Of a stretch of 36,249 nt of DNA, positions 1 to 36,249 are shown one piece after another; position 1 is the first letter of the stretch; every line of letters begins with the position of its first letter. The stretch covers positions 1-36,249 of the IMG/VR virus record IMGVR_UViG_3300028423_000524; one strand, written 5' to 3'. The notes beneath the pieces are model-generated. The model was not told where the DNA came from, searched no databases, and was given only the letters and a program-made list of their open reading frames with translations. This DNA is from a virus. Lineage: Duplodnaviria; Caudoviricetes. A program made the translations under genes and the position numbers.

Positions 1-141
1 AACGAGTTCAAGGCGTTCAAGAGCGACATCAGCATCGCCGAGACTCAGCGTTACAGCTATATCGCTTACATGCGCGAAAAGTGCGACTGTAAGCGGGTTG
101 ATGACCTTCAGGTCGCCCACGGCACCATCACCACTGTGTAA
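1..141 (+). CDS. major capsid protein, C-terminal fragment (partial)
   Basis: Frame 1 is open to TAA at 139-141 (NEFKAFKSDISIAETQRYSYIAYMREKCDCKRVDDLQVAHGTITTV). It lies upstream of a terminator and the tail adaptor, and complements the capsid-like start at 36182. Confidence 0.7.
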   Translation, partial: NEFKAFKSDISIAETQRYSYIAYMREKCDCKRVDDLQVAHGTITTV

Positions 142-150
142 TGGCCTAGT

Positions 151-160
151 GGCGTAAATA
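151..160 (+). promoter_or_regulatory. putative late promoter motif GGCGTAAATA
   Basis: One of five GGCGTAWATA copies; intergenic, just after the capsid stop. Confidence 0.45.
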
Positions 161-166
161 CTCCCG

Positions 167-205
167 AAGGGGGCGGGCGGATTTCCTGCCTGCCCCCTTT
201 TTTTT
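167..205 (+). terminator. Rho-independent terminator after capsid gene
   Basis: GGGGGCGGGCGG / CTGCCTGCCCCC stem with G-U pairs, followed by a T run. Confidence 0.8.
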
Positions 206-226
206 AACCCACTAATTTTTTTCTTT

Positions 227-919
227 ATGAATGGTAGCGTTTCCAACCCTCTTGATGTTCTGAACCTTGCTCTTGGGCTGATCGGCGAAGACCCGGTAAG
301 CTCTTTTGACCCGGACACCGGGGTTCTGCCGGAGTCAAAAGCCGGACAGAAACTTTCGACTTTCTACAAAGAGGCCGTCGATGAGGTGCAGTCAACCTAC
401 TACTGGCAGGAGCTGCTTGCTACGGCCACGTTGGACACTCCGACAACTGATGATTACGGGCGCAACATCTTCGACTTTTCGGGGGAGACTGGACTGTTGG
501 TTCCCATTGGCGTGATCGCGAAGACGATTGATTCGACAAATGTTTTGAGCACTCAGGTTGCGGCTCGCTTTTCGCGGCAACCCTACGATTCGAATGTTCG
601 TTTTTCGATTCAGGGCAACACCGTGCTGACTCATGCGGACGAAATTTTACTTTCTTACATCAAGCGCGAAAGCGACCCATCGAAATGGTCCGCAGAGCTG
701 TTGCGGATGATTTACTACAATCTGGCAATCAATGGCTCGTTCTTGGTGGTCAACGACATCAATTTGAGCAACAACTTGCTCCAGAAATTCGAGATGCTCG
801 TGAAACCGAATGCGATTAATCTGCAACGCTCGACGGCAACAAACGACCCACTGGCGCAAGGACGCAATCTCTTGATTAAAGAGCAAACGCAAGCGCCTTC
901 TCAGGACTCGCGGCGATAA
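227..919 (+). CDS. tail tubular protein A / head-tail adaptor (T7 gp11-like), paralog 1
   Basis: N-terminal LDVLNLALGLIGE and later YYW and W-S-x-E-L motifs resemble gp11-like adaptors; position after the capsid gene. Confidence 0.7.
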   Translation: MNGSVSNPLDVLNLALGLIGEDPVSSFDPDTGVLPESKAGQKLSTFYKEAVDEVQSTYYWQELLATATLDTPTTDDYGRNIFDFSGETGLLVPIGVIAKTIDSTNVLSTQVAARFSRQPYDSNVRFSIQGNTVLTHADEILLSYIKRESDPSKWSAELLRMIYYNLAINGSFLVVNDINLSNNLLQKFEMLVKPNAINLQRSTATNDPLAQGRNLLIKEQTQAPSQDSRR

Positions 920-922
920 GCT

Positions 923-1945
923 ATGCAAGGCAGCGCAACGACATCTCTGGACGTTCTCAACCTGGCTCTTTCTACCTTGGGAAAAGATCACTGCGACAGC
1001 TTTGATCCTTTCTTGGGAATCGAGCCTGAGAGTTTGGAAGGCAAGAAAGTCGCCCGACTGTTCAATAAAGCAATCGACGACGTGCAGCGTGAATTCTATT
1101 GGCATGAACTGATTACCGCCAAGGCAGTGATTGCGGACAGCGTAAAAAGCCACGATGGCCGATACCGCTATCCGCTCCCGGATGACTGTATTCGACCGCT
1201 CGGGGTGCGACTGCCTTCGGATGGTGGAACGCTCGCTCCGACTGCTTACACCCGGCTGGTTGCACAGGATTCGGAGTATGATTACGACGTTGAGGGAAAT
1301 TTCTTGCTGACGGGTGCGGCTTCTCCTTTGCCCGACGCAATGGTGGTCGAGGGGGCGGGGGATGATGCGGTAGAAGGTGTGTATTTGCGGGACGGTGAAA
1401 ATGCTGAAAAGCCGCTATATACTTTATCCGACGGAACACGGATATCGGATTCTATTTTATATGATAACTCAACTAGCACTATATGGGCTATTACAAGTTC
1501 AACTCAAGGAGAGAGAGGGAGTGCATTATACATTAGCGTCGAAGACGTTGCCACGCCCGATTTAGCTACGACTTGGAACGTGGAAGCCGCCGGAACCGCA
1601 CCAGCCCCAACAGTTCGCCGCGCCACCTGGGCCGATATCGACGCCGCCGGGATCGACCGCTCGACGGTGCCGCTGCTTGCGGGAGCTTTCGAGGCCGAAA
1701 TCGTCTACCTCCGCCGTGCCGCTTCTCCGGCTGAATGGACTTCTGAGCTACTGGACTGCATCGTCGCCAAGCTGGCCGCTGATGCCGCGCTTTCGGTCAC
1801 TGGTGAATACCGACTGACACAGGCACTTAAAGCGGATTACCGGATGACAATCCGCAGTGAGGCGAAGCGGCTGCAAAGCAAGTACAAGACGAACGAACGC
1901 ATGATGCCTCGCGGCTTCGGCGCATGGAGGGCAAATCGCGGATGA
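923..1945 (+). CDS. tail tubular protein A (gp11-like), paralog 2 with internal insertion
   Basis: LDVLNLALSTLG, YRYPLPDDCIR and LLDCIVAKLAA motifs; aligns by eye with 227..919 apart from a ~125 aa insert. Confidence 0.75.
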   Translation: MQGSATTSLDVLNLALSTLGKDHCDSFDPFLGIEPESLEGKKVARLFNKAIDDVQREFYWHELITAKAVIADSVKSHDGRYRYPLPDDCIRPLGVRLPSDGGTLAPTAYTRLVAQDSEYDYDVEGNFLLTGAASPLPDAMVVEGAGDDAVEGVYLRDGENAEKPLYTLSDGTRISDSILYDNSTSTIWAITSSTQGERGSALYISVEDVATPDLATTWNVEAAGTAPAPTVRRATWADIDAAGIDRSTVPLLAGAFEAEIVYLRRAASPAEWTSELLDCIVAKLAADAALSVTGEYRLTQALKADYRMTIRSEAKRLQSKYKTNERMMPRGFGAWRANRG

Positions 1946-2466
1946 GCACGGCGCGGATAGTTCGCAAGAGTTTCAACGGGGGTGAAATCGCTCCCGAACT
2001 GCATTTCCGTTCTGATTTGGAGGCGTATCACAATGCTTGCAAGTCGCTCAAGAACATGACGGTTACGCCCTGGGGCGCGGCAACACGCAGGCCGCCTACT
2101 GAACTGCTGTCGGAGATTGATACGGCGACCTATGGTGTTCCGGTCAAGTACCTGCCTTTCCGGTTTTCGCTGTCGGAAACCTTTCATATCGTCTTCACCG
2201 ATGGCAGCGGATCGGCCAGCGCGGACGCGACCACGGCGGACTTCATCGTCTTCGATGCGGACGGGGTGCTTCAAACGCTAGACGGGGCGAGCACGAAGCT
2301 TCTGACAACCGTTTACGATCCCGACGATTTGAAGAACCTGCATCACATTCAGGTCAACGATGTTTGGATCTTTTGGGATAGTGGACTACGAAGTTGTTTA
2401 CCACAAACATATTTATACTGGATATACTACAATTTACTACTATCGACCCAGAATTACTTTAGATGA
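1942..2466 (+). CDS. tail tubular protein B / nozzle (gp12-like), N-terminal part; frame broken near 2362
   Basis: SFNGGEIAP..R.DL..Y...N....P.G...RRP is the typical nozzle N-terminus. ATG 1942 overlaps the upstream TGA. Similarity ends after HIQVNDV. Confidence 0.75.
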   Translation: MSTARIVRKSFNGGEIAPELHFRSDLEAYHNACKSLKNMTVTPWGAATRRPPTELLSEIDTATYGVPVKYLPFRFSLSETFHIVFTDGSGSASADATTADFIVFDADGVLQTLDGASTKLLTTVYDPDDLKNLHHIQVNDVWIFWDSGLRSCLPQTYLYWIYYNLLLSTQNYFR

Positions 2467-4537
2467 TGACCACACATTTCAACCAGGAGATATTGTTTCT
2501 ATCGAGGACGTTGTTATTGCGTCTAATCCAGGAAACAGATGGAGGTATAAAGGAAGGATTAATCCAGTCAATATTGATGGAGACCTGACGGTTGCAGAAG
2601 TTGAGTCTAATCGAATAATCACATTGGATGCTTATTGGAGTTGGTCAACAATTGAGGGGCCATTACCAAGTAAGCCTGTTTTTGATACTACATCGGGTAC
2701 TACATTAAGTAATGAAACCTCACTAAATAGCTTTTACCGCTCGCTCCAAGATTCCAATATAGATCATGCACTGACAGATACTGCTTGGTGGGAACCTATT
2801 TCGCTGTATCAAGGGAAAGTAAAAGTAAAGGCAAACAGCGATTTATTTTCAATTGAAGACGTTGGCCGGAATGTTGCAGTTACAATCGACGATTCTCCCA
2901 AAATGAAAGGGGAGTGGGCATTAGGATCAGATTTAACCAGCGATTTAATTAATGCTCAGGGCACGGTAACTTTAACGACGGAAGGAGGTGCGTGGTCTGG
3001 CTTACTGGAGCTTCAAGAATCCAAGAATGGCGGTGGGACCTGGAAGACAATTGGCTTCATTCGATCGCAAAATGGTTCGACGAATTCTAGTATAGAGCGG
3101 GTTATTTCAGGGGTTTCGTCTATTATTAGAGTTCGTTTAACTGAGTCAAGTGAGCCGACTATTAATGTCGCACCGAAAACATTGATTTGGAATTTAAGGT
3201 TTAGTGGCAGGGTAAAGCATTTCAGTCGAATCATTGAGTATATTGATTCCCGCAACGTAAAGGCGCAAACGCTCTCTCCGATGTTTTCGGCTATTGTTGA
3301 CCACCGATGGCAACTAGGTGAGTTTAGTGAAAAAACAGGCTACCCCAACACCCTAACGATCCACGACGAGCGGATGGTTTTCGGCGGCACTAAACGCAAG
3401 CCGAACACCGTATGGGCCAGCCGGGTAAACGACTGGACAAACTTCCTGGAGGGTGACACTGAGGTTTCCCCTTACACCTTCACGATCAAGTCAGACAGCT
3501 TCGACACGATCCGCTGGATGCGTTCGACGCGCAATCTGATGATCGGCACCGAAAACAGCGAGACCACAATGGGAACGCGTGACGATACCTCGGTGATTTC
3601 GCCGACGAACATTGATGTGCGGACTCAAACTTATTACGGATCGGCCAACATTCAGGCAATAGTCACGGCTGATCTGGTCTTTTTCGTGCAGGGGCAAGCC
3701 CGGCGGGTTCGCTCCACGCAATACGATTTCGGGACGGATCAATACCTTTCCTCGGAAATGTCCATCCTGGCGCACCATATCACGAAGCCGGGAATCAAGG
3801 AAATGTCGTTCCGGCGGCATCCGTATAGCTCGATCTTCTTCGTGCTGGATGATGGCCGCGCGGTTTCGTTTACTTACGAGCGCGACAACCAGGTCAAGGG
3901 CTGGGCGCGAATGGAGTTTGGCGGCGACGGGTTTATTGTCTCTGCGGCGTCGAACTACTCGGACGCGGGCGACATTATCGGCGGCATCGTCAAGCGGGGC
4001 ACGGAATACACACTGGAAACCTTCGGCAACAATACGGCTGGAACGGTCTTTCTGGACGCTCAGGCTCGTTTTGAAGATGCGGATTACTCTGCTGGCGTGA
4101 CACTCCCCCACTCTTCGACTGGCGGCCTTGTGGTGGTCCACAACGACGAACTGCTGGCTGAGTCCGCTTATAGCATCTCGGGTAGCACCTTGACAATTCC
4201 GGGGGCGACAGACGGCACGGTGGTTGTCGGCTACCCGGTCGAGTTTGAGATTGAGCCGACCGATATTATCGAGCTTGGCGACCACGGCGCGAAAAAGCGG
4301 ATCAGCAAGCTCGGGCTTTACTTACTGGACTCCGGCGGCTGTGACATCTCGATCAACGGCGAGGATTGCCCGTTTCAGGCGGGCGATACGCTGGCGGCGG
4401 GCGATCGTCTTGACGGTGAGTATCAAGTCAGTGTCGGGGGCGGCACGGAGTCGGCGGTTCAAATCAAGCTTTCCGGCAATCATCACCGGCCTTTCAACAT
4501 TTCTGCTTTCGGCGTTTTCGGCCAACCTTCCCGATGA
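2360..4537 (+). CDS. tail tubular protein B / nozzle, C-terminal part
   Basis: W.LG.FS..TGYP...T.H.ERMVFGG...PNTVWAS....W.NF and TYER...V.GW motifs of the gp12/P22 gp10-like family. Confidence 0.8.
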   Translation: MFGSFGIVDYEVVYHKHIYTGYTTIYYYRPRITLDDDHTFQPGDIVSIEDVVIASNPGNRWRYKGRINPVNIDGDLTVAEVESNRIITLDAYWSWSTIEGPLPSKPVFDTTSGTTLSNETSLNSFYRSLQDSNIDHALTDTAWWEPISLYQGKVKVKANSDLFSIEDVGRNVAVTIDDSPKMKGEWALGSDLTSDLINAQGTVTLTTEGGAWSGLLELQESKNGGGTWKTIGFIRSQNGSTNSSIERVISGVSSIIRVRLTESSEPTINVAPKTLIWNLRFSGRVKHFSRIIEYIDSRNVKAQTLSPMFSAIVDHRWQLGEFSEKTGYPNTLTIHDERMVFGGTKRKPNTVWASRVNDWTNFLEGDTEVSPYTFTIKSDSFDTIRWMRSTRNLMIGTENSETTMGTRDDTSVISPTNIDVRTQTYYGSANIQAIVTADLVFFVQGQARRVRSTQYDFGTDQYLSSEMSILAHHITKPGIKEMSFRRHPYSSIFFVLDDGRAVSFTYERDNQVKGWARMEFGGDGFIVSAASNYSDAGDIIGGIVKRGTEYTLETFGNNTAGTVFLDAQARFEDADYSAGVTLPHSSTGGLVVVHNDELLAESAYSISGSTLTIPGATDGTVVVGYPVEFEIEPTDIIELGDHGAKKRISKLGLYLLDSGGCDISINGEDCPFQAGDTLAAGDRLDGEYQVSVGGGTESAVQIKLSGNHHRPFNISAFGVFGQPSR

Positions 4538-5142
4538 AATACCTGATCACAGTCCTTCTGCTCGCGCTTTGCTTTTCCGGTTCGGATACCGGGCAAGAGG
4601 GAGCCATGCTGGCCTTTCTTCCCGGCCTTACGCTCATTCCGTCGCTCATGTTGTCATTCAGCGCGGCAAGCGGCCTGTATGGCGCTTACTCGCAATATCA
4701 AGCCGGGCAGGCGCAAGCTGATCTCCAGGAGAAGCAAGCCGAGGTGAATGCGGAAATGGCTCGCCGGGAAGCTGAGGCCGACGCTAAGGCGGAAAGCCGG
4801 GAAATGCGTGAAGTGCGGGACGCACAAAAGCGCAGGCGGGCGGCGATGGAAGCGGCCTACGCAACGAGCGGCGTCCTACTCGAAGGCACTCCCGCGCAAA
4901 TGCTGACCCGGCAACGTGAGACCGATGAATTCAATGTCCAGTCGCGCCATCAGGAGGGTAATGAGCGGCGCAAGACGATGCTCTGGCAAGCCGACACCGG
5001 GCAAATGCTCGGCAAGTTCCAAGCGAAGTCCACTCGCCGGGCGGCGAACAACTCCTTCATCGCCGGGATCGGTAACACTGCGACCAGTTCCTTTTCTAAT
5101 TACAAAGCTTGGGAAACCAAGCCGAAATCCAAGCCGAAATAA
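4534..5142 (+). CDS. internal virion (ejection) protein, gp14-like
   Basis: Ala/Gln-rich helical protein with the AAYATSGV...GTP motif; position after the nozzle; hydrophobic N-terminus. Alternative start at 4606. Confidence 0.65.
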   Translation: MKYLITVLLLALCFSGSDTGQEGAMLAFLPGLTLIPSLMLSFSAASGLYGAYSQYQAGQAQADLQEKQAEVNAEMARREAEADAKAESREMREVRDAQKRRRAAMEAAYATSGVLLEGTPAQMLTRQRETDEFNVQSRHQEGNERRKTMLWQADTGQMLGKFQAKSTRRAANNSFIAGIGNTATSSFSNYKAWETKPKSKPK

Positions 5143-6872
5143 TGCCACGAATCCCCTACAATCCGACAAGGCAACCAGTGCGCCCGCAACGTCAGGGGCG
5201 CGTCAATGCGTCCGGTGCGATCAATGCGATTGGCCGGGAGGCGGCTTCTCAAGGTGAGGTTGTCCGCATGTTCCAGGGCGCAATCGGCACCGGGATGGCG
5301 GCGATTCGCGATGATCGGGAACGGGAAATCAACGCGGATCGAGTGGGCTTTGAAACAAAGCTGGCCGATGCGCAGTCCCGGCTAAAAATGGAGTTGGACA
5401 GCATCCCGGTGGCCGATGGCGTGGACGTGGAAGCGCAGACCCGCGAAATCATCGAGAAGGAATACGGCGCTCTACGCGAATACCTGAACGATCCGGGCAA
5501 CGTCCGGCACAAGTCCGCGATGAAGGAATTCGAGACGGTCCTGAGCCAAGCGGAGGCCACGGCGCAACGCGGGGCGGCTGAGTTTGTTTACGGCTACGAG
5601 AAAGACCGCTCGGCATCTCGGGGCGCGCGGATGGTTGAAATCGGCATCAAGACGCGCAACGAGGAAATGATTGAGCAAGGCATCTTCGTCCAGCACGAGG
5701 CGGGCAAGTTTGACGGGAACACTGCCGACACCGTTTATGAAAAATCGGTTGAGCAAATGAAACAGATCGCCGATCAAAACCGTCTGGAGCAATTTGAGTC
5801 TGCCAAGATGGACGGCGACTGGAAAGCGGCGAAAGAGATTGTGGACAGCCTGGAAGGTCCCGGCTGGACGAACGAGAAGAAGGCAAACTTCATTCGGGAG
5901 GAACGCTCTCGCGCGGCTTACAGCGAGACGGCTCTGGCGATCAAGCAAGCAGGCTCGCGTGGTGAATTTGAAGACCTGATGGAGCAGGTCGAGGAGCGCA
6001 AAGATTTGACCGCGCAAAACCGGCCTGTCCTCATGCGCTCGGTCAGCGCGGGGATGGCTCGCTTGGAGCGGGCGCAGATCAGCAACGAGCGGGCACTCCT
6101 GAAGGCTTTTGAGCGCGGTGAGGGCGACTGGTCGGAATACGAGCGGATGAAGCAATTGGACACCGCCGGGGGGCTTACCCCGGACGCTGAGAAGGCGCTC
6201 AAGCCGATTCTGGAAGCAGAAGAATCTCAGTATGAAATGAATGCCCGGTTCGAGCGCGACGAACAAAGCGTGGCCTACAAGTCGATGCTCGATGAGTTGG
6301 CGGCGGCTCGTTTCGGCAAAACGTCCACCGGGCGGATCGATACGAACGACCCGGACGGGAAGAAGATCACTCCGAAGCGGCGCAAGGAATACCAGTCGAT
6401 GCTTGATGAGATTAACGCGCTTCCGGTCGGCAGGAAGGCGAAGGCACGGCTGCTGGATGAATGGCTCCAGGTGCGGGCAACTGACTTGATTGATCCGGGA
6501 AAAGAAGACCCGCGCGGGTTTTTCAGTATCGCTGATGAAATTTCCGACGATGAGGCCAATTTTCGCGGGGAGCTTATTGGTGGCTATCGTGCATTGCTGG
6601 CTGATGGTTCTGTCCCGGAAGACTTCGGCCAGTCGGTCGAGCAGGATGACAAGCGCGTTGCCGAGTTTTTCCGCAAGACGAAAGACCCGACCCCGGAGCA
6701 AATCGAGAAGCTCCGTCAGGACGTGCTCGCACCACTTGAGGCTTCGACGATGCGGCGCAAGGCTCGGGGTGAGGGTGAATCGTCTCCAACGGAAATTTTA
6801 AGCAAGGAGGAATACGATGCACTTCCCCCGGGCGCACAGTTTATTTACAATGGAAAGGTGGGCGTGAAATGA
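5142..6872 (+). CDS. internal virion protein, gp15-like
   Basis: MPRIP start coupled to the upstream TAA; helical and charged; C-terminal EEYDALPPGAQFIYNG motif; synteny. Confidence 0.55.
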   Translation: MPRIPYNPTRQPVRPQRQGRVNASGAINAIGREAASQGEVVRMFQGAIGTGMAAIRDDREREINADRVGFETKLADAQSRLKMELDSIPVADGVDVEAQTREIIEKEYGALREYLNDPGNVRHKSAMKEFETVLSQAEATAQRGAAEFVYGYEKDRSASRGARMVEIGIKTRNEEMIEQGIFVQHEAGKFDGNTADTVYEKSVEQMKQIADQNRLEQFESAKMDGDWKAAKEIVDSLEGPGWTNEKKANFIREERSRAAYSETALAIKQAGSRGEFEDLMEQVEERKDLTAQNRPVLMRSVSAGMARLERAQISNERALLKAFERGEGDWSEYERMKQLDTAGGLTPDAEKALKPILEAEESQYEMNARFERDEQSVAYKSMLDELAAARFGKTSTGRIDTNDPDGKKITPKRRKEYQSMLDEINALPVGRKAKARLLDEWLQVRATDLIDPGKEDPRGFFSIADEISDDEANFRGELIGGYRALLADGSVPEDFGQSVEQDDKRVAEFFRKTKDPTPEQIEKLRQDVLAPLEASTMRRKARGEGESSPTEILSKEEYDALPPGAQFIYNGKVGVK

Positions 6873-9800
6873 CTTGGGACCCGTTTAAAGACGAAGACGC
6901 AAAACTGATTGAAGACGCGCCCGAATGGGACCCGTTTCGGGATGAAGGGGCGAAGCAGTTGGATGCCGACCCGGTGAAAGTAATCGACGTTGACCCGTCT
7001 GCATTTAAGGGGCGCGAGGGCTACGGCGAACCGGAAAAGGTCGCGGTGGCCGATTGGCTTGAGAAGAACCACAGCGTGAAGTTTGAGGACGGCGTTCGCG
7101 ACTACGAAGGCAAGGCAAAGGCGTTTGGCCTGTCCGGCGATCCGAAAGGCGACTTTGAGACGCTAAAGCACCGGGAGAGCACTCTCAATGCTCGTCGTCT
7201 CAAGTCTTTGAATCCCACGTTTGGAGGAACGCCGGAAGCTAAGGCTTCACTGGCAAAAATGGGGCGCGAGGGTGTTGAGTTTATCGACAAAGCTCCTCGA
7301 ACTGCGGCGGCGTCTCTTGCTCGATCCGGGTTTTCTACTGCGGAAGGGGTTTTTCGCGGAACCGGGGAAGTGTTTATGCGCTACACGCCGAACGGCTGGC
7401 TTTTAAATAAGCTTGGCTTGGACTTGCGGGACGCCACGGAACCCGTAGCGCAGTGGTTGAGTGAGGCCGAGGAAATCTCAGGCCGCGCTTACGGGGAGGA
7501 TCGAAGATTCCGCGAAACGCTCTTAGGCCAAACGATTCAAGGGGCTTCTTCGCTGGCTCCCCGTGCGGCTTCCGGGGGCGTTGGCGGCATGGCGGCGGGT
7601 GCGACCGGGGCAAAACTGGCATTTGGCGCGGCAGCGGGCGGCTTGTATTTCAATGAAGGTATTAGCGAGGCGGAATCTACAATCGGAAAACAGTTTCAAG
7701 ACTTCACCGAAGAAGAAAAGTCGGGGGCGGTTTTTACGTCTGTGGTGTATTCGGTCGTGGCCGGGGCGGTGGATCGCTACGCATTCGGAAAGATGGGCCT
7801 CGGCAAATTGATCGGCGGGAAAAATCCACAAGTAGGCAAGCGGACGGTTCGCCGGGTAATCGAAGGGGCGCTTTCCGAGGGCGGCGCGGAATGGACGCAA
7901 GGCCGGGTGCTTAAGCAATTTGCAGATTGGTTTCAAGATCAGGATCGTGAAGTATGGACGATGGACGCGCTAAAGGAGTCATGGCGAGATTTCCTTATCG
8001 GCGCGATTGTCGGCGGCGGTGTCGGCGGCGGCTCTAGGGTGATGGAAACCTTAGTTCAGGAAAGTGAAGCCGGGATGAAAGCAGAAATTGACGCTTTTAC
8101 TACGCGGCAACTTCCCTTCACGGAAAGCGGAGAATATAATCCGTTTTACCGTCCAGAGCCCCTTTTCGATAAAGATGGGAATGCTGACGCGAAAGTTCTT
8201 GAGCTTTCAAAACAAATTCGCGGCTTGGGCGATTCCGAAGAAGACCAGATCAAGAAGTCTGAGCTAGAGGAACAGTTAAGCGCACGACTCCAGCAACTTG
8301 CCGAAACCCGCGTGGACCCGACAAGCCGAGATGCGGCGCAACTGCGGAAATTTAACACAAAGCTGGCTATGGGCCTGAATCCGACCGAAGGCGCGACCCC
8401 GGCGGACTGGAAATTCATTGACGAGTATTATTCCGATGAGGAAGTCGGCGCTCACGTCGTGCAGGCGACTGGTTCCGAGGATTTGGTTCCGCTGGCTCTG
8501 GAAGCCAAACACGGCGACGAAGAGGCGCAAATGGAATACGTAAACCGAACGCTGGTCCCGGCGGATTCGGAAATCATGGTCGAGGGTGGGGTCACCCCGG
8601 AAGAAGCGGAAGCGGCCCACATGAATTGGGCACGCGAGGCCGGAAATGCAGAACAACGGCGAGAGCTAACCAAAGAAGAACTGGAAAAAGAAGCATTTGA
8701 GTGGGCGAAATCTTTTAGAGGTGATCGCCTTTTTGAAGGCCAAAGTATTGAAGACTTAACAAATCAATCACTTACATTTGAAGATGATTTGAATGCTCTT
8801 AGAGATCAGGGCGTTCCCGAGTGGAAAATTGAAAGGTTTGCTTTTGAAGCAATTCAGGCGGCTGGCTACGATCCCACCGACCCGGATAATGCGCCTAGTA
8901 AAATGGCTATCAATGGGCGGAACGAATATGAGTTTCGTCGCGGCGTCTGGCGCGATGTGTCTAAGCTATTCCGGGGCGCAAACGCTTTGACTGTTTTCCA
9001 CGAAGTGAGTGAAGGCCATTTAAAACGAGAGATAAACGAGGGGAATCTTGATTGGTATGCAGTGGCAACATGGCGCGAGATGATGGGTGACGGGCCAAGT
9101 GCCGGTCAAGTTGATCTGGAAAGTGCCGCCGAGCAAAAAAAATTGACGGAGTGGACAAGTGAGCAGGTTGAGTCATGGCTTTTGGGTAAAACGAAGGCTT
9201 TAGAGCGTGAAGGGCAAATGCCGAAAACCTTCAGGACGTGGTTGACTGCGGTTTTTACTGAAATTAAGCATCTGCTCAAGCGGGCCGCGCAACTCAAGGG
9301 CATGGATCGCCGGGGCGAACTAGACCCTGAGTTTAAAGCGTTTCTTGAGCGGTCGAACGGGCTGGATGAAAATTTCCTGCGCGAACGGCTGGAACCTCCG
9401 GCAGAGAGCGTTTCCGGCGATACGAGCGTCACGCTGGCCGAATACCTCTCCGAGAGTCCGGGACTGACAAAGACCGGGCTTCCCCGGCCTGACATGCTAG
9501 CCGATCCGCAATGGCGGACTGAAGTTGAACGTCTCTGGGAGTTCACCGGGAAAAACTGGAAGCGTTACCCGAAGCATGATCCGGCAAATCTCGATGACTT
9601 GGCGATGGGGATGCGCTCGGCGGGCTTTGATGTTCGCACGGTGGACGATGCCTTGCAATTGGTCGAGCGTTCACTGTCCGGCGAGGAAGTGCGTTCGTTT
9701 GGCGATTCGGCCTTCGAGGGCTTTGATTCCGGGCGTGATGCTGCGGGGAATGCGGCGAGTTATCAGCTTCAATACCGGATCAATCATCAACCACACGAAG

Positions 9801-12730
9801 AAGACACGCGATTAGATGATTTGAGTGAAATGTTTGGTGATGACATTTACGGTCAAAATGCTCTACAGTATTACGGAGCCGGACAAGATGGTGAAAGCGA
9901 AGCAATTCAGGTTTTTCAACGGGTTCGCGGCAAGCCTGATGCGAATGTCACAGTCTATCGAGTCGTTCCTGACTTCGTGGATGAGATCAACCCTGGCGAT
10001 TGGGTGACGGTCTCAAAAAAGGCTGCGGAACAAATGAATTACCCTGAGTTCCTTGGGCGCAACGATCAAGGCAACGAGCAAAAATCAAAGATCGTTAGCA
10101 AAGTAGTTAAGGCCGAGGAAGTGCGCTGGCCGGGTGATTCGCTTTTAGAGCAAGGTTATTTCCCTAGCTATTCACTTGGCCGGGCTAAAGTGAAGACAAA
10201 CCCGGAAACGCAAACCTACCCGACGAAGGACGGCGTTCTGATCGGTCCGGCCACCTATTCGCTGAAAGCCTTCCACGGCACTCCGCACAAGGTGGACAAG
10301 TTCAAGACTGAGAACATCGGCACAGGCGAAGGGGCGCAGGCTTACGGGTATGGGCTTTACTTTGCGGAGAATGAGGAAGTGGCGAAAGACTACCAGAATG
10401 TTTTAAGTGGGCGCTCGCTTAAAGCAAAAGACGGGCGCCCGTTCCTTGACTTGGTGGAGCGACCGGGGGCAAAAAAAATTCTTAACGAAATTTCATTTGC
10501 GTTAAGTTTAGGGAAGAATTTTGACAACGAAATAGCGGTTTTGGAAAATAGAATCGAAACCGCTAGTAGGTTTATTGGTAGAGACGACAATCCGGCCGAT
10601 AACGAGAAATTTGTCGAGGATGCAAAGGAGGCACTTGAAGCACTTAAAGAGCTTGAGGCTGGACCAGGAGGCTCCCTCTACACCGTAGAGCTAAACGTCG
10701 AGCCCGACGAACTGCTTGATTGGGATGCGCCGTTGAGCGAGCAAGGCCAGCTAATCGAAAAATTAAGAGAGCTTGTTGTTGGGGATATAGATGAAAAACT
10801 CGAATCTATAGAAGAACGCTTTGAAGAACATGAGGACATGCCAATGGGCGACAATGCCCGCAGGTGGATAGATGCCTTAGTTGAGGACGTTTATGACCTT
10901 GATGCGCTTGAGGACGCAAAAGCAGTTGATGAAGCGCTGGCCGATGAATTAATGGAAGTTATTCAAGATTTAGATATTTTGAATCCATTGGCGACCGGAT
11001 CGCAGGCTTATTCGGCAATTCAAAGCGTTATCAAAAGCAACGAACAGGGAGCTTCCGAAGCCCTTGCCTCCCTCGGCATCAAAGGAATCCGCTATCTGGA
11101 CGGCGCAAGTCGTAGCGACGGCGAAGGCTCCCGCAACTACGTCATTTTCAACGAAGAAGACATCACCATCACCGAGGAAAACGGGGAGCCTGTGAGCTTG
11201 GCGACGTATCAGCTAAAGCGCATCACCGAAACGCCCGAGTTTCAAAACTGGTTCGGCGACTCCAAGGTGGTCGACGAGAATGGCGAGCCGTTGGTGGTTT
11301 ATCACGGGACGGATGCGGACTTTTCTCAATTCGATGCTAATCGTGGGATCGGGGTTCACCTTGGGACAATTGACCAAGCGGAAGGGGTGGCTGATGAGAT
11401 TGCCGATGAGGGCGGCACGGCTGCCATTTATCCGGTTTACGCTTCGATAAAAAAATCAATCCGCCTTCGTGATGAAGGTGCGTGGGAAGGTAGGACAGTT
11501 GTCAACATGGTCAATGAGATCGCGGGGACCAGCTTGAGGCCATCGGCAAGCTCCCGCGACATTCGCGCGGCTTTGCAAGAATTGGGGTATGACGGCATCG
11601 TTTATGAAAACAGGTTCGAAGGTGATGAGTACGCGGACTCTTATATCGCCTTCGACCCCACCCAAATCAAATCCGCAACGGGCAACCGTGGCACGTTCGA
11701 CCCGGACGATCCGAGGATCACTTACAGTATGGTCCGCATCGACGACCTTGGCGGCGATCCCAACGAAACTTACACCGTTCGCGAGCGAACCCCGGAAGAG
11801 CGGGTGCTCGCTCAAAAGCTCCGCGAGTTTCGCACGGATACCTGGCTCACTCAGGCGCAAAAGAACCGGATCAACAAGACCCCTGCGGACGGGAGGGCGA
11901 AGCTTCGGGCAGAGTTCGAAAAAGACTTTAAGCGTGAATTGAAAGTCCTCCAGACGAAGGCCACTGAATCGCGCAAGCGTCAACGTCTCCAGCAGTCCGC
12001 AGAGCGCAAGATTGCCAAGGTCGAGGCCCGGCGGCTGGAGCAAATCAAAACCCTGCACGATCAGGGTGAGGACGTGACGGCCAAACTGGAGGAACTGGAC
12101 CGGATCAAGAAGGGGCTCCCCACGGCTGTCCGGCACCGCCTGGGGGGTGAAGTGCAGGTTTCCCGGCGCAAGACCCGCATGGGCAGGCAGAACGAAGTCA
12201 ACCGGCGGCTTGTGCGGGCGCGTGAGCTGGCCGAAGGACACGAAGCGACCCGGCGGAAGGCTTGGCTGCGGCGGACGTTGAACAGGTTCGGGCATCGCGG
12301 GCAGAAAGCTCAAAAGCAGGCCGACGAAATGACAGCCTATGTTCGCGACCTGCTTCAAGTGGCCGGATACGCAGCCAACTCCGATACAGTTGAGCGCGTT
12401 AAAGAAGGTGTCCCGAAACCGGAAACCCTCACGGATGCAGAGTATGAGCAAACTATTGTAGACTTTCTTGGAATACTACAGCCTCACCGCCGGGACTTTG
12501 GACGGATTGAGGCCGCGTATTTTGCAACACAAGACCTTATCCGTTCTGGGAAATATGAACGGGCACAGTTCCGAGAGGCGCGAAAGGCTGAAGCTCAAGA
12601 ACGTATCGAGAAAGGGCAGGAAATCGTTTTGAGGGGCAAGCCGACGCCAGACGCAAACGAGCTGAAAGCAAAAAATCTTAGCCGGACGAAGCTTGATCGA
12701 AGTATGTCGAATATTCGTTGGGTATTTTGA
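6869..12730 (+). CDS. large internal virion / polyvalent protein (gp16-like) with ART-like modules; probably continues into 12693..14654
   Basis: 1953 aa. Contains FQNWFGDSKVVDENGEPLVVYHGT, FHGTPH..KF....IGTGEGAQAYGYGLYF and VYRVVP....INPGDWVT blocks typical of phage polyvalent proteins, plus a degenerate FHEVSE zincin-like motif. Confidence 0.75.
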   Translation: MTWDPFKDEDAKLIEDAPEWDPFRDEGAKQLDADPVKVIDVDPSAFKGREGYGEPEKVAVADWLEKNHSVKFEDGVRDYEGKAKAFGLSGDPKGDFETLKHRESTLNARRLKSLNPTFGGTPEAKASLAKMGREGVEFIDKAPRTAAASLARSGFSTAEGVFRGTGEVFMRYTPNGWLLNKLGLDLRDATEPVAQWLSEAEEISGRAYGEDRRFRETLLGQTIQGASSLAPRAASGGVGGMAAGATGAKLAFGAAAGGLYFNEGISEAESTIGKQFQDFTEEEKSGAVFTSVVYSVVAGAVDRYAFGKMGLGKLIGGKNPQVGKRTVRRVIEGALSEGGAEWTQGRVLKQFADWFQDQDREVWTMDALKESWRDFLIGAIVGGGVGGGSRVMETLVQESEAGMKAEIDAFTTRQLPFTESGEYNPFYRPEPLFDKDGNADAKVLELSKQIRGLGDSEEDQIKKSELEEQLSARLQQLAETRVDPTSRDAAQLRKFNTKLAMGLNPTEGATPADWKFIDEYYSDEEVGAHVVQATGSEDLVPLALEAKHGDEEAQMEYVNRTLVPADSEIMVEGGVTPEEAEAAHMNWAREAGNAEQRRELTKEELEKEAFEWAKSFRGDRLFEGQSIEDLTNQSLTFEDDLNALRDQGVPEWKIERFAFEAIQAAGYDPTDPDNAPSKMAINGRNEYEFRRGVWRDVSKLFRGANALTVFHEVSEGHLKREINEGNLDWYAVATWREMMGDGPSAGQVDLESAAEQKKLTEWTSEQVESWLLGKTKALEREGQMPKTFRTWLTAVFTEIKHLLKRAAQLKGMDRRGELDPEFKAFLERSNGLDENFLRERLEPPAESVSGDTSVTLAEYLSESPGLTKTGLPRPDMLADPQWRTEVERLWEFTGKNWKRYPKHDPANLDDLAMGMRSAGFDVRTVDDALQLVERSLSGEEVRSFGDSAFEGFDSGRDAAGNAASYQLQYRINHQPHEEDTRLDDLSEMFGDDIYGQNALQYYGAGQDGESEAIQVFQRVRGKPDANVTVYRVVPDFVDEINPGDWVTVSKKAAEQMNYPEFLGRNDQGNEQKSKIVSKVVKAEEVRWPGDSLLEQGYFPSYSLGRAKVKTNPETQTYPTKDGVLIGPATYSLKAFHGTPHKVDKFKTENIGTGEGAQAYGYGLYFAENEEVAKDYQNVLSGRSLKAKDGRPFLDLVERPGAKKILNEISFALSLGKNFDNEIAVLENRIETASRFIGRDDNPADNEKFVEDAKEALEALKELEAGPGGSLYTVELNVEPDELLDWDAPLSEQGQLIEKLRELVVGDIDEKLESIEERFEEHEDMPMGDNARRWIDALVEDVYDLDALEDAKAVDEALADELMEVIQDLDILNPLATGSQAYSAIQSVIKSNEQGASEALASLGIKGIRYLDGASRSDGEGSRNYVIFNEEDITITEENGEPVSLATYQLKRITETPEFQNWFGDSKVVDENGEPLVVYHGTDADFSQFDANRGIGVHLGTIDQAEGVADEIADEGGTAAIYPVYASIKKSIRLRDEGAWEGRTVVNMVNEIAGTSLRPSASSRDIRAALQELGYDGIVYENRFEGDEYADSYIAFDPTQIKSATGNRGTFDPDDPRITYSMVRIDDLGGDPNETYTVRERTPEERVLAQKLREFRTDTWLTQAQKNRINKTPADGRAKLRAEFEKDFKRELKVLQTKATESRKRQRLQQSAERKIAKVEARRLEQIKTLHDQGEDVTAKLEELDRIKKGLPTAVRHRLGGEVQVSRRKTRMGRQNEVNRRLVRARELAEGHEATRRKAWLRRTLNRFGHRGQKAQKQADEMTAYVRDLLQVAGYAANSDTVERVKEGVPKPETLTDAEYEQTIVDFLGILQPHRRDFGRIEAAYFATQDLIRSGKYERAQFREARKAEAQERIEKGQEIVLRGKPTPDANELKAKNLSRTKLDRSMSNIRWVF

Positions 12731-14654
12731 GAACGAAATCTTTTTCCCTGTTTTTAAGGCGGAAGAAATGGAATTAACGCTAGAGAGGGAACACAAAGAA
12801 ACGACGATTGCAGATATTGATGAAATTACGGGGAAAAACAACAGAGAGAGGGCTAACTGGTTAAGGCGAGCGCAAGAAGATTTTTTTGATACGAATATCG
12901 AATATGATTCAGGGTTCGGAATGAAGAAGCGGAAGCTTTCGATCATGCAAGGGGTCTCCATCCTCAATCACTGGGAAGATATGTCGCTACGGCCTACATT
13001 TGCTAGGATGGGGATCACAGAAGAGACGATAAACGAAGTTCGGGCTTTTGTAGGGAAAAGGGGCGTGGCTTTGTCCGAGTATCTCCGGGAACGTTATGGA
13101 AGCATTGGGCAGGTAGTCAAAGAGCGGCACAATGAAGTTGAGGGCTTCCCCCTTGATTTGGTGAACAACTACGGCGGTAAGGTGATTCGGGCAAATACAG
13201 GTAAAGAGGTCGAAGACGAATCCCTACTCGACTACGATCCGAACACCGGGCGTCCCACTGTGAAAAACGGATCATTTAAGGCGCGGACAGAAAACACTCA
13301 ACCTATTGTTTTCGGAGACGCGCTAAATGATTTTATGTGGCACATGCAGGAAATGCACCATTACATTTCCCACGCAGAAGCAGCCAAACGGCTGACGATG
13401 ACCTTTGGTCGGGACAGTGCGGAGAGTCAAGAGATGCGGCGGGCTATCTATACGGCTCACGGCCCGGCTTACCTAAAGGCTTTAGACGAAAGTATTGAAC
13501 GTATTATTCGCGGCGGTTTTAGCGAGACTAAAAAAATGTGGTCGATGCTGGATGAGTTTCGCGGCAATCTGACAAAGGGGACACTTGCACTAAAGCCGGA
13601 CATCACGGTGAAGCAGCTTGTTTCCGCTCCGGCTTTTATTGATGAAATCGGGGTAAAAGAATACTCAAAGATGTATGCGGAAGTGATTCGGAACGGCCTT
13701 AAATGGTATCCCGAAATTTACCGCTTAAACTACACAAAGAACCGATTGAGCAATTCGCAGTTTTCCGATATACAAGACCAGATCAATCGGCGTCGATCCG
13801 CGTTAAAGAAGTTTGATTACAGTGATGCGCTAATGATCAACGTGAAGGCTGGAGATATTGGTGCCATTATGATGGGGGGCGCTCCGGTTTACGTATATTA
13901 TTACAAAAAAGCGAAGAAGGAGGGAAAAAGCGACGCCGAGGCTCGGGAATATGCGGAAATTCGTTTTGGCGCGGCTGCTGATCGTGCTCAACAATCTTCA
14001 AAAGAGTCCAGCAAGGGTTTTTACTTAGGGTCGAATAATGGAGGCTTTGGGCGCACTTTCTTCATGTATATGACTAGCCCGATGCAATATTTGCGAATTG
14101 AAAATGTGAGCTTTTACAACTTTTACAAAGCACTTCAAGCTGTTCACAAAAACGAACCTGCAAAATTAAAGAAAGTATCAAAAGAGTTGGCGAGCGCATT
14201 TGTTTTTTTTCATGTGCTCTTACCGCAACTCTTTCAGGCGGTTGCCTCTGGTTTGACACTTTTCGGAGATGATGACGATGTTGTTGAAAGGTTTTGGGCG
14301 CGGCAAAGGAAAGCTTTCATTCTGGGGCCTGCACTTACCTTCCCGGTTGTCGGTGGTATTGCTGAACAGATCACAAACTATTACACAGGGCTGACAGATG
14401 AAAACTTTTTTGGTTCCTCGGGTTCACCTATGTTGGACGGGGTCACGAATGGAGGGAGAAAAGTTGTCAAATTCCTCACAGACCCAACTCCTGGGGCGTT
14501 TTTTGATGTGCTTCAAGATGTGGCGCAATTTAAGGGTATCCCGCTTAAGCAGGGTGTAGAGCAATTTGAGGCGATTGACGACGTAATGAAAGGCGAAACA
14601 GATTTCCCGATTCAACGACTAGGCGGCTGGAGCGAATGGGCGCTCGGCGAGTAG
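12693..14654 (+). CDS. probable C-terminal part of the large internal virion protein (out of frame)
   Basis: No good start or RBS; overlaps the upstream ORF end; helical with hydrophobic C-terminal segments as in gp16-like C-termini. Confidence 0.6.
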   Translation: MIEVCRIFVGYFENEIFFPVFKAEEMELTLEREHKETTIADIDEITGKNNRERANWLRRAQEDFFDTNIEYDSGFGMKKRKLSIMQGVSILNHWEDMSLRPTFARMGITEETINEVRAFVGKRGVALSEYLRERYGSIGQVVKERHNEVEGFPLDLVNNYGGKVIRANTGKEVEDESLLDYDPNTGRPTVKNGSFKARTENTQPIVFGDALNDFMWHMQEMHHYISHAEAAKRLTMTFGRDSAESQEMRRAIYTAHGPAYLKALDESIERIIRGGFSETKKMWSMLDEFRGNLTKGTLALKPDITVKQLVSAPAFIDEIGVKEYSKMYAEVIRNGLKWYPEIYRLNYTKNRLSNSQFSDIQDQINRRRSALKKFDYSDALMINVKAGDIGAIMMGGAPVYVYYYKKAKKEGKSDAEAREYAEIRFGAAADRAQQSSKESSKGFYLGSNNGGFGRTFFMYMTSPMQYLRIENVSFYNFYKALQAVHKNEPAKLKKVSKELASAFVFFHVLLPQLFQAVASGLTLFGDDDDVVERFWARQRKAFILGPALTFPVVGGIAEQITNYYTGLTDENFFGSSGSPMLDGVTNGGRKVVKFLTDPTPGAFFDVLQDVAQFKGIPLKQGVEQFEAIDDVMKGETDFPIQRLGGWSEWALGE

Positions 14655-14667
14655 CAACCAATAACCC

Positions 14668-14677
14668 GGCGTATATA
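14668..14677 (+). promoter_or_regulatory. putative late promoter GGCGTATATA
   Basis: Intergenic, ends 5 nt before ATG 14683, no Shine-Dalgarno sequence. Confidence 0.6.
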
Positions 14678-14682
14678 AAGCA

Positions 14683-14976
14683 ATGGCACAAATCACTTCA
14701 ATTACCGCCAACGGCGGATCGAGCACGTCCGCATGGGCGGGTGGCAAGGGTAACTTTTCGCTTTACGGCGACTTCGGCGGGGGCGCGGCCCGGTTAGAGT
14801 ATTCTTTTGACTCCGGCACGACCTGGATTCCGATGGAAGCGCCGACACTCGGCGAGCTTGGCATCACCCGGAATAAGGGCATCAACTTCGAGCTTCCGGC
14901 CTGCGACCTTCGGGTTTTCGTTGTCCGGGCCGACACCGGTAGCCTGAGCCTGACCGCGAACATCGAGGCGATTTAA
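14683..14976 (+). CDS. small beta-rich virion/tail-associated protein
   Basis: G.FGG....LEYSFDSGTTWIP motif; TAATG coupling to the tail spike gene. Confidence 0.55.
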   Translation: MAQITSITANGGSSTSAWAGGKGNFSLYGDFGGGAARLEYSFDSGTTWIPMEAPTLGELGITRNKGINFELPACDLRVFVVRADTGSLSLTANIEAI

Positions 14977-17333
14977 TGGCTAAGTCGGCAGTCAGTTCAG
15001 TGGTCAAATCGGTGGTTGCGTCGGCGGTCGGTCCGGCGGGAGGCATCACCTACGACAAGACCGACCGCGCCCTCGACCTCGGCAACCTGACCGCGCAAAC
15101 CGCGCCGGACCTGAGCGGCAACGACAACGACGCCACGCTCGCCAGTAACGTCTATTTCAGCACTGACGGCAGCCAAGGCAAGGGCATCCAAGCGGACTGC
15201 TCGGCGGAGGGCAGCGGGACGTATCGTTTAAAAGGCAACTGCGGCGCCGACTCAGTGGGGCAAAAATTTGCGCAAATCAATTCCTCCGAGGATGGAGAGG
15301 GCCGGATTACAATTGGTTCCGGTGGGGTTGACGAGTGGATTGAGTTTACCACGACCTCCATGACGGGCGTTCCTAACAACGTGGTTGTTGGGTGGTCGGA
15401 TCAGACCGGAACCTATTTCCCGATGGACTGGAGTGACATCCGCCTACAAAAACAGGTCGGCTCAGATTGGGTAACCGTCGCCCACTGGCAAGGCATCGAC
15501 AGCGAGGACGCCTCCCTCGACGGCTACCCCTGCCTCGACTCCAGCGGCAACGGCTACCACGGCACCCACAGCGCAGGCGTGGCAGGCGGCGGCGGCGAGA
15601 CGGGCGGCCTCCAGACAATGGGGGTGGATTGGAATCGCTATTCTTACGGAGCGGGTCAGTTAATACCAGATCCGCAAGATGGAGACCGACTGGTGTCCTC
15701 TATGGGGCAGGCTTTGGTTTGTCCGAATCTTATAGACGATAATGTGATAAATGACGAACTGGGAACAGATGTGTCAGGTTGGGCGAACTCGGATGCAACA
15801 TACACTCAGGGCAGCGAGTTTGCTACCTTCTCGGCCAATGTTCCACCAAAATCAGGATCAACGAGAAAGGCGATTCCTCAACTAAATGGAGGCAACCACA
15901 TTTTTTATTTAAAAGTAGGGGCAGATGATGTATCCGGTAGTGGTGTAAATTTTGAACTTCGAGATAGTGTCGGCGGCAACTCGACAGTAATAGTCACTCT
16001 TGGCTACAACTGGACAACCTTTTCCTATGAGCAGCAACGAATCTCGATGGGGGTCAGAAAATCTGGTAGCTTAGTTGGCATTGCTGGGCCTTCGGTAGAT
16101 TTTAGCGCAAGCCCAGCGAGGATTGCCGTTGTCTACGACAAGACTTACACTTCCTTTTCTTTATATATTTTAGAATCGGGATTATGGAGATTCTATGGTG
16201 GCGTAGTTAGTGATCGTCCGTCAATAGACAGCTTGGGAATATCATCAGGGGGCGGCGATTCAGCCGATGCATACGTCTACTATTTACTTAATGCAAAGCC
16301 AAATATTGTTAGCACTGGGTCAAGTATTGTTGCTGGTCACAATTCATTCGACCCTAATCCTGATTTTTACGGTGGATTAGATGATTATAATTCGCAATAC
16401 CAATACCACTTACCCGACTCGCTTTACCCTAGATTCAGAAATACTTTAGTATTCAACTCGGGCGTAGGGGGAGAAGACACAGGGGAACTTTTAACTAGAC
16501 TGCCCACCGTAATATCCGAGTCGGACGCGCGGTTGTTTTTAATGGGGCCAAACATTAATGATTACGGAAGCGGGTTCACTCTACAAGAACGCACGGACAA
16601 TATGACGGATGCCGTTACGTTGGTTGAAGAGTCGGGCGCAACACCAGTCCTTGTAAATGAGGTTTATCCAAACGGGGCAAACGGGGCTTACTACAAAGAA
16701 TGGTGGGACAATTATCGAACACAGACAGGCGCAAGTGCTTATATTAACCCAATGACTGTCCTTGCTGATGTTAATGGATATGTGGACTCCGATTATGTTA
16801 CGGATGGAGTTCATCCGAATGTTATGGGTTATCAACTGATGGGCGAATACGTTAGGGACAACCTGCCTGCTGTAGGGTTATCAGACGCCCTCGGCAACCC
16901 GCTCGACTTCACCCGCCCGAACGCCCGAGTCCTCAACGGCGCAGTGCCGGGCAGCTACGCGACCGTAGCCGACGACGCGACCCGCGACAGCACCAACGTA
17001 TTTGCCGCGTGGGTTTACCACGATGGCACGGACGGCGTGATTGCGGACTACTCGGACGGAGCGGGGACGGTGGACATTGAGATTGTCAGCGACGCGATTG
17101 TCACGACCGGGCTGACGACCCCTGGCGCATTTGTGGGCAACAAGACGACCGCAATGGCCAACACGGACGCCGTGACGGAGGGGTGGAACTACATCTTTGT
17201 GACCTTTGCGGACTTTAGCCCAACCGCCGCAACCCGCTACTACGGACGACAAGGGCACATCATCGAATACACCGAGAGCAAGACCCTCGCTCAAGCTGAG
17301 AAGAACCGCAAGGCCCTTAAATCTAAATATTAA
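14976..17333 (+). CDS. tail spike/fibre with SGNH/GDSL esterase domain
   Basis: SGNH blocks TGSSI (I), NSGVGGE (II), GPNIND (III), DGVHPN (V); DLSGNDN/DSSGNGYHGT motifs of LamG-like tail proteins. Confidence 0.7.
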   Translation: MAKSAVSSVVKSVVASAVGPAGGITYDKTDRALDLGNLTAQTAPDLSGNDNDATLASNVYFSTDGSQGKGIQADCSAEGSGTYRLKGNCGADSVGQKFAQINSSEDGEGRITIGSGGVDEWIEFTTTSMTGVPNNVVVGWSDQTGTYFPMDWSDIRLQKQVGSDWVTVAHWQGIDSEDASLDGYPCLDSSGNGYHGTHSAGVAGGGGETGGLQTMGVDWNRYSYGAGQLIPDPQDGDRLVSSMGQALVCPNLIDDNVINDELGTDVSGWANSDATYTQGSEFATFSANVPPKSGSTRKAIPQLNGGNHIFYLKVGADDVSGSGVNFELRDSVGGNSTVIVTLGYNWTTFSYEQQRISMGVRKSGSLVGIAGPSVDFSASPARIAVVYDKTYTSFSLYILESGLWRFYGGVVSDRPSIDSLGISSGGGDSADAYVYYLLNAKPNIVSTGSSIVAGHNSFDPNPDFYGGLDDYNSQYQYHLPDSLYPRFRNTLVFNSGVGGEDTGELLTRLPTVISESDARLFLMGPNINDYGSGFTLQERTDNMTDAVTLVEESGATPVLVNEVYPNGANGAYYKEWWDNYRTQTGASAYINPMTVLADVNGYVDSDYVTDGVHPNVMGYQLMGEYVRDNLPAVGLSDALGNPLDFTRPNARVLNGAVPGSYATVADDATRDSTNVFAAWVYHDGTDGVIADYSDGAGTVDIEIVSDAIVTTGLTTPGAFVGNKTTAMANTDAVTEGWNYIFVTFADFSPTAATRYYGRQGHIIEYTESKTLAQAEKNRKALKSKY

Positions 17334-17334
17334 C

Positions 17335-17772
17335 ATGAGCCTGAATCACAACATCACCAACGCCACCTATTTCCTAATCACGTGGAAAACCTACAACGAG
17401 GCCCCCGTCCCGCAGGCGATCCTCGACAACTACGAGGGGAAGAACGGCATCTGGTTTCCCGCTTCTTCTGAGGACGAAGAGCCGATCCGCGTGACTACCG
17501 AGAACGCCACCATGCGCCAAGCCATCGAAGCGGCTAACACACGGCACGTTGACCCCGCCGTGCCGCTGGTCGTCACTCCCGGCGAGAAGCCCGTCGAAGT
17601 GGGGCCGGACGAGAGCCCCACTCACGCCTTTATCGGAATGCGGCAGGTCGGTGGCAGTATTGATGTGGTGGCCATGGGTATCGCGCAAGCGGAGGGGCGG
17701 CCCTACGAGCAAGTGAAACTTTCGCAGGAGCAAGCCTCGCACTTTCGCAACACAGGAGAACTTCCCGCTTAG
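17335..17772 (+). CDS. hypothetical protein (possibly tail-spike associated)
   Basis: ATG 1 nt after the spike stop; codon usage like neighbouring GC-rich genes. Confidence 0.55.
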   Translation: MSLNHNITNATYFLITWKTYNEAPVPQAILDNYEGKNGIWFPASSEDEEPIRVTTENATMRQAIEAANTRHVDPAVPLVVTPGEKPVEVGPDESPTHAFIGMRQVGGSIDVVAMGIAQAEGRPYEQVKLSQEQASHFRNTGELPA

Positions 17773-17774
17773 AT

Positions 17775-18161
17775 ATGACCGACCAACCATCCAACGACAA
17801 TGCCCGCATAGCCAACGCAGAGCGCGACATCGAGCACTTGCGCAACGACATCAAGGGTCTGCACGAAAAGAGCGACACCATTATCAAGTCGTTGGCCGAG
17901 ATGAGCCAGCATTACGCCGTCGAAGACGCCTATAAGAAAGCCAACATAAAAAGCATCGAATCCCGCCTATGCCCGAAGCCGGGGGCTTGCATCGATCTGA
18001 CGCCCCGTGTCGAAGCCCTCGAAAAGCAGTTTTCCGCCTGGCACGACGCGCAGCAACAATTCAAGGGAGCCCTGAAGACCGTGCGCACGTTCTGGCTGGG
18101 CGTCGGGGCGCTGCTCACGACGCTGGGCTGGTTTGCCAAAGAGTTTTTAACCCGTAACTGA
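17775..18161 (+). CDS. coiled-coil protein with C-terminal transmembrane helix (holin-like)
   Basis: Heptad-like N-terminus and FWLGVGALLTTLGWFA hydrophobic segment; lysis-region position. Confidence 0.5.
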   Translation: MTDQPSNDNARIANAERDIEHLRNDIKGLHEKSDTIIKSLAEMSQHYAVEDAYKKANIKSIESRLCPKPGACIDLTPRVEALEKQFSAWHDAQQQFKGALKTVRTFWLGVGALLTTLGWFAKEFLTRN

Positions 18162-18168
18162 CACTCTT

Positions 18169-18807
18169 ATGAAAACCCACCTACACAACACCATCGCGGC
18201 CTTCATCCTGGCCGCCACCGCATTCATTTCTGGATGCGCGACCTCCGACGGCACCTCCGTGACCAAGGCCGATGTCATCACTGCCGCCGAAATCGCGGCT
18301 GGCATCGTCATCGACAACGACGCCCGAGTCGATGAGGCCCTCAAAGTCGTGCGCGATGCGCGGCAGTTTATCCAGACAGGACAATCGGCCACCGTGGACG
18401 GGCTGGCCGAGTATATCATCACCCGTGCCCTGCAAAGCCAAGACCTGAGCCCCGGCCAAGTCTCCGCGATCAAGAGCTTCTTCCGGCGCTATACCGATAC
18501 GATGACGCTGGAACTCGACCAGATCGGCGTGGACCCCGATGTAATCGTCACGGCCAACGAAGTGCTGGACGCCGTCGAGCGGGTCGCCCTGGAGATCCGC
18601 AGATACGGCGCACCCCTGGAGCGTAGCTATGCCACCGCCCCGGAACCGCTCGACGAATCGCTCTTGGGCTATTTGACCGACCGGCGCACCCGAGACCGCT
18701 ACCCGCTCAGTTTGACCGCCCGCGAGTCCGCAAAAGTCGATCCGAAATGGCATGACGGCCTCCGCTGGATGCGAGACAACCCGCAACCGCTGCCGGAAGG
18801 TTTATGA
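18169..18807 (+). CDS. lipoprotein
   Basis: Signal peptide ending in the lipobox-like FISG-C. Confidence 0.6.
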   Translation: MKTHLHNTIAAFILAATAFISGCATSDGTSVTKADVITAAEIAAGIVIDNDARVDEALKVVRDARQFIQTGQSATVDGLAEYIITRALQSQDLSPGQVSAIKSFFRRYTDTMTLELDQIGVDPDVIVTANEVLDAVERVALEIRRYGAPLERSYATAPEPLDESLLGYLTDRRTRDRYPLSLTARESAKVDPKWHDGLRWMRDNPQPLPEGL

Positions 18808-18814
18808 CTCACAG

Positions 18815-18842
18815 ATGAGACGCAACCGAGTTTGTGTCTCAT
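18815..18842. repeat. intergenic inverted repeat
   Basis: ATGAGACGCAA-ccgagt-TTGTGTCTCAT; no T-tract. Confidence 0.5.
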
Positions 18843-18865
18843 AAACCCCGAAATATTGCACACAA

Positions 18866-19600
18866 ATGCCACGAATGAACAGACGCAGCTACCAGCGCAC
18901 CTTCAAGGGGCGCGTCCTCGATGCTTCACTCGAAGCCGACCCGCGCGACTACCGCCTGATGATCGCACCGCCGCAACCCGGCGAGTTGCAAAGCCGCAAA
19001 TGGGAATGCCCCGTCCGCCTCGACCAGGGGCGTGAAGGCGCTTGTGTGGGATTCGGCGGGGCGCACCATATCGCCTGCTTTCCCTGGCCGCAAAAGCTGA
19101 CCGAGGCCATTGCCCGCTTTTTCTACGAGGGGGCGCAGGACTACGACGAGTGGTCGGGCTCCGACTACGAGGGAACCAGCGGCAACGGGTTGATGACCTT
19201 CCTGCACCGCTCCGGGGTAATCGGCAACTACTACCGGGTGCGCTCCCGGATCGAGCTTGACCGTCTTCTCAGCGTCAAGAGCCCGGTGTCCGGTGGCTTC
19301 CCGTGGCGCGAGGGCATGTTCGAGGCAGACCGCAACGGCTTTGTCCGCTACGAGGGCGAGGTCAAAGGCGGGCATTACGTGTGCGTCAACGGCGTCGATT
19401 TCGAAAACGAGTTTTACTGGATCGTCCAAAGCTGGGGCCGCCATCACGGCATCGACGGCGAGGTCAAAGTCTCGTTTGCCGATATGGACAAGATGATCGG
19501 CGAGGGCGGTAATATCTACTGGTTCGAGGAGAAGTCTATCGGGCCGATCCGAAACCGGATGAAGAAGGAAAAGAAACCCTGGTGGAAGTTTTGGGCATGA
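18866..19600 (+). CDS. papain-like (C1) cysteine peptidase
   Basis: DQGREGAC (Gln and catalytic Cys), GGHYV (His), VQSWG (NSWG-like); ends in KKPWWKFWA. Confidence 0.8.
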   Translation: MPRMNRRSYQRTFKGRVLDASLEADPRDYRLMIAPPQPGELQSRKWECPVRLDQGREGACVGFGGAHHIACFPWPQKLTEAIARFFYEGAQDYDEWSGSDYEGTSGNGLMTFLHRSGVIGNYYRVRSRIELDRLLSVKSPVSGGFPWREGMFEADRNGFVRYEGEVKGGHYVCVNGVDFENEFYWIVQSWGRHHGIDGEVKVSFADMDKMIGEGGNIYWFEEKSIGPIRNRMKKEKKPWWKFWA

Positions 19601-19742
19601 GCGATGAGAGGCGCACCCGACAGTCACCCCGATCTGCATAAAAAACTATTCTGGTTCTGCTTGTTTCGTGGGAAACGCCGCCTCGCCTGGTATCACCTCA
19701 AAAAATGGCTCTTCCCAAACGCTCAAATCCCTATCCCACACG

Positions 19743-19904
19743 ATGATCGAAGCCCTCCAATACAGTCTCAGCCTGTGGCCCTTGGCAGTGGCCATCGCTT
19801 CGGTCGTGACCGCCGCAGCCGCGATGGCGATGCGGGGCTACGTGAGAATCGACGTGGGGACCAGCGTCAATGTAGGCATTCAACTTGGAAAGGCTAAACC
19901 ATGA
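19743..19904 (+). CDS. small membrane protein (holin/antiholin candidate)
   Basis: MIEALQYSLSLWPLAVAIASVVTAAAAMAM hydrophobic helix; ATGA overlap with the next gene. Confidence 0.45.
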   Translation: MIEALQYSLSLWPLAVAIASVVTAAAAMAMRGYVRIDVGTSVNVGIQLGKAKP

Positions 19905-20323
19905 GCCGCCGAATCACAAACCACTACAAGCCTGGTCTCAAAGCCCGCGCCCGGTTCCACGATCCCCTGCACATCCTGGCCCACGATGTCCCGATCAAAG
20001 ACCGTCCCTGGGAGCTCCTTACCGATTTTCGCTTCTACTCCGCCATCCTCGGCAAAGTCATCACCGTGCCCGAAGGTTACCGCACCGACTTCGCCAGCGT
20101 CCCCCGCTTTTTCTGGCGCATCATTCCGCCGTATGGTCGCTACGCCAAAGCCGCCGTAGCCCACGACTACCTATGCGACCAGCGCGGCCGCACCGGCATC
20201 GACAGCGCCACCACCCACAAAGTCTTCCGCGAGGCCATGGAGGTCCTAAAAGTTCCCGCCTGGAAACGCGCCCTTATGTATCGCGCCGTCAAATGGTTCG
20301 GGCCAAAGTTTCCGGCTCAATAG
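19901..20323 (+). CDS. DUF1353 family protein
   Basis: ITVPEGYRTDFASVPR...AAVAHDYL...F.EAM....V...KR.LMY.AV..FG signature. Confidence 0.85.
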   Translation: MSRRITNHYKPGLKARARFHDPLHILAHDVPIKDRPWELLTDFRFYSAILGKVITVPEGYRTDFASVPRFFWRIIPPYGRYAKAAVAHDYLCDQRGRTGIDSATTHKVFREAMEVLKVPAWKRALMYRAVKWFGPKFPAQ

Positions 20324-21266
20324 CAAAATAAGCCTCGGCCTCGGCCTTTGTCGCAACGCCCCGGTAGTGCTGATACATCATCCCCGGTCCCGATTCATGC
20401 CCGGCGATCAGCATCGTCCGCGAAATATCGCCATAAAGTGCCAGATGGTAAGTGAAAAAAGAGTGCCGGCAAACGTCCTGACTCCAGCGGCCAATCGCCG
20501 CCTTCGCTATCCGCGTGGCTTGGCGCGATCTTCCGGGGGCCACCGGGCTGCTTGACTTTCCGGGCTGTAACCATTGCCAAAGGTTTTCCGGCAAGCCTTC
20601 CAGTGGCCTACCCGTCCGGGTTTTCGACTGGTCGGCGTTGATGCGGATAATGCGGTTCTCGGTGTCCACCTGACGCCACAAGAGCGGCGGTTTGTGCTGC
20701 GAGCGGATCTCACTCGGGCGAACTCCCGCGAAAAGCATCAGGGCCAGCATCGGCGCATAAGTTCCGGCGGATCGCATGACTTGTTCCGCTTCGGCGGGGG
20801 TCAATATGTCAATCCGGCGCTCGGTCTTTGCCGCGTCGTCGTTGATCCCGGTGGCCGGGTTCTTGGACACAATAGGCGGCTCCTGCTTCGTCGCCCATGA
20901 GAAGCAAACCGAAATTGCCCTGGCGTAGCCCTGCGCCGTCGCCGGGGACACGGGCAGGGCTTCGATCCAAGCGCGAATTTCCGGGCGCGTCACGCTGTCC
21001 GCAACGCGGTCTCCGAAAGTGTCGGCGAATACGTCGAGCTTAGTCTGGTAAAAGGCCGTCGTCGCCGGGGAGAGGTTTTTGCGGATAGACCGCCGGATAA
21101 AGCCGTCGATCATCCGACTGACCGGCTGCGGGTCGATCTGGCCCCGAAGGCCGACGGCACGGAGCGCGGCCTGTTCCAGCGTCATGCCTGAGCCTTCCAG
21201 CGCAGTGAGGGCGGCGCGGGCGTCCATTCGCTCGGCGGGGGTTAAAGCTCTGTCTTTTCGTGGCAT
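20289..21266 (-). CDS. int: tyrosine recombinase (phage integrase)
   Basis: FAGVRPSEI (Arg), SKT (Lys), DVCRHSF, AGH, HY (Tyr); adjacent to a tRNA-derived attP. Start could be the TTG at 21287. Confidence 0.9.
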   Translation of the reverse strand: MPRKDRALTPAERMDARAALTALEGSGMTLEQAALRAVGLRGQIDPQPVSRMIDGFIRRSIRKNLSPATTAFYQTKLDVFADTFGDRVADSVTRPEIRAWIEALPVSPATAQGYARAISVCFSWATKQEPPIVSKNPATGINDDAAKTERRIDILTPAEAEQVMRSAGTYAPMLALMLFAGVRPSEIRSQHKPPLLWRQVDTENRIIRINADQSKTRTGRPLEGLPENLWQWLQPGKSSSPVAPGRSRQATRIAKAAIGRWSQDVCRHSFFTYHLALYGDISRTMLIAGHESGPGMMYQHYRGVATKAEAEAYFAIEPETLARTI

Positions 21267-21438
21267 GTTGTCAAAATTTGGCAACACACCAGACGGAAAT
21301 CTAAGGTGTGTGGCATTGTGGATTATAGTCTAGTGCGTCGGCTAAAAAGCGGTTCAAGATGGGGTAATATGAGTAACAATGGAAACTTACGTCGAACATT
21401 GGAATACTTAGAATTGAGGCGGAAACCCGCTAAAACAC

Positions 21439-21495
21439 TGGTGCTCGGGGCGGGACTCGAACCCGCACCGCCGTAAGGCGACCAGAACCTAAATC
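21439..21495 (-). other. attP core: 3' half of tRNA-Leu(TAG)
   Basis: Minus strand reads GATTTAGGTTCTGGTCGCCTTACGGCGGTGCGGGTTCGAGTCCCGCCCCGAGCACCA: anticodon loop TAG, long variable arm, T-arm, CCA. The 5' half is absent. Confidence 0.85.
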
Positions 21496-21504
21496 CACTG
21501 CCCT

Positions 21505-21855
21505 TTATTGGCTATCAAAGGGATACGGGTCGGCTGTTCCGCGTGTTCCGGGGTCGTGGCAGGCTTTCGACACGAAAAACAGCATCCAAGGCACCAAAGC
21601 GATCCCGAGGAAGACGAAGAAATCGGGGATATATTTCTCTGCCCGAACCCATTGCAATGTCGCTCCGTCGAACGCGGCCAGGTCGATGAGGTAAAGCGGT
21701 AATCCGAGAAGCAGGAATGAGAGCGGCGGGCAAATCATCTGCACGATCACCCACCACTTGAACACGTCAGAGGCCGTAAAACCAATCGCATTCGGGCGAC
21801 CAGGCGCACGGCTGGCATGTGGGGAATAGCAGGAGCTGGCTGTGCGCTTTTTCAT
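21505..21855 (-). CDS. membrane protein downstream of the repressor-like gene (possible superinfection exclusion)
   Basis: Two hydrophobic helices; ATGA overlap with the RHH gene stop. Confidence 0.5.
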   Translation of the reverse strand: MKKRTASSCYSPHASRAPGRPNAIGFTASDVFKWWVIVQMICPPLSFLLLGLPLYLIDLAAFDGATLQWVRAEKYIPDFFVFLGIALVPWMLFFVSKACHDPGTRGTADPYPFDSQ

Positions 21856-22070
21856 GCTGCTCCTTTCTGTGATTTTCCGGGGGGCTTCTTCGCTTGGAAG
21901 GGCTGGGAGTCTTCGGGCGGGTGTTCCTTACGCTCAACCTCGTCTTCAAGGATGATGCGGATTAGGTCGCTGACCTTGCGCCTTTGTGATTTGGCAAGAC
22001 GTTCGAGCTTTTGGTGTAGCTCATCATCCACCCTTATCCCGAGGCGTTTGGTTTTGGTTTGTGGGCTCAT
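21852..22070 (-). CDS. ribbon-helix-helix (Arc/CopG-like) regulator, repressor candidate
   Basis: KRLGIRVDDELHQKLERLAKSQRRKVSDLIRIIL fits the RHH pattern. Confidence 0.8.
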   Translation of the reverse strand: MSPQTKTKRLGIRVDDELHQKLERLAKSQRRKVSDLIRIILEDEVERKEHPPEDSQPFQAKKPPGKSQKGAA

Positions 22071-22089
22071 GTTAGACAGTTGGTTAGAT

Positions 22090-22175
22090 CGTCGAACATA
22101 CGCCTTGTTTGAAAAAATTACAAGAAATTTCAAAAAATTTCAAAACTTTGTTGACACGTCGAACAACGTCGAACA
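22090..22175 (+). promoter_or_regulatory. divergent control region: TTGACA -35 box (22151-22156) and three CGTCGAACA repeats
   Basis: CGTCGAACA at 22090, 22157 and 22167, within an AT-rich spacer between divergent RHH genes. Confidence 0.65.
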
Positions 22176-22188
22176 AATGTCATCGGCA

Positions 22189-22380
22189 ATGAGCAAGAAA
22201 ACTAAGTTTAAGAACATCGGCGTGATTATCCCGGTCGAGTTGGAAGCCAAGTTGAAACGGATTGCGAAAAGCCAAGGCAGAAGCCTGAGCACACACGCCC
22301 GCTTTATTTTGGCCGAAAATGTCGAACATTGGGAGCTTGCGTCGAACACTGAAAGGAGAGCCGAACATGCTACCCGCTAG
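22189..22380 (+). CDS. ribbon-helix-helix regulator, Cro-equivalent candidate
   Basis: KNIGVIIPVELEAKLKRIAKSQGRSLSTHARFIL fits the RHH pattern; first gene of the rightward operon. Confidence 0.75.
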   Translation: MSKKTKFKNIGVIIPVELEAKLKRIAKSQGRSLSTHARFILAENVEHWELASNTERRAEHATR

Positions 22381-22603
22381 CGACATCGAAGCCATCGCCG
22401 AGGCGGTCGCGCAAAAACAAATGCGCTTCCAGTCGCCGGTGCTCACCACTGCGGAGGCAATCGCCTTTGTCGGCAAGAACTCCGCTTCGGCTTTCGGGCG
22501 CTGGTGTGCGGCTCACAAGGTGAAGCCTTGCGACAAAGGGCGCTACTCCCGCCGTGCGCTGGAGATGGGACTGAACAAGGAAGCACGGAAGGGGGAACGA
22601 TGA
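22367..22603 (+). CDS. excisionase-like small HTH protein
   Basis: IEAIAEAVA...LTTAEAIAFVG.....F.RW......P...GRYSR pattern; AAGGAG RBS. Confidence 0.6.
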   Translation: MLPASDIEAIAEAVAQKQMRFQSPVLTTAEAIAFVGKNSASAFGRWCAAHKVKPCDKGRYSRRALEMGLNKEARKGER

Positions 22604-22776
22604 AACACTCTGAAATCCAAACCAAGGCCCCGCGGGTCCTGAAATGGCGGCGCTGGAAAGTGCGACTGAAATTCTGGCTGCGCGATCTGGCTGAAGCCGT
22701 GGAGGCTGACGCTCAACGGCGGTTACGGCACCGCGAATCGATGCGGAAGCTCAAAGAAAGCGGGCTGATTGGATGA
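22600..22776 (+). CDS. hypothetical protein
   Basis: ATGA-coupled to the upstream gene; basic 58 aa ORF. Confidence 0.5.
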   Translation: MKHSEIQTKAPRVLKWRRWKVRLKFWLRDLAEAVEADAQRRLRHRESMRKLKESGLIG

Positions 22777-22924
22777 TGATTTACCGCACAGACGGGGCAA
22801 GCGCCCTGAAGAGATACATCAGGACAGGCGAGGCCATTGTGAGACCAGACCCTTCGGAAGTCCTGCCCCGGTAGCGCGGGATCTGTGCGACCATTTTTTT
22901 AACCACCAAAATAAAGGAACCAAT

Positions 22925-23248
22925 ATGAACGACACACAAAAAATCAAATTCGCCGAATTTCTGGCGAACGAAGCAATGGGGCTCCTGGTCGAGCACCTTG
23001 ATAGCGCGGAGGAAGCTGCGGCGGAATCCATCGACCCGGCGGACGAAAAGCCGGCGAAGGCGAAAGTCGGCATCTCATTTGTATGGGAGGCCGGAAGCGC
23101 GAACCCGAAAGTCGTCACGAAGCTGAGTTTCACGACCAGTCACAAAGACGAAACCGAGAGGACGTTCGACCCCGATCAAATGAGTTTTGAATCCGAGCTT
23201 GACGAAAAAGTCAGGGATATGGGCGGCGAGAAGAACAAGACGCTTTAA
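22925..23248 (+). CDS. hypothetical protein
   Basis: AAAGGAACCAAT RBS before ATG 22925. Confidence 0.6.
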   Translation: MNDTQKIKFAEFLANEAMGLLVEHLDSAEEAAAESIDPADEKPAKAKVGISFVWEAGSANPKVVTKLSFTTSHKDETERTFDPDQMSFESELDEKVRDMGGEKNKTL

Positions 23249-23274
23249 CCACCAACCGAAAGGAACCAACCAAT

Positions 23275-24204
23275 ATGAGCACACAACTCGCAAATCAAGA
23301 CCTTGGCAAAATCAAGGCACTTATCCAGGGCGACCAGTTCAAGGAGCAACTGCAAGCCGCCCTTCCCCGGCACCTGTCGCCTGACAGATTCGCCCGGATC
23401 GCAATCACGGCGATCACCCGGACGCCGAAGCTGGCGGAATGCACCCAAACGAGCCTGTTCCGCTGCCTTCTCGATCTCTCCGCTGCCGGGCTTGAGCCGG
23501 ACGGTCGGCGGGCGCACTTGATCCCCTACGGGAAAGAGGCAACGCTGATTATCGACTACAAGGGCCTCGTCGAACTGATCCGCCGGAGTGGCGACGTGAC
23601 TAGTATCCGTGCGGAAACGGTTTGCGAGAACGACCGCTTCGAGTGGGTCAACGGCGAGATCACGCACGAAGTGAACTGGCGCAAAGCGCGGGGTGACGTG
23701 CAAGCTGTCTATGCCGAGGCTCGCATGAAGTCGGGCGAAGTTCAGACGGCGACCATGACCTTCGAGGAAGTCGAGGGCATCCGCAAGCGGTCGAAGGCTG
23801 GCAACGGCGGGCCATGGAAAACGGATTGGGGCGAAATGGCAAAGAAGACTGTCGTGCGCCGACTCTCCAAAATGCTGCCGCTGGCTTACGAAGTTGCTGA
23901 CGTTATCGACAAGGTGGATCGTCCTGTAGATTTCGATATGCCGAGTGAGCTGACTAAAGGGCGGGCCGCTGAGGTCTTTGCAAAGGAAGAACCGAAGCCC
24001 GCTGAGAAGGTCGAGGATGAACCTGTAAGGCTTGCTGACAAGTTGGCCGATGAAATGATGGATCGCGGCATTTCCGAGAGCCAAGTGAAAAAGCAGGCGG
24101 TCGAGGAAGGCTATCTGGCCGAAGACTTCGAGGGCTCTGTTTTGAAAGCCAAGCCGGAGCAAATCGAGGGATTGCTTGCGATGTTGAAAGGAGGTGCCAA
24201 GTGA
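23275..24204 (+). CDS. recT: RecT family single-strand annealing protein
   Basis: ALPRHL..DRF.RIA, L..C...S, GLEP....AHLIPY, IDYKGL.EL..RSG, PW.TD..EMAKKTV.RRL.K.LP motifs. Confidence 0.92.
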   Translation: MSTQLANQDLGKIKALIQGDQFKEQLQAALPRHLSPDRFARIAITAITRTPKLAECTQTSLFRCLLDLSAAGLEPDGRRAHLIPYGKEATLIIDYKGLVELIRRSGDVTSIRAETVCENDRFEWVNGEITHEVNWRKARGDVQAVYAEARMKSGEVQTATMTFEEVEGIRKRSKAGNGGPWKTDWGEMAKKTVVRRLSKMLPLAYEVADVIDKVDRPVDFDMPSELTKGRAAEVFAKEEPKPAEKVEDEPVRLADKLADEMMDRGISESQVKKQAVEEGYLAEDFEGSVLKAKPEQIEGLLAMLKGGAK

Positions 24205-24551
24205 AATACCGAGTCACCTTCCCGAGCGATCCGATCATTACAACCGATTGCCACGACCGGAATATGGTCAAATGCCCGACCGGGCATCCGGTGGCAATCG
24301 CGACTCTCAAGCGCCTTGGCTGCACAGTCGCGAAGGCGGAACCGTTTGAAGCGGGTCAACCCTGCTACTGTGAGCGCCTGGGCGAAGTCGTCTTTGTCGG
24401 CCACTCGGCTGCATGGCCGGGAAACAGCATCGTCGAGACTACGGCCGGCATCATCCAGCGCGTATCGACGGATAGTCTGCACCCGGCCTCGGAGCTTTTC
24501 GAGGGCACCCGGAGCCAGCTTGACGGGCTGACTGGAAAGGGGGCGGCGTGA
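24201..24551 (+). CDS. hypothetical protein
   Basis: GGAGG RBS with GTG start overlapping the recT stop. Confidence 0.55.
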   Translation: MKYRVTFPSDPIITTDCHDRNMVKCPTGHPVAIATLKRLGCTVAKAEPFEAGQPCYCERLGEVVFVGHSAAWPGNSIVETTAGIIQRVSTDSLHPASELFEGTRSQLDGLTGKGAA

Positions 24552-25519
24552 ATACGAATAAATACCAACAACCCGGCCAGACCGGAATCATCCTGAACGA
24601 GCCCAACGACGTGTATCACGCCGACCCGGCGATCAGCAACAGCGACCTTTCGCTTTTCCTCTCCGATCCGAAACGGTTTGAGGCGATCCGCAAGGGGGAA
24701 ATCGAGCGGGAACATAAAGCCTGCTACGATCTCGGCGATTTGTTCCACACTGTCACGCTTGAAGGCGTGGACGTTTATCAGAGCAAATACGTCCACGAGA
24801 GCCTTGTCCCAGCCAAGCCGACACCGCAACAGCTACGGGCCTATGAGAAGTTCCCTGGCCTCGATAAGCCGACGAAGGCGCAACGCGAGGCGTTCGAGAA
24901 GCAAGAGCGCATCGTGAAGACCCATGAGGCGTTCTGGAAGCACCACGAGGGCAAGCGGCCAATCAAAGCCGACGACGACGCGAAAGCCCGCGCTATGCGT
25001 GACAGCCTTTGGGCCGACGATGACGCGGTGAACCTGCTGACCGGCTGGCAAAGCGCCTACCGTGAAATTACGCTACGGACAGAAGAAACGCGGTTCGGCT
25101 TCCCGGTGCAGGTGAAGCTTGATTACTTTGAGCCGGACACCGGGCGAATCGTCGATCTGAAAAGCGTTCGAAACCTTGACGTGTTTCGGCGCAACTTCGC
25201 GGATTTCGGATATTACCGCCAAGCGGCCTTTTACTCGCTCGTTTGCGAACTGGTGACGGGGGTTGTCCCGGAGTTCTATTTTGCGGCGGTTGAGGCCGAG
25301 GCTCCGCACGAGGTAGCAATCTTCCAAGCGCACCCGGAGGCGATAGAAACGGGCATTGCTGAGATAACGGCTGGCCTGACGGCGCTCGGTCAGTGTTTGC
25401 GGGCTGATGCCTACCCGAAGCGGTTCAGGGGCGTCCAGGCGCTGTTTTTGAAGCCTTGGGAGGTTGAACGGGCGCAAGGGCGCGTTGATCGTGTGAGTGC
25501 TTTGGAAGGGGATGCGTAA
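24548..25519 (+). CDS. RecE/exonuclease VIII-like PD-(D/E)XK nuclease (DUF3799-like)
   Basis: YHA...IS.S.L, G..FH...LE, K.D......IVDLKS, FGYYRQAAFY motifs; near recT. Confidence 0.85.
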   Translation: MNTNKYQQPGQTGIILNEPNDVYHADPAISNSDLSLFLSDPKRFEAIRKGEIEREHKACYDLGDLFHTVTLEGVDVYQSKYVHESLVPAKPTPQQLRAYEKFPGLDKPTKAQREAFEKQERIVKTHEAFWKHHEGKRPIKADDDAKARAMRDSLWADDDAVNLLTGWQSAYREITLRTEETRFGFPVQVKLDYFEPDTGRIVDLKSVRNLDVFRRNFADFGYYRQAAFYSLVCELVTGVVPEFYFAAVEAEAPHEVAIFQAHPEAIETGIAEITAGLTALGQCLRADAYPKRFRGVQALFLKPWEVERAQGRVDRVSALEGDA

Positions 25520-26217
25520 TGGCTGGCGACTGGATAAAATTTGATAAGGCGACCTTGGAAAAGCCCGAGGTCGCCTTGATCGCCGACGAGCTTGGCATTG
25601 ATGATGACGCGGTGGTCGGGAAATTACTTCGGATTTGGGCTTGGGCGGATGAACATTGTCACGCTGACGGCGTGACATCGGTCACGCTCATGTCACGACT
25701 AGACCGTCGCGTCGGCGTGACCGGATTTTGTCAAGCGATGCTAAATGCTGGTTGGCTGATGGTGGACAATGATCGACTGCAATTCCCGAATTTCGGCCGG
25801 CATAACGGAAACCCCGCAAAATCAAGGGCTTTGGCAACTGAGCGCAAAAAAGAGTCACGGTCAAAGCGTGACAAGAGTCACGGTCAAAGCGTGACAAAAA
25901 CGCGACCAGAGAAGAGAAGAGAAGAGAAGAGTATAGACTCTCATAATCGCGCGCGAAGATCACCAAAGGACGTGAAGGAGTGTATCGACTACGCTGCGAT
26001 GATCAGCGTGACGGAGGACGACGCTCGCGGGTTTTACGATTCGCAGGAATCCGGCGGATGGACCCGTGGTGGCCAACCGCTGAAAGACTGGCGGGCGTCA
26101 ATGCGGACGTGGAAACGGAACGGATGGCTCCCAAGCCAAAAGAAAGCGAAGGGATTCAACAACAACCAACAGGCCGACCGCATGAGCGACGGCTACGACA
26201 GCAAGGAGGCAATATGA
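25519..26217 (+). CDS. phage replication initiator
   Basis: MAGDWIK....L.KPEV..IA..LG....AVVGKL.R.W.WAD N-terminus, C-terminal FYD..ES.GW....P.KDWRA..RTW, and internal iterons. Confidence 0.8.
   Translation: MAGDWIKFDKATLEKPEVALIADELGIDDDAVVGKLLRIWAWADEHCHADGVTSVTLMSRLDRRVGVTGFCQAMLNAGWLMVDNDRLQFPNFGRHNGNPAKSRALATERKKESRSKRDKSHGQSVTKTRPEKRREEKSIDSHNRARRSPKDVKECIDYAAMISVTEDDARGFYDSQESGGWTRGGQPLKDWRASMRTWKRNGWLPSQKKAKGFNNNQQADRMSDGYDSKEAI
25658..25931. repeat. putative replication origin iterons
   Basis: GTCACG-N7-CGTGAC at 25658, 25854 and 25877; the last two lie in a perfect 23-bp tandem repeat (25850-25895). An AGAAG-repeat purine tract follows. Confidence 0.7.
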
Positions 26218-26960
26218 ATCGACAAGAATTAGAAGCGGAGATCAATGCGGACCAACGAAAGCCGTCCGGAATGGCCGAGCTTTCAACAGAATTAGGCCAA
26301 ATCGTGGACTTTGAAGCTTGTGAGGGTATAGAGCCGCGAAGCGAAGAAGAGCGCGACAGGGAGGCGCAAGAGGAAATCGAGGAATCTTACCGTGCGCAAC
26401 GGGTATGGAAAGCCCGTGAGATGATTCCGTTTGAGTTTCAGCAGGATCTTGACCGGAGCAATCAGCGAGTGGACTGGAGAGCGTTCGATGAGGTGCTAGC
26501 GTGGGACGGCAAGCGCTCTGTTTTGGCGAAAGGTCCGTCACAGATCGGCAAGACTCGGGCAATCTTCCAAGTGCTTTACCGGGCAATGGTTGAGCACAAG
26601 CGCAGTTTTACGGTTTTGAACGAGCGCAACATTTTGGCGAAGGTGGCCGATGCTAGGTCTGAACAAGCCTTGTCGAAGCTGTCTGATGCTTGGTGCCGGG
26701 AGGACATTTTGTTTTTTGATGATCTGGATAAGGTGAATTTTCATAACGGGGTGATTGCTCAGAGTTGCCTTACGCTGGTTTTCGGTGTAATCAAGGAGCG
26801 GATGGCGCAACATCGGCCCACGTTCCTGAGCCAAAACGCGCGGATTCAGGATATTTTCGCGGCAGCCGGGAAGCCTGCTTGTCTCTCGATGATTGAGCGC
26901 ATAAAACAGAATGAACATTGGCAGGTGACAATTTTCGAGAAAGGCGGCGATGAGCAATGA
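26214..26960 (+). CDS. DnaC/IstB-like ATPase (helicase loader)
   Basis: Walker A GPSQIGKT, Walker B ILFFDDL, ER.....PTF.S.N; AAGGAGG RBS; follows the initiator. Confidence 0.85.
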   Translation: MNRQELEAEINADQRKPSGMAELSTELGQIVDFEACEGIEPRSEEERDREAQEEIEESYRAQRVWKAREMIPFEFQQDLDRSNQRVDWRAFDEVLAWDGKRSVLAKGPSQIGKTRAIFQVLYRAMVEHKRSFTVLNERNILAKVADARSEQALSKLSDAWCREDILFFDDLDKVNFHNGVIAQSCLTLVFGVIKERMAQHRPTFLSQNARIQDIFAAAGKPACLSMIERIKQNEHWQVTIFEKGGDEQ

Positions 26961-27414
26961 GCGAAAATCAAGCCCCCTACAATTCGACGCGGACATCCTC
27001 CGGAGAAAAGGATTCGTCCAGCGACCTGATGGCCGGTGGGAAAAACCCGCTGCTGGTGTGGATCGATTGCAAGGTCGAGAGCACCCCGAACAGGCGGGAG
27101 CATTGGACCAAAACCCGAAGCAGGAACCGAAGCCAAAAACTGGCCGTAAGAAAAGTGCTCGCCGGGTTAAATCCGCCGGAGGTTCCCGGCGAAAGCAAGA
27201 GCACACGATGATTGTGACACTCACCTGCCATGTGCCGAGATACTTTGATAGCGACAACGCGACGATTGCGACGAAAGCGATCCGGGACGAGATCGCGGAC
27301 TGGTTGGGCGTGGATGACGGCGACAGGCGGGTTCTCTGGGAAGTTGACCAAACACTCACGCGGGGCGTTCCTGGCGTTTGTGTGGCGATTAGAAGGGCGG
27401 CGGATGCAGGTTGA
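26950..27414 (+). CDS. RusA-like Holliday junction resolvase; N-terminal frame ambiguous (26950 vs 26957)
   Basis: D.DN....K..RD......GVDD catalytic pattern lies in 27208..27414. Confidence 0.6.
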   Translation: MSNERKSSPLQFDADILRRKGFVQRPDGRWEKPAAGVDRLQGREHPEQAGALDQNPKQEPKPKTGRKKSARRVKSAGGSRRKQEHTMIVTLTCHVPRYFDSDNATIATKAIRDEIADWLGVDDGDRRVLWEVDQTLTRGVPGVCVAIRRAADAG

Positions 27415-27838
27415 CCGGACAGAACTCAACGCGGCGGTGGCCGGGGCGCACAAGCGGGGCATCTTGACTGAGCGGCTGGCCGTGCTCGCGATGGGTATTG
27501 CTCGGGGGTATCTGGCTTCGGAGAAGTTTAAGGGTTACAGTGAGGCGGATCGCGAGGATATTTTTGGAGCGTGGACTGTGCGTTTTGTTAAAACGTGGTC
27601 GCGATTAGATCCGGAGAAAAACTGCCATGCTTACATCACGCGGGGGGTCGAATTGGCATGGAAGGATCACGCCCGGAGCACGTCGAGGCGACTCAGGCGG
27701 GAACACGCTAAGGCAGAGGCGATGTTGGCGGAAGAGACGGACCGGATTCAGCGGTTTGTGCGATCCTACGAAGCTGAGTTGGGCGACGGGCCGGGGATTG
27801 TGCCGATGGAGGATTTTGAGAGGAAAATTAAACACTGA
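27404..27838 (+). CDS. T4 gp55-like small sigma factor (region 2)
   Basis: IA......KF.GYS...RED.........W...DPEK...AYIT.....AW resembles gp55 region 2; last backbone early gene before the accessory region. Confidence 0.65.
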   Translation: MQVDRTELNAAVAGAHKRGILTERLAVLAMGIARGYLASEKFKGYSEADREDIFGAWTVRFVKTWSRLDPEKNCHAYITRGVELAWKDHARSTSRRLRREHAKAEAMLAEETDRIQRFVRSYEAELGDGPGIVPMEDFERKIKH

Positions 27839-27957
27839 GGACAGGCACGAAGCGAAACAATTACAACCAACGAAAGAAAACCAATGAGTGACGAAAATGC
27901 AAAATGTAACGACCAACCCGCGAGCGAGCGGAGTTGTCCTGATCCGGCTGGTTATGC
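27827..27957 (-). repeat. attC-like site 1 (131 bp)
   Basis: Plus strand: AAC-actga-GGACAGGCAC ... GTTGTCCTGATCC-ggctg-GTTATGC. The loop holds ATG 27884. Confidence 0.75.
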
Positions 27958-28183
27958 TCCCTTCGTGCCTCCGTTTCACTACCGGACCGAGCTGCGCTAC
28001 ATAGCAGATTCGAGAGGCGCGGTCATGGCTGATCTTAGAATGTGGCCTGCGCTGACGGGCTACAAAATCAAAGACCAAGAACGAATCGGGAATTGGATCG
28101 CGGAGTCTTTGAGCGACTGCGCTTTTGCGGACCGAGACGGTGATAACCTTCAGCATAACGCTGAGATGGATAATGGCGAGTAG
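27884..28183 (+). CDS. cassette 1 hypothetical protein
   Basis: Starts in the site 1 loop and stops in site 2. Confidence 0.65.
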   Translation: MSDENAKCNDQPASERSCPDPAGYAPFVPPFHYRTELRYIADSRGAVMADLRMWPALTGYKIKDQERIGNWIAESLSDCAFADRDGDNLQHNAEMDNGE

Positions 28184-28281
28184 ATCGCCTGTGTGACTTT
28201 AACAATCAACGAAAGATAGAATATGCCTAATGATACAGAAAACGCCAATGCCTCGCCATTGATCCAATCGACTGGTTCGCA
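28153..28281 (-). repeat. attC-like site 2 (129 bp)
   Basis: Minus strand: TGCGAAC-CAGTC-GATTGGAT-C-AATGGCGAG ... CTCGCCATT-ATCCATC-TCAGC-GTTATGC, with two extrahelical bases. Confidence 0.8.
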
Positions 28282-28732
28282 ATCGATTGGCTGGATGGGG
28301 TCAATCCGAGACAAAGACGCTGGGCATGTAAATGTGCACCAAGGCTGTGCCTCGCTGTCTTGGGGTATGATGGAAAGGGTGCGAGCAAAATTTCCAGATG
28401 ATGAAGAATTTGAAGTTTATATTTCAATTCGTCCTGAGAACGTAGAGGACAGGCACGAAGTGAGGAACGAACGAAGTTGTCCTGATCCGGCTGGTTCTCG
28501 ACCGAAGGTTAAGGACTGTCGATACTGGAACAAACTGCCACTACTGGCGACAAGCGATTGGATTGTGAGTGCTCTTCTAGCTCAAGAGCTAGAAGATGAG
28601 AACGAACGCTACCGAAAAGCATTAGAGGAAATTGCTGGCAACGAATCGGGCGTAAACGCTGAACGGGCAGACGGTATTGCAATCGCCGCATTAGCTTTCG
28701 AGAACACTGAGGACAGGCGCACAGGAGAATGA
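28223..28732 (+). CDS. cassette 2+3 in-frame fusion, hypothetical protein
   Basis: Starts in the site 2 loop, reads through site 3 (ENVEDRHEVRNERSCPDPAGS) and stops in site 4. Confidence 0.65.
   Translation: MPNDTENANASPLIQSTGSQSIGWMGSIRDKDAGHVNVHQGCASLSWGMMERVRAKFPDDEEFEVYISIRPENVEDRHEVRNERSCPDPAGSRPKVKDCRYWNKLPLLATSDWIVSALLAQELEDENERYRKALEEIAGNESGVNAERADGIAIAALAFENTEDRRTGE
28435..28500 (-). repeat. attC-like site 3 (66 bp)
   Basis: TGAGAAC-gtaga-GGACAGGCAC ... GTTGTCCTGATCC-ggctg-GTTCTCG. Confidence 0.8.
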
Positions 28733-28807
28733 CTATGAGTGACGAACCAGAAACGACGAAACGAATGGCGGCGCGATTCCCGTGTTGCCTGATCCGGCTG
28801 GTTCGCA
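28699..28807 (-). repeat. attC-like site 4 (109 bp)
   Basis: CGAGAAC-actga-GGACAGGCGCAC ... GTGTTGCCTGATCC-ggctg-GTTCGCA. The loop holds AGGAG and ATG. Confidence 0.78.
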
Positions 28808-29058
28808 GAGCCGGGCCGAATGTGTGCTGGGTAATGATGATGGTTTTTATTCTGACCGCAAACAGCCGAGCCGCTGGGGTTGATGCGCTCCTAGTGGCGA
28901 TCTTATCCGTGCGGCAGAAGTGTTTTTTTTACGAGGCTCATGTTGCGCTCCGAGTGCTCTTGCATGATGCGGGCAATGGAAATAACTCATTTGTGAAGCT
29001 CTTGGCCCCATTATGTGGCTGGCCCCATTTTGTGGTCTTGCCTTCGATTGCGCCTTGA
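28729..29058 (+). CDS. cassette 4 ORF, probably truncated; C-terminal part doubtful
   Basis: Good start in the site 4 loop (ATG 28729 or 28735), but the sequence after ~28810 looks non-coding and no matching closing core was seen. Confidence 0.3.
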   Translation: MTMSDEPETTKRMAARFPCCLIRLVRRAGPNVCWVMMMVFILTANSRAAGVDALLVAILSVRQKCFFYEAHVALRVLLHDAGNGNNSFVKLLAPLCGWPHFVVLPSIAP

Positions 29059-29099
29059 ACTCATAGGACTGCTGGTTTCTAATTATATTATTCCCCTTT

Positions 29100-29990
29100 A
29101 TGCCACTAAGTAAGACACATATTTCTGCAATATCTCGGATGTTCTCTGCAGGCGTCTTGCATGAACTGGCGAATACGGGGCGTTCGCCGCTGTTTGCTCG
29201 TTTGTTTTGCCAGTCCGGTTTGTCGGAAATGCAAAAAGGGGAGACGCCAACCGTGGGTGCAGCTTATGAAGCTGCTTTCTCAGTTTTGCGTCAATCAGGT
29301 ATTCGCGACGAATACATTTATCGTGCCGCATTGACTCATAATATCCTGCTCGGCCGTCATTCCCTCAATTCAGCTAGTATGTTGACTGAGTTTAGGGCCG
29401 GTAAATGTAAGGTCGACTTGGTCATTTTAAACGTAACAGGGACGGCCTACGAAATTAAATCTGACCGAGATTCATTGTCTCGTCTCAGCAATCAGCTGCT
29501 AAATTACCGTAAGGTTTTCTCGAAAGTTTACGTGATTGCCGGTAAGTCGCATGTGCAAGAAATTCTGGAGTCGACCCCTGCTTCGATAGGAGTTCTCAGC
29601 TTGTTGAGATGGAACCGGATTCATACTGTTAGGGAGGCGCAGGAGGACTTTGATGCTTTATGTTCAGATGCGATATTTGATTCGCTCCGGGTCGAAGAGG
29701 CTCGGCAACTCTTGCGAAATTTGGACGTCTCGGTGCCTGATGTTCCGAATATGCATCTCCGTAGTGTGATGCGTGAGTTATTTGCGGATCTTTCCACACG
29801 CAAGGTGCATGAAGAAATGGTTTCTGTTCTTAAGGAAAAGCGCAATTTGGCATCTCTGGCATCAGCGGTTGAAAAGTTGCCTGCCGCTCTGCAACCTGCC
29901 GTCTTGTCTCTAAAGCTTCGTCCGACCAGCCGTGAACGGTTGGTTTCAGTCATGGGCACACCAATGGACGAGGCCTTAACTTGGGCTTAA
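29100..29990 (+). CDS. sce7726 family protein (PD-(D/E)XK nuclease-like)
   Basis: R.EY.Y.......LLGRHSL....ML.EFR.G..K.DLVILN.....YEIKS.RD...RL..Q...Y...F..VYV signature; followed by an sce7725-like start. Confidence 0.8.
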   Translation: MPLSKTHISAISRMFSAGVLHELANTGRSPLFARLFCQSGLSEMQKGETPTVGAAYEAAFSVLRQSGIRDEYIYRAALTHNILLGRHSLNSASMLTEFRAGKCKVDLVILNVTGTAYEIKSDRDSLSRLSNQLLNYRKVFSKVYVIAGKSHVQEILESTPASIGVLSLLRWNRIHTVREAQEDFDALCSDAIFDSLRVEEARQLLRNLDVSVPDVPNMHLRSVMRELFADLSTRKVHEEMVSVLKEKRNLASLASAVEKLPAALQPAVLSLKLRPTSRERLVSVMGTPMDEALTWA

Positions 29991-29997
29991 CTTAAAA

Positions 29998-30381
29998 ATG
30001 TATTATCCTTATTTCCGAGGTAAGCAGTTTGAACTGATCGCAATTCGAGAGACAGCGGCTCTGATGGCTGCATCTGGATTCGTCCCCATTATCGAACCGG
30101 TTCGCGAGGCCATGAATGGCTTGAGACGAGCTCTGGAAGCGATTTGCGAAGCAAACGGGAGCGCTATATTGGTCGTGAATCCGGACAATGGCGATCACGC
30201 TGGAAACCATCTACATGCGCTCCAAAAATTCAGGAGCATATTTTTTGAGACTTTCCCGAAAGGTGAGAAGGATGATCCGGATCGAATTGTAATTACGAAT
30301 ATGAAAAGCCGCTCGAGAATCACAATTGATGAGGGGCCAGTTGAGACAATTCGCCCGCCGATTTGGGATTCTTTAATCTAA
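29998..30381 (+). pseudogene. truncated sce7725 family gene fused to an unrelated 3' fragment
   Basis: MYYPYFRGKQFELIAIRE...PIIEPV...VNP..GD is the sce7725 N-terminus. Recognisable similarity ends near 30205 and the ORF is only 127 aa. Confidence 0.65.
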
Positions 30382-30399
30382 CAGACCATTAGAAGGAAC
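30376..30399 (-). other. attI-like simple site
   Basis: Minus strand GTTCC-TTCTAAT-GGTCT-GTTAGAT: a perfect GTTRRRY core, 5-bp spacer and degenerate L box, no hairpin partner. It marks the right edge of the accessory region. Confidence 0.5.
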
Positions 30400-30407
30400 T
30401 GCAAAGC

Positions 30408-30755
30408 ATGAGAAACCCTAATAACTACACTCAAGCGCAGCGGCGATTAGGTGGCCTTAATCGACCAAAGCGCGAAGAGCGGTTTGAGGAGGTGATTGCT
30501 CGCTTCCGCGCTGACCGTAAGGGGCATGTCGTGGCCGAGGGCGTTACATACTCAGCCCAAGGTGAATCCCATTGGCAGGTGCGGCACTCGACGGCCCATG
30601 CGGATCAATTCGACGTGTTGGCCGATGGCCGGAGGATTACCAGGGGCGGTCCGCGCCAACTACCTACGCCGTGGATTCGCAAAAAGGCGAGGGCGGCGAA
30701 GGAGCAAAACGCAACTTACGCGGCTATCGGCGTAAATACTGACGATGAGCGATAA
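30408..30755 (+). CDS. hypothetical protein
   Basis: AAGGA upstream of the ATG; basic 115 aa ORF before terS. Confidence 0.55.
   Translation: MRNPNNYTQAQRRLGGLNRPKREERFEEVIARFRADRKGHVVAEGVTYSAQGESHWQVRHSTAHADQFDVLADGRRITRGGPRQLPTPWIRKKARAAKEQNATYAAIGVNTDDER
30729..30738 (+). promoter_or_regulatory. putative late promoter GGCGTAAATA
   Basis: Ends 6 nt before the terS ATG. Confidence 0.6.
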
Positions 30756-31134
30756 AAAGCTAACTCCAAAGCAGGATCGTTTCTGTCGCGAATATGTAGT
30801 TAATCTTAACGGCACTCAGGCGGCGATTCGTGCGGGGTATAGCAAAAGGACGGCAAATCGTATTGCCGCAAACCTGTTGTCAAAAGTTGTCATTTGCGAA
30901 CGGGTCGCAAGACTGGCGGCAAAAGCGAATGAAAAGGCCGAGGTCACAAGCGAAGAGATTTTGAACGGACTGGCTGAGATTGCCCGCAACGGGGAGGAAA
31001 AAACGTCGGACCGGATCAAATCCTGGGAGCTGCTTGGCAAATACCGGACGCTCTGGACAGAGAAGCACGAGCACGAGCACAAGGGCGATTTCAACTTCAA
31101 CATGGTCCTCCACGAACGAAAGACTGAAAAATGA
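30745..31134 (+). CDS. terS: terminase small subunit
   Basis: KLTPKQ.RFC.EY....N.TQAAIRAGYS..TA....NLL and R.K..ELLGK motifs. Confidence 0.92.
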   Translation: MSDKKLTPKQDRFCREYVVNLNGTQAAIRAGYSKRTANRIAANLLSKVVICERVARLAAKANEKAEVTSEEILNGLAEIARNGEEKTSDRIKSWELLGKYRTLWTEKHEHEHKGDFNFNMVLHERKTEK

Positions 31135-31379
31135 TAACTGATGCAAATGGAATGGGCGCTGATTTCGCAAGGGATCGGCCAGAATTAAGCGAGAAGGTGG
31201 GTTTGAAAGTTATTGAGACCCTAGAGTCGCGTTTAGGGCGAAAGCCTGCTGAGGGCGAAATTGAGGCCAAGGGCTCACAGATGGTGCATCCGAATGGCAA
31301 TGTCACGTTTTGCTGGGAGGATCAGGCGTTTCTCCGGCTGGTGTTTGGCCAGGGCAAGGTCACGATTTTGGAGGTTTGA
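31131..31379 (+). CDS. hypothetical protein
   Basis: Start overlaps the terS stop; fills the gap to terL. Confidence 0.55.
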   Translation: MITDANGMGADFARDRPELSEKVGLKVIETLESRLGRKPAEGEIEAKGSQMVHPNGNVTFCWEDQAFLRLVFGQGKVTILEV

Positions 31380-31381
31380 CG

Positions 31382-32665
31382 GTGCCAGACATTCCCGTCA
31401 CGCCGAACTTCGCGCGGTTCAAGGAGGGTGTCGCATCCGGCCAGCGTTATCTGCTGTTCGAGGGCTCGTCGGGGTCCAGCAAGACGATCAGCATTCTACA
31501 AGGCGCGGTTGAGTGGTGTCTGACGCATCCCGGCAAGACATGGACCACCTACCGGAATGACCGGGCGACGTGCCATGACTCGGTTGTGAAGGACTTCAAG
31601 TTTGTGCTCGGGGAGCAATTCGGAATCTGGAACCTCGGCAAATGGAACGTCCAGAATCTTGAGTATGAGTTCCCGAACGGCTCGAAGCTGCAATTCCGGG
31701 GCGCGAACGATCCGGCCAAACTACACGGCCCCCGGCGCGACGTAGCCCATTTTAACGAGGTCATGGAGATTGACAAAGAGGCGTTCGACCAGGTGGACGG
31801 GCGAACGTCGGAGTTTATCGTCTGCGACTGGAATCCGAGTTTCAATCATCACTGGGTTTTTGACTCGATTATCGGCTCCGGGGAGGAGTTTTACACGCAT
31901 TCAACGTTCGAGGATAACCCGTTTCTGGCCGAAGCTTCCCGGCGGGTCATTTACTCATGGAAGCCGACACAAGAGAACAAGCACAAAGGCACGGCTGACG
32001 AATGGAAGTGGAGCGTTTACGGCCTTGGGAAGCGTGGTCGGCGTGAAGGCGCGATTTTTAAAGCGTGGGATATTACCGATGACTTCCCAAATCCGATGGA
32101 CTGTCAGCGGCACGGCTACGGGTTGGACTACGGTTTCAGCCTCGATCCGACTGCGCTGGTCGAGTGTGCGCTGTTCCAGGATCGGCTTTACCTGCGTCAG
32201 CGACTCTACGAGAAAGAATTAATCGCCCAGGCGAACCCGCTTGATCCGACAACGGCGAGCATTGAGGGGCGGCTTCGCGAGCTAGGCATCCCGGAACACG
32301 CGCGAATCCACGTCGAGAGCGCAAGACCGGAGATTAACCGGGCATTGCAGAAGTCGGGCTTCAAGATGATTCCGACAATTAAAAGCCCGGATTCGATCTT
32401 AGCCGGAATCGACCGACTGCGGACGTTTCCGATCTTCATCCACCGGAACAGCCAGGATTGCCAGCGGGAATTTGAGGGCTACGCGTGGGACAAAAACGCA
32501 AGCGGCGAGTATTTGGACAGGCCGATTGACCGGGACAACCACCTGATCGACGCGGCGAGATATTGGGCGCTCGGCGAACTGAACCCGGATAGGAGCCTTT
32601 ACTCGCCCCGCCGGGGCAAAAGGCGCTCTCGTAAGGCTAAGAGCAATCTCAAGGTGTGGCGATGA
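31382..32665 (+). CDS. terL: terminase large subunit (PBSX/SPP1-like)
   Basis: Walker A EGSSGSSKT, F.NGS...F.G...P.KL.G, Walker B HFNE, NP....HW, GLDYGF..DPTA, NHLIDAARY. GTG start after GGAGG. Confidence 0.92.
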   Translation: MPDIPVTPNFARFKEGVASGQRYLLFEGSSGSSKTISILQGAVEWCLTHPGKTWTTYRNDRATCHDSVVKDFKFVLGEQFGIWNLGKWNVQNLEYEFPNGSKLQFRGANDPAKLHGPRRDVAHFNEVMEIDKEAFDQVDGRTSEFIVCDWNPSFNHHWVFDSIIGSGEEFYTHSTFEDNPFLAEASRRVIYSWKPTQENKHKGTADEWKWSVYGLGKRGRREGAIFKAWDITDDFPNPMDCQRHGYGLDYGFSLDPTALVECALFQDRLYLRQRLYEKELIAQANPLDPTTASIEGRLRELGIPEHARIHVESARPEINRALQKSGFKMIPTIKSPDSILAGIDRLRTFPIFIHRNSQDCQREFEGYAWDKNASGEYLDRPIDRDNHLIDAARYWALGELNPDRSLYSPRRGKRRSRKAKSNLKVWR

Positions 32666-33144
32666 AGTTGACGCATGAGCCGGACACGGCGGGCATCCTG
32701 CATACGCTGGTTATATTCACACAGGAATGGCCGGAGCGTGATTTGTTCCGCTGGGCAAAAGCGGACGAGCTTCAAAGCAAAGCGGAATGGATCGCCGATC
32801 ACGCGCATCTGTGGCAGGTGTGGCAGGGCGGTCGGCTGGTCGGCTACTTCGCGGCGGTCGATTTCGGGCGTGGGCGCTGGTCGGTGCATTTCGGGGGGCG
32901 CCGGCCGATCCCAAGCGGGCGGGCGATGCTGGTTGCGTGGCGCAAGCTGCAAGCGGTTTTCCGGGCAAACGGGGTGCGGCTTCTTGTGGCGTATATACCA
33001 CCAGAGCGGCCTGAGATTCAACGGGCGGCACGCATATTCCAATTCCGACAATTCAAAACACTATGGGCTCTCAACCTAAAGCACCCGATATCAAACCTCC
33101 ACCCAAGGCGGCACCTGCCGTCACGCCCGAAGACGAAAGCGTAA
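32662..33144 (+). CDS. GNAT-fold-like protein
   Basis: G.LVGYF.......W.VHF and L.AYIP.........A...F pattern; ATGA overlap with terL. Assignment is weak. Confidence 0.45.
   Translation: MKLTHEPDTAGILHTLVIFTQEWPERDLFRWAKADELQSKAEWIADHAHLWQVWQGGRLVGYFAAVDFGRGRWSVHFGGRRPIPSGRAMLVAWRKLQAVFRANGVRLLVAYIPPERPEIQRAARIFQFRQFKTLWALNLKHPISNLHPRRHLPSRPKTKA
32988..32997 (+). promoter_or_regulatory. putative late promoter GGCGTATATA
   Basis: 65 nt upstream of ATG 33063, which precedes the portal gene. Confidence 0.45.
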
Positions 33145-33254
33145 AGAGCGCGGGCGATGCCGAGCGTCGGCGGATCGCTGCAATGGCGGGGCGTAATAAC
33201 ACTGTCCAAAGCAAGCGCAATGCGAGCGGATACAAGACCGTTCTCGGGGTATGA
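33063..33254 (+). CDS. small Pro/Lys-rich virion protein preceding the portal
   Basis: MGSQPKAPDIKPPP...GR..T......KTVLG pattern typical of pre-portal genes in podoviruses. Confidence 0.7.
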   Translation: MGSQPKAPDIKPPPKAAPAVTPEDESVKSAGDAERRRIAAMAGRNNTVQSKRNASGYKTVLGV

Positions 33255-34906
33255 GCGACGAACTCGCCAACAAGGTAATCAAGGGCTACGATGCGCTGAA
33301 AAACGCTCGTTCGACCTTCGAGCAAACGCTGGATGACATCACTTTTTATGTCCTGCCTGAGTATGAGTCGCAAAACGAGCGCAACAAGGGCAGCGAGACT
33401 CCCGACCGTCCCGTTTCGTCTGCGCCGACCGATGCGGCGATTCTGCTAGGCGGGCATCTGTTCAGCCATACCGTCAACACCGGGGAGCAATGGTTCACGC
33501 TACGGCCTCCGGGCGGTTCCGACGATGAGGACGGCGACCTGAAAGCTTGGTTGGATCACGCGCAACGGGCGACCCTCAAAGCGATCCAGAATAGCAATTT
33601 CAACGAGGCTTTCGGGGAGATGTGTACGCTCCTGGGCACCTACGGCACCGGGGCGTTTAGCACGGATTTCGACAGCGACCGGGAAGAACTGGTTTTCCGC
33701 AATCACCCTATCAACGGCAACGTTTATCTGGTCGAAGACGCGAACGGGCGGGTCAACGGGCTTTATCGGCTGTTGAGGATGACGGCAGAGCAGGCCGTCG
33801 AGCGGTTCGGCGATGGGCTTCCAGAGCGAATTACCGATTGCTACGGCGATCCGGCCAAAGCGGACACGCGGCACGATTTTATCCAGCATATCGGCGTTAA
33901 TCCCGATTACGACCCTGAGCGCCTGGACGCGGAAAGCATGAAATTCCGCTCGATCTACGTTTACCGCGACGAGGAAGTGGTCGTGAAGCGGTCGGGCTTC
34001 CGCACGTTCCCCTTTGCCTGTCCGCGGTTCCAGAAGGTTCGTGATTTTGCCTATGGCTACGGCGCGGGGCATAGCGCCCTACCCTCTATTCGCGAGCTGA
34101 ACCGGGCGGAAGCTGGTTTCATGGACGCTTACGAGATGGAGGCATGGCCTCCGGTCTGGCTACCTGACGAGGAAGCGGTTGAAAGCTCCGAAGTTGCACC
34201 CAGGGCGGTCAACTACTTCGATCCGCAACTCGGGCAACCGTTCCAACTCAAGACGAACGGCAACTCCAATGCTTTGTTCCAGCGCATCATGCAGCTTGAG
34301 CAACGCATCAACCGGCAATTCTTCGTCGATGTGTTTTTGGCCGTCTCGCAACGCTACGGCGGCGATAAAACGGCGCGGGAAGTCGAGGAAATCGCAGAGG
34401 AAAAGCTTTCGAGTATCGGGCCGATGGTGTCCCGGCTGCAAAGCGAGTGTTTCGCGCCTTTGATCGAGCGGGTTGTCGATATTCTGATGGAGGCCGGGGT
34501 GATTGACCCAGCCCCCGAGTCGATTGCGGGCAAAGGATTCCGCGTGGTTTACACGTCCCGGATCGACTCAAAGCTGGCCGCAATCGAAGTCGGGCAATTT
34601 CTCCGGGCGGCTGGCGAGGTCCACAATCTCACGATGCTGGCCGCTGAGACACAGGGGCGCATGGATAAAGTGCTTAAGGTGCAGGAATCGGCAATCGACA
34701 TTTTGGAGCGGCGCAATGTGCGGCATGACCTGATTGTGAGTGACCGGGAGCGCAAAAAGATGGAGGAAGCCGAAGCGCAGGCAATGGCCGAAGCGAAGCA
34801 GCAGGAAGCGCTCGCGCAACACGCGGGCAAGGTCGATCCGATGAAGCGCCCGGAAGACGGCAGTATGGCCGCTGAAATGGCGGGGCAACCTGAAAGGCAG
34901 GCATGA
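33251..34906 (+). CDS. portal / head-to-tail connector (T7 gp8, BPP-1 Bbp21-like)
   Basis: WF.L, SNF, YGTG, FPF...R......YG.G, TA.EV.....EK....GP...RLQ.E...PLI.R motifs; 551 aa. Confidence 0.92.
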   Translation: MSDELANKVIKGYDALKNARSTFEQTLDDITFYVLPEYESQNERNKGSETPDRPVSSAPTDAAILLGGHLFSHTVNTGEQWFTLRPPGGSDDEDGDLKAWLDHAQRATLKAIQNSNFNEAFGEMCTLLGTYGTGAFSTDFDSDREELVFRNHPINGNVYLVEDANGRVNGLYRLLRMTAEQAVERFGDGLPERITDCYGDPAKADTRHDFIQHIGVNPDYDPERLDAESMKFRSIYVYRDEEVVVKRSGFRTFPFACPRFQKVRDFAYGYGAGHSALPSIRELNRAEAGFMDAYEMEAWPPVWLPDEEAVESSEVAPRAVNYFDPQLGQPFQLKTNGNSNALFQRIMQLEQRINRQFFVDVFLAVSQRYGGDKTAREVEEIAEEKLSSIGPMVSRLQSECFAPLIERVVDILMEAGVIDPAPESIAGKGFRVVYTSRIDSKLAAIEVGQFLRAAGEVHNLTMLAAETQGRMDKVLKVQESAIDILERRNVRHDLIVSDRERKKMEEAEAQAMAEAKQQEALAQHAGKVDPMKRPEDGSMAAEMAGQPERQA

Positions 34907-35154
34907 TCGAGACGCAACGGGCAGACACGCGCAAAAGCGCAAAGCGGATCGGGCGGTTGGTCGAGCAAGTCTCTCGTATTCCCGAGGGGCGCGAACTGCT
35001 GGCCGAATTGGATGAGTTTTGCGGTCACGGCAAATGCGTCTTTAATCCACAGAGCGAGAGGCAGAACAACTTCAACCAGGGCAAGCAGGCGGTGATCGCT
35101 TGGCTGCACGACAAACACGAAAAATACAAAGGAGAAATGAACGATGAAGATTAA
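34903..35154 (+). CDS. Bbp19-like protein
   Basis: PEG..LL..L..FC......F.......FN.G...V pattern between portal and scaffold. Confidence 0.7.
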   Translation: MIETQRADTRKSAKRIGRLVEQVSRIPEGRELLAELDEFCGHGKCVFNPQSERQNNFNQGKQAVIAWLHDKHEKYKGEMNDED

Positions 35155-35953
35155 AATGGGATTCCTGAGAGAAGAAGCTGGCGAAGCGCCCGATGGTGGC
35201 GGCGCCGGCGGTGAAGGTGGGGGCGAAGCCCCTTGGTATCAGAGCGCGGGTTTTTCCGAGGACACGCTGGCCGATGAGAGTGTGGCCGGACTGCTCGGCA
35301 AATACCAAAGCCCGGATGAGTTCGCAAAAGGCGCGGCGAACCTGAACAAGAAGATCGGTGAGAAGGGCATTATCCCTCCCGGCGAGGATGCGAGCCCGGA
35401 AGAACGTGCAGAATTTTACAATCAACTCGGGCGACCTGAAAGCCCGGAAAAGTATTCATGGGAGCCGCCGGAAGGCATGGAACTGGACAAGGAGATTTTC
35501 CAGGACCGTCTTGGGAAGCTCCATGAGGCCGGGTTGAGTGACGCGCAAGTTTCGCAGGCGATGAATCTTTACGCGGAGGAAGTGAATCGCGGCCTCGAAG
35601 ACTTCCAAAACCAGCAAGCCGAGGTCGCGAAAGAGACGGAAGCGAGCTTGAAGGAGGAGTGGGGTAAGGATTACGACGAGCGCGTGAAATCGGCGGCAAA
35701 GGTCGCGGAAAAGTTCGGCGTGATCGACGCCTTCAAGGAGTCCGGCCTGATCAACAACCTCGGCGTCATCAAGCTTTTGGACGGTGTGGCACGTTCGACC
35801 CGCGAGGACGGCGTTGACGGCTCGCAGGGAGCGCAAGGCACGGCTGAGGAACAGCTTGCCTCGATCAAGGCTCACCCCGGTTGGAAGGATAAGACGCACC
35901 CGGAACACCGTTCACTTGTCGAGCGGGCGGTAAGCCTCCGCGCAAAGCTTTAG
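35144..35953 (+). CDS. capsid scaffolding protein
   Basis: FY..LGRPE.PE.Y, GLS..Q, LK.EWG..YD motifs; acidic; precedes the capsid gene. Confidence 0.85.
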   Translation: MKIKMGFLREEAGEAPDGGGAGGEGGGEAPWYQSAGFSEDTLADESVAGLLGKYQSPDEFAKGAANLNKKIGEKGIIPPGEDASPEERAEFYNQLGRPESPEKYSWEPPEGMELDKEIFQDRLGKLHEAGLSDAQVSQAMNLYAEEVNRGLEDFQNQQAEVAKETEASLKEEWGKDYDERVKSAAKVAEKFGVIDAFKESGLINNLGVIKLLDGVARSTREDGVDGSQGAQGTAEEQLASIKAHPGWKDKTHPEHRSLVERAVSLRAKL

Positions 35954-35996
35954 GATTTGCTTAGTGGCATAGTCAGTTGGTTCCTGGCGAGACAGT

Positions 35997-36030
35997 AAGG
36001 CCCTTCGGAATAAGCCCGAAGGGCCTTTTT
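35997..36030 (+). terminator. Rho-independent terminator
   Basis: AAGGCCCTTCGG-aataagc-CCGAAGGGCCTT perfect 12-bp stem ending in a T run. Confidence 0.85.
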
Positions 36031-36037
36031 GTGTCCC

Positions 36038-36047
36038 GGCGTATATA
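36038..36047 (+). promoter_or_regulatory. putative late promoter GGCGTATATA for the capsid gene
   Basis: Immediately after the terminator and ~135 nt upstream of the capsid ATG. Confidence 0.65.
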
Positions 36048-36181
36048 GAATGAACGGACACCCGAATCTCTCGGCCCGCTCGCGAAAAGGGTGGCGACCT
36101 ACCGCAAGGAAAGCCCCGGCCTGACCGGACACGCGAGCCGAATTATTCACTACGTTTTAATTCCAACAAAGGAGATTCATC

Positions 36182-36249
36182 ATGTCAGACATGACCCACT
36201 ATTTCCAGCAATTTAACGAAAATGTTAAAGACCTTGCTGGCGCTCCGAG
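36182..36249 (+). CDS. major capsid protein, N-terminus (partial)
   Basis: AAGGAG RBS; MSDMTHYFQQFNENVKDLAGAP runs off the window end; follows the scaffold gene. Confidence 0.75.
   Translation, partial: MSDMTHYFQQFNENVKDLAGAP

Follow-up and report, generated by a model that had tools for sequence, protein, structure and literature searches.

Integron-type gene cassettes in back-to-front orientation in a tailed phage, probably built by a phage-type integron integrase

Clusters of attC sites without intI (CALINs) have been described in phages. According to the available text of Qi et al. 2023 (PMC9892861), there are 17 phage CALINs, IntI1 recombined five of the six sites tested, and the arrays of TJE1 and PH101 are typical. 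The TJE1 array has the conventional orientation. The bottom strands given for PH101 in Table S3 of the same study, in the available version, map to the minus strand of KR534323 (75851-77987; L262), which is the strand of all 14 annotated genes, and two 57-bp sites of PH101 are nearly identical. Antisense attC sites of PH101 are already known to work with IntI1, a circumstance left unremarked in the available text of PMC9892861, which also describes no dedicated phage IntI clade and no antisense genes. The locus analysed here resembles these phage CALINs (TJE1, PH101, and P12002L, as presented there) in being an attC cluster without intI, and the PH101 sites are likewise antisense. However, the PH101 sites are 57 to 77 bp long and intergenic, whereas three of the sites here are 109 to 131 bp long and contain the start and the first codons of a gene. 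The weight of the present window is limited, since integrase-less phage attC clusters have already been published.

With classical integrons, as set out in the available sections of PMC4889954 and PMC8946536, the locus shares the R''-L''-L'-R' architecture, an unpaired base at position 4 of L'', 5-base spacers, the G|TT crossover, and units composed of a site and a gene. The folded bottom strand is bound by IntI and cut in the R' core (PMC8946536, available sections), and both processes, folding and recombination, are promoted if this strand serves as the template for lagging-strand synthesis (PMC5371416, available sections). The locus differs from classical integrons in that no intI, attI, or Pc was identified, the genes are on the bottom strand, and the site heads its gene instead of ending it. 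The inverted-integrase integrons of the Treponema group (PMC4889954 and PMC13323075, as far as their available text goes) have an intI that points the same way as the cassette genes, which is also the case in the complete phage loci described below. However, the intI of the Treponema group is on the attC strand, whereas in the phage loci intI and attC have the regular geometry and the genes are inverted. A search of literature that included few subscription papers returned no description of cassettes that are antisense and have their starts within the site, nor of a phage IntI clade.

The window, i.e., the whole stretch of 36,249 bases that was analysed, is the complete record of a tailed phage (linear class; estimated to be 96% complete) that is described as temperate. 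Nearly all of its genes are carried on the + strand, in the order tail and internal virion genes, ordinary integrase, RecT, exonuclease, replication initiator, helicase loader, sigma-like gene, array, and terminase and head-tail genes. The + strand is G-rich across the genome, with a skew of 0.15 at 25.7 to 30.4 kb. Direct and inverted repeats, which are likely to be origin iterons, cluster within the replication initiator gene to the left of the array, at 25656-25907, with hexamer repeats at 25658-25890. A promoter scan for Pc gave 2 promoter-like matches compared to 3.0 expected by chance, and a terminator scan was likewise at chance level. Among the virion genes, the one at 6869-12730 encodes a 1953-aa protein with the ADP-ribosyltransferase domain of polyvalent proteins (PF18760, residues 1469 to 1610) and a ParB-like segment; a probable tail protein with a GDSL esterase domain is encoded at 14976-17333 and a papain-like peptidase at 18866-19600. 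The features of the array and its borders are listed in Table 1.

Table 1. Positions of the attC-type sites, cassettes, and genes of the array and its borders
Feature	Position	Strand	Remark
attC-type site 1, 131 bp	27827..27957	- (top strand)	AAC 27831-33, L' 27839-45, L'' 27938-45, extra base 27942, GTT 27951-53
attC-type site 2, 129 bp, other L-box family	28153..28281	-	AAC 28157-59, GTT 28275-77
attC-type site 3, 66 bp, internally shortened copy of site 1 family	28435..28500	-	AAC 28439-41, GTT 28494-96
attC-type site 4, 109 bp	28699..28807	-	AAC 28703-05, GTT 28801-03
Cassette 1, 326 bp, AA|C crossover to AA|C crossover	27833..28158		8/8 flank pairing
Cassette 2, 282 bp	28159..28440		6/7 flank pairing, not discriminating
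Cassette 3, 264 bp	28441..28704		3' end common to seven other phage contigs
Cassette 4, beginning only	28705..28898		two public contigs cease matching at 28898
Cassette 1 gene, 99 aa	27884..28183	+	start in loop of site 1, stop within site 2
169-aa ORF, cassettes 2 and 3	28223..28732	+	start in loop of site 2; read through shortened site 3
Sigma-70-like phage gene, left border of array	27404..27838	+	Pfam Sigma70_r2, phrog_234; homologs 56-99% identity
sce7726-family gene and truncated sce7725-family gene	29100..30381	+	NCBIfam NF033832, NF033831

A sequence-only reading of this DNA had proposed four attC-like hairpins, and their coordinates, their cores, and the AAC-to-AAC spacing of 326, 282, and 264 bp all proved to be as it gave them. 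On the + strand, each site has the layout AAC-N5-arm(7)...arm(8, one extra A)-N5-GTT. Read on the minus strand, all four become R''-N5-L''(8 nt, unpaired base at position 4)...L'(7 nt)-N5-R', and since the unpaired base lies at position 4 of L'' in every site, the polarity is that of an attC top strand on the minus strand. The bottom strand has an A as the unpaired base in each of the four sites, whereas that of class 1 attC sites is usually a G. We searched the window with a descriptor modelled on a canonical attC top strand, namely AAC and N5, a box of 8 bases whose fourth base is unpaired, a loop, the complementary box of 7 bases, and N5 and GTT. With 7/7 L-box pairs, and also with 6.5/7, there were four matches in the whole window, and these were the four sites, all on the minus strand and within 981 bp. 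In 60 dinucleotide shuffles, the number of matches per genome was 0.38 +/- 0.52. The proposed layout, with its attC polarity on the minus strand, is confirmed. As a positive control, the descriptor recovered all three published TJE1 attC sites. The array is thus a CALIN, with four attC-type sites in 981 bp and no integron integrase nearby.

Chance hairpins would be consistent with the predicted folding, in which z-scores for the sites as reconstructed in the circle range from -0.35 to -1.1 and energies are no lower than those of shuffled sequences. However, not one of the 120 shuffled strands had even three sites in 1 kb, and the relatives described below break at the cores; chance is refuted by these two results, and we give it practically no weight. 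The probability of the recombinogenic fold in sites 1 to 4 was 0.014, 0.053, 0.69, and 0.11 for the bottom strand and 0.006, 0.008, 0.72, and 0.033 for the top strand. The three long sites thus favour the bottom strand 2.5- to 6-fold at low absolute values (0.014 to 0.11), and the recombinogenic fold has a high probability only in the short site 3. The loops of the sites, 27 to 92 bases in length, are not alignable. An Rfam search gave no matches, and a relaxed descriptor scan found no further site, so that the far end of cassette 4 was not located.

The core flanks had been read as pairing better across each unit than within a site. At positions 4 to 7, pairing across the units is 4/4, 3/4, and 4/4, and within the sites it is 0/4, 0/4, 3/4, and 2/4. 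This claim stood for the two outer junctions (8/8 each); the middle one (6/7) is not discriminating, because the flank of site 4 fits equally well (3/4).

The usual cassette convention, with the gene on the top strand and upstream of its attC, does not apply to the array. In the part of cassette 3 that is shared, 15, 19, and 27 nucleotide differences alter 3, 6, and 8 amino acids, respectively, of the + frame and introduce no stops, and every other frame of this part changes more. The + frame is therefore the conserved frame in cassette 3, and coding is on the bottom strand of attC. Sites 1, 2, and 4 have start codons in their loops (27884, 28223, and 28729/28735), and the loop of site 4 also contains AGGAG. 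With a conserved frame on the bottom strand and starts inside the sites, the idea that the genes are antisense to attC-like sites was substantiated. Stop codons are found just within the next site (27838, 28183, and 28732); the first of these, that of the sigma-like gene (27836-27838), is in the spacer of site 1. The start codons inside the sites, the shortening of site 3, and the variation also at the GTT side or in an ORF are features of the array that go beyond the earlier reading.

Site 3 contains no start codon in frame, and in an alignment with site 1, ~65 loop bases are absent from it. The 169-aa ORF is likely to have arisen when an internal deletion in site 3 fused the genes of cassettes 2 and 3, because in the database protein P0003 the cassette 3 body (99% identity) follows a full-length leader of the site 1 type that has a start of its own. 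The body of cassette 1 represents a phage module that recurs, without the site 1 leader, in four other proteins (12 matches to the body; 7 long proteins of 402 to 5314 aa were left out). No function was assignable to the cassette genes; the cassette 1 gene has no family in Pfam, PHROGs, or NCBIfam, and an Atlas search with its protein returned nothing above 0.8. The cassette 4 ORF (28729-29058) exits site 4 in a frame other than that of the site 1 and site 3 leaders, and the frame shared with these leaders stops at 28883; the cassette 4 gene may be frameshifted.

The 3' end of cassette 3 was found in seven other contigs (six of the seven loci from one search and one locus from another), and the alignment is invariant up to AAC 28703-05. 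Beyond this AAC, five of the seven diverge within one base, and the other two share 5 to 6 more bases. As L226 is almost a copy of L227 and both are similar to L228, the contigs represent about five independent neighbours. The DNA after the shared AAC is another minus-strand site in four contigs (L228, L229, L230, and L232) and a 27-base stretch followed by an IntI in L225. Moreover, five database proteins open with the leader encoded by site 1 and continue, from the GTT core on, with five unrelated bodies. In contigs of three public runs, similarity to the array is mostly limited to the site bodies: one contig spans 27934-28166 with different DNA on either side, some match the site 2 body alone, and six end at 27831. 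Of 18 loose ends among the matches listed (48 others aside), 5 are no more than 1 base and 4 no more than 7 bases from a core, and the other 9 are located elsewhere. Cassette 3 is also mosaic inside the ORF, near 28595, and one body occurs with different leaders at the GTT side. The prediction that relatives vary exactly at AA/C was thus borne out only in part: identity ends at AAC 28703-05 in seven contigs, but breaks also occur in the ORF and at the GTT side. The change of neighbours at the crossover, together with the cross-unit core pairing, identifies a gene cassette array, one that has other breakpoints too. No circle joints were present among the contigs of the three runs, where two joints were listed, neither of them circular; contigs cannot reveal rare circles.

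In L226 (2139-2270) and L229 (94-200), one and the same site family stands at the head of different gene bodies; the GTT core is altered in L226, and this site may be fixed in place. DNA methyltransferase genes occur as back-to-front cassettes in L230 (150-1109) and L240 (1385-1882). Searches for the site sequences themselves gave little. An exact 16-base scan of viral contigs yielded 39 matches, none within an attC, and a 20-base site pattern had no match in viral contigs. A paired-arm pattern matched 53 viral loci and, in 6 of 64 parts of the genome set, at least 120 genome loci. Just 5 of the loci matched were preceded by an AAC, and no array of the family seen in the window was among them. 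A search for close relatives through the sigma gene returned none, one through the large terminase returned 12 loci at 21 to 32%, and one through the L225 IntI alone returned none. There was no blastn match of the array to GenBank phages.

Homologous recombination by RecT and the exonuclease could have shuffled the sites as shared translation-start modules, the attC look being an inherited decoration. Genes for RecT and an exonuclease VIII-like protein are present, sites 1, 3, and 4 have repeats of 17 to 32 bp in common, and some of the mosaic points are within ORFs or at the GTT side, all of which would fit. However, site 2 comes from a different sequence family and yet has the same geometry, and flank pairing across units and breaks at AAC before unrelated sites would not be expected from such shuffling. 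We regard this explanation as quite improbable; RecT probably adds to the variation and does not explain the borders.

No match to TIGR02249 was found in the phage record (estimated completeness, 96%), and a profile search based on 58 IntI-like proteins of phages detected no IntI remnant in the genome, touching only the ordinary integrase (E, 0.004). The absence of an IntI from the window, as read earlier, was corroborated by both searches, and the intI gene of a complete integron is lacking. The array is thus a real CALIN in a back-to-front form and not a complete integron. The phage's own tyrosine integrase (20289-21287) is the sole tyrosine recombinase found in the genome and might act on the sites, but besides lacking a match to TIGR02249 and scoring so poorly with the phage IntI profile, it falls far outside the IntIs in the tree (best identity, 26%), lies 6.5 kb from the array, and belongs to an ordinary prophage integrase family (phrog_1). 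Its involvement appears very improbable.

The IntI of L225, located 27 bases past the AAC of the cassette 3 homolog, has 326 aa and scores 256 bits with TIGR02249 (cut-off, 265; E, 5e-76). In this contig (3000-4340 region), terminase, portal, and capsid genes surround the IntI. Its best two matches among 151 genomes were L239 and L240 (phylum of G001, a Lentisphaeria bin). L239 (1339-2828) is in a Mu-like phage contig, L240 (106-1960) is beside a phage adenine methylase, and both have antisense cassettes with 8/8 cross-pairing. The L225, L239, and L240 integrases form a single clade (support, 100/99) apart from the host IntIs.

An alignment of these three IntIs used as the query retrieved 74 viral loci (L263-L336), some of which are duplicates. 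Upstream of intI in the 74 loci, 116 strict sites are on the minus strand and 1 is on the plus strand (222 kb), and downstream there are 3 in 281 kb. Where the sequence extends at least 1 kb upstream of intI, 34 of 63 loci have a site. Downstream AAC flank pairing of at least 7/8 was seen for 105 of the 107 unique sites beside viral IntIs. In the 105 cassette bodies, the + frame is open over at least 90% in 79 and the minus frame in 45, and the longer open frame is + in 64 and minus in 18; a start codon lies within the site in 68/105. Because the viral IntI loci hold arrays of the same back-to-front type, that of the window represents a layout common among phage integrons, here without the integrase. 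Its L-box family was not detected in any of the 74 loci, where there was one weak blastn match. The arrays of the viral IntI loci have up to about eight sites, and that of L329 looks conventional, with the minus frame open.

The sequence-only reading had assigned the gain and shuffling of the cassettes to a host IntI acting in trans. A chromosomal integrase of the host could have done so, the first cassette entering via an attG-type site. IntI-like genes occur in 35 of 151 genomes of the sampled phylum (E <= 1e-40), and the three tested exceed the TIGR02249 cut-off. According to the available parts of the literature, IntI1 recombines phage attC sites (PMC9892861), insertion outside att sites has been reported (10.1101/2022.09.11.507474), and CALINs are described as trans-mobilised (PMC11389934). 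On the other hand, the host-type integrons of the same sample carry sense cassettes wherever a site was seen (L234, L245, L249, and L257). A host with the same attC family was not found: among 401 genomes searched with a 16-base site motif, one matched, and that match was not an attC. Furthermore, back-to-front arrays and the cassette 3 homolog adjoin phage-borne IntIs. We therefore consider a host IntI unlikely, although it is the strongest of the alternatives. What stood of the earlier assignment is the cassette array itself, with its attC architecture and AA|C borders; its choice of enzyme is probably incomplete, as a phage-type IntI is the better candidate.

The units are very probably IntI-made cassettes. 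A phage-type IntI is likelier than a host IntI because back-to-front arrays adjoin the short IntI of phages, in one case with a cassette 3 homolog. As the supplier of the enzyme, we thus take a phage-type IntI to be probable, a host IntI considerably less so, and any other source improbable. Accounting best for the array, integron-type cassettes with genes on the strand opposite to the bacterial convention were probably built by a phage-type IntI that was later lost or was borrowed; from position alone, we infer that intI may have been lost in cis. In the mechanism that we propose, the + (bottom) strand would fold as single-stranded DNA, and an IntI tetramer would cut at AA|C, so that a unit could exit as a circle or enter at attI or at another attC. 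Each unit would consist of the C of one AAC, the site body with the start signal, and the gene body, up to the next AA. An incoming gene would be read by the rightward transcription of the phage, and its last codons and stop would come from the next site. A rightward replication fork is suggested by the GC skew and the position of the replication gene, because the + strand is G-rich and the hexamer repeats sit to the left of the array; the + strand would then be the lagging-strand template. The back-to-front build may in this way keep the genes co-directional with replication and the recombinogenic strand on the lagging-strand template.

More tentatively, and with somewhat less confidence than in the origin of this array, we suggest that tailed phages may run an integron lineage of their own, with a short IntI, back-to-front cassettes, and the site serving as the translation start, and that integrase-less phages may borrow the enzyme from co-resident phages. 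If so, each exchange would yield a new gene with leader and tail swapped. Such a cassette design would be fitted to a one-directional phage genome, and sites that overlap start codons would bear on the origin of cassettes and of small phage genes. Mosaics of phage accessory genes are usually credited to illegitimate or RecT-driven recombination; the array and the 74 viral IntI loci suggest that the exchange of cassettes at specific sites is among the causes.

To the right of the array, no attI was identified, nor was one found elsewhere in the 36-kb window. A candidate at AAC 30380-82 was rejected, as it falls outside the best 8 of 1062 AAC positions in a comparison with the attI-like stretch of L225. 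Also discarded was the idea of an empty site in which the sigma gene once ran over AAC 30380-82 to a stop overlapping the next start, which the C termini of 11 sigma homologs did not support. The sce7726/sce7725 pair has a lower GC content and, by position, would occupy the slot where complete phage integrons have attI and intI. The NF033831 match covers residues 2 to 75 of the 312-position model, and the remainder of the ORF (29998-30381) is unrelated and ends at TAAC, which suggests a deletion joint in this sce7725-family ORF.

Follow-up and report, generated by a model that had tools for sequence, protein, structure and literature searches.

The DNA analysed here, referred to as the window throughout, is an entire virus record of 36,249 bases (96% complete). 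It encodes terminase, a head-tail connector, RecT, a PDDEXK exonuclease and, on the minus strand, a tyrosine integrase, a gene set pointing to a temperate tailed phage. Within a rightward operon, between a sigma-like gene on one side and the terminase genes on the other, lies an array of four attC-type hairpins. The region contains the following features:

27404..27838, plus strand: sigma-factor-like phage gene (Pfam Sigma70_r2, E 1.6e-5; PHROG 234) at the distal end of the array
27831..27953, plus strand: site 1, a long attC-type hairpin found by the attC scan, with bottom-strand anatomy on the coding strand
27884..28183, plus strand: ORF of 99 aa, made of the site-1 leader, body 1 and a site-2 tail (NAEMDNGE)
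27954..28156, plus strand: body 1, ends complementary (ATGC/GCAT)
28157..28277, plus strand: site 2, a long attC-type hairpin found by the attC scan
28223..28732, plus strand: ORF of 169 aa, made of the site-2 leader, body 2, site 3, body 3 and a site-4 tail (NTEDRRTGE)
28278..28438, plus strand: body 2, ends complementary at 3 of 4 positions (CGCA/TGAG)
28439..28496, plus strand: site 3, a short attC of 58 nt, of a type found in bacterial arrays
28497..28702, plus strand: body 3, ends complementary (CTCG/CGAG)
28703..28803, plus strand: site 4, a long attC-type hairpin found by the attC scan
28804..30379, plus strand: rearranged segment from site 4 to the docking site, with a 109-aa ORF without family, an sce7726 gene and part of an sce7725 gene
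30376..30394, minus strand: attI-like simple site (TTCTAAT, 5 nt, GTTAGAT), with AAC at 30380-82 on the plus strand
30408..30755, plus strand: conserved phage gene past the docking site and ahead of the terminase small subunit (9 relatives, 56-76% identity)

The attC scan looked for AAC, a spacer of 5-8 nt, 3 bp, an extrahelical base, 4-6 bp, a second extrahelical base, a stem and a closing GTT. Applied to both strands of all 36,249 bases, this scanner, which was designed after the four sites had been seen, returned exactly sites 1-4, all on the plus strand and within 1 kb, and gave 6 matches in total on 40 dinucleotide shuffles (0.15 per window). The sites have the R box AAC/GTT, an unpaired central spacer, a paired L box and stem and, in all four, two extrahelical bases at the canonical positions of one arm. 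The first of these is A in 4/4 sites and likewise in several bacterial sites of the same family; the usual first extrahelical base of attC is G, then T (PMC7439510). Left to fold freely, none of the four beats its shuffles on either strand (z -0.68 to +1.24, none below -0.7), and the free minimum-energy structure reproduces the whole attC hairpin in site 3 and a part of it in site 2, but is a different one in sites 1 and 4. The first and last 4 nt of bodies 1, 2 and 3 (core and inverse core) are complementary at 4/4, 3/4 and 4/4 positions, and such complementarity of body ends is a signature of integron cassettes.

With four attC sites and 0 matches to the IntI model TIGR02249 in the 96%-complete record, hence no intI in cis, the locus is a CALIN as defined by Cury et al. 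2016 (PMC4889954). The array probably works like an integron cassette array; by the polarity of its genes it is not a classical one. Between 27300 and 30800 there was no Rfam family, and a terminator scan of the region stayed at chance level, as did a promoter scan (2 matches, 2.7 expected), which gave no consensus promoter at the attI-like site. One sigma-70-like promoter match lies in the site-2 loop (28193-28222), just ahead of the ATG at 28223. In blastn the array matched none of 50,697 GenBank phages, and related loci in viral contigs were not found for one body, the sigma-like gene and the gene at 30408.

A sequence-only reading had proposed that the sites double as stop and start modules in a conserved frame. 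All of its coordinates are correct (ATG 27884, TGA 27885-87, TAG 28181-83, ATG 28223, ATG 28729, TGA 28730-32 and ATG 28735): in the ORFs starting at 27884 and 28223 the AAC of sites 2, 3 and 4 is an in-frame Asn codon (HNAEMD, ENVEDR, ENTEDR), and sites 1, 2 and 4 carry both a stop and an ATG. In site 1, GAAAG stands 7 nt ahead of ATG 27884, which opens a leader of 23 codons ending in SCPDPAG. The sigma-like gene enters this site in another frame and ends at TGA 27836-38, in the unpaired spacer, so that the Asn-frame TGA 27885-87 is unused here. In site 2 the stop TAG 28181-83 and the start at 28223 are separated by 39 nt; here, too, GAAAG lies 7 nt ahead of the ATG, and the leader ends in LIQSTG. 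Site 4 has AGGAG 1 nt from ATG 28729 and 7 nt from ATG 28735, a spacing which suggests that the overlapping ATG 28729 may not be the start in use. Site 3 offers no in-frame stop or start and is read through as a peptide linker.

Bodies 1-3 are free of stops from the Gly frame at GTT to the Asn at the next AAC, and in each body only this plus-strand frame, among the six, scores positive for phage codon use (0.14 to 0.26). Bodies 1 and 2 have a stop-free minus-strand frame, too. Sites 1-3 are left in the frame G-GT-T (Gly), and site 4 as GTT (Val; CCLIRLVR). The proposal that a single frame is conserved thus applies to entry at AAC; it fails for exit, where site 4 differs and viral exits are mixed.

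The sequence-only view of site 1 as an attC of the site-3 type, with an A-rich initiation segment added in the loop, fits, since the loop of site 3 is the form found in bacterial arrays. Two loci (L068:3294-3424 and L031 near 5304) have an attC loop with three tandem A-rich repeats containing ATG, which is possibly a snapshot of loop expansion. On the minus strand of L023 (3900-4020), the right half of a site-2-type leader is present with its ATG and the left arm is absent; this is a leader kept after loss of the hairpin.

The polarity of the sites, which the sequence-only reading had overlooked, is opposite to that of the control and bacterial arrays compared here. In the window it is the 3' arm of the coding strand that bears the extrahelical bases. 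In two controls, a superintegron piece of Vibrio phage p16 and TJE1, the same scanner places the anatomy on the non-coding strand, and in bacterial arrays the longest frame of the opposite strand is equal or longer in 35 of 38 bodies. Sites 1-4 are purine-rich on the plus strand (0.56-0.64), and with the R box forced, 4/4 fold better on this strand. The bottom strand of attC is purine-rich and is preferred by IntI, which cleaves its AAC after the second A (PMC5027507, PMC7439510); recombination of the top strand is 1,000-10,000 times less frequent (PMC5027507). The sites are therefore inverted relative to the genes, with the coding strand as bottom strand, and extrahelical bases and purine skew together identify the Asn codon AAC as the canonical crossover. 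The mobile unit is likely a site plus its downstream body, with a start of its own and a borrowed tail and stop. A classical cassette holds a top-strand ORF upstream of attC and largely outside it; the ORFs of the window are of bottom type and cross both R boxes.

To place these frames in a wider context, nine related arrays were kept from pattern scans, and chance loci were dropped before any count. Among 17 metagenome pattern loci true sites were present only in L013 and L020, viral pattern loci (13 + 26 + 28) had sites in nine distinct contigs, and 120 genome pattern loci gave a convincing site only in L105. MW202573 showed no convincing site under the attC scanner, and the pattern loci L001-L005 were rejected as chance loci in unrelated genes. 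Bodies were counted between consecutive sites less than 1,200 nt apart and with at least 3 of 4 complementary end positions. This gave 25 viral-type bodies including the three of the window, with the metagenome contig L013 counted as viral-type. The bacterial set comprised 38 bodies, 3 of them from L020, which was assigned to this set after its orientation had been seen.

In 16 of the 25 viral-type bodies (13/22 without the window) an open frame runs the full length and on into Asn, and 9/25 show no such span. Among the same 22 bodies the other two frames reach 3 and 3 (binomial p 0.002, for arrays that are related and non-independent and with the +2 frame partly closed by TAA-C). The Asn-spanning frame was detected in 4/38 bacterial bodies and in 0/13 bodies of the Vibrio and TJE1 controls; the Fisher p of 1.8e-4 for 13/22 versus 4/38 is inflated, viral bodies being shorter. 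The bias at AAC expected by the sequence-only reading is thus seen in related arrays, and so are starts within the sites: of the 16 Asn-spanning bodies, 11 have an ATG in their own site and 14 a stop in the next one. Their exit frames are Gly in 10, Val in 4 and the third frame in 2. A conserved entry frame with a variable exit frame is what a crossover at AAC predicts. Body ends are perfectly complementary in 18/25 viral-type bodies, compared with 0/25 for the two flanks of the same site.

It had also been claimed that any cassette order gives terminated, translationally coupled proteins. When the units were cut in silico at AAC, all 15 orders and subsets left each ATG-started ORF in frame and terminated, so that the claim holds to this extent, given an AAC crossover and a unit of site plus downstream body. 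As to coupling in any order it is overstated: site 3 lacks a start, site 2 has a gap of 39 nt, and with site 3 placed first, body 3 has no start even with AAC crossover. With crossover at GTT, site 4 would throw bodies 1 and 2 out of frame.

The protein tags predicted at both ends were recovered on unrelated bodies. Searches, in one of which 1/21 matches was discarded as due to chance (P0032 was left out of the leader set for this reason), gave 24 proteins with a site-1 leader, including that of the window (23 others). The first body codon can start with the T of GTT in 23/24 of these, and in 17/24 head and tail can be perfectly complementary over 4 nt around the terminal Asn, compared with 7.7 +/- 1.7 (max 16) in 20,000 permutations. 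An Asn-tail peptide motif, chosen post hoc and given no weight as a test, occurs at 17/24 ends and in 1/51 internal windows. None of 26 cassette proteins has a PHROG family, and the 99-aa ORF (27884..28183) has no Pfam, NCBIfam or PHROG family.

What a body is joined to varies at both of its ends. P0003 and P0046 have the same leader and body and diverge directly after Asn. One body was found in eight proteins, which between them carry five different tails after LAFEN and five types of leader. P0002 consists of the site-1 leader, body 3 of the window fused directly to it, and the site-4 tail; it could have arisen by exchange on the GTT side or inside a 32-nt arm that sites 1 and 3 have in common (91% identity). 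P0002 and the five leader types on one body indicate that both junctions vary, and AAC alone is insufficient.

These proteins bear on the geometry of the sequence-only reading, an explanation by classical units in which a body plus its downstream site is swapped at the coding-strand GTT and the site lends its start to the next body. P0002 equals the 101-aa product of GTT-side excision in silico, one leader heads 24 bodies, site-2-type sites precede six different bodies, and many loose contig ends lie at GTT. Nevertheless, we regard this explanation as quite unlikely. Extrahelical bases and purine skew make the coding strand the bottom strand, whereas GTT exchange would call for the far rarer top-strand recombination cited above (PMC5027507); the mixed exit frames mean that shuffling at GTT would often shift the frame; and the attI-like site stands at the 3' end of the array with joins at AAC.

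This attI-like site at 30376-30394, also overlooked in the sequence-only reading, is a candidate entry point for cassettes. Of the 16 related contig pieces listed, 4 begin at 30380, a point at which, on our reading, many upstream sequences converge; in a further piece the motif recurs at the same distance. Attachment sites of this type also close the arrays in L040, L295 and G406. On the minus strand of the phage L040, two near-identical ones (near 681 and 4221) each close a cassette run of their own.

Between site 4 and the docking site the segment 28804..30379 has non-matching ends (head CGCA, tail ATCT) and thus departs from cassette-end complementarity; a TGCG-AAC end for the site-4 body ahead of the docking site was not found. 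A gene of the sce7726 family occupies 29100-29990 on the plus strand. The ORF that follows (29998-30381) belongs to the sce7725 family in its first 75 aa, and its TAA overlaps the AAC of the docking site. The part from 29044 to 30207 (sce7726 plus 75 codons of sce7725) is similar to lake and sediment metagenome contigs and is fused to an unrelated tail; it resembles a bacterial module that was captured and truncated. One hypersaline-lake contig matches 29666-30108 with zero differences.

Metagenome contigs from four runs provided population data. Among 19 loose contig ends listed of 100, 9 are within 1 nt of AAC or GTT, and loose ends occur at both borders of site 1 (27831 and 27953). Four other viral contigs contain five complete copies of site 2, with different flanks each time; all five keep the distance from start to GTT, and in one the ATG is replaced by CTG. 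The listed indels inside the array (n=4) are all located at 28190-28194, between the stop and the start of site 2. Site 1 alone is present in dozens of contigs from two lake-water runs with a summed depth of about 1,000-1,400 (below 5 for the neighbouring body). Its leader is widely shared.

These data speak against the view that the array is a frozen remnant, captured once and immobile, whose in-loop ATGs and frame bias are by-products of open antisense frames. Such a view could draw on bodies 1 and 2, which are open on both strands, on the chance Asn-frame runs in bacterial arrays and on the rearranged segment beyond site 4. The codon scores, however, favour the plus frame in 3/3 bodies, the copies of site 2 keep their ATG-to-GTT distance with indels only between stop and start, and relatives show many different neighbours at exact junctions. 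A remnant of this kind is very improbable.

An IntI that would act on the sites was not found in the window. Its integrase (20289-21287) matches only XerC-type and PHROG 1 models, and a tyrosine recombinase was present in 1/9 related viral records searched, all of which are fragments. Site 3 agrees at 39-45 of 58 positions with each of five further sites of 58 nt. One of these comes from L020, and the other four are from three genomes in the same phylum as G002 (the locus L098 of G002 is titled Verrucomicrobiota). In this alignment of six, 78/78 cells are paired, 7/13 pairs show compensatory changes, and covariation is 0.626 compared with 0.216 in shuffles, for a structure drawn from the same sequences. 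In the phylum with site-3-type attC, IntI exceeds the cut-off in 39/151 genomes. The gene at 30408 was found in 0 of 401 genomes, and relatives of the portal in this phylum reach only 24-29% identity.

IntI occurs together with arrays of the inverted type in a related phage and in a bacterial chromosome. The phage G406 (terminase, portal, head, tail fibre) has an IntI above the cut-off, preceded by an attI-like site, and an inverted-type array with genes on the same strand as intI. This attI-like site has a tail complementary to the head of the final cassette, which lies at the opposite end of the linear record; array and intI are presumably contiguous across the record ends. On the same record (G406:C1; L299, L303) IntI lies beside a primase gene, the attI-like site occupies 121-140, and at least 9 attC, two of them identical, lie at the other end. 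In the bacterial integron L295, three leader-bearing bottom-strand cassettes stand beside a chromosomal intI, and the first reads through AAC into the attI side. These three intI-proximal inverted cassettes (L295:1873-2705, G109:C24) have RBS and ATG in the attC loop, and two encode small Cys-rich proteins; the integron adjoins a gene which, from reading its translation, resembles isoleucyl-tRNA synthetase.

A further explanation does largely without IntI: host-derived attC would now serve mainly as short homology patches and portable translation signals, and RecT and exonuclease would swap genes by homologous recombination. The window does encode RecT and the PDDEXK exonuclease and has no IntI, the arm common to sites 1 and 3 suffices for P0002, and the site-1 and site-2 families are 83-90% conserved along their whole length. 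Complementarity of body ends around the R box, perfect in most bodies and in no same-site flanks, would however go unselected by homologous recombination, P0003 and P0046 switch between unlike sites exactly at Asn, and such cassettes adjoin intI and attI in G406 and L295. We consider this explanation unlikely.

We therefore favour, as probable on the sequence features described, a phage-borne integron-type array of bottom-strand genes, whose units would be moved by IntI, likely that of the host, at the coding-strand AAC. Each hairpin stands ahead of its gene; IntI acting in trans would cut at AAC and move the hairpin together with the downstream body. Selection has likely fixed AAC as an Asn codon, whereby any neighbour would provide an in-frame tail and usually a stop. 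New cassettes may enter at 30380, the promoter-distal end of the rightward operon. The in-loop ATGs would serve as starts, the long sites may go back to a short site of host type whose loop gained an A-rich segment with RBS and ATG, and short sites like site 3 would act as linkers fusing two bodies. Re-pairing of leader and body on the GTT side, as in P0002, is likely due to rarer top-strand recombination or to RecT acting on shared arms. The absence of IntI from the record, the free folding of the sites, their first extrahelical base A, the 9/25 viral-type bodies with no span into Asn, the non-matching ends of the segment beyond site 4, and P0002 together with the five leader types on one body count against this AAC/IntI model.

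The backwards layout might be explained by an operon running toward the docking site, in which only bottom-strand genes would be transcribed; the hairpin would then sit where start signals must be. If replication goes with transcription, the bottom strand would in addition serve as template for the lagging strand, a situation that favours attC folding (PMC5371416).

A broader reading, which we put forward only tentatively and as less likely than not, is that phages in lakes and sediments assemble proteins combinatorially by integron chemistry, with both feet of the hairpin as exchange points and leaders, bodies and tails dealt independently and in frame. AAC would then be used by bottom-strand and GTT by top-strand recombination, attC would be portable start, stop and linker modules, and the phages would have their cassette pool in common with bacterial chromosomal integrons. 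The GTT-side step might be a natural route by which genes gain attC, the unsolved step of cassette genesis.

Integron cassettes are usually taught as promoterless top-strand genes with attC behind. The sites of the window, of the same family as those of bacterial arrays, precede the gene and would encode its first 18-24 residues, and the crossover triplet is an in-frame codon. This layout would allow a host integrase, likely borrowed, to reorder cassettes without breaking proteins. If IntI drives the reordering, phages rearrange and fuse their accessory proteins by means of the host's integron system, and chromosomal integrons receive such cassettes (L295). The occurrence of a single leader on 24 unrelated bodies offers a testable handle on how genes become cassettes. 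Annotation is affected as well: through common N- and C-terminal tags, hypothetical phage proteins that are unrelated become linked when searched by similarity.

Canonical integrons (PMC5027507, PMC5371416) agree with the window in the R box (AAC/GTT), an unpaired spacer of 5 nt, extrahelical bases at 16 and 21, a bottom strand rich in purines, cassette ends that are complementary and the polarity of the array relative to attI, here the attI-like site. The window differs from them in its first extrahelical base A, in bottom-strand genes that begin in their own attC and end in the next, and in that transcription would come from the far-end phage operon instead of Pc beside attI. Phage CALINs, for which five of six tested sites recombined with IntI1 (Qi et al. 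2023, PMC9892861), resemble the array in having at least 2 attC in one orientation, no nearby intI and small hypothetical genes. The attI-like site is a feature of the window in addition, and bottom-strand genes, in-attC starts and a fixed frame are not described in the accessible part of that paper. In the published array of the virulent phage TJE1, re-examined here, genes lie on the top strand, unlike those of the window.

Translation signals in recombination sites are known from ORF-11 of attI1, which takes its stop from the inserted cassette, and from short attC ORFs. These are separate short top-strand ORFs aiding downstream translation by re-initiation (PMC8876359), whereas a site of the window would contribute the N-terminal residues of the cassette protein itself and, to the neighbouring protein, a C-terminal tail. 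That an attC can be both recombinogenic and protein-coding was demonstrated with synthetic linker attC (Nivina et al. 2020, PMC7439510); those were engineered, while the read-through linker of site 3 is natural. Phage attC clusters, sites aiding translation and engineered coding attC are thus already known; the inverted polarity with in-site starts and the Asn frame appear to be new. In the literature searched, with subscription papers thinly covered, we found no account of phage cassettes that lie on the bottom strand, start within a site and keep a fixed Asn frame.

Elsewhere in the window, a virion-region protein of 1,953 aa (6869-12730) contains an ART-PolyVal ADP-ribosyltransferase domain (Pfam E 1e-29).
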